From NCBI GenBank assembly GCA_964016885.1, contig OZ024747.1, positions 13,888,001-13,952,000 of the forward strand: a stretch of 64,000 nucleotides of DNA, in the 5' to 3' direction. Of the stretch, positions 1-64,000 are shown piece after piece. The translations under genes were made by a program, and so were the position numbers. Below the pieces are notes generated by a model that worked only from the letters and a program-made list of their open reading frames with translations, was not told the origin of the DNA and made no database searches. Position 1 is the stretch's first letter. Every line of letters starts with the position of its first letter. This DNA comes from Eledone cirrhosa. Lineage: Eukaryota.

Positions 1-523
1 TGTGTATATATATAATATCTTTGAGGGTCTGTAAAGGCCATGGGAACTACTCCTTCCTCTAGACCTACCAGTTAAAAAAGTACAATCATACACACACATA
101 TGTTAGTGGTCTTTCTTGACAGTTGAATATTGTCATAGTCTTCATCACAAAGATGTAATATTGTGGTGGGTCTAATGTACAGCTTGTGTGTATGTAGCAC
201 CTTTGTATGAAGATATCTGTCTATTCTCTAGCTTGTATGTCCTTCCTAGTGTGGATCTATTTTTGTGTGTGCCTTACTATATGTGTATTGGAATTACATG
301 TGTGTATATTTGTGTGTATGTGTGCAGCATGGGTATAAACCTATATGTAGATTATGCACCTCTCCTTGCAACTAAATTCAATTTATTTTAAGTATTTATT
401 TATTTGATTAATTATTTATTTGCAAAACCATTTTGTTAGCTTGATTTTATTTTTAATGCACCACCATGAGCTCTTTTGTTGCCACTGCTTTTGTATGCTT
501 ATTTTTTTCTTTCATGCTTTTAG

Positions 524-22400
<21,877 letters not shown>

Positions 22401-22599
22401 AGAGAGTGCAGTTAGTCGTTTGAACTTTCGGAATGTTGAGGGAGTCAGGGCTGGTAGTCAACATGGATAGCTGCCAGTCCAAAAAGAAGTGGGGTAGGGG
22501 CTGCTAAACAGATGCACAGACATTGAATAATGAAACAAGCTGCAGCCCAGCCAGGCAAAAAATTCGGTTTAACCTAATCATGTCAATATTTAACAGACT

Positions 22600-22670
22600 G
22601 TATATATATGTGTATATATATATATATATATAATGTGTGTATGCATATATATATACACATACTTACATAG

Positions 22671-22710
<40 letters not shown>

Positions 22711-23091
22711 ACATTTGTGTGTTTATATATACACATGCACGCACACACATATATGTACATAGTAGATGGCTGACTGCTCAGACTTGTAAAATTTCCAGTT
22801 TTGCATTGACTGATGATTGTGTGAGAATGCATTATTTACCTGGTGGAGTCGTTCATGTAAAGGAAATGTTTGTTACTCTGCAGGTATGTCTTTTTTAGCC
22901 GGGGTGGGATTTCAGTGCAGTGGGCGCAGGTTGAGTGTAGGGTGAAATTCAAAGCAGTTCAGTTATTAATGGCGTTGATAACGGCAGTGCTTCACCTTGC
23001 CAGTCCTATGTGCTGATTGCCCATATGTTTGTTTACATATATATATGCATACATACACAAACACAATTATTCACACGCTCATGCAGGCATA

Positions 23092-23136
<45 letters not shown>

Positions 23137-23251
23137 ACATACTGATTTAAAAGAGAAAAGACTTGCACATGTACACACATATACAAATGCATACATACGT
23201 ATGCACATAAACATTCAAGTTTCTAAAAAAAAAAAACATATACTCATACAA

Positions 23252-23315
<64 letters not shown>
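22600..23315. repeat. (TA)n/(CA)n microsatellite cluster in probable WDR47 3' UTR
   Basis: Several long TA runs downstream of the stop codon. Confidence 0.85.
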
Positions 23316-23319
<4 letters not shown>

Positions 23320-24211
23320 ATGATTGGTATGTATATTGTTTTTGGAAAGCTGGTGCAATGCAAGTGAGAAATATATAATTTGAGGTTCTGACCCCTTTTT
23401 CAAAAGAAGTAAAAGAAGTGTAACACTGACAAGGAACAGAAGTACACCACTTATCTTCCCTATCATATGCCATTTCCTTTCTTTTGGAAAAAAGGTCAAA
23501 ACTGCAAAATATTAAGCTGTTTTGTTTTTCTCACTTCACTCTATTCTAATTTTCACTCACATATTTTTAATGTGCATTGTACTGGTTTTTTCAAATCTAC
23601 ATATTTTACAATGTTTCTCACACACACACACATGACACACACACATGACACACACACACGCATATATATATACATACACACATTCAAGCATGTCTCTCTG
23701 TATGTGATTGTTGCATGCAAACCTTCATTACTCCCCCCTCTCCTCCATTGCCTTCCTTAGCCAAAAGAGCATTTATTGTTTCCTGTCTCAGCTTCAACCC
23801 AGAAACAGCCCTGACACAATATACCTTCCTGTGTTTCTCTGCTTAGAGTGTGTTCCTGAAGCGTTTTACAAATCTGCCTGCCTGTGTGTGTGTGTGTTAA
23901 CAACTACAACTAGATACAGGTAGAAATTTGGTTGTTTCTGTGTGGGTCTGTGTGTGTTTCTGTATCATCCAAACTATAAAAAGAAGCAAAATAACTTCAA
24001 ATAAATATAAATGAATAAAGGAAAAAAAATATGACTTCAAATTCCCACCTGAATTGCTACAATTCCACCTTTCCACCTTTTTTTTTTTTCAATGAAAAAA
24101 AAAAATTATTTATTAATCTAAAACATGAAATAAATTCTCTGTCTCATCTTCCTCCCTAAAACTTAAGTACATTGTGTTATGATTCCTCATGTGCACATAT
24201 ATATATATATA

Positions 24212-24263
<52 letters not shown>

Positions 24264-24320
24264 TCCAACCAAAGTCACCGTGGAAAACGGATATAAACTA
24301 ATATATATGTATATGTACGC

Positions 24321-24368
<48 letters not shown>

Positions 24369-27300
24369 AATGGTTTGACATCAAGTAATATCAAGTGAAT
24401 CCAATTGGATAAAAAAGCTATTTTGAGACATTTTCCTGTGAATATCATTTACTTTTATTTATTTATTTATTTATTTTTATTTTATTTTTTTTCGGTAATT
24501 GAATTATTACTGTTAATATTTTTTCAAAATTTTAATTTTTTTTTTCCACTATCTTTTTTAATTTTTAAAGAATTATTATCGGGGGAGATGCAATGACTAA
24601 GTAGATGAAATATACTGCATTACTGGCACTTGCGTTGTGGGTTAGGTAATGAGTTGTCTCCCTCCCTCGCAAGCCATTTCTTGGTTACCCGAGGACTTCA
24701 TACTCATGAAAGATGTTTATTTCTATGATAATAATTATTTTTATTATTATCGCAGTTATTGTAATTATTATTATTATCAATGTAATTATTGTAATTATTA
24801 ATGTTTAATTGTACCAGTGATTTCTATAATTGTCCTGTCAACATGGAATGATTAAAAAAGATTTTTCTTGAATAAAACTGGAAATAAAGAATCTTGGTTA
24901 TTGTTTTCTTTTTCCATAAACTTGCATCATCTTCATCACCGCCACTATTTTACACCCGTTTTTCATGCTTGTATGATAATAGATAGGTCAAAGGACCACG
25001 CCAAGCACATATGTTCCTTTTTGGCTTCGTTCCTATGGCTGGATGATCTCCCTAACACCAAGCACATTACTGTGTATTATGTGCACTGTATCGTGGTACC
25101 AACACTTCAGAGTGTACTGGAAAATGGTAGTGTTGATAGCATATGTATGTTATGTAGCTTAAAATTCAGAGCTTAAATCTTTCCTGCCCGAATTTCTAAT
25201 GAAAAAACGTAAGTAGAGTATTTCACCTAATTTTGGAAGTAATCGAAAATTTAAAAGAATCTAATAAAATAACTTCTTCATTATTAATGAAGTTAAGTAT
25301 GATACTGTGGGTGTGTGGTGGGAGATGACAGGGTGATGAGTCGCAGAGGAGGGATGACCTCTGATAGCATGTGACTTATTCTTTACTTTCGCTGTTTAAT
25401 ATTCTCTTTCTTTTTTTAATATGCAAACATTGAGGAATGGAAAATTTATTTCATTTATTTCAAAATAGAAATTTGTGAATCATTGGTCTAGTTTTAGTTA
25501 TCTTTTAAACAGTCATTTAACATGGAAGCCATTTTTAGTTCATCTCGCATTAAACTGGGTTTGTGTAAAATTTAACTTATCAAACCCATGCAAGCGTGGA
25601 ACACGGACGCTAAACCTGATGATGATGATGATGATGATGATGGCCTGACACTTTATGAACACTCTTGTTGCTGATGGTTTACAAATTAGCCTCTTCTCTT
25701 TCGAAGGAGGTAAATCCCTCGTCTGGGACGCGGCATGTTGTGACACGTTCTCCGTCTCCAACTTCGTCGCCACCACCACAAACCCCGGTACCGCGCCCCG
25801 CAATTCCGATAACAGGAAAGCAAGCTAATACCGGCCGCCGCCAAACCCCCGTAAAATAGGGTCGATAGCAGCCCGTTTGAGGAGGGAGACTCGTGAGGTA
25901 GGGTGGTTGTTGCAGCGGATGTCGCTGGTCATTCTCTGTAGAAATGCCTTCGTCATTTTGTCAACTGGTCGCAGCTGAAACACCGTTCTGACCCATGTAT
26001 AGTGTCTGTCACTCTCTCCCCTGCTCCCTTCGTCTAAAATTTAGAATCTAAATAGTCCTTGCGCTTCCCTTTCTTTTCCTCTGTTATGGCATTTACAGTC
26101 CTTTCCTATACTGCTTTCTTCTTCTGTATGTTTGACCAATTTATAATAGTATTAAATATTGCCGATCTACCAACTATCAAAGGAAGACAGAATGTTTACC
26201 AGTAGAAACTATCCAGCTGTAACAAAACTATACATGGCAATAAGGAAGAAAGAAAAAAAAAATGAAGAAGGGAAGAGGAGAAAGTAGCGACAGGCTCTAC
26301 ACCCAGTACGAGATTGAGTAAGGGAAGTAACTGGAAAATTGTTCAGAGTTATCTTTCTTAAATCCTCTATTTTCATAAATTTTGTTCATCTGGCTTAAGA
26401 TATAACTAACGCAACATTCAAACGGCGCTGCACTCAGAGCTTAGCAGAGTTGTAAGATTGTTAAAATTCACAACACTCATTCCTAATAGTCTGATAATAA
26501 ATCTGATGAAATAAAAATAGAAGTTCTAAAAGAAAATAAAAAGTAGTTAGTCATTTATCAGGTTGAACAGTCCACTAAAAAGAGAAAACATATCCGCCAA
26601 TCCTGCCTCATCTTATAACCTATGAAAAGAAATACATTGTATGCATGTATAGATCCGTAACTCTTGATATAGTTGTAGGGGTGCTGTAGTGACTTAGAGC
26701 GTGTCTTAGCATCCTTTAAATCTTGCGGAAACCCATCTCTTCACCAACTCTGAACACAGCCGATTATTTCCAGGTGTTTGTGTGTGATAGGGGAGAAGGG
26801 TGTATGAAATTTATATGCCTTATGAAAAGAGAGAGAGACATAGATGAAGAATCGACTACATTATCTTACTGGTACTTTTTTTATCGACCTCGAAATGATG
26901 AAAGGTGAAATTGACCTTTGCGGGTTTCGAACTCAAGTCGTAGAAAGCCGGAACGAATACTGCAAAGCAGTCTATCTAACGACTTTGGCCAATTTCGTCG
27001 TCTGCTTAGATACAATAAAGAAAAAACAAAAACACGAAAAAAAGCATAGGACGGTGACGACTACAATGCATTTGACAATAGATCTACTTCATCCGGGCCT
27101 ACCTGGTGCTTAATGATTTCTTTAATGGATGTCATGTAATAAAGTGACATATATTGCCTATTCTAATGATCTTCAAATTGGCTTCACAGAAATATTTTGG
27201 AGGGTCCGTGAAAAAAAAAGTTTCCTTTGGGGTTTGTCACGAAGAAGACATAACACTTTGATGTCCTAATTGTTGAGCAGAAGTATAAAGAAAAACTTTC

Positions 27301-28631
27301 CAGACATGACAGTCCCATTTTATTTTCAAACAATGTATCTATGACTACATTATAAGACGTGTCCTTCTAAACTGGTCGATATCGATACTTAGTGGTCGAT
27401 GGACTATAATTTACCTGCGTATATTGGATATATCTAATCAAGTGTTAATATAATCTCTAATATTAGCACAAAACCAAACAATTTAGGGGAATAAACACGA
27501 TATGTGACACTAATATAATACTGGGGTTAATTTTATATTGATTCCGAAATCAAGAAAGACAGTCGATTTCGGCGTGTTTGAACTCAGAACATAAATAAAC
27601 ATAACTGGATATGAAAATGTATTTCGTGCAATGTTTCCTTTGTACAAACAGGACTTATATTCTTTGCCATCTTTTCTATATAATATTGATTTCTAATTCA
27701 GGCCCCGGCCATCAATTTGAGGGTAGGGGGGAAGTCGATTACATCGATCCCAGTACTTAATAGGTACTTATTTTATCGACCATACGGAGGCGAAGTTGAA
27801 TTCAGCAGAATTAACCTCGACAAGATCCGAATTAAATATATCTTAAGTATGGTCATTTGGTACCCGGTAAGGGTAATTAGACTCGTACCAAGGTAGAGAA
27901 GACCCTCTTCTGAGTATCGAGCATCATTTGATTGATGCCTCACAGATAGGCATCAATACGAGAAGCGATAGTTAAACTTGAGCAGGTGGTTGGTCCACTC
28001 CTTGGATCATGACTTAAAAATGTTGACCTGGGGTGCGTCAACTGTATCTTCTTAATCCACCTCCCTGATCTATCTTTTCTATATAAAATAGGAAGACGAG
28101 TGTATTGTTGGTGTATGTGTACATGTATATAGTCCGAATAAATGACGATTGTGCACCACGAGTAGTAGACTACTACAGAATGTGTATGTAATGATGAAGT
28201 CAACCCAAATGTTACGGTCTAGATAATTTCTTAATTAGTTCATTAACCTTCTGACATCGAAAAGTTGACCAATGAAAACTCCACTAAAACATATCAAGCA
28301 TATCAGCTAGATTTCTTTTATATTACACTACAATGATTTACGACCAACAACAAATTGCCGTGGTAGTCTTTATTTGAAAACACCTAAATAATCAGCAGAA
28401 AATAATTTTCGTTCACTTCGTTTGTTAATATTATTTGTTATAAAAAGAAAGTAAAATAAAAAATTGTTAGAGCTTTCATAACACATTCCTTTGTCTTCAA
28501 ATAAAAATAATAATATGATTTCTCACTATAAATATGATGTATATATTTTTTCATAAGCAGAATTTTATTAACAATCCTTAGCAATTGATTATCCAATGGA
28601 AAGCTCACACATATTTTTTCATACCGTCAAT

Positions 28632-28649
28632 ATGGCAGCCGCCAGAATG
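28632..28649 (+). CDS. UGGT: UGGT coding exon 1 (MAAARM)
   Basis: aatATGGCAGCC context, atg|gtgagt donor, phase 0 matches exon 2 and completes a signal peptide. Confidence 0.75.
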
Positions 28650-29995
28650 GTGAGTGTCTATTCGCATTATTTCCAGCTTAATATTTATTATTAATTTAAT
28701 TCATTTCCACATATAAAATGTTCTGGCTTCCTATCTCTTGTTTCACATTTATATTGTGGTGTTTTATGTAAATTCTAAGTTTCTATAGCTATCTGTTACT
28801 GATATCATGCACACAATGTAGTCGGTGTCTCCCGGTAAATCCGTAAACAAACTTGTTCTCTAGCAGACGTGGACAATCTGAGTTACTATATCACCGGCTA
28901 ATTTACTACTCTATATTACAGCTTCAATCTACTATTATTGGTTTCTTATCACTCCATTAGACTCGACCTCAATTTTTGTAAAAATTCAATTTAAATATTA
29001 TAAATATAACGAAAGTAATTTATTTACGGAAGTTTTATTATTTATATTTTTCATTATTCAACATTGTCGCTTTACATAAAAGCAGAATTTTATGGATTCG
29101 ATCTATGAAAAAAAAAAAAAAATTCTTAGAAATAAATTCTGTTAATACACTCAGTATTAGAGCCAGTGATGGCTAGAAGAGTTAGGGCGTCCCGCTTTGC
29201 TTTGTGAGTTCAAATCCTACAGACTGATCAACTTTGCCATTCATCTTCCGTGATCGATGAAATAAAGGCAAGTTCTATTTGCCTGTATCGACCAGTCATA
29301 TACAAGGTGTTGTCGTTCCATCTCCCCTCCTTGCTTCCTCTGCTGAGAGAGACAGAAGTGACTACCGACTCATTTACCGTATTCCTTGTCTTCTACAAGA
29401 CAACCACTGCCACTCTATCGCTGTGGAAGAATGTGGTCGCTAAGATCGGGTAGAGCATGGCACATGATAAATGCACTTATTGACATTCCGTTAAAAATAA
29501 TGAGATTGCCATTAGTATAACAATACCAATAAAAACGACAACAAAATGTGAACCCACCCCTCTTCTGCCACGCTTGTTTTCACTGCTAGAATACGATAAA
29601 GACGTTGCACGTTAGAGGCGTTAACTGTTTGCTTGATATTTAAGTAAACAAAATTCTGAAGTAAAAACACACACATGTACATGCCTGAATAATATATGTG
29701 TGTGTGTATATATGTGTGTCTGTATGTATGTATATATATGTATATATATTATATTATAGGAGGGTCATTACCAATAAAAACATGCAAATCTTGCAATATA
29801 TATATATATATATATAACGAAGGAAATGTGGTAAGGAACCAGGTGGACCATAACGCACCAAAGTACTCAATACTTAGGGTAGTAGACAAGTAAGACCCCG
29901 ACGGCTGAGCTCAGCCGTCGGGGTCTTACTTGTTGCTATATATATATATATATATATATATATACTTCGTCTTTGTATATATTTTGCAAGAATTG

Positions 29996-30035
<40 letters not shown>

Positions 30036-31018
30036 TTCGTTTTCGTATATATTTTGCAAGATTCGCGTGTTTTTATTGGCAACATGACCCTCTAAAAGTA
30101 TAACAATATATATATAACAAAGAAAGTGTGGCAAGACACCAGGTAGACCATAACGCACCAGAGTACTCGATACTTACGGTAGTAGAGTGGGTAATAGGAA
30201 AAGAGTCAGGACCCCGACGGCTGAGCTCCGGCCGTTTCGACAGCTAAATCCGTTCGGATCCCAGCCGTCGGGGTCCTGACTCTTTTCCTAACACACATAC
30301 ACACACACATATATCTGTGTGTATGTGTGTATAGGCACAGACATCGCCGTGTGGTTAAGGAGTTCGCTTCGCAACTATGCAGTTCTGAGTCCTGTCCCGC
30401 TACGCAGCTCCTTGGACTATTAGAGCTTCGCGTTTACCAATTCCTTGTGAATGGAATTTGGTAGACAGAGACTCCAAAAGCCCGTCGTTAAACGATGATT
30501 ATAATATATCTCTCTCTCCGTGTCTATGTCTGTGTTCTAGTTAAAGAGATTGATAAAATAAACAGCCTGGTCGATATGGTCGACTAAATCAAGGTGGTTC
30601 CCTAATTTCCCTTAGAATGGTGTGACTAAACCTCTGATGAGTACCTGAGTCTCATGTGGTTTAATCATAATCGATAGTTTGTCTTCAGTGATCGTTTATA
30701 TTGATTTATTTTTTTATTGATCGATTACATAGATCGATTTTTAGCCACACTTTCCAGGTATGAAATAGCGCTATAAGGTTTCACTTATGATTCCACCTGT
30801 GTACATATACTTCTATAGAATATGTATTTGGTATATATACAATATACCGTGTTTCTTTTACGATATATATATAAATATATATCTTCTCTATATATAAATA
30901 TATATCTCTCTATATATAAATATATATCTTCTAATTTGGTTATTATGGCTCTAGATAAAGTCTATTGAGCTTACTTACTGAGAAACACAAAATTCTAAAC
31001 ATATTTGATGTTTTGATT

Positions 31019-31068
<50 letters not shown>

Positions 31069-34000
31069 GAACGAGTAGGACCCCGACGGCTGAGCTCAAG
31101 CCGTTTCGACGGCTAATTCTGGACTGAATTAGCCGTCGAAACGGCTTGAGCTCAGCCGTCGGGGTCCTACTCGTTCCTATTACCCACTCTACTACCCTAA
31201 GTATTGAGTACTTTGGTGCGTTATGGTCCATCTGGTTCCTTACCACATTTCCTTCATTATATATATATATATGCCTCTCTAAGACAATGACAGTGGATCG
31301 AGACCTTTGGTGCCATGAAGTTGTACAGAAGACCCGACTACCATCGCATACAAACCTGCAGTCAGTATCCACCTCTTAACTCAATGTACACCCTATCCCA
31401 TCCCCCCTCTCCCGTTCCATCCACTGTGTCGATGACACAACAGTTCACACTGTAAGGTGGTCGTGTAGGAGACACGGTGAAAAGGCTCCCAGTCGACACT
31501 GTAAATGTGGTTAGTGTTAGGAAGGGCATCCAGCTGTAAAAAAACCTGCTAGAGACTCTTCCGTGAGAGCGAGACATGCTCTCCCGACCATTTCCGCATC
31601 AAATAGAACAAAACCGTCTAACCCATGCTAGCGTGGAAGATGGACGTTAAACGATGATGATGCCAAAAGTAAATGGAAACAACACAGTACAATGAAGAAA
31701 TATATTAATTTAATGCTTGATATAGTAGAAAAAGAGTCTTAACGTTTCAGACACTAGTCCTTCATCAGTAGATAGAAGGAGAAATAAAAGATGAAATAGA
31801 AAGACAGAGTGAGAAGAGGAAGGAATGGACAATATTTTTTTGAGAAAAACACGTGTATTTAGCTAATTTGAGAGAAAATGTCTTGACTGATTAATTTATT
31901 CTTTCTTTTTTTAAGAGAGAAGCATGTGGGATTTGAGGGAGATTTGGCTGTTATTTCTAGCAGGTTGAGTGGCCACAAAGGTGGAATGTTTCAGTATATT
32001 AATAAATATGTTCAATTGAATAGTATTTGCTCAGCTTCAGCGAAGCCTACTTTAAAACATGAATCTATATGTCATGTATCATTAATTTGTGAACTTCTTA
32101 GGCCTGGTAATTTTAAATCCATCACTGATCTCTATGGATGCATCGAAATGGTTACTTGACCTGCTACAGATTGTAGTCAAACCTCATTGTCTTAAACAGT
32201 AAAGGACTCATAGGATAATGTAATCCTAGATATCCACAGAAAGACAAAATGATTATTGTTGGAATGCTTTTGATCATAGACTTCTTCAATTAAAGTTAAC
32301 CCAGGACTAAAGGAAAACCGTCAACACTTTACGTCCTGTACCCACATGAAACCACATTAACAAGACATTCTTAAAAAGTACCTAACAACACTATGATTGC
32401 TTCACATTAAAAATTAAAGTCTTTAGTCAAATACTGCAAATTTTTACAACAATCTGTCCTCTTGACAAACCTGTTTTTTGATATTTTTTACTAAATCATT
32501 ACAGGATGTTAAGAGTTAAACAACAAAAAATATTAAACTCTTTATTTTTTCAAAAACTGTTTTTTTCCTCTTATTATTATTTTTTTGCTTGCATATATTT
32601 CTGTCTCGATTCATCCAATACCTTCTACGTGAAAGCAGATTGTAATATGTTTGTAATGATTGCTGAACATTGTACATGTCCTCAAGAGCCATGAAGCTGC
32701 TCATAGGAAGAAAGCAGCTGGTTACATTGTGCTGTCTTTGCAGGTCATTAAACAGGAGACAAATAAAATGTTCCCTTGTGAGGGCACCTTCTTGTTTATT
32801 GCTATTTATATCATCATCATCATTTGCTTGCATGGGTTAGATGGCTTGTCACATACTGAGGCTAGATGTCTGTTGTCCAAGCTTGCATGGCTGAGGCTGT
32901 CACCTTAATCCTTTAGCATTTACATTACTCTCTATATATACTATTGTATTTTCATGGTAAACACTTCACCTCACATAACATTTACATTACTCTCTATATA
33001 TACTATTGTATTTTCATGGTAAAGGCTTTACCTCACATAACATTTACATTACTCTCTATATATACTATTGTATTTTCATGGTAAACACTTCACCTCACAT
33101 AACATTTACATTACTCTCTATATATATACTATTGTATTTTCATGGTAAAGGCTTTACCTCACATAACATTTACATTACTCTCTATATATATATACTATTG
33201 TATTTTCATGGTAAACACTTCACCTCACATAATTATCTCACATAATATGGCATCTATGAGATTTTGGTATTTATTTTGAGAACAATACCTTAACATCAGT
33301 ATGAGCAGTCGATTGCGGCCGGTTCGAACAGAAAGAGAAGAGAGAATTCTGGCTGGATACATCCGGTTTAAATGCTAAAGGGTTAATGTGGCTTGACAAA
33401 ACAGGTGTCTTCCTTGTATGCTTTGTTTTTGGCTTAGTTTCTATGGTTAGGTTCTCTTCCTAATGCCAATCTCTTTACATTATATAATAGGAGCATATTA
33501 TCGTGACTCTTGTGTGTATTGCCAATAGGCAGTTGGGTAAAGTAAGATAAAACCCACAATGTGCTTTACTTAAAGGCACAATATTACATAATGGCTTCTA
33601 CTTTAGGCACAAGGCCAGCAAATACCCAGTACATTACTGGTACTTTATTTTATCGACCCCGTAAGGATGAAAGGCAAAGTCAACCTCGGCGGGATTTGAA
33701 CTCAGATTGTAAAGGGACGTAACTATGCTGGAAAGCATGGCGTCCGACCCTCTACCGATACTGCCAATCCACTACTTAATGGTTTCTGATTTAAGCACAT
33801 GGCCAACAATTATTGGGGCAAGGGGAAAGTCGATTAAATCGACCTCAGTACGTTACTGGTACTTTATTTTATCGACCCCCCCATAAGGATGAAAGGCAAA
33901 GCTAACCTTGATGGGATTTAAACTCAGAATGTAAAGGGTCGTAACTCTGCTGCAAAGCAGAGTGTCTGGTGCTTTACAGATATTGCCAATATTGACAATA

Positions 34001-35703
34001 TTACATAATGAACTTCTTCAGTAGTGGATTTGAACTCAAAACCCATCTATATGATTATAAATGTTGTTTGACTACAGACAAAGAAGACTAGTGCTGAAAG
34101 TAACCAGGACATCTGGTCTCAGCACATGGTATTAAATTTGTATCTTATATTATTGATTTAAGCGATCAATCCTTACAAATATTACATTGTTAGATGTTTG
34201 TTTATTAACATTTGATTTACTGTTGTTGTAGTTTAGCCACATGATTGAACAGATTTAGGGTCAAAGGCTCTCCAGCTGTGACCATTCCATTCTTTTGTAT
34301 ATCAGCAACTACATTGTCTGTGTTCTTTATTAAAGATGGTATTGTGAAAAGGATTCATGTAGAATATTATTTTCTTTTATCTTTCAGGTGTTATCTAGTG
34401 CTGCCACTTGTGTTGCAATTCTGTTGTTTTTAGGAAATGTTGACACAAAACAGAATTATGTGGATGTTAGTTTAAGTGCAAAATGGAACTCAACGCCTCT
34501 TGTTTTGGAAGCCAGGTAAGTCACCTTTTACTGTTTCTTCTAATAAAATACTAATATTATCATCATTTTACATTTGTCATGGCTTGGCCAGATCATCATG
34601 ATCCAAGACTAAAGGAGTTGGACAACCACGTCTTGCTTATATGTTCCATGTGAGCATGGTTTCTACAGCTAGGTGCCCTTACTAATACCAACCACTTTAC
34701 AAAGTGTACTGAGTGCATTTTATTGTGATACCAGCATTATCATTTAATAGTTTGTGGGATGCATTTTATTGTGACGCCTGTGATTCCATTTCACAGAGTG
34801 TATTGGGTGAATGTTATTGTAGCTTCTGAACTATGGCATAACCCTAAGTACATTTCATTGTGAAACCAGCACTACCACTTTATGAAGTGTACTGGGGGCA
34901 TTTTATTGTGGCACCATCTCTACCATTTTATTGCATGTCCTGGGTTCATTTCATTGTACCAGGACTATCCAGTACTCCTGGAAATAGAAAAAAGTTGACA
35001 AGGGTGCTTTCAAAGAGTCAAACTCTGGATACCATGTGAGTGCACTAATCCATCAAGCCTAGATGAAGGGTGAGTGCGTTAACTAATATACTAAAGAGCT
35101 GCTGGCCTATAATAATGAAAATACTTGTATACTTAAATTATATTTGAACTTGCTGCAGAAGTGAAAAATTTTTTTTTTTTACATCTACAAGCTTCAAGAT
35201 TTGTTGGTTGGGTAATAGTTAATGAATACTTACAAAACTAAAATAGATATTAAAACCTGGACTATTTCTTGTGGGTGTGTTTTTTTAAAATTTTGTTTTC
35301 TTTGTTTTAAACAGTGAGTTCCTTTATCGTGAAAATGAAGATTATTTCTGGAGATTTGTGGATGATATTACCCAAAGTACATCTGGGGAAATTAAATCAG
35401 GTTAGTATTCACTTTGTCTTGGTTTATTTTTCTTTTATTTCTGTTTTTTTTCTCAACTTCTCATCGTTATATAAGCACAGACATTTCTTTCGACGGTTGG
35501 ATGCCCTCCCTATCACTAACCATTTTACAACGTGAACTGGGTGTATTTATCATGTAGGTTACCAAACACTAGGGAGACTGATATATTTGAGTGTCAGTTT
35601 ACTACAGGCATCTTCGTACAATTTTAGAAGCAACTCGGTGACATATATCTATGTCTAGTATAAAAATACACCACTGGGCTGCAATTCAATGAAGATCAGA
35701 TGT

Positions 35704-35739
<36 letters not shown>

Positions 35740-36615
35740 GATTAACGTCCATCTTCCACGCTAGCATGGGTTAGACAGGTCTTATTTAGAGGCAAGTTGT
35801 GTCGGGTGACCATGTCTCGCTTATATAGGGGTGTTTCTGGCAGGTTTTCTACGGCTGGATGCCCTTCCTAACACCAACCACATTTACAGTATGGACTGGG
35901 AGCCTTTTTACCGTGTCTCCTACACGACCACTTTACAGCATGGACTGAGTGCTTTTTTGTCGTGACACCTACACAACCTCTTTAGTTTGAACTGGATGTT
36001 CTGTGCTACCAACATGACATTACAGAGAAAGCGTGGTGTTGGTGGGAGTGGGAGGATGGAGTAGGGGTAGTGCGTTGAGGTGTATATTTGGTTAAGAGGT
36101 GCCTACTGACTTTATATATGTATACTGATATGTATACATATCCTAATTATATTACTATGTCCATAGTAATAGTTTCTAATTTAGGCACAAGTCCAGCAGA
36201 GGAAAAAGTAGATTAAATCACCTCCAGTATTCGACTGGTACTTTATTTTATTGGCATTCTGAAGGAGCAAACTAAGTTAACCATTGCAAGATTTGACTTT
36301 TGTCTATAATAATGAAGGTAATTGCTCTGGTGGCTGTGATGATCCTATACTAAGATATACCTACTTGATATAACTGATGACCTTAGTCATTTCTATTATT
36401 TTAGAATGTTTAACAATGCATCTCTAGTTCTTCCTTATGTCTTATCTATCTGAAATTTGATAGTGTATAGCTACTTAAAAATTTATAGTAAATGTTGGTT
36501 AGTCGTCAAGCGTAGATGTGTTTGTGGTGTTCATATGCTAGATAGATATTTATATTAGTATTGTCAGATCTTATAAGATATGATCTATATGCTTTCCTAC
36601 TATTTCACCAATGTT

Positions 36616-36659
<44 letters not shown>

Positions 36660-37317
36660 TTTTAAATCTTGCTTTTCTATGATGGCATAGATTGGATGGG
36701 ACTTTTTGAGGCAGTTTTTCTACAGCTGGATGTTTTTTTCTGATATCAACCAATACTTGATCTCACAAGTATGATACATACCATTCATCTTTGTTGACTG
36801 TTATACTGATCAAAGTATTGTTTATGTAGGATATCAACAACTGTAACCAGTTGGTTTAAATGTTATTGATATAAAGATGCATGTGGTAGTTTGACACACA
36901 GACACATACATACGTGTGAGTGTCAGTTTACCACAAACATCTTCATACTGATAGTGTTTCATAGATAACATCATCATTTAATGATTTAATGCCCATTTTT
37001 CCATACTGGCATGGGTTGCATTATAGATAAGCAACACTATAGTAGATATATGGTCTCTAACAGCTATGCTAGAATTGGCTTTAAAACCTTGGTAGCATGC
37101 AACTGTGTTGAGAATTTATTCATTATATATATATATAATATATATAGTTCAAGGAGACAACAAACAGGTACAAAATGTTTTATTGGTTTCATGCTTTATA
37201 TTGAAAAGAGGAAGAAAAGTTTAACATGTTGGGCTTTTCGAACCTGGATATTTACTTACGCCTTGTGACTGTTCTATTTACCATCCTGTCCAGCCAGTGG
37301 ATTACCCACAGACCTCG

Positions 37318-37348
<31 letters not shown>

Positions 37349-37735
37349 CTATACGAGCGAAACACGGTCACCCGACCAATCTTGCTTCAAGTGGGACAAT
37401 TTCCCAATCCCATCTAACCCATGCTAGTGTGGAAGATAGACGTTAAATGATGATGATATATATATATATATATATGTATATGTTGGTACCACAACATCCA
37501 GCCCGAAACAAACGAGGTCGTGTAGATGTCACGACAAAAAAAACACACAGTCCACGCTGTAATGTGGTCGTGTAGGTAACACGGTAAATGTGGTTGGTGT
37601 TAGGAAGGGCATCCAGCCGTAGAAAACCCGCCAGACAGTCCTATGCGAGCAAGACAACCACTCTTGCCACAAGTGGGAAAACTCCCGTCCAAACCCATGC
37701 GAGCATGGAATATGGACATTAAACGATGATGATGA

Positions 37736-37794
<59 letters not shown>

Positions 37795-40700
37795 GATGAA
37801 GATAGATAGAGTCCAGATTATCATGTGTAGTTTTACGATCATTTTTTCTTATCCTATAAAGATAGATAGATTAAAATCTGTGATTAGGCAGTACAGGACA
37901 TACATACAAGCTCTGATATTATCAGAGCTTTTATCAGCGATAATGGAGAATTACTGTTCTGATGAGTAAAAGCCTTTAAAATATAAGTATTTTTGAATGT
38001 GTATGAACAATACCATCTATTAAAACATATAATAGGAATCTAATACCTAATGTACTTTCAAGTAGATGTATATTAAGAAAGTAATATACATCTGCTTGAC
38101 CCACTTGAAATAGTTCTATACAACCTCCTTTATTAGCTGGCAGTAATAAATGATTTTTTTAATGTCAGAATGTTTTTATTATTTCTTTAACTATTATTTT
38201 TCTTTCTTTCTTTGAAGGTTCCAAAGAGACTTCCTACAATGTTCTGTTGGAGTTGGCATCTAAATATCTCTCTTCTCTACAGCTTAACTTACTTAAGCTG
38301 ACGTTATCGTTGCGAGTTCATTCTCCAGATGTTGAGATGTATAGTCAGGTTTGTACTCTTACTATATATTTCACAAGTTTCTATTTTTGACAGCCTTCAG
38401 TCCTCAATTGTTATAAGCACCCTTCCACTTCTGGCAAATTGGTTGAGTTGTTAGAGCAAAGCAGAAATAGACCTGTGATATATATTGTTCTGGAGAACTC
38501 AGAGTTCAAACACACCATCGTCAACTTTGCCTTTCACTTTCATCCTGTCAGGGTTGATAAAGTAAGGTACTTGTCTAAGTCAGCGAATGGCCAGGATTGG
38601 TAACCTACCATACTCTGAATGCCTTGCTTCCCTGGGCATGGATTCATTGAAGCTCCGACGTCTGGCAATGGACTTGGTAAACACCCACAAAGTTATTAAC
38701 CATCTCGCCAACAACAACCCTGAGCACCTTTTTGATCTCCATGGATCTAACACACATGGACATGCCTACAAAGTCAGAAAACAGCACAGCTCCCATGACT
38801 TTTGGAAACATTTTTTCACGCTTAGAGTTGCTGAAGCATGGAACAAACTGCCTGCGTCAGTTGTTAGCTGCCAAGACACTGCATCCTTTAAAACCCTCAT
38901 GCTTCCCGAAAATCGCCAAAACTACACCTGATGTCTCCTTTCCATACACATGCACACATCTGTATATCATGACTCATGCACTGTTCATTTTCCTGACGTT
39001 TGTACATTACCCTATGTACTATACATACACTTTTTGATGAGTTGTAGTGCACCTGAGCACTGTACACAATATTTTCATTTCATTATTATTATAAAATTAG
39101 ATGAGATGCCTTGCAGTATTTGTTCCAGCATTCTGCATTCTGCACTCAAATCATGCTCTGGCCTATTTATGAGGTAGACTTAATCTGTCCCCTGGTTTAA
39201 CACTACTAATTGTCCTTTTGGTGCCTTGAATAGGTTCCACTCTGTTGTGAACATGATGATTTTTACTAGTAGACAAATCATTGAGAAAATGTGTAGTATT
39301 AGAGTAAAAAACTTGAATTTTCATATGATGCACTTTTTAAAAATTTCTTACTAATGTATATCATGTGATACAGGATGTTAAGAGTTATTGGTCTTGTCTA
39401 AAGTATTATTTTGTTTCTTTCTTTCTTGTAGTTGGCACAAGAAGAAAAAAGAAAATTAATTTCTTCCCAATTGGGTGTAGCAGACAACTGTGATGTCTTT
39501 GTAAATATTCATGGTGAAATAACATGTAACTTTAAGGATATAGATGCACTCATTAAGTCAGCTCCGAACAGGTAAATTCTCATTTTATATATGTAATTTA
39601 TGCTGTAAGAGGTGACTAAAAAGGGTTGGTGCCAGTAAGGGCATCTGGCTGCAAAGCATTGCCTCACAAATGGCTTCATGATGAATATGAAGCTTGTGCT
39701 CACTTAGTTCAGTTTTTATGATATTATTTTCAAAGTGTGTTTATTTTATTGTAGACTAAAGGCTGTTACCTACAAATTTGACCATCATTACCCAAGTCCA
39801 GTTAAAGCTGATGCATTAGTCATTTTATATGCTCAGCTCGGAGATTCTTCAACATCAGAATTTCATCAGTACCTAAAAAAGCTGACTGTCAACAAAAAAA
39901 TCAATTATGTGTTCCGGCATTACATTCCAGTAAGTTCTGTTTCTTTCTATATTGTCATTGTTACAGTTGATGGTGTATTGGCTGAGTCATTAAAGAATCA
40001 AATTAAAGGCCTTGTGGTATTTGTTCTAGATCTCTGGGCTCTGAGTTTAAATTCTCTTGGTCAAATTTGTCTTTCAGTATTTTGGGGTTGATAAATAAAG
40101 TATAAGTCCAGGGTTGTGGACTGCGAGAATTGCTAGAGCAACAAACTGTATGCTTTGCAGTATCTGTTTCAGCTTTCAGTCACCAAAACAATGGTGACAT
40201 GATAAGACTGGAGCCCCTGTCATTGAAACCCTCAAGAGGCCTGTAAGGTGCAACCTATTTGGAGGCTGGTTAACCTGCAAGGTGTTAGTTGTAGCAACAA
40301 CAACATTATCACAATAGCACATTTTGTTTTTCACTTTGGCTGATGTAGATCACCACATGTATCTTTTGTTGTTGTTTAACTCCAGATTAACCTTGATTGA
40401 GTAGAAGTATAATCAAAGTAGTTCCAACTGGGACCATCCCATCGTTTTTTTTTTTATATATGATTGATGCACTGGAAATCACCATTGGTTTCAATGGTGG
40501 GCATTCATTTTGAGTAACTGAATATATGACTTATAAATTAACATGTAAGTGGTTGAGTATTGTATTAACATAATTCTCAGGCACAATCAGCACGACATTT
40601 GAATTACAGGTATAATTCATGCAACAAGCTTCCATAAAGGTTCCATCTAATTAATTTCACTTACAAGCCTTGGGTTGACCTGAGACTATGGTAAAGACAC

Positions 40701-43700
40701 TAGGTAAAGATACCACACAGTGGGATTGAGCTTGGGATCTCATCATTCCATAGCAAACTTCTTACCCACTTAGCTACACTATGAGTACATTATCCAACAT
40801 GTTCTTCCTCATTTTAAATGGTGAGGAGTGATTTGAGGGAGATTTGGTTGCTACATCTTGAAGGTTGAGTGACCATACTGTGTCTTCCTTCCTCTATATC
40901 TCATTTTGTTCATTAATATAACTTCATTATGATTGTTTTCTTTTTAAGACCACAATTATTTCATTTTAAAGTAGTTTATTTTTTTATTTTCAATTTATTT
41001 TCTAACAGAAACCTTCTAATGAAAGAGTTTATCTGTCAGGCTATGCTGTTGAGCTGGCGATAAAAAGTACAGAATATAAAGCTAAAGATGATACTAAAGT
41101 TGAAGGTAGGTTTGTTTGTTTTTTATCTCTCTATTACCACCACTCCTTTGGTAAGTAACATTGTAACTCCCTTCATTTCCCATCATTGCCCTCCCTACCT
41201 GGCTGTGGGTAACAAAATGAATGTTTAGGTGTTGAAAAGTAGTAGTACTGGTGTCATGGTAAAATGCACTCAGTCCACACTGTAAAATCACAAGACTCAC
41301 TGATGTTAACTAGGAGTCATAACACAAGCATTCATCTGAATCACTACCTCCTTACGGACAACTGACGCTGCACACCAGGTCCGAACACAGAAGAGCTGAA
41401 CTCCCACTGTCATCGCCTCCATCTTTCTCTCACCCTCCCCATCTCTCTGTATTATGAGCAAATGCTGGTGCATTGACAAAAAGTACTGAATCTACCCTGT
41501 AAAGTGGTATTGCAAATTATACATAAATATATACAGTGCTTTCATTGGTCTTTTTCAAAGTTCCTCATTGTTTAGAGTTGTTCCAAGAAGAAAGAAGAGA
41601 AAGGTATAAATTTGTTGTTTAATCCCAAATTGATCCTGACTGAGCAGACTTATGATTGGAGGTCTTCTAGCCTCATGACTCCCATCCCATCTCCTTATTC
41701 ATAGTGTATCGAGGACAACATTACCTACATTTGGTTGCTATTTTTAACAGTTTATCTGACTGCATCGGTGGTTTTAAGGCATGGCTTTGATAGTAGGAGC
41801 TGATTTATGACATTTTGTTTCATATAATGTAGTTTCCAGATAAATAGATTTTTGTTTGTTTCCAATTTGTAAGATTTCTTCGTCTTCATATATTTTAGAT
41901 GAAAAGGCAAAATCCTCCGAGGAAGATGATAACTGGGAACAAGAACTGAAGGGTTTCAATTTTCAAAAACTGTCGTAAGTATTTCACTACAGGGTCATCA
42001 TCATCATTATCATCATCACAATTTAAAATCTGTTTTCCATGCTTGCATGGGTTAGACAAGTTGTCATGTTATGTTGCCAGGCAGGTTAGGAGACCATGTC
42101 TTGCTCATGAAAATAGCTCCTGGTTGAAGCTATAATGTGGTTGGTGTTAGGAAGCACCTCTAATCATAGAAGAACAAAGCTAGAATTGGATCATATGAGC
42201 AAGATATAGTCACCTAACATGCCTGACCTCATAATGTGACAACATGTTTAACCCATGCATAGGAAATAGACATTAAACAATCATGATGATGACATATACT
42301 TATTTATTACTTGTATTTTCTTACTGGTTTTGTTTTAAACTAGACCTGTACAACAGAAGACATTTGGGTTGCATGTCGCCTGATGGGTGGGAACCTTTCT
42401 ATAATCTGTGAAGAATTTTAGAATGATAAATATTTATAAGTAAATTATGGACAAAACAATATTTCCCATTGAAAATATCAGGACTTTTTTTGTTGTTTTT
42501 ACTGTTTAACCCTTTAGCATTTAAACCAACCGTATCCAACCAGAATTATCCCCTCTCTTTTTGTTCAAACCGGCCACTCATACTGATGTTATTGTTCCCA
42601 AAATAAGTAATATCAAAATCTCATAGATTTGATATTATGTTAGATAAAGACTTTACTGTGAAAATACAATAGTATATATAGAGTAATGTAAAGGGTAAAG
42701 GGTTAATCAGGAAGGCGAAAGTAGTGCCTATAATCTCTTGATAAACTAAATTAATATCTGTTTTCTTCTCTAATATTTTAATTTTTTTCAGACAGCTCTA
42801 TCCTGATCTAAAACCTAAGCTACGGGAATTTCATGACTATCTCTTAGATACAGCCACAGAACTCACACCAATGAAAGTCTGGCAGTTACAAGGTTTGTTC
42901 TACTGTATTCTTACATATTCATTGGAAATGTTTTAGATCTTGTTTATTGTCTTGAAGCTTGATAAAAGGTGCCTGGTATACTCTGTAAAATGGTTGACAT
43001 TAGGAAGGGCATCTAGCTGTAGAAACTGTACCAAAAATGTGTTGAGAAGACAGTACTCTTCAGATGTATCAAGGTTATAACATGCTGCCTAGTTCTGATA
43101 AAATGACAGAGTGCACTCTGTAAAGTGGTTGGTGCTAGGAAGGGCATACTCATTGTAGAGAGACCATGCCCCAAAATGGTTGAGAGGATTCTTCAATCAT
43201 ATCAAGAACTCGACAACCTCTCTAATGCTGGTGTCATTATAAAATGCACTTAGTGTTCTCTGTAAAATGATTGGCATTAGGGTGGGCATTGGGCCATAGA
43301 AACCATGACTAAGCTGCAGCATATGTAAACGAGGTGTAGCTCCCCAACCTATCTAAGTGGACAATAACTCTGATTAAGTACTGACTGTGCTAGCAAGGAA
43401 AAGTGGATTTAAAGTGATGATGGTGATAAATTTATTTGTAAATTAATGTCACTAGCCTGTTCCAAGTATGATATAGTTTTAGGTTAGTTCTGTGTTTTAT
43501 CATTTCAACTCTACTACAAGCAATTCATTATCATCATCATTTAACCCTTTAGCATTTAAACCGGCCATATCCAGCCAGAATTCCTCTCCTCTTTCTGTTC
43601 AAACTGGCCGTAACTGGCTGCTGATACTGACATTAAGGTATTGTTCTCAAAATACATAACATCAGTATCTCATTGATTGGATATTATGTGTGATAATTAT

Positions 43701-46700
43701 GTGAGATAAAGCCTTTACTGCAAAAATACAATAGTATATATAGAGTAATGTAAATGCTAAAGGGTAAACATGTTTTCACTGCTAAGATAATAAGTCCTCT
43801 AATAGCTACATTATTATAGACCAATTTATCATCATCTTGGTTGTTATAATCACATTTCAGTTATTGTATCTTCTCACCATCTTTAAATACCTGGCATATT
43901 TTGTCATGTTATCAGAATTTGAATTGGTTCATAAATTTGATAGCAAATATTCCTCTGTTCTGTTCACTGAGACCATGAAGCAGTTAATGCCTGGGACTCT
44001 GCATGCAAGAGAACATTCACCCACAATGTCTAGGCATACATCATTTAGGTAGCACTGAATAGAAGTAGAGAATGACTGCTGAGAAACAGTAGCTAAAGTA
44101 ACAATAAATTTGTAAGTCCCAGATATTGCTAGAAATATTGATTATATATGAACACAGATCAAAGTAACAACAGCTAAAGAATTCAGTGTTGCATTCAATT
44201 TCTTCATTTCAGACCTTAGTTTACAAGCTGCTCAAAAAGCAATATCAACACCACCTAAAGACGCTCTTAGTGTCCTACAAACCATCAGTCAAAACTTCCC
44301 AGTTCAAGCAAGGTTTGTCATATTTTGGTATTTGTTTGTATGTGTATTTAACCCTTTCATTACTATATTTCTCATGAAAGACACTTCTCAATAATATTCA
44401 AATTATTTTTAAAATAATCAAGAATTTAATGGGATTCCGTAATATAACTAACTTTCACACAGTTAAACTAGTATTTGGAACATAACTGAACAAATGTTCT
44501 TAAATATAATTATCATAGAAAGTTTTTTTTTATAAATAAAAACGGTAAAATAACCAGCTTTGTATTGCAGAACTGGGGAATGGGGTGGGGATTCATGTGC
44601 TTTGGTATCCATTTAAAAAAAAAATTCTTTTAAGTGTATGACATAACCTCAATGTAGAAAGTTGTACTGCCAATCAGCTACTCTGATGATGATGATGATA
44701 ATAGGTAATAATAATTGTTTAATGTTGTCTTTTAATAAGTAATAATTATTTTTCAGATCACTTGTTCGGACGTCAGTGTCAAGTGAGTTACGTTCAGAAA
44801 TTGTGAAAAATCAAAAGGTAATTTTGAGATGTTCAGTGGCTCTTGAGCATCTGTTTTTCACTATAAACTTTGGCTGATCTATGTCTTGTTAGTTTGATCG
44901 ATAAAAATTGAAGGGAAGCCCATTGTATATCGGTGTGTGTGTGTTTGACTCTGCATTTTTGCTTCATATTGGCACTGATTTTGCAACTACTGATGTTTGT
45001 TTATATCCTGCAGATCAGCTCTTCACTGTACCTTACTTTCGTATCTGGCCATTGAATACTGTCTCAAAAACATCTCATCCAACCCATGCCAGCATGAAAA
45101 AATAGACCTAAAAAAATAATGGTCATCATTTATCATTTTTAAGTGTACTATTTTTTTTCTGTGTTTTTTTTTATCTTCTCTTTTTTCTATACTTGTTCTA
45201 CAGTTATTCTGTTAACCCTTTAGCATTTACATTACTCTCTATATATTATTTTTGTGGTAAGGGTTTTATCTTACATAATTATCCCACATAATATTGAATG
45301 TACAAGATTTTGATATTATTCATTTTGAGAACAATACCTTAACATAAGTAAGAGCAGCCAGTTACGGCTGGTTTTAACAGAAAGAAGTGAGAGAATTCTG
45401 GCCAGATATGGCTGGTTTAAATGCTAAAGGGTTAAGTTAAATGTTTTCCAGAAACCCATTTATATATATAGATTTATTTCAGCTAAAATAAAAAATATGT
45501 ATTGCAATGACTTTCACATGTATGAATAGTATGATGACAATTATCATGATTTTAATGATCATATAGTTTTGTATAATATTAATGTCATTTCTACATTCCA
45601 CAGCATTTTGAGAACTACCACAATCTATCTCCTGGTGAATGTGCCTTGTTTTTGAATGGAATTTCCATTGATGTTGAAGTCTATGATATTTACACTATCT
45701 TGGACTTAATGCATTCTGAAGCTGCTGTTATGGAAGGTCTTTTTTCTCTTGGAGTCAGGGTATGTATTTAACCCTTTTGAAACTGCCCTGGGTTTATGTT
45801 ACAAAACTACTCATTTTAGAATGTTTATCCAATATATTAAAACCTTCCCTCATAATCATATTTTAGAACAGTTTGATATCAATTTACTAATGAAAATCTT
45901 ATGGTTATTTATTAAATTCATTCAAATCTTTGGTTGTTTTCAAAATTAATTGAAACACATAGGCTGTGTATTTTTCATTGGGAATATAGTAATGAAAGGG
46001 TTAATTTTTTCAATATGTGGGTGGTTGGGGAATCATATGTTAGTTGGCACATGCATGGCAGTTTAATCTCATTTCATAACACCTTGGGTTTAATCTCATT
46101 TCATAACACCTTGGGCAAGTGTCTTGTACTATAATATCCTTGGAATAACAAATGCCATGTGAGTGAATTTGGTAGATGGAACGGTCAGAAAGCCTGTGTA
46201 TGTGTGTGTATATATATATATATACATAGTGAAGGCACATGGCTTAGTGGTTAGAGCATTGAGCTTAGTTTCTACAGCTGGATGCCTTCTTAACACTAAC
46301 CACTTCACAGTGTGTACCTTCTGGTATTTGGTAGCATCCTTTTACATTCTGAGTTAAAATCCTGTCCGGGTGTAGTTTATCTGAAGTACCAGGTAACTTA
46401 CAGGGGAAGAATTGATGGTTTAGTTAGGTTAAAGTCTTTTCCAAGCGTAGAGTATCGTCAAATCACAGCTTATTCCTGTTTTTTTTTTATTGACTGAAAG
46501 TACAAGACTGCTTGCTGCCTGGACAAAATGCCATTCCATTGCAAAGTTAACCTCTCCAGCTGCTGCTATTCATTTTCAGCTGAGTGAACTTGAGCAATGA
46601 GAAATGGAATGTTTTGCTCAAGAACATAGCATGCTGCCTTGTCTGAGAATGAAACCTATGACACTGTGAATGAGCTCAGCCATTTCGCTGCATGCCTTCG

Positions 46701-49700
46701 CTGGGAACCGACTCTAATTAATTATGCCCTTTATGGTGGCGCTAATTCATAGCTACAGAAAAAAAAAAATTCATTTGTTTTGTTATTTATATAATAAAAT
46801 TATTCCTGGGAAAATCATGTGATTTGTTTTTAAATTTCTTATCTAATGTATTTCTTCAATTATTTTTACATTAGGAGGAGATTTTAAATAAATTGGTAAA
46901 GTTGGATTTAAAAAACAGTGGTGATGATTATGTCCTAGATTTCCGGCATTCTTCTATTGTGGTAAGTACATTTTCAATTTCTTCCATTGTTTAACACTTT
47001 TGATACCAAACCATCTCTAGTTCTCCGGCACAAAATTGTTTTAACCCATTAGCATTTACATTACTCTATATATACTATTGTATTTTTGTGGTAAAGGCTT
47101 TATCTCACATAATATCGAATCTATGAGATTTTGATTTTATTTATTTTAAGAACAATACCTTAACATCAGTATGAGTGGCCAATTACAGCCGGTTTGAACT
47201 GAAAGAGGTGAGAGAATTCAGGCCGGATATAACCGGTTTAAATGCAAAAGGTTGAAGTGGTTATGTGTGTTTAGAAAGCTGTACCCACTTTTCAGTTTCA
47301 TATTCCACAATGCTTGATATGTGGTAACGATGATTAATAGGGTATTTTTTATTCTATATCTATTCCAGTATGTAAATGATTTAGAAAAGGACACAAAGTA
47401 TCGACGTTGGTCTAGGAGTATGCAAGAAATGCTGAGACCCACTTTTCCTGGAATGTTAAGACACATTGCTAAGAATATTTTCCATATGGTATGTAGTATT
47501 TTTCATGTTTTTTGTACTGCTTTTAGTTTTTGAACTGCTGCTGAGCTAGGTCAATATCTTTAAGGGTTCTCTTTCAGTTATATCAACTCCAGTACCTATT
47601 CTATTAATCTTGATTTATGGAATGGCTAAATCTATCTTGGCATCAAGGAATGGAATAAATACCACAATATATTTTTGTTTGATGCACCAATTTATTAGTA
47701 ATCTGTCATCTATATACTCACATACGCCCATACATATTCATATGTGTATGTATATATGTATACATACATACTTACATGACAATCTCTTGTACAGCAAATT
47801 TCACTGAGAGTGCATTTTCCTGTCACCAAAGCTACACTATTTTTATGGATAAGACACATCTTTTTGGCTTATCAACATCACTGTATGACATCTAGTTTCC
47901 CTGCTGGCATGGGAACCACTTTACAGCATGAACTGGGAGCATTTTATTGTGATTTTTGCTTTCCCACCTCACAGGGTCGACTAGGTGCTTTTCATTGTGG
48001 TGCCAGCACCACCACTTTACAGTGTGGGCTTGATGTGTTAGTCCATTTAACTGTTCATCTCATTACTTCAAGCTGTAAGAATATAATGTAATTAACAAGA
48101 GGTCTATGAGTTTGTATTGTTAAGTGTGTCTTTGTGCTTGCCAACTGAAACTAATGGAATGTTGACTAGTCATATGCATTCTCTCTAACAGGTATTTGTA
48201 TATTTTATTCATTGCATATTTTATTCATTTTTGTCCTTGCAGGTGTTTGTACTTGATCCATCTAAGTCCTCAAGCCGAGATTTATTGAAGATAGCTGAAG
48301 CATTTTTTGTTCACAGTGCACCTGTCAGGTTGGTTTTTGTAAAAATGTTTTGGATTTTTTTCCTGTTAATCTTTTCCCTCATCACATGGGATCCAACATC
48401 TCATTATGTCATCATCATCATTTAATGTCTATTTTCCATGCTTGCATGGGTTAAACAGGCTATCTCATATTGAGGATGTATGTGTCCAGCTTACAATAGA
48501 TACACCACTGTATCTCTGCATATCATATGTAGTGACTAAAAGGGTTTGTATCAGGAAGGGCATATGGCTGTAAAATAGGTCCAGTCAAACCCATGCCAGC
48601 ATGGAAAAGTCAATGTAAACATGATTATGATAAGGCTAGATTTGTTTGTACATTCCATTTTTGGCTTGGTTTCTCTGGCTATATGCCCTTCCTAACAGCA
48701 TTCACTTTACAGCATGTACTGGGAGCATTTCATTGCAACTCCGGTACCTTCCAAGGTGAACTGAATGCTTTTTGTCTTGGCACTAGCACGATTGCCTTAC
48801 GTGACAGCCTGTATGGTTTTTGTCATGGCACCAGCACTATCACCTAACAGGATTAAGTGCTGTTTAACCAACAAACACTTAACTCTCAAAAACCAACTTG
48901 CTGTGAATATGTACCACATATTGACATAATCCCACTACTATAATTACTGATGTTAGTATGAAGATGCACAGAGAAAGACAGATGCATGCATATATGCATA
49001 TATCATTTTCCATAACCAAATTCACTCATTAGGCATTGGTCAGCCGGAGGGTATAGAAAACACTTGTCCAAGGTGCAGTGCCATAGGATTAACTTGAAAC
49101 TATATAGTTATGGATGAAGTGGACATCTAAATAACTGTATCTTCATTTATAGCCATGCCTGTGTATTTCATCTAACTTTAATATCCCCGTCAAAACATTT
49201 GTGATTTTGTGTAAATGTTAGAAATTAATAGGATTGTAGCAATGAACTATTTTGTGTAAATGTTAAAAATTAATAGGATTGTAGCAATGAACTATTTTGT
49301 GTAAATGTTAGTAATTAATAGGATTGTAGCAATGAACTATTTTGTGTAAATGTTAGTAATTAATAGGATTGTAGCAATGAACTATTTTGTGTAAATGTTA
49401 GTAATTAATAGGATTGTAGCAATGAACTATTTTGTGTAAATGTTAAAAATTAATAGGATTGTAGCAATGAACTATTTTGTGTAAATGTTAAAAATTAATA
49501 GGATTGTAGCAATGAACTATTTTGTGTAAATGTTAGAAATTAATAGGATTGTAGCAATGAACTATTTTGTGTAAATGTTAGTAATTAATAGGATTGTAGC
49601 AATGAACTATTTTGTGTAAATGTTAAAAATTATTAGGATTGTAGCAATGTTAGTAATTAATAGGATTGTAGCAATGAACTATTTTGTGTAAATGTTAGAA

Positions 49701-51268
49701 ATTAATAGGATTGTAGCAATGAACTATTTTGTGTAAATGTTAAAAATTAATAGGATTGTAGCAATGAACTATTTTGTGTAAATGTTAAAAATTAATAGGA
49801 TTGTAGCAATGAACTATTTTGTGTAAATGTTAGAAATTAATAGGATTGTAGCAATGAACTATTTTGTGTAAATGTTAAAAATTATTAGGATTGTAGCAAT
49901 GAACTATTTTGTGTAAATGTTAGTAATTAATAGGATTGTAGCAATGAACTATTTTGTGTAAATGTTAGAAATTAATAGGATTGTAGCAATGAACTATTTT
50001 GTGTAAATGTTAGAAATTAATAGGATTGTAGCAATGAACTATTTTGTGTAAATGTTAGAAATTAATAGGATTGTAGCAATGAACTATTTTGTGTAAATGT
50101 TAGAAATTAATAGGATTGTAGCAATGAACTATTTTTTTGTTTTGTCTTTGATTTCACTGTCAGAAACCTGTTCTTATATTAATATTGTTATTATATTGTA
50201 GGATTGGAATTGTTTTTACTGTGAATGCAAGTAAAGAGGCAGATGGTTTCTCAGATGCTGGTGTAGCTATTGCAAGAGCCTTCCAGTACATCAAAATTGA
50301 TCAGGATGCTGCTTCAGCTCTATCCTTCATCACAGATGTAAGTGGCTTTCTTTGACATTTACTTGAAGTATCATATGGAGGCAGGGAGCTACCATTGAAG
50401 CAGATGTTGAGCTGGGTCTTGGGCATAATGTGATGATGGAAGGTAAACGCACACCTGGTACACACTGTAAAGTGGTTGATGATAGGAAGAGCATCCAACC
50501 GTAGAAATGTTGCCAATCAAAGGGTTGGGAGGACCCTCAGTTGTATCAAAGGCTTGAAAACCTCTCCTAAACACACAATGGAACATAAGACCGTACATAA
50601 GTGTGACACAGATCCCTGGCTTTCTTGGGAGATCAGGGGCTCTGCTTCAGTATGGACTTGGTCTATATAGATCCGTCCAACCCTTGCTAGCAGAGAAAGT
50701 GGATGTTAAAACGACAATGATGATGATGGTATGGCAGCTACATTGAAGTGTAAAACAGTTGGAGAGGATGTTGGGTTGGATCTTAGGAATGGTATGGAAG
50801 AATAAATATAGCAGCTACATTTAAGTATAAAGTGTGTACAGGAGAGATCTACAGATGGAGAGGATCTTGAGAATGATGTGAAGGTACTATTAAATAATGT
50901 GGCAGATACATTTAAGTGTAAAGTGTGTATGAGACAAGAGAGCTACTGAGGGAGGGGATGTTGAGCTGGATCTTGAGAATGGTATGAAGATGGAAGGTGT
51001 GTAAATGTTTGGTACTTTAGAAACATGTTGAAGGGAGAGGGTGGATCAGATTTTGATAAATCTATATGGAAGTGTGTAAGAATTTAAAATTAACCAATAT
51101 CTTTTTCTCTTCACAGCTTTATGACAAACAAAAAGATGATCTCACCCCTAAGTTTATTGCCACAGAATTTGGAAGTCGCTTCAACGATGAGGATTTGAAT
51201 AAAGTTTTTGGAGATGATGATGATTATGATGATCTAAGAAAAGTAAGTATATACATCTCTCTGTATAT

Positions 51269-51302
<34 letters not shown>

Positions 51303-54300
51303 TATAATCATCATCGTCATTGTTTAACATCCAGTATCCCTACATATATGGAAAATAAACATTAACCTCTTCAGTGCCATAGACGAGATAACTCGTCCTA
51401 ACATCACAGACGAGATAACTCATGCTAACATGTTTGAACTCTTTTCCAACAGTTCATAACTTCAAAGCTAGATGGGGTTACTAGTTTATTGATATGACAT
51501 TTGTCAATCATTCAGATATGTGTTGTTAATAAATATTTGTTTAAAAAAATAGTCATTTTACTGAAAAAAAAACCCAGCACAGCAACTGTAGCTGTGTAAA
51601 ATATACATGGCAGTCAACAAGTTAAAGGTGATGACAAGGAAGATTATTTCATTACCCTTTCTACAATTCTTTGGTATTATTACTTATTCCATTTCCTATT
51701 TAACTCTTCAGTCAGCAGATGACTTTTTAGGTCGTTCCGGTTTAAGTGATTTCCCCCAGGTTTTACTCAATGGAATTCCGCTGAAGAAAAAATACCTCAA
51801 TGCCGATATGCTCGAAGAAGCTGTAGTAACTGAAATTCTACAGGGCACTCATGAAGTTCAGAGAGCCGTCTATCATGTAAGTAACTACGTTCATTAGGCT
51901 TTTTCGTGTCTGTTAAATTCTTTTTTAATGTCTCCGGTGTGGTGCCCTAATCCCAACTTAGAGGCGGGGGGGGGGGGGGATTTTGGCACAAAATCGTTGA
52001 TGTCTGTTATTTGGTCGTCTTCCTTTCATCTGCATTATGAATAACCAGGTTTGTGGATAAAGGGATAAAGTTGGCAAAATTCATCTGCAATAATTGGTGC
52101 CGCGCCATCGAGGCCGAAACAAATGAGATCGTGTAGGTGTCACGACAAAAAAACACACAGTCCACGCTGTAATGTGGCCGTGTAGGCAACACGGTAAAAA
52201 CCTCCCAGACCCACACTGTAAATGTGGTTGGTGTTAGGAAGGGCATCCAACTGTAGAAAACCTGCCAGACAGTCCTACGCGAGCAAGACAATCACTCTTG
52301 CCTCAAGTGGGACTACCCCCGTCCAAACCCATGCAAGCATGGAACACGGACGTTAAACGTTGATGATGATGATGATGATGAATACATTGGGGTCTTGTCT
52401 TGGTTAATCTTGATTAAAGGTATTAAAACCTTGACCATCCAATCTGTTTTATTTTTCGACAAAAACTATATTATTGTGACCTATATCAAAGACTATATTA
52501 TTGTGACCTATTTTTTTAATTTTAAAAATTACAATTCTATTTTTGTTTGTTTGTTTATTTAGGGTGAATTATCCGATAGTATGAATGTATTGGATTGGCT
52601 TATGGAGAAAGATAATGTGCTGCCTCGTATCAACTCACGCATTTTATCAGCACCTCTAATGTATTTAGATCTTACTGAAAATACTGGTTTGTATATTATT
52701 TCATCTTCTTTGTATAACAACAGTAACAATGATAATAATAATTGTTTCTAATTTAGGCATAAGGCACATCATCGCCTGGCCCTTGGGTGGTAGACTTATT
52801 CAGTCACCTGGTCAAACCATCTCTTGGCCTTTGAATGGTAGACTTAGTCAGTTACTTGGTTACACCATCTCCTGGCCTTTGGAATACCTCCTTTCTAACA
52901 CTTTCAAAGGCCCTGAAAAAGGGCCATAGGCACTGCTCTTCTTGCTTTGAACAAACAAAAAAATATATTTAAGAGGGATGCTGTGCTAGAGAAGACACTT
53001 TCAATCAATTCAAACATGGAAAAGCAGATGTTAATCGATGATGATGACAATAGAATTATACATGTACAAATTAACTTTATCTTAACTCTGATATGTTCTA
53101 GGATAATTTTTTTCAAGACACTCCTTTGAAATTAGCTTTGCCTTTCATCCTTATGGGAGTAGATAAAATAAAACACCAGTAATGCACTGGGGGTTGATTT
53201 AATTGACGTTCCTCTCCCCCCAAAATGTTTGGCCTTGTGCCTAAATCAGAAACCATTATTTTAATAATGTTTTGGTTTCTTGCTTTTCAGGTAAAAATGT
53301 TTTTCATGATGTTGATCTTTTTGGTGCCTTGTCTAACAAAGGAATGTCTTCACAAATGGCAAACAGCATCTTGTATATGACCCGAAAAGGTAAGTGATCT
53401 TTATATATAAAAATAAATGAATGTTCATGTGTGTGTGTGTGTGTGTGGGGGTGGGTGGGGGGGGGGGGGTGGGGTGCAGCATGGCTGACTGGTTAAGAAG
53501 TTTGCTTCACAATCATGGGATTCTGTGTCAACCGAAGCCCTCTGAAGGAAATTAAGCTGAGAGGAACTGCTTTGAAGCCCATAAGATGGTCTGTGGCTGT
53601 AATTCAAGGGTCCAACTTTGTCACATTGTGTCACATTGATTCTACTTGGGAATTACCATAAAGGTATGCATATCTGTGGAATACTCTGCCACTTACATGT
53701 TAATTTAACCAGCAGAATGTCCACCATTGGGGCTCTTACATTTCACATGTGGGCTGGGCATATTACTCACTTATTGCAGTCCTAACCACCATCACCATTT
53801 ATTACTAAATAACTTTTCTAAGTTTTCCTCTTAATTCAACATTTTTGTATTTCATCCCTTCTCAGATGATACAACTATTCGTCCTGTATCTATGTGGATT
53901 GTCACGGATTTGGAAACAGTTAAAGGGAGACAGCTTGTCTATACAGCGATCAAAACTCTGGTATGTATAGACTGCTGATGGCAACATTTTTGTATTCACT
54001 CATTGGAAAATGACAAAACTGTTTGTTTTCCACATTTTTCTGTCTACAATTTTTTTTTTTTTGTGTGTTTTCTACTATTTGTTTAGCTATTATTTTATTT
54101 TTGTATTTTTCAGAGATTCTCTAGCAACATGAGATTTGGCATTGTTTATAATCCTGCCAATGTCGAAGCAGAAAATCCTATCAACAAAGCTGTGTATGTT
54201 GCTCTGACGACACTTAGTGGAAATATGCTCCGAAATTTTGTTACAAAGCTTGTCAAAGAAGAAAACATAAAAGAATTGAATGATGGTACCAAAACTTTGA

Positions 54301-57300
54301 GGGATTTCGAAGTTAGCGTGAGTATTGTTTGGTGTTAAGATTTTGATGACTGATGATGTTAATGGCTCTAAATTTTTACAACCACTGATCTGTCATTTCA
54401 GAGATATGACCTTATTGTATTTGCTTCTGTTTCAGGGTATGGATATTGATCAGTATCTTGCTACATTGGAGAGACAAGATAACAGCTTTCTGAAAGTTCA
54501 TCATATCTTTGTTGAAAGAATTCTCTCACTTCCACCTGGAGCTCATGCAATTATTGGAAATGGAAAGGTATGGTACCTCATATTATTGACTCTCTGTCTC
54601 CTACTACATCATTTATTTACAGATTAGCAGAACTTTTAGAGCAGCAGATAAATTGCTTTGCATTATTAGTTCTAGGCAGGGGATTGGCAGTATCGGTAGA
54701 GAGTCAGATGACATGCTTTGTGGTTTAGAGTTACGACCTTTTACATTCTGAGTTCAAATCCTGCCGAGGTTAGCTTTGCCTTTCACCTTTACGGGGTTGA
54801 TAAAATAAAGCACCAGTAATGCACTGGGGTCGATTTAATCGACAATCCCCTCCCCCTTTCAAATTGCTGGCCTTGTGCCTATAGTAGAAATTGTTATTAA
54901 TTCTGGTTGTCAACTTTGCTTTTCATCCTTCCAAGTTTGAGAAAATAGAGTACCAATCAAGTACTTGGGTCAATTGAAATAGCTTTCCTCTCATGCAATT
55001 GCTGGTCTTGTGCCTAAATTAGTAATCATATTTTAAAACTTTTTTTGATAAACCTTTTTGTTTAATTTTCTGTTAACAGGTGATTGGTCCACTAAAAGAA
55101 GATGAGTTGTTTATACAAGAGGATTTCTCATTATTTGAGAAACACCTGATGCAAACAAGTGCAAGGAAGATCCAAGCTCATGTTGAATCTATTCAAATCA
55201 GTAGTGACCTGTAAGTATTTGTTGCTTTATCTTCTGTAACATATAAATTGATTTTAGATGTCTTTACTAATAGCTGGTGCATACAGAACCCAGAAGGGTG
55301 GCTCATACAGAACTACAGAATCTAGATGTATGACACTACAGAACATAGAATAATGGGTTACACATCACTACAGAACTTAGACTGGTGGGTTACACAACAT
55401 GATAGAACCTAGAAAAATGTGTTACAGACCGCTAGAAAACCTAGAATAGTGGTTTACACAGTATCGCATAGCCTAGATTAGTGGGTTACACACCACTACA
55501 GAACACAGAATAGTAGGTTACACACCACTACAGAACACAGAATAGTAGGTTACACACCACTACAGAACACAGAATAGTAGGTTACACACCACTACAGAAC
55601 ACAGAATAGTAGGTTACACACCACTACAGAACACAGAATAGTAGGTTACACACCACTACAGAACCTAGAAAAGTGGGCTACACAACATGATAGAACCTAG
55701 AATAGTGGGTTACACAGTACTACAAAACCTAAAAAGTGGGTTACACATGACGGGATCTAGAAGTGTGGGTCAAACAGTACCATAAAAAATAAAATAACAA
55801 TACAAGTTGATAACATTAAACTCAATGCCCTTGTTAAGAAGGGCATTGAGTTTAATGTTAATTTCTATATAAATAAATACACACACATATTGACATATAT
55901 ATGTGACATATATAGTTTATATATAGTTTATATAACATTTTTATATATGATTTATTATATGATTATCTTGCATATTTATTATGTTGCAGAGCTAGTGACC
56001 TTGTGATGAAGATTGCTTCTTTATTGTCATCAAAAACAATGAGTGAAAGTCGTAAAGACATCAACTATCATGCAGATGGTCACAGGTAAGGAAAAGAAAG
56101 TTTGGTTAGGAAAGATGAAAGTGTATTTATGAGGATTTTACTTAAAATTATCTTCAGTCTTTTACAGTTGTTCATCATTATCACCTTTACTAGACGGTGG
56201 ATTGGCAGTATCGGTAGAGGGTCGGACGCCATGCTTTGACGCAAAGAGTTACGGCCCTTGCCATTCTGAGTCAAATCCCGCCGAGGTTAACTTTGCCTTT
56301 CATACTTACGGGGTCGATAAAATAAAGTACCAGTAATACAATGGGTAATTTCTGGCCTTGTGCCAAAAGTAGAAACAATTATCACATTTACTGCCATATT
56401 TCTGAAATAGATCTAGTAGAATGTCTTTTGTAATCATCATTATCATCATCTTTTTATGTTCATTTTTCCATGTTTGCATGGGTTGGAAGGGTTAGGGTTA
56501 AGTAAGGGTCTTTTCCATGGGTTTTCTGCCCATGTCTTCTTTGGCCTTTCTTTACTGGAGCTTCCTTCTACTGAGAACTCCTGGCACTTCTTCACCTAAA
56601 GCAACCATCATCCATATACATTACAGGTCCATACCAGTGCAGCCTTCTCTCTTGCACACTACATTATGTATCTATTTGTATCAACACCATCATTGTCCTG
56701 AGGATGATAATAATGATGATGGTGTTTATTTTTCCATGCTTGCATAGATTAGACAGGTCTTCTCCAGAACAGTGGTTTGCCTCTGTGAGCTGACGCCTGC
56801 TGAGTTCAGCTCAAACCACTTCTTACTATGTATTCCAAAGTCTTCCTCATGAGCAGCTTCTTTCCACTTGGATCACTTGACTTTTCTTTCTCCAATCATC
56901 ATCATCATTTTACGTCCACTTTTCCCTGCTTGCAAGGGTGGGACGGGAACTGATTTTGGCTTGATTTCTACAGCTGGATGCCCTTCCTAACACCAACCTC
57001 ATTTACAGTGAGTGCTGGGTGCTTTTTTGCCGTGGCACCTTCACGACCACTTTGCAGTGGAATGATAGGGACCCCAGTCCCTATCATCTCATTTCTACAG
57101 CTGAGTAAACTGGAGCAATGTGAAATAAAGTGTCTTGCTCAAGGAAACAACACATCACCCGGTCTGAGAATTGAACTCACAACCTTTCGATTGCAAGACC
57201 AATGCTCTAACCACTAAGCCATGTGCCTCCAATGTTATCCTCAATACACTTCATGAAGATCAGTGGAATAAATATCTTACTTAAAAATAAGATATAGGTT

Positions 57301-60300
57301 CACATCAGAAAAGGTTTCTGTTTGTAGAATTCTTCCTTACAAAAGCCTTGTCTAACCCATACCAGCATGGAAAAGCAAATGATAATGATGGTGATATGTA
57401 TGTATATAAATATATGTGTGCACATGTAGTAATAGTGGCCACGAGGCTCTGTACTCTACCATAATAGAGATTACTATATTCTTTATTAAGACCAAGTTTG
57501 AGTCATTTTGCTCTGGAAATTTCAGATTGGCAGAATTGTTAAGCATTACATAAAATGTCATGTGATATTGGTTTTGGCTCTTCCCACTTCGAGGTAAAAT
57601 GCTCAATAGAATTCACTCAGTACCTCCTGTAAAGTGGTTGATGTTAGGAAGGGTCTCCAGCCATAGAAACCATGCTAAAGTTAGAATGTGTGAGTGTGGC
57701 ATGACCCTAGAAGCCATCTAGGAGTGCAGTGACTCCATTACCTTGGATGGTAATAATTTGTCTAACGTATTCCAACATGGAATTTGGGCATAAAATGCTG
57801 CTGCTGCTGCTGCTGATATATATGTATACCCCGCCCATCCCTTCAATCTATCTTATTTCTCATTCTTTCTTCTGAAGAAGGACTAGTGTCTGAAACGTTA
57901 AGACCCTCTTCCTGCTATTTCAAGCGTTAACCTAATATATTCCTTCCATATACTGTATCGATTGTGTTGTTATTTCTGTTTACCTTTTACATACATTATA
58001 TATATATATATATACATACACACACATGTATTAAAAAAGTCATCTATTTTACATATATTCAATATAGTGTCATCAAAGTCCCGGCTGATGCCAATGCACC
58101 CTCATTTGAAGTTGAAGTAATCATGGACCCTGTATCAAGAGAGGCTCAGAAGCTAATCCCTATTTTAATTGTAAGTAACTGATTTTATATATTGATCCTA
58201 TGGTAACCTTTTTATCCATTTTTTTCTAATGTACATGCTGTAAAGTGGTTGGTGTTATGTAGGGTATTCATCTGTAGGCACCATGCCATGCCTAAAAAAT
58301 GGTTGAGAGGAGTCTTCTGTTGTGTCAAAGACACAACATCTCTTGTGTTGGTGCCATGGTAAACTCACCCAGTACACCCCGTACAGTGCTTGGCGATAGA
58401 AAGGACATCCATCCATAGAAAAAACTTACCAACCAAAGAGTTCGGAGGACTCTTCAGTTGCATCAAAAACATGACTACCTCCTTACTGTGGTGCCTTGAT
58501 AAAATGCACCCAGTACACTGTAGTGTCAGAACATGTTAGCAAGATCTACATCGTGACCCATCTAAAAGGTCAGTGGCTCTAGCTAAGTACTAACTTAATC
58601 TAAGTACTAATACAGCTCAGTAGTTCAACATGCAGAGTCCAGTGGAATAAGTACCTTACTTAAAAGCAATTTAAGATTGGCATCATAAAGGGCATCATGA
58701 TGTAAGACACTGCCTCTGCATGGAATAAAATGAACTTTAAAATGATGTTAATGATGATAATTCTTCAAACTGTTTCAATATTTTGTTCTTTTCTAATCCT
58801 AGACTCTTCAAAAAGTTGCAAATATGAATATCAAGATTTTTATGAACTGCAAAGACAAGCTGTCAGAACTACCCCTTACAAAGTATGTATATATCTTCTT
58901 CATCACTATTTAGCATGGCTTAGATCAGATGACCCTATCTTGCCCCTACAGAACCATTTCTGGCTTGGTTTCTACAGTTGGATGCCCTTCCTAATGCCAA
59001 CCACATTTACAGAGGTTGGCATTAGGCTGGCTAAATCTATGTTGATATCAACTGTGACAGCAACAATATAAAATGTATGCAGCACACTCTGTTAGGAGGT
59101 TGATATTAGGACAGGCGTTAATGAGCAGTTTAAAATGGGGTCTACAATTCACAGCTGACCTGTGCCTGTGACCAGCTGTGAGGGGGTGGGGGAGGATATT
59201 TTACATCTGACCTGAGCCTATAACCAGCTGTGAAGGGGGAGGGGGGGGGCATTTTACATTTAACCTGAGCCTATTACCATCTGTGGAGGAGGGAAGGAGG
59301 CATTGTACATCTGACTTGGGTATATTACCATCTGTGAGAGGGGGAGATGATATTCTACATCAGACTTGTAAGGGGAGGGGCAATTTTATGAGGTTCAGCT
59401 GAAAGGTTCATAGGCTGACCAAGATATTCTCATCGAATGACCAAATGAAGTTTATTTCTCAACATACTCCATAGAAAGAAACAATGCAGTTATTAATATG
59501 AAGAGTTGAAATTAATGCATGCAAGATTTTACAGCTCTAGCATAACTCCTTCATAATTAATTAAGAATACTTCTCTCCTTTACATCAACCTGAAGCCCTA
59601 ATGTAGGTTGTAGGCACAGCATTTCACTCCCTAACTAAATGATAAAAAAAAGAAAAATGGGGGGGAGAAAAAAAAACCCTTGTGATTGTTTACACTGTGA
59701 TAAAAGTAACTTGTTTTACCTTCTTTCCATGTCAGCTTCTACCGTTATGTGCTGGATCCTGAATTGAAGTTCAGTGTGGATGGAGACGTCTCTGTTCCTT
59801 CTGCCAAATTTGAAAACTTGCCACAGAAGTCATTGCTCACTCTAAACATGCACCCACCAGAGAGCTGGTTGGTGGAAGCAGTGAAATCTCCTTACGACTT
59901 GGATAACATCATGTTAGAAGAGGTACGTAGTCATTTATTGAATCTATTACAGGCATCTATAGTAAGGGCATCCAACTGTAGAAAACCTGCCAGACAGTCC
60001 TATGCGAGCAAGACAATCACTCTTGCCTCAAGTGGGACTACCCCCGTCCAAACCCATGCAAGCGTGGAACACGGACGTTAAACGTTGATGATGATGATGA
60101 TGATGATTACAGTTTCTTTTCTATATCGTCATCATCCTCGTCATTTAGCAAGGGTTGGATGGGTTGTTTTCACAGACCAAGTCAGTAAGTAGTAAAAAAT
60201 GGACAGGTTAGTACTTAGCTGTAGCCATTGACCTATCAAATGGGCAAGGGGGTACAACTTGCTTTCACATGTTCTAACAAATTACAGAACATACTGGTAA

Positions 60301-60689
60301 ATTAAATGTATATATATATATATATATATATATTGGTAAACGGAATAGAAAATGCTGACAAATTGTTCACAGTTGAAAAATGGTTTAATTAGGAATAAAA
60401 GAGTATTAGTGATTGTATGGGTTAGTATTCAGTTGTGGTTTTAAGTTTTTAAGTTTTTACCGGTTGCGCATTTCTAAATGCTTTTCAAAAATAATTTTGA
60501 GATAGAGTGTCCGTGCTGTTTGCTCTGATCACCGGTAAAAACTTAAAAACACAACTGAATACTAACCCATACAATCACTAATACTCTTTTATTCCTAATT
60601 AAACCATTTTTCAACTGTGAACAATTTGTCAGCATTTTCTATTCCGTTTACCAATATATAATAACTTGTGTGTTACACCTCTATTCTTT

Positions 60690-60737
<48 letters not shown>

Positions 60738-62153
60738 TTAATTTAATTACTTTTTATTTAAACACACAAACAGACACACATACACATGTTCTTTTATCAT
60801 CAATATTTTTTATCTTGCAGGCAACTAATGGAGTGTCAGCTGAATTTGAACTAGAGTACCTCTTGCTTGAAGGTAGGTAATCAATTGTATTATATATTTA
60901 TTGATTTATTAGTATATATTTAATGGAAGTATTTTCTAATTGATATGTCTTGAGGAATGAGTAGTGCCCAGCAGGTCTTCTGCTGTCAAGGCCCATGTTT
61001 CACGGCCATGTAACATTGCAGTTCACATGCAGACATCGTACAGTTTATCCTTCATTCTGAGAGAGAAGCCCTTTGTTCTCAGCAGAGTATCAGCTCCCTA
61101 AACTTCTTCAAGCCTGTTCTTATCTTGGTTATCAAACTTTCAGAACATCCCTCCCACTACCCACTGCTAATTGGTCACCTACGTATCAAAAGCTATCAAT
61201 ACCTTCTAAGGAGCCTCCTTGGCAGCTGAGAGCATTTATTTCACATGTCCTCTTAGTGCTTACTTCTGTGCATCTGCTGCATGCAATGTCTATCATCATC
61301 ATCATCATCATCATCAGGTTTAGCGTCCGTGTTCCACGCTTGCATGGGTTTGGACGGGGGTTTTCCCACTTGAGGCAAGAGTGGTTGTCTTGCTCGCATA
61401 GGACTGTCTGGCGGGTTTTCTACAGTTGGATGCCCTTCCTAACACCAACCACATTTACAGTGTGGGGCTGGGAGGTTATAACCGTGTTGCCTACACGGCC
61501 ACATTTACAGCGTGGACTGTGTGTTTTTTGTCGTGACACCTACACGATCTCATTTGTTTCGGCCTGGATGTTGTGGGACCAACATAACTTTACATTGAAA
61601 GGGGCGGTGTGGGTGGGGTGGAGGTGGTGGGACGGGGGTGTGTTTTGATAGAGGTGCCTACTGACTGTAGTAGGTTTTTACTTTGTATTTAGGTAAGGCG
61701 GGTCTTCTCTATTACTGAGTACCGCCAAAGGTCTCGGTCCAGTGACATTGTCTTGGAGAGGTGTAAGCGTGTGAGGTCGGAATTTATCAGCTCGTCCCAT
61801 GTTTTTCTGGGTCTGCCTACTCCGTGGCTACCGTCTATCTTTTCTACCGTCTATGTATTTTGTTAACCTATCTGCATTCCCACTACACTTCTTGTGCATC
61901 CATAGATTACATTGTGTGCACCTTATGGAATTTCTGACCTATTGAACAAGGCCACTTCCCTGATATACCATATAATTTTCAACATACCATATAGTTTGAA
62001 TTAATGGTTTGTTGGTCCAGTAGATAAGTCATATACTGTATTTTACATTGTATCTACATGGAAAAAATATGTAACTTATGACTATTTATGATATATATAA
62101 TTCAAAATGGGGGCCACACAGGACAAAGACAACAGAAAGTCGGGCAGTCCCAT

Positions 62154-62192
<39 letters not shown>

Positions 62193-64000
62193 GGAGGCAC
62201 ATGGCTTAATGGTTAGAGCATTGGCCTTGCAATCGAAAGGTTGTGAGTTCAATTCTCAGACCGGGTGATGTGTTGTTTCCTTGAGCAAGACACTTTATTT
62301 CACATTGCTCCAGTTTACTCAGCTGTAGAAATGAGATGCTAGGGACTGGGGTCCATATCATTCCACTGCAAAGTAGTCGTGGAGGTGCCACGGCAAAAAA
62401 GCACCCAGCACTCACTGTACCCTTGCAAGCAGGGAAAAAGTGGACATAAAATGAAATGATGATGATATATACAGCAAATTGACAGTCATCAGAACCTTGG
62501 ATTAAAATGCTTTGTGGTATTTGATCCAGCTCTCTGCACTGAGTTCAAATCTGAATAAATATACAGTCTTGTTTTTTGCATTTTTTGTTAATATATGCAT
62601 GTATGTAAATATATGTATATTTCATTCTTTAAAATAGGACATTGCCACGATTCCAGCAGTGGCCAACCTCCCCGTGGACTGCAGTTTACTCTCGGTGCCA
62701 ATAACTCTGCTGCCTTTGTTGATACCATTGTCATGGCAAATTTAGTACGTTCTAGAAATTTTATCATTTTGAAAAAAAATATATTTGTTTTTGCATCATT
62801 TGAATTTAATTTAATGAAATTCAATTTATTTTCATTCTAAAAAAAATTACAAAAAATCACACACACCCCACATACACACACACAAAAAAATACTGATTAG
62901 GGGTGAGAATTTTATTTCGTTCATTGCTTTTTAAAGAAATTTGAAAATTCTTTTTGCAAAGAAACTTATAAAAAGGGTTGTTGTTAATTCTGTTTAGTAG
63001 GTTAGCTCTGATTAAGTAGATCTATGAAAAAAAGGAGATAAACCTTGACCTGACCATCTCATCTTATACTTGTCCAAGGTTCCACTGTGTGGCATGTTGG
63101 GCAATTGTCTTTTGCTATAGCCTTGGGTTGATCAATATCCTGTGAGTGGAATTTGGTAGATAAGATGGGGTTGTAAATATTGAGGTAACAAACACAGGTG
63201 ATGAAACAAAGAATTGAGTTGGGTGGAGGAAGAAGAAACAAAAACAGAGATAATGTTATCTTGCCTCTGTTTCAGATGTACTGACATTCTCTGAAGTTTC
63301 ATTTGGACCCCTTGACAATGGTTGATACATCCGAAATATAGGGACCTATGAATATTTCCAAAGTAACCTTATCTCTGCCTGGTTCTTTTCTTTTTTACTT
63401 TTTCTCTTCCTTTTCTTCTCTCTGTTTCTTCATCTGAGTCTTAATATCTTCACCTTATCTGCATTGTATTGGCTTCTTAAACACAACCAATTTTCGTATT
63501 CCACAAGGATTCAACAAACTATAATACTCCCCTGTTTTAATTTAAATAGGAAATCTTTAACCCTTTAGCATTTATATTACTCTATATTTACTATTGTATT
63601 TTCACAGTAAACATTTTATTCCACATAATTATCTCACATAATATTCAATCTATGAGATTTTGATATTATTTATTTTGAGAACTATACCTTAACAGAAGTA
63701 TGAGCAGCTGGTTACAGCTGGTTTGAACAGAAAGAGGTGAGAGAATTCTCCCCGGATATGGCTGGTTTAAATGCTAAAGGGTTGAAATAACTCTTTAAAA
63801 TGGGTGTTTTTGTTTCATAAAACCAGGGGCAGTTTGGGGTGAGTTGGTATCAAAAGAGTTAAATATCTTACAACTCCCTGCTGACCATTTGTTTACTTAA
63901 TTACACTCATGCTGCATAAATATAATTCTTATCACTGTTTTTCTTTTTTCTTTCTCATTTTAATAGGGCTATTTTCAGTTGAAAGCCTATCCTGGAGTTT
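28632..64000 (+). CDS. UGGT: UDP-glucose:glycoprotein glucosyltransferase, N-terminal part (signal peptide, thioredoxin-like and beta-sandwich regions); 31 coding exons in window, continues beyond 64000
   Basis: Spliced translation has UGGT motifs AKWNSTPLVLEASEFL, LSGYAVELAIKSTEYKAKDD, MKVWQLQDLS, ISQNFP, YVNDLEKD..Y..W, FYRYVL, PESWLVEAV..YDLDNI, EFELEYLLLEGHC, GQPPRGLQFTLG, DTIVMANLGYFQLKA; all 30 GT-AG introns phase-consistent. Confidence 0.95.
29817..29936 (-). mobile_element. (TA)n-embedded fold-back element, copy 1 (Penelope-like terminal remnant)
   Basis: Shared body with copies 2 and 3; perfect 48-bp palindrome 29886-29933 centred on GAGCTC. Confidence 0.6.
30117..30290 (-). mobile_element. 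Fold-back element, copy 2
   Basis: Same body; 29-bp inverted arms 30195-30223 and 30262-30290. Confidence 0.6.
30622..30784 (+). ncRNA. Type I hammerhead ribozyme with long stem II insert
   Basis: Stem I AAACCT/AGGTTT, core CTGATGA (30634-40), stem II GTACCTG/CAGGTAT, GAAA (30762-65), palindromic stem III ATAGCGCTAT, cleavage triplet AUA. Confidence 0.75.
31067..31258 (+). mobile_element. Fold-back element, copy 3
   Basis: 53-bp perfect arms 31067-31119 and 31126-31178; flanked by (TA)n on both sides. Confidence 0.65.
31273..31662 (+). mobile_element. RTE-clade LINE 3' end
   Basis: LSKTMTVDRDLW..EVVQKTR followed by the same 3' UTR and (ATG)n tail. Confidence 0.7.
31737..31772 (-). ncRNA. 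Minimal Penelope-type hammerhead motif, same family as 57868
   Basis: Reverse complement reads CTGATGA-A-GGACTAGTGTCT-GAAACGTTAAGA. Confidence 0.5.
32905..33386. mobile_element. piggyBac-like MITE family A, expanded by internal ~60-bp tandem repeats
   Basis: TTAA..CCTTTAGCATTTA / TAAATGCTAAAGGG-TTAA termini. Confidence 0.75.
33585..33990 (-). mobile_element. Two tandem SINE family 2 copies
   Basis: Reverse-complement homology to 8083-8277. Confidence 0.75.
34388..34515 (+). CDS. UGGT: UGGT exon 2 (signal peptide core)
   Basis: VLSSAATCVAILLFLGNVDTKQNYVDVSLSAKWNSTPLVLEAS. Confidence 0.9.
35315..35400 (+). CDS. UGGT: UGGT exon 3
   Basis: EFLYRENEDYFWRFVDDI. Confidence 0.9.
35705..36110 (-). 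mobile_element. RTE 3' UTR copy
   Basis: (CAT)n then homology to 31273-31662 and 61292-61850. Confidence 0.7.
37345..37738 (+). mobile_element. Two tandem RTE 3' UTR fragments
   Basis: AACCCATGC..GGACATTAAACGATGATG tails; homologous to 52115-52380. Confidence 0.65.
38218..38348 (+). CDS. UGGT: UGGT exon 4
   Basis: YLSSLQLNLLKLTLSLRVHSPDVEMYSQ. Confidence 0.9.
38587..39092 (+). mobile_element. 5'-truncated CR1/L2-group LINE 3' end
   Basis: ORF LPYSECLASLGMDSLKLRRL..HFFTLRVAEAWNKLPASVV..FK is typical of the CR1-group ORF2 C-terminus; (TTA)n tail. Confidence 0.8.
39432..39571 (+). CDS. UGGT: UGGT exon 5
   Basis: LAQEE..CDVFVNIHGEITC. Confidence 0.88.
39755..39929 (+). CDS. UGGT: UGGT exon 6
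   Basis: YKFDHHYP..VILYAQLG..FHQYL..NYVFRHYI. Confidence 0.92.
41009..41105 (+). CDS. UGGT: UGGT exon 7
   Basis: VYLSGYAVELAIKSTEYKAKDDTKVE. Confidence 0.93.
41899..41974 (+). CDS. UGGT: UGGT exon 8
   Basis: EEDDNWEQELKGFNFQKL. Confidence 0.88.
42506..42706. mobile_element. piggyBac-like MITE family A
   Basis: TTAA target sites and CCCTTTA terminal inverted repeat. Confidence 0.75.
42792..42892 (+). CDS. UGGT: UGGT exon 9
   Basis: QLYPDLK..LTPMKVWQLQ. Confidence 0.92.
43541..43768. mobile_element. piggyBac-like MITE family A
   Basis: TTAACCCTTTAGCATTTA ... TAAATGCTAAAGGG. Confidence 0.8.
44213..44312 (+). CDS. UGGT: UGGT exon 10
   Basis: DLSLQAAQK..ISQNFPVQAR. Confidence 0.92.
44757..44817 (+). 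CDS. UGGT: UGGT exon 11
   Basis: SLVRTSVSSELRSEIVKNQK. Confidence 0.9.
45212..45435. mobile_element. piggyBac-like MITE family A
   Basis: Intact TTAA-CCCTTTAGCATTTA ... TAAATGCTAAAGGG-TTAA. Confidence 0.85.
45604..45759 (+). CDS. UGGT: UGGT exon 12
   Basis: PGECALFLNGISIDVEVYDIYTILD..MEGL. Confidence 0.92.
46875..46961 (+). CDS. UGGT: UGGT exon 13
   Basis: EEILNKLVKLDL..DYVLDFRHSSIV. Confidence 0.88.
47041..47255. mobile_element. piggyBac-like MITE family A
   Basis: Same body and slightly diverged termini. Confidence 0.75.
47369..47488 (+). CDS. UGGT: UGGT exon 14
   Basis: YVNDLEKDTKYRRWSRSMQEMLRPTFPGMLRHIAKNIFHM. Confidence 0.93.
48243..48328 (+). CDS. UGGT: UGGT exon 15
   Basis: VFVLDP..AEAFFVHSAPVR. 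Confidence 0.92.
49205..50135. repeat. 45-bp minisatellite, about 21 units
   Basis: Unit TTTTGTGTAAATGTTAGAAATTAATAGGATTGTAGCAATGAACTA. Confidence 0.95.
50202..50337 (+). CDS. UGGT: UGGT exon 16
   Basis: IGIVF..DGFSDAGVAIARAFQYI. Confidence 0.92.
51117..51242 (+). CDS. UGGT: UGGT exon 17
   Basis: LYDKQKDD..VFGDDDDYDDLRK. Confidence 0.88.
51712..51876 (+). CDS. UGGT: UGGT exon 18
   Basis: GLSDFPQVLLNGIP..QRAVYH. Confidence 0.92.
52115..52380 (+). mobile_element. RTE 3' UTR copy (young)
   Basis: Near-identical to the reverse complement of 61292-61565. Confidence 0.75.
52563..52686 (+). CDS. UGGT: UGGT exon 19
   Basis: GELSD..LMEKDNVLPRINSRIL..YLDLT. Confidence 0.92.
53291..53389 (+). CDS. 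UGGT: UGGT exon 20
   Basis: GKNVFHD..MANSILYMTRK; phase 1-1. Confidence 0.85.
53866..53960 (+). CDS. UGGT: UGGT exon 21
   Basis: IRPVSMWIVTDLETVKGRQLVYTAIK. Confidence 0.92.
54114..54317 (+). CDS. UGGT: UGGT exon 22
   Basis: SSNMRFGIVYNP..NFVTKLVKEE. Confidence 0.92.
54436..54567 (+). CDS. UGGT: UGGT exon 23
   Basis: GMD..LSLPPGAHAIIGNGK. Confidence 0.92.
54677..54900 (+). mobile_element. SINE family 2 copy
   Basis: Homology to 8083-8277. Confidence 0.75.
55080..55210 (+). CDS. UGGT: UGGT exon 24
   Basis: VIGPLKEDELFIQEDFSLFE. Confidence 0.92.
55282..55785. repeat. 32-bp minisatellite
   Basis: Unit ACAGAACACAGAATAGTAGGTTACACACCACT, homogeneous centre and diverged edges. Confidence 0.9.
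55990..56085 (+). CDS. UGGT: UGGT exon 25
   Basis: ASDLVMKIASLLSS. Confidence 0.9.
56194..56380 (+). mobile_element. SINE family 2 copy
   Basis: Near-identical to 8083-8277. Confidence 0.75.
56895..57230 (-). mobile_element. tRNA-derived SINE
   Basis: Reverse complement of the 62193 element with extra internal segments. Confidence 0.8.
57868..57903 (+). ncRNA. Minimal Penelope-type hammerhead motif
   Basis: TCTT-CTGAAGA-A-GGAC tagt GTCT-GAAA-CGT-T-AAGA; homologous copy at 31737-31772 on - strand. Confidence 0.55.
58068..58170 (+). CDS. UGGT: UGGT exon 26
   Basis: FEVEVIMDPVSREAQKLIPIL. Confidence 0.92.
58803..58882 (+). CDS. UGGT: UGGT exon 27
   Basis: NMNIKIFMNCKDKLSELPL. Confidence 0.92.
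59155..59385. repeat. ~55-60-bp G-rich tandem repeat, about 4 units
   Basis: ACATCTGACCTGAGCCTAT.ACCAGCTGTG + G-run. Confidence 0.7.
59387..59470 (+). mobile_element. Possible mariner-type terminal fragment
   Basis: TA-TGAGG..CTGAAAGGTTC start resembles mariner inverted repeats; no partner end found. Confidence 0.35.
59736..59922 (+). CDS. UGGT: UGGT exon 28
   Basis: FYRYVLDPE..PESWLVEAVKSPYDLDNIMLEE. Confidence 0.94.
59963..60107 (+). mobile_element. Short RTE 3' UTR copy (young)
   Basis: Near-identical to 52240-52380. Confidence 0.7.
60327..60660. repeat. Long inverted repeat (~130-bp arms, 66-bp spacer) flanked by TA repeats
   Basis: 60327-60464 is the reverse complement of 60531-60660 apart from a short duplication and one substitution. 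Confidence 0.9.
60821..60872 (+). CDS. UGGT: UGGT exon 29
   Basis: VSAEFELEYLLLE. Confidence 0.92.
60945..61285 (-). mobile_element. Degenerate RTE reverse transcriptase fragment
   Basis: Minus strand KGFSLRMKDKLY..C.*TAMLHGRETWALT with in-frame stop. Confidence 0.65.
61292..61850 (-). mobile_element. 5'-truncated RTE-clade LINE 3' end with (ATG)n tail
   Basis: Minus strand encodes GRPRKTWDELI..DRDLWR, followed by the 3' UTR motif AGGAAGGGCATCCA and a (GAT)n tail. Confidence 0.75.
62193..62465 (+). mobile_element. tRNA-derived SINE
   Basis: A-box TGGCTTAATGG, B-box GAGTTCAATTC, (ATG)n tail; near-identical inverted copy at 56895-57230. Confidence 0.8.
62638..62744 (+). CDS. UGGT: UGGT exon 30
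   Basis: GHCHDSSSGQPPRGLQFTLG..DTIVMANL. Confidence 0.94.
63305..63346 (+). ncRNA. Minimal hammerhead variant with U3-A8 core
   Basis: CCC-TTGACAA-T-GGTTG ata CATCC-GAAA-TAT-A-GGG. Confidence 0.4.
63557..63785. mobile_element. piggyBac-like MITE family A
   Basis: Same body and termini. Confidence 0.8.
63967..64000 (+). CDS. UGGT: UGGT exon 31 (truncated by window end)
   Basis: aatag|GYFQLKAYPGV. Confidence 0.9.

Follow-up and report, generated by a model that had tools for sequence, protein, structure and literature searches.

The window, that is, the whole 64-kb stretch of DNA analysed here, holds the start of a UGGT gene on the forward strand, and the first coding intron of this gene carries a hammerhead ribozyme motif in sense orientation (Table 1). 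A sequence-only reading of the same DNA had placed the motif in this intron, and the gene model bears it out: the two flanking coding exons are in phase, and exons further downstream match Thioredoxin_12, 13, 14 and 15 in order on the + strand, with what we take to be the UGGT catalytic motifs lying downstream of the window. The first exon piece alone has no match in PDB or Pfam. Elsewhere in the window, exons of a WD40-repeat gene precede UGGT (19888-22400, + strand), and the UGGT introns contain 45-nt and 32-nt minisatellite arrays (49069-50295 and 55302-55781). SINE-like fragments, in which tRNA-like boxes can be made out by eye, occupy 30340-30600, directly upstream of the repeat copy that holds the ribozyme; ARAGORN finds no tRNA gene in 29000-32000, and read-through transcription from these fragments into the ribozyme is conceivable. 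Downstream, 31070-31272 belongs to a hairpin repeat that is extremely abundant and has (TA)n on its flanks (also present at 29802-29935 and 30106-30285), whose summed contig depth runs to millions against about 10 in unique flank. Its 3' arm resembles the 3' half of a hammerhead (GAAA, a 5-bp stem III and GUC), its 5' arm is an inverted copy, and CUGANGA is absent upstream of it in 12 of 12 stretches checked.

Table 1. Features in and around the first coding intron of UGGT (window coordinates)
Feature	Position	Strand	Basis
Predicted first coding exon of UGGT, MAAARM/GT	28632..28649	+	inferred from splice signals and phase
Family A copy, 5'-truncated (non-coding, Penelope-type (PLE), unit ~590-600 nt)	30605..31024	+	
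Stem I, 5' strand AAACCT	30628..30633	+	base-pair probabilities
Core CUGANGA (CTGATGA in the window copy)	30634..30640	+	sequence
Stem II proximal helix, 5' strand GTACCTG, first pair G.U	30641..30647	+	pair probabilities 0.95-0.99
107-nt stem II insert: distal helix 30655-61/30743-49, two predicted hairpins, ~29-nt imperfect internal duplication	30648..30754	+	
Stem II proximal helix, 3' strand CAGGTAT	30755..30761	+	pair probabilities
Core GAAA	30762..30765	+	sequence
Palindrome ATAGCGCTAT, 10 nt, stem III (monomer, three A-U pairs; dimer, 10-bp duplex)	30765..30774	+	
AUA triplet, A30775 = H17; predicted cut between 30775 and 30776	30773..30776	+	sequence
Stem I, 3' strand AGGTTT	30776..30781	+	base-pair probabilities
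'Tail' between the two fixed 3' ends of family A (unit ~+312 and ~+400)	30944..31024	+	
(TA)n run at 3' junction, usual family A target	31024..31065	.	
Predicted second coding exon of UGGT, AG acceptor, in phase	34388..34515	+	splice signals and phase

All hammerhead elements named in that reading are found where it put them, by sequence and by pair probability. CUGANGA, GAAA and UH follow one another in order, and the motif has the layout of a type I hammerhead with predicted self-cleavage. With 30615-30793 folded, the seven stem II pairs reach the probabilities given in Table 1, and five of the six stem I pairs stand at 0.83-0.87, the outermost at 0.23. Two details had to be revised. The GTG/CAC extension proposed for stem I is near-private to the window copy and is no feature of its family (30623 is T in 2 of 54 copies and A in 51), and the insert, described as a single imperfect hairpin, folds as a multibranch in which the 7-bp proximal helix leads into a 7-bp distal helix and then two hairpins. 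In natural type I hammerheads a short hairpin usually serves as stem II; the stem II seen here, insert included, has a predicted energy of -27.2 kcal/mol (z = -3.0 against 100 shuffles). Long inserts within a hammerhead carried by a host transcript are also reported of the discontinuous CLEC2 hammerheads of mammals, said to be type III ribozymes in the 3' UTR of single-copy genes with the insert in stem I; the window motif is of type I, belongs to a repeat and has its insert in stem II. Hammerhead stem II usually opens with a G-C pair, and here the first pair (10.1-11.1) is G.U instead of G10.1-C11.1, as it is in 49 of 54 family copies, the other five having A-U. Natural exceptions at this pair, for example U-U, are described in PMC3088659, and in the table of PMC8557442 the Hydra-1_oBim hammerhead has a 7-bp stem II opening with G.U.

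Taken as a whole, 30610-30800 is not more stably folded than its shuffles (z = -0.82), and its minimum-energy fold disrupts the hammerhead: the active monomer fold lies at -32.3 kcal/mol and the best fold at -37.6. Stems I and II are predicted to form in the monomer, with stem III weak there and strong only in a dimer; the palindrome makes no hairpin by itself, and its self-duplex is worth -13.1 kcal/mol. Because of this duplex and the 5.3 kcal/mol penalty of the active monomer fold, the active form of the ribozyme is likely to need a dimer or the help of a protein, in keeping with the earlier suggestion that the palindromic stem III favours dimers, and the modelling inclines us, with modest confidence, to a family ribozyme that would be active as a dimer. 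Metazoan PLE hammerheads are described as acting as dimers in PMC4209133. On the other side, only one of nine retrozyme dimers tested cleaved in 10.64898/2026.07.22.740005.

Rather than being a unique host element, the motif in the UGGT intron belongs to one copy of a repeat of about 0.6 kb, family A, that is dispersed in the genome. A search for genomic copies, as the earlier reading had advised, returned 615 candidates for the query 30560-30840 in the 3.0-Gb assembly (G000); the best 40 were scored and gave 46 matches, and 39 other places among these best 40 of 615 are 86-94% identical to the window copy. Two more queries from the family gave 831 and 594 candidates, all to be taken as rough lower bounds and not as copy numbers; by these candidates the family runs to hundreds of copies. 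With window position 30605 set to 0, the window copy spans unit positions 0 to about +400. Other copies are preceded by the sequence that also forms their own downstream end; the unit is therefore circularly permuted, with a period of 585, 590, 590 and 599 nt at four loci and of 554, 325 and 732 nt where indels are present. Among 118 segments of at least 90 nt, 29 end at +310-319 and 51 at +390-409, which gives two fixed 3' ends with an optional tail of about 90 nt between them. In the +400-409 bin, 18 of 42 segments run on into the next unit (counted from the printout); those without read-through mostly end in (TA)n, as do most of the +312 ends. The 5' ends fall at scattered positions, and many loci have inverted 5' pieces.

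Truncation at the 5' end, head-to-tail partial tandems and inverted 5' pieces are the traits of PLE insertions as described in PMC8557442, and two internal starts of reverse transcription with a genomic tail are given as a PLE signature in PMC11167929. A DNA transposon or a SINE was considered and set aside for family A, which has scattered 5' ends and no recurring terminal inverted repeats. The unit is non-coding: no ATG-started frame in four unit-length copies exceeds 89 codons, and six-frame reading of the upstream part yields no convincing protein. Non-LTR retrozymes are marked by a non-coding unit with a type I hammerhead, as in family A, by at least two consecutive units that each carry a complete one, and by abundant circular RNA. 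About 78 separate loci of family A, a small part of all its loci, contain no direct tandem of two complete hammerheads; such tandems are found in families B and C, introduced below. The copies, the permuted unit and the two fixed 3' ends together bear out the conjecture of the sequence-only reading that the motif marks an undescribed retrozyme or Penelope-type family.

For the state of the ribozyme we compared 54 distinct family A copies that span the motif, a sample drawn with the window copy as query. The strict core is kept in 25 of them (29 with U4C allowed), and core and all three stems are intact in 9, including the window copy, which differs from the column majority by 4.3%. The length of stem II varies from 85 to 131 nt, most of the shorter forms missing part of the ~29-nt imperfect internal duplication, and we propose that the insert grew partly by internal duplication. 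Common variants in the core and stems I-III are confined to N7 (T or A; A in 23/54) and U4 (C in 14/54) in the core, plus one A-U to G.U change at 30629, where A becomes G in 12 of 54 copies and the pair is retained. A C at U4 is tolerated in hammerhead cores and may lower the activity of the copies that carry it. Three common variants in the distal helix preserve pairing; one in an inner hairpin of the insert breaks its pair in 18 of 49 copies.

With columns whose second letter reaches 15% excluded, the core and stem positions diverge from the majority by 6.0% and the flanks by 4.6%, base-by-base rates being alike. Since ribozyme positions decay no slower than flanks, the genomic copies decay neutrally and the ribozyme in them is not protected; some intact copies are therefore expected by chance. 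Two-sided covariation in family A is no higher than in shuffles (213 of 500 as high), and RNAalifold finds no consensus pairs among the 54 copies, a null that probably follows from neutral decay. None of 61 5' ends falls within 6 nt of the cut site, a count that excludes only a strong pile-up, and the copies run through that site, which suggests that their template was uncut or re-ligated RNA. Three contig sets from one sample show the same common variants and are not informative on expression.

These figures also bear on UGGT itself. The sequence-only reading had suggested that the ribozyme might cut UGGT pre-mRNA co-transcriptionally, and a host that had kept or co-opted the window copy to tune expression in this way would be expected to hold it in sense orientation and intact. 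Both are observed, in a sample that was drawn with this copy as query. We nevertheless regard such co-option as very improbable. Ribozyme positions decay as fast as others, the 5' ends leave no trace of the cut, and the active monomer fold is not the favoured one; the window and the next 60 kb downstream, 124 kb in all, hold no further copy of family A, and pre-mRNA cleavage is for this reason unlikely to matter. Single minimal PLE hammerheads did not cleave in vitro according to PMC4209133, and single PLE hammerheads needed protein according to PMC11167929. The UGGT copy is probably inert baggage, and a meaningful effect of the ribozyme on UGGT is highly unlikely.

The flanks of the fetched loci contain unrelated repeats with the same element order and a palindromic stem III. 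Five further long-arm families were searched in the assembly: family B (stem II of 50 nt, 3019 candidates, tandem unit 459-467 nt), family C (51 nt, 2398 candidates, tandem unit 530-538 nt), family G (78-79 nt, 3487 candidates), family E (90 nt, 1142 candidates) and family F (95 nt, 2895 candidates, unit ~720 nt). For their stem II regions the folding z lies between -3.1 and -5.8; a further candidate with a 58-nt stem II has no stable fold (z = 0.5). An over-long stem II thus recurs in at least five unrelated abundant families besides A, and the long arms of this genome range from 49 to 131 nt. More hammerhead-like repeats were seen in passing, with a stem II of 49 nt (L157:2556-2663), 83 nt (L221, - strand), 75 nt (L285, with a U3-A8 core), 31 nt (L289), 34 nt (L290), 38 nt (L190) and 20 nt (L028:210-288). 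Covariation of the stems, proposed earlier as a check on genomic copies, fails to appear in family A and is present in the unrelated family C: across 36 rows of C and its relatives five pairs change on both sides, three of them in proximal stem II, and none of 500 shuffles reaches this score, for which related rows are not independent. We propose that the long stem II represents an extension, structured and tolerated, which has arisen repeatedly in the PLE lineages of this genome.

Rfam RF00163 (Hammerhead_1), whose type I topology and core order family A shares, picks up the short-stem family D and none of the six long-stem families (1 of 7 loci); an Rfam search of the window region lists 43 matches down to E = 10, none a hammerhead, and the motif does not reach the 34-bit threshold of RF00163. 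The expectation that the insert would hide the ribozyme from standard searches was thus correct. Silence from Rfam, like the z of -0.82 for the whole region, is also what would be seen if short motifs 121 nt apart had come together by chance in AT-rich DNA. This reading is contradicted by three results and retains a negligible probability: a descriptor fitted to the motif, and chosen after the motif had been seen, finds 1 site in the 64-kb window and none in 150 order-3 Markov controls of the same length; the identical element order returns in at least six unrelated families; and stem II covaries in family C.

Family E contains a full-length young PLE (L254:2747-5029, - strand; G000:C1:121324500-121331500) with an intact 760-aa ORF between two 90-nt-stem-II hammerheads that lie 3015 nt apart in pLTRs, together with an inverted 5' piece. 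The top copies of the family, the best 40 of 1142 candidates, are 98-99% identical. The ORF has RWK and DKT motifs, a CxCx5C linker, VY..YVG and CxH (CxxC is absent in this copy), and insertion is at (TA)n. Pfam returns no RT or GIY-YIG match for it; it is 21% identical to a Neptune ORF (E = 2e-4) and has one database relative, at 34% identity. Judged by its motifs, RWK, DKT and CxCx5C among them, it matches the definition of the Hydra clade in PMC8557442. Family G lies, at two loci, downstream of the end of a Hydra-type ORF related to that of family E. The assembly yields 56,195 candidates for a Hydra-type endonuclease query, and the Hydra clade may form a major part of this genome; its dominant family here (top loci, L255-L292) has a long 3' UTR, a short Rfam-type hammerhead with a 14-nt stem II, and two 3' ends ~100 nt apart.

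A young family with intact cores, and covariation in another, are relevant to a reading in which the insert has crippled the family A hammerhead and the element spreads without cleavage, carrying a relic along. The lack of covariation and of a cleavage footprint in family A and the G.U at 10.1-11.1 are as this reading would have them, and hammerhead mutations did not impair PLE insertion in vitro in PMC11167929. On the other side stand the intact cores with long stem II in family E, the covarying long stem II of family C, and the mildness of the common variants in the core, stems I-III and distal helix, qualified by the broken pair of the inner hairpin. We consider a relic rather unlikely.

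The putative autonomous partner of family A would most likely be a member of the Hydra clade. A search of 30 GIY-YIG loci, 20 long-ORF loci and the loci of Hydra and its sister families turned up no autonomous element with family A sequence, and the assignment is accordingly drawn from likeness of layout and target only. As in the Hydra-clade PLEs of PMC8557442, insertion is into (TA)n and a sense hammerhead sits ~50-250 nt before the 3' end; the pLTR hammerheads tabulated there likewise have a palindromic stem III of 7-10 nt and, in many rows, a stem II base that is not G-C. Those PLEs have an ORF, whereas family A has none. It weighs against the assignment that Neptune-type families in this genome, which have short arms, share the (TA)n ends. 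Among these, L129 (- strand), L130, L137, L139 and L122 carry minimal hammerheads with a U3-A8 core variant and end in (TA)n ~170 nt past the ribozyme, just before the ORF start. At L149:2243-4028 a PLE ORF piece (RVT_1, weak GIY-YIG, no Neptune zinc linker) is inserted next to a family A copy. The PLE ORF beside L026 was tried as the partner and rejected as a separate insertion with its own 3' end.

Family A could instead be the pLTR of an autonomous PLE yet to be located, its 0.6-kb monomer being a deletion derivative. Families E and G, with their long stem II, do sit downstream of Hydra-type ORFs, and with the best 40 candidates scored per search, ORF-linked copies of family A could have been missed. 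Yet the family A copies that reach far upstream all re-enter the 3' part of their own unit and not an ORF, and tblastn matches to PLE proteins near family A loci are separate insertions where examined. An RT and GIY-YIG ORF between pLTRs is present in family E and none is linked to family A in the loci searched; all that family A shares with Hydra-type elements there is a 30-nt match (84-87%) to DNA upstream of family G. We hold a pLTR origin to be unlikely.

Very probably, then, family A is non-autonomous and depends on a PLE, and its hammerhead likely served the RNA cycle of the element rather than UGGT. The insertion pattern is observed, and the steps that could produce it are as follows. 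A tandem source copy would be transcribed, and two hammerheads would pair through the 10-nt palindrome, or a PLE protein would aid folding. The paired hammerheads would cut at AUA, releasing unit-length RNA that may circularise. The PLE protein would then begin reverse transcription at one or the other of two internal sites, which lie 140 and 230 nt past the cut; this reverse transcriptase/GIY-YIG protein would copy an uncut or re-ligated template, giving copies that span the cleavage site, and would insert them into (TA)n. Poseidon PAc of the green anole, as described in PMC11167929, resembles family A in its two internal start sites and optional tail, in copies from uncut RNA and in the lack of ends at the cleavage site; its tail is 30-40 bp and inside the ORF, against ~90 nt and non-coding in family A.

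With the non-LTR retrozymes of PMC7229834 and 10.64898/2026.07.22.740005, family A shares a non-coding unit, one type I hammerhead, a palindromic stem III, head-to-tail copies and coexisting PLEs. Its unit of ~600 nt exceeds the 170-400 nt of the first description (PMC7229834) and falls within the range of 51-972 bp given in 10.64898/2026.07.22.740005. It differs from these retrozymes in a stem II of ~121 nt against ~14, and it is known from genomic copies, as dispersed partial tandems with PLE-type inversions and tails. By its sequence, family A would function like a non-LTR retrozyme; it is a candidate member, since two complete units in tandem do not occur in the sample.

The long-armed stem II is, on the sequences, a new architecture, a structural variant of PLE and retrozyme hammerheads. 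In the table of PMC8557442, Hydra rows have a loop 2 of at most ~10 nt, against 35-117 nt in the long-arm families of this genome, and the longest loop 2, 35 nt, belongs to a plant element marked as deviating. In some Naiads, according to the same source, 35-50 nt separate the half-cores, perhaps another case of what is seen here. Surveys of PLEs and retrozymes, as far as their published methods go, use short-loop descriptors, one with a 7-17-nt spacer for core searches, and candidates with very long unstructured insertions were discarded in PMC10085705. Our literature search yielded no report of PLE or retrozyme hammerheads with a 50-130-nt stem II, within a literature in which Lunse et al. 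2017, the Terminon work and the supplements of PMC4209133 could hold like cases.

For UGGT the finding is probably an ordinary one, a single intronic repeat copy among hundreds. For the elements themselves, we advance tentatively, at slightly less than even confidence, an undescribed class of active type I hammerheads in which stem II is extended to a structured domain of 49-131 nt, present in thousands of copies in autonomous Hydra-clade PLEs and in their non-coding, retrozyme-like dependants; the extra domain could be a docking site at which a PLE protein switches cleavage on. Because the class is invisible to Rfam and to short-loop descriptors, counts of animal hammerheads and some claims of PLEs without a hammerhead may err on the low side. 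At least six abundant families with arms of 50-131 nt are now at hand, and the intact autonomous element is a ready test system. If the long-arm families cleave, surveys have missed a sizeable share of animal ribozymes, and the presence of short- and long-arm families in one genome would let the role of the hammerhead in Penelope elements be tested directly.
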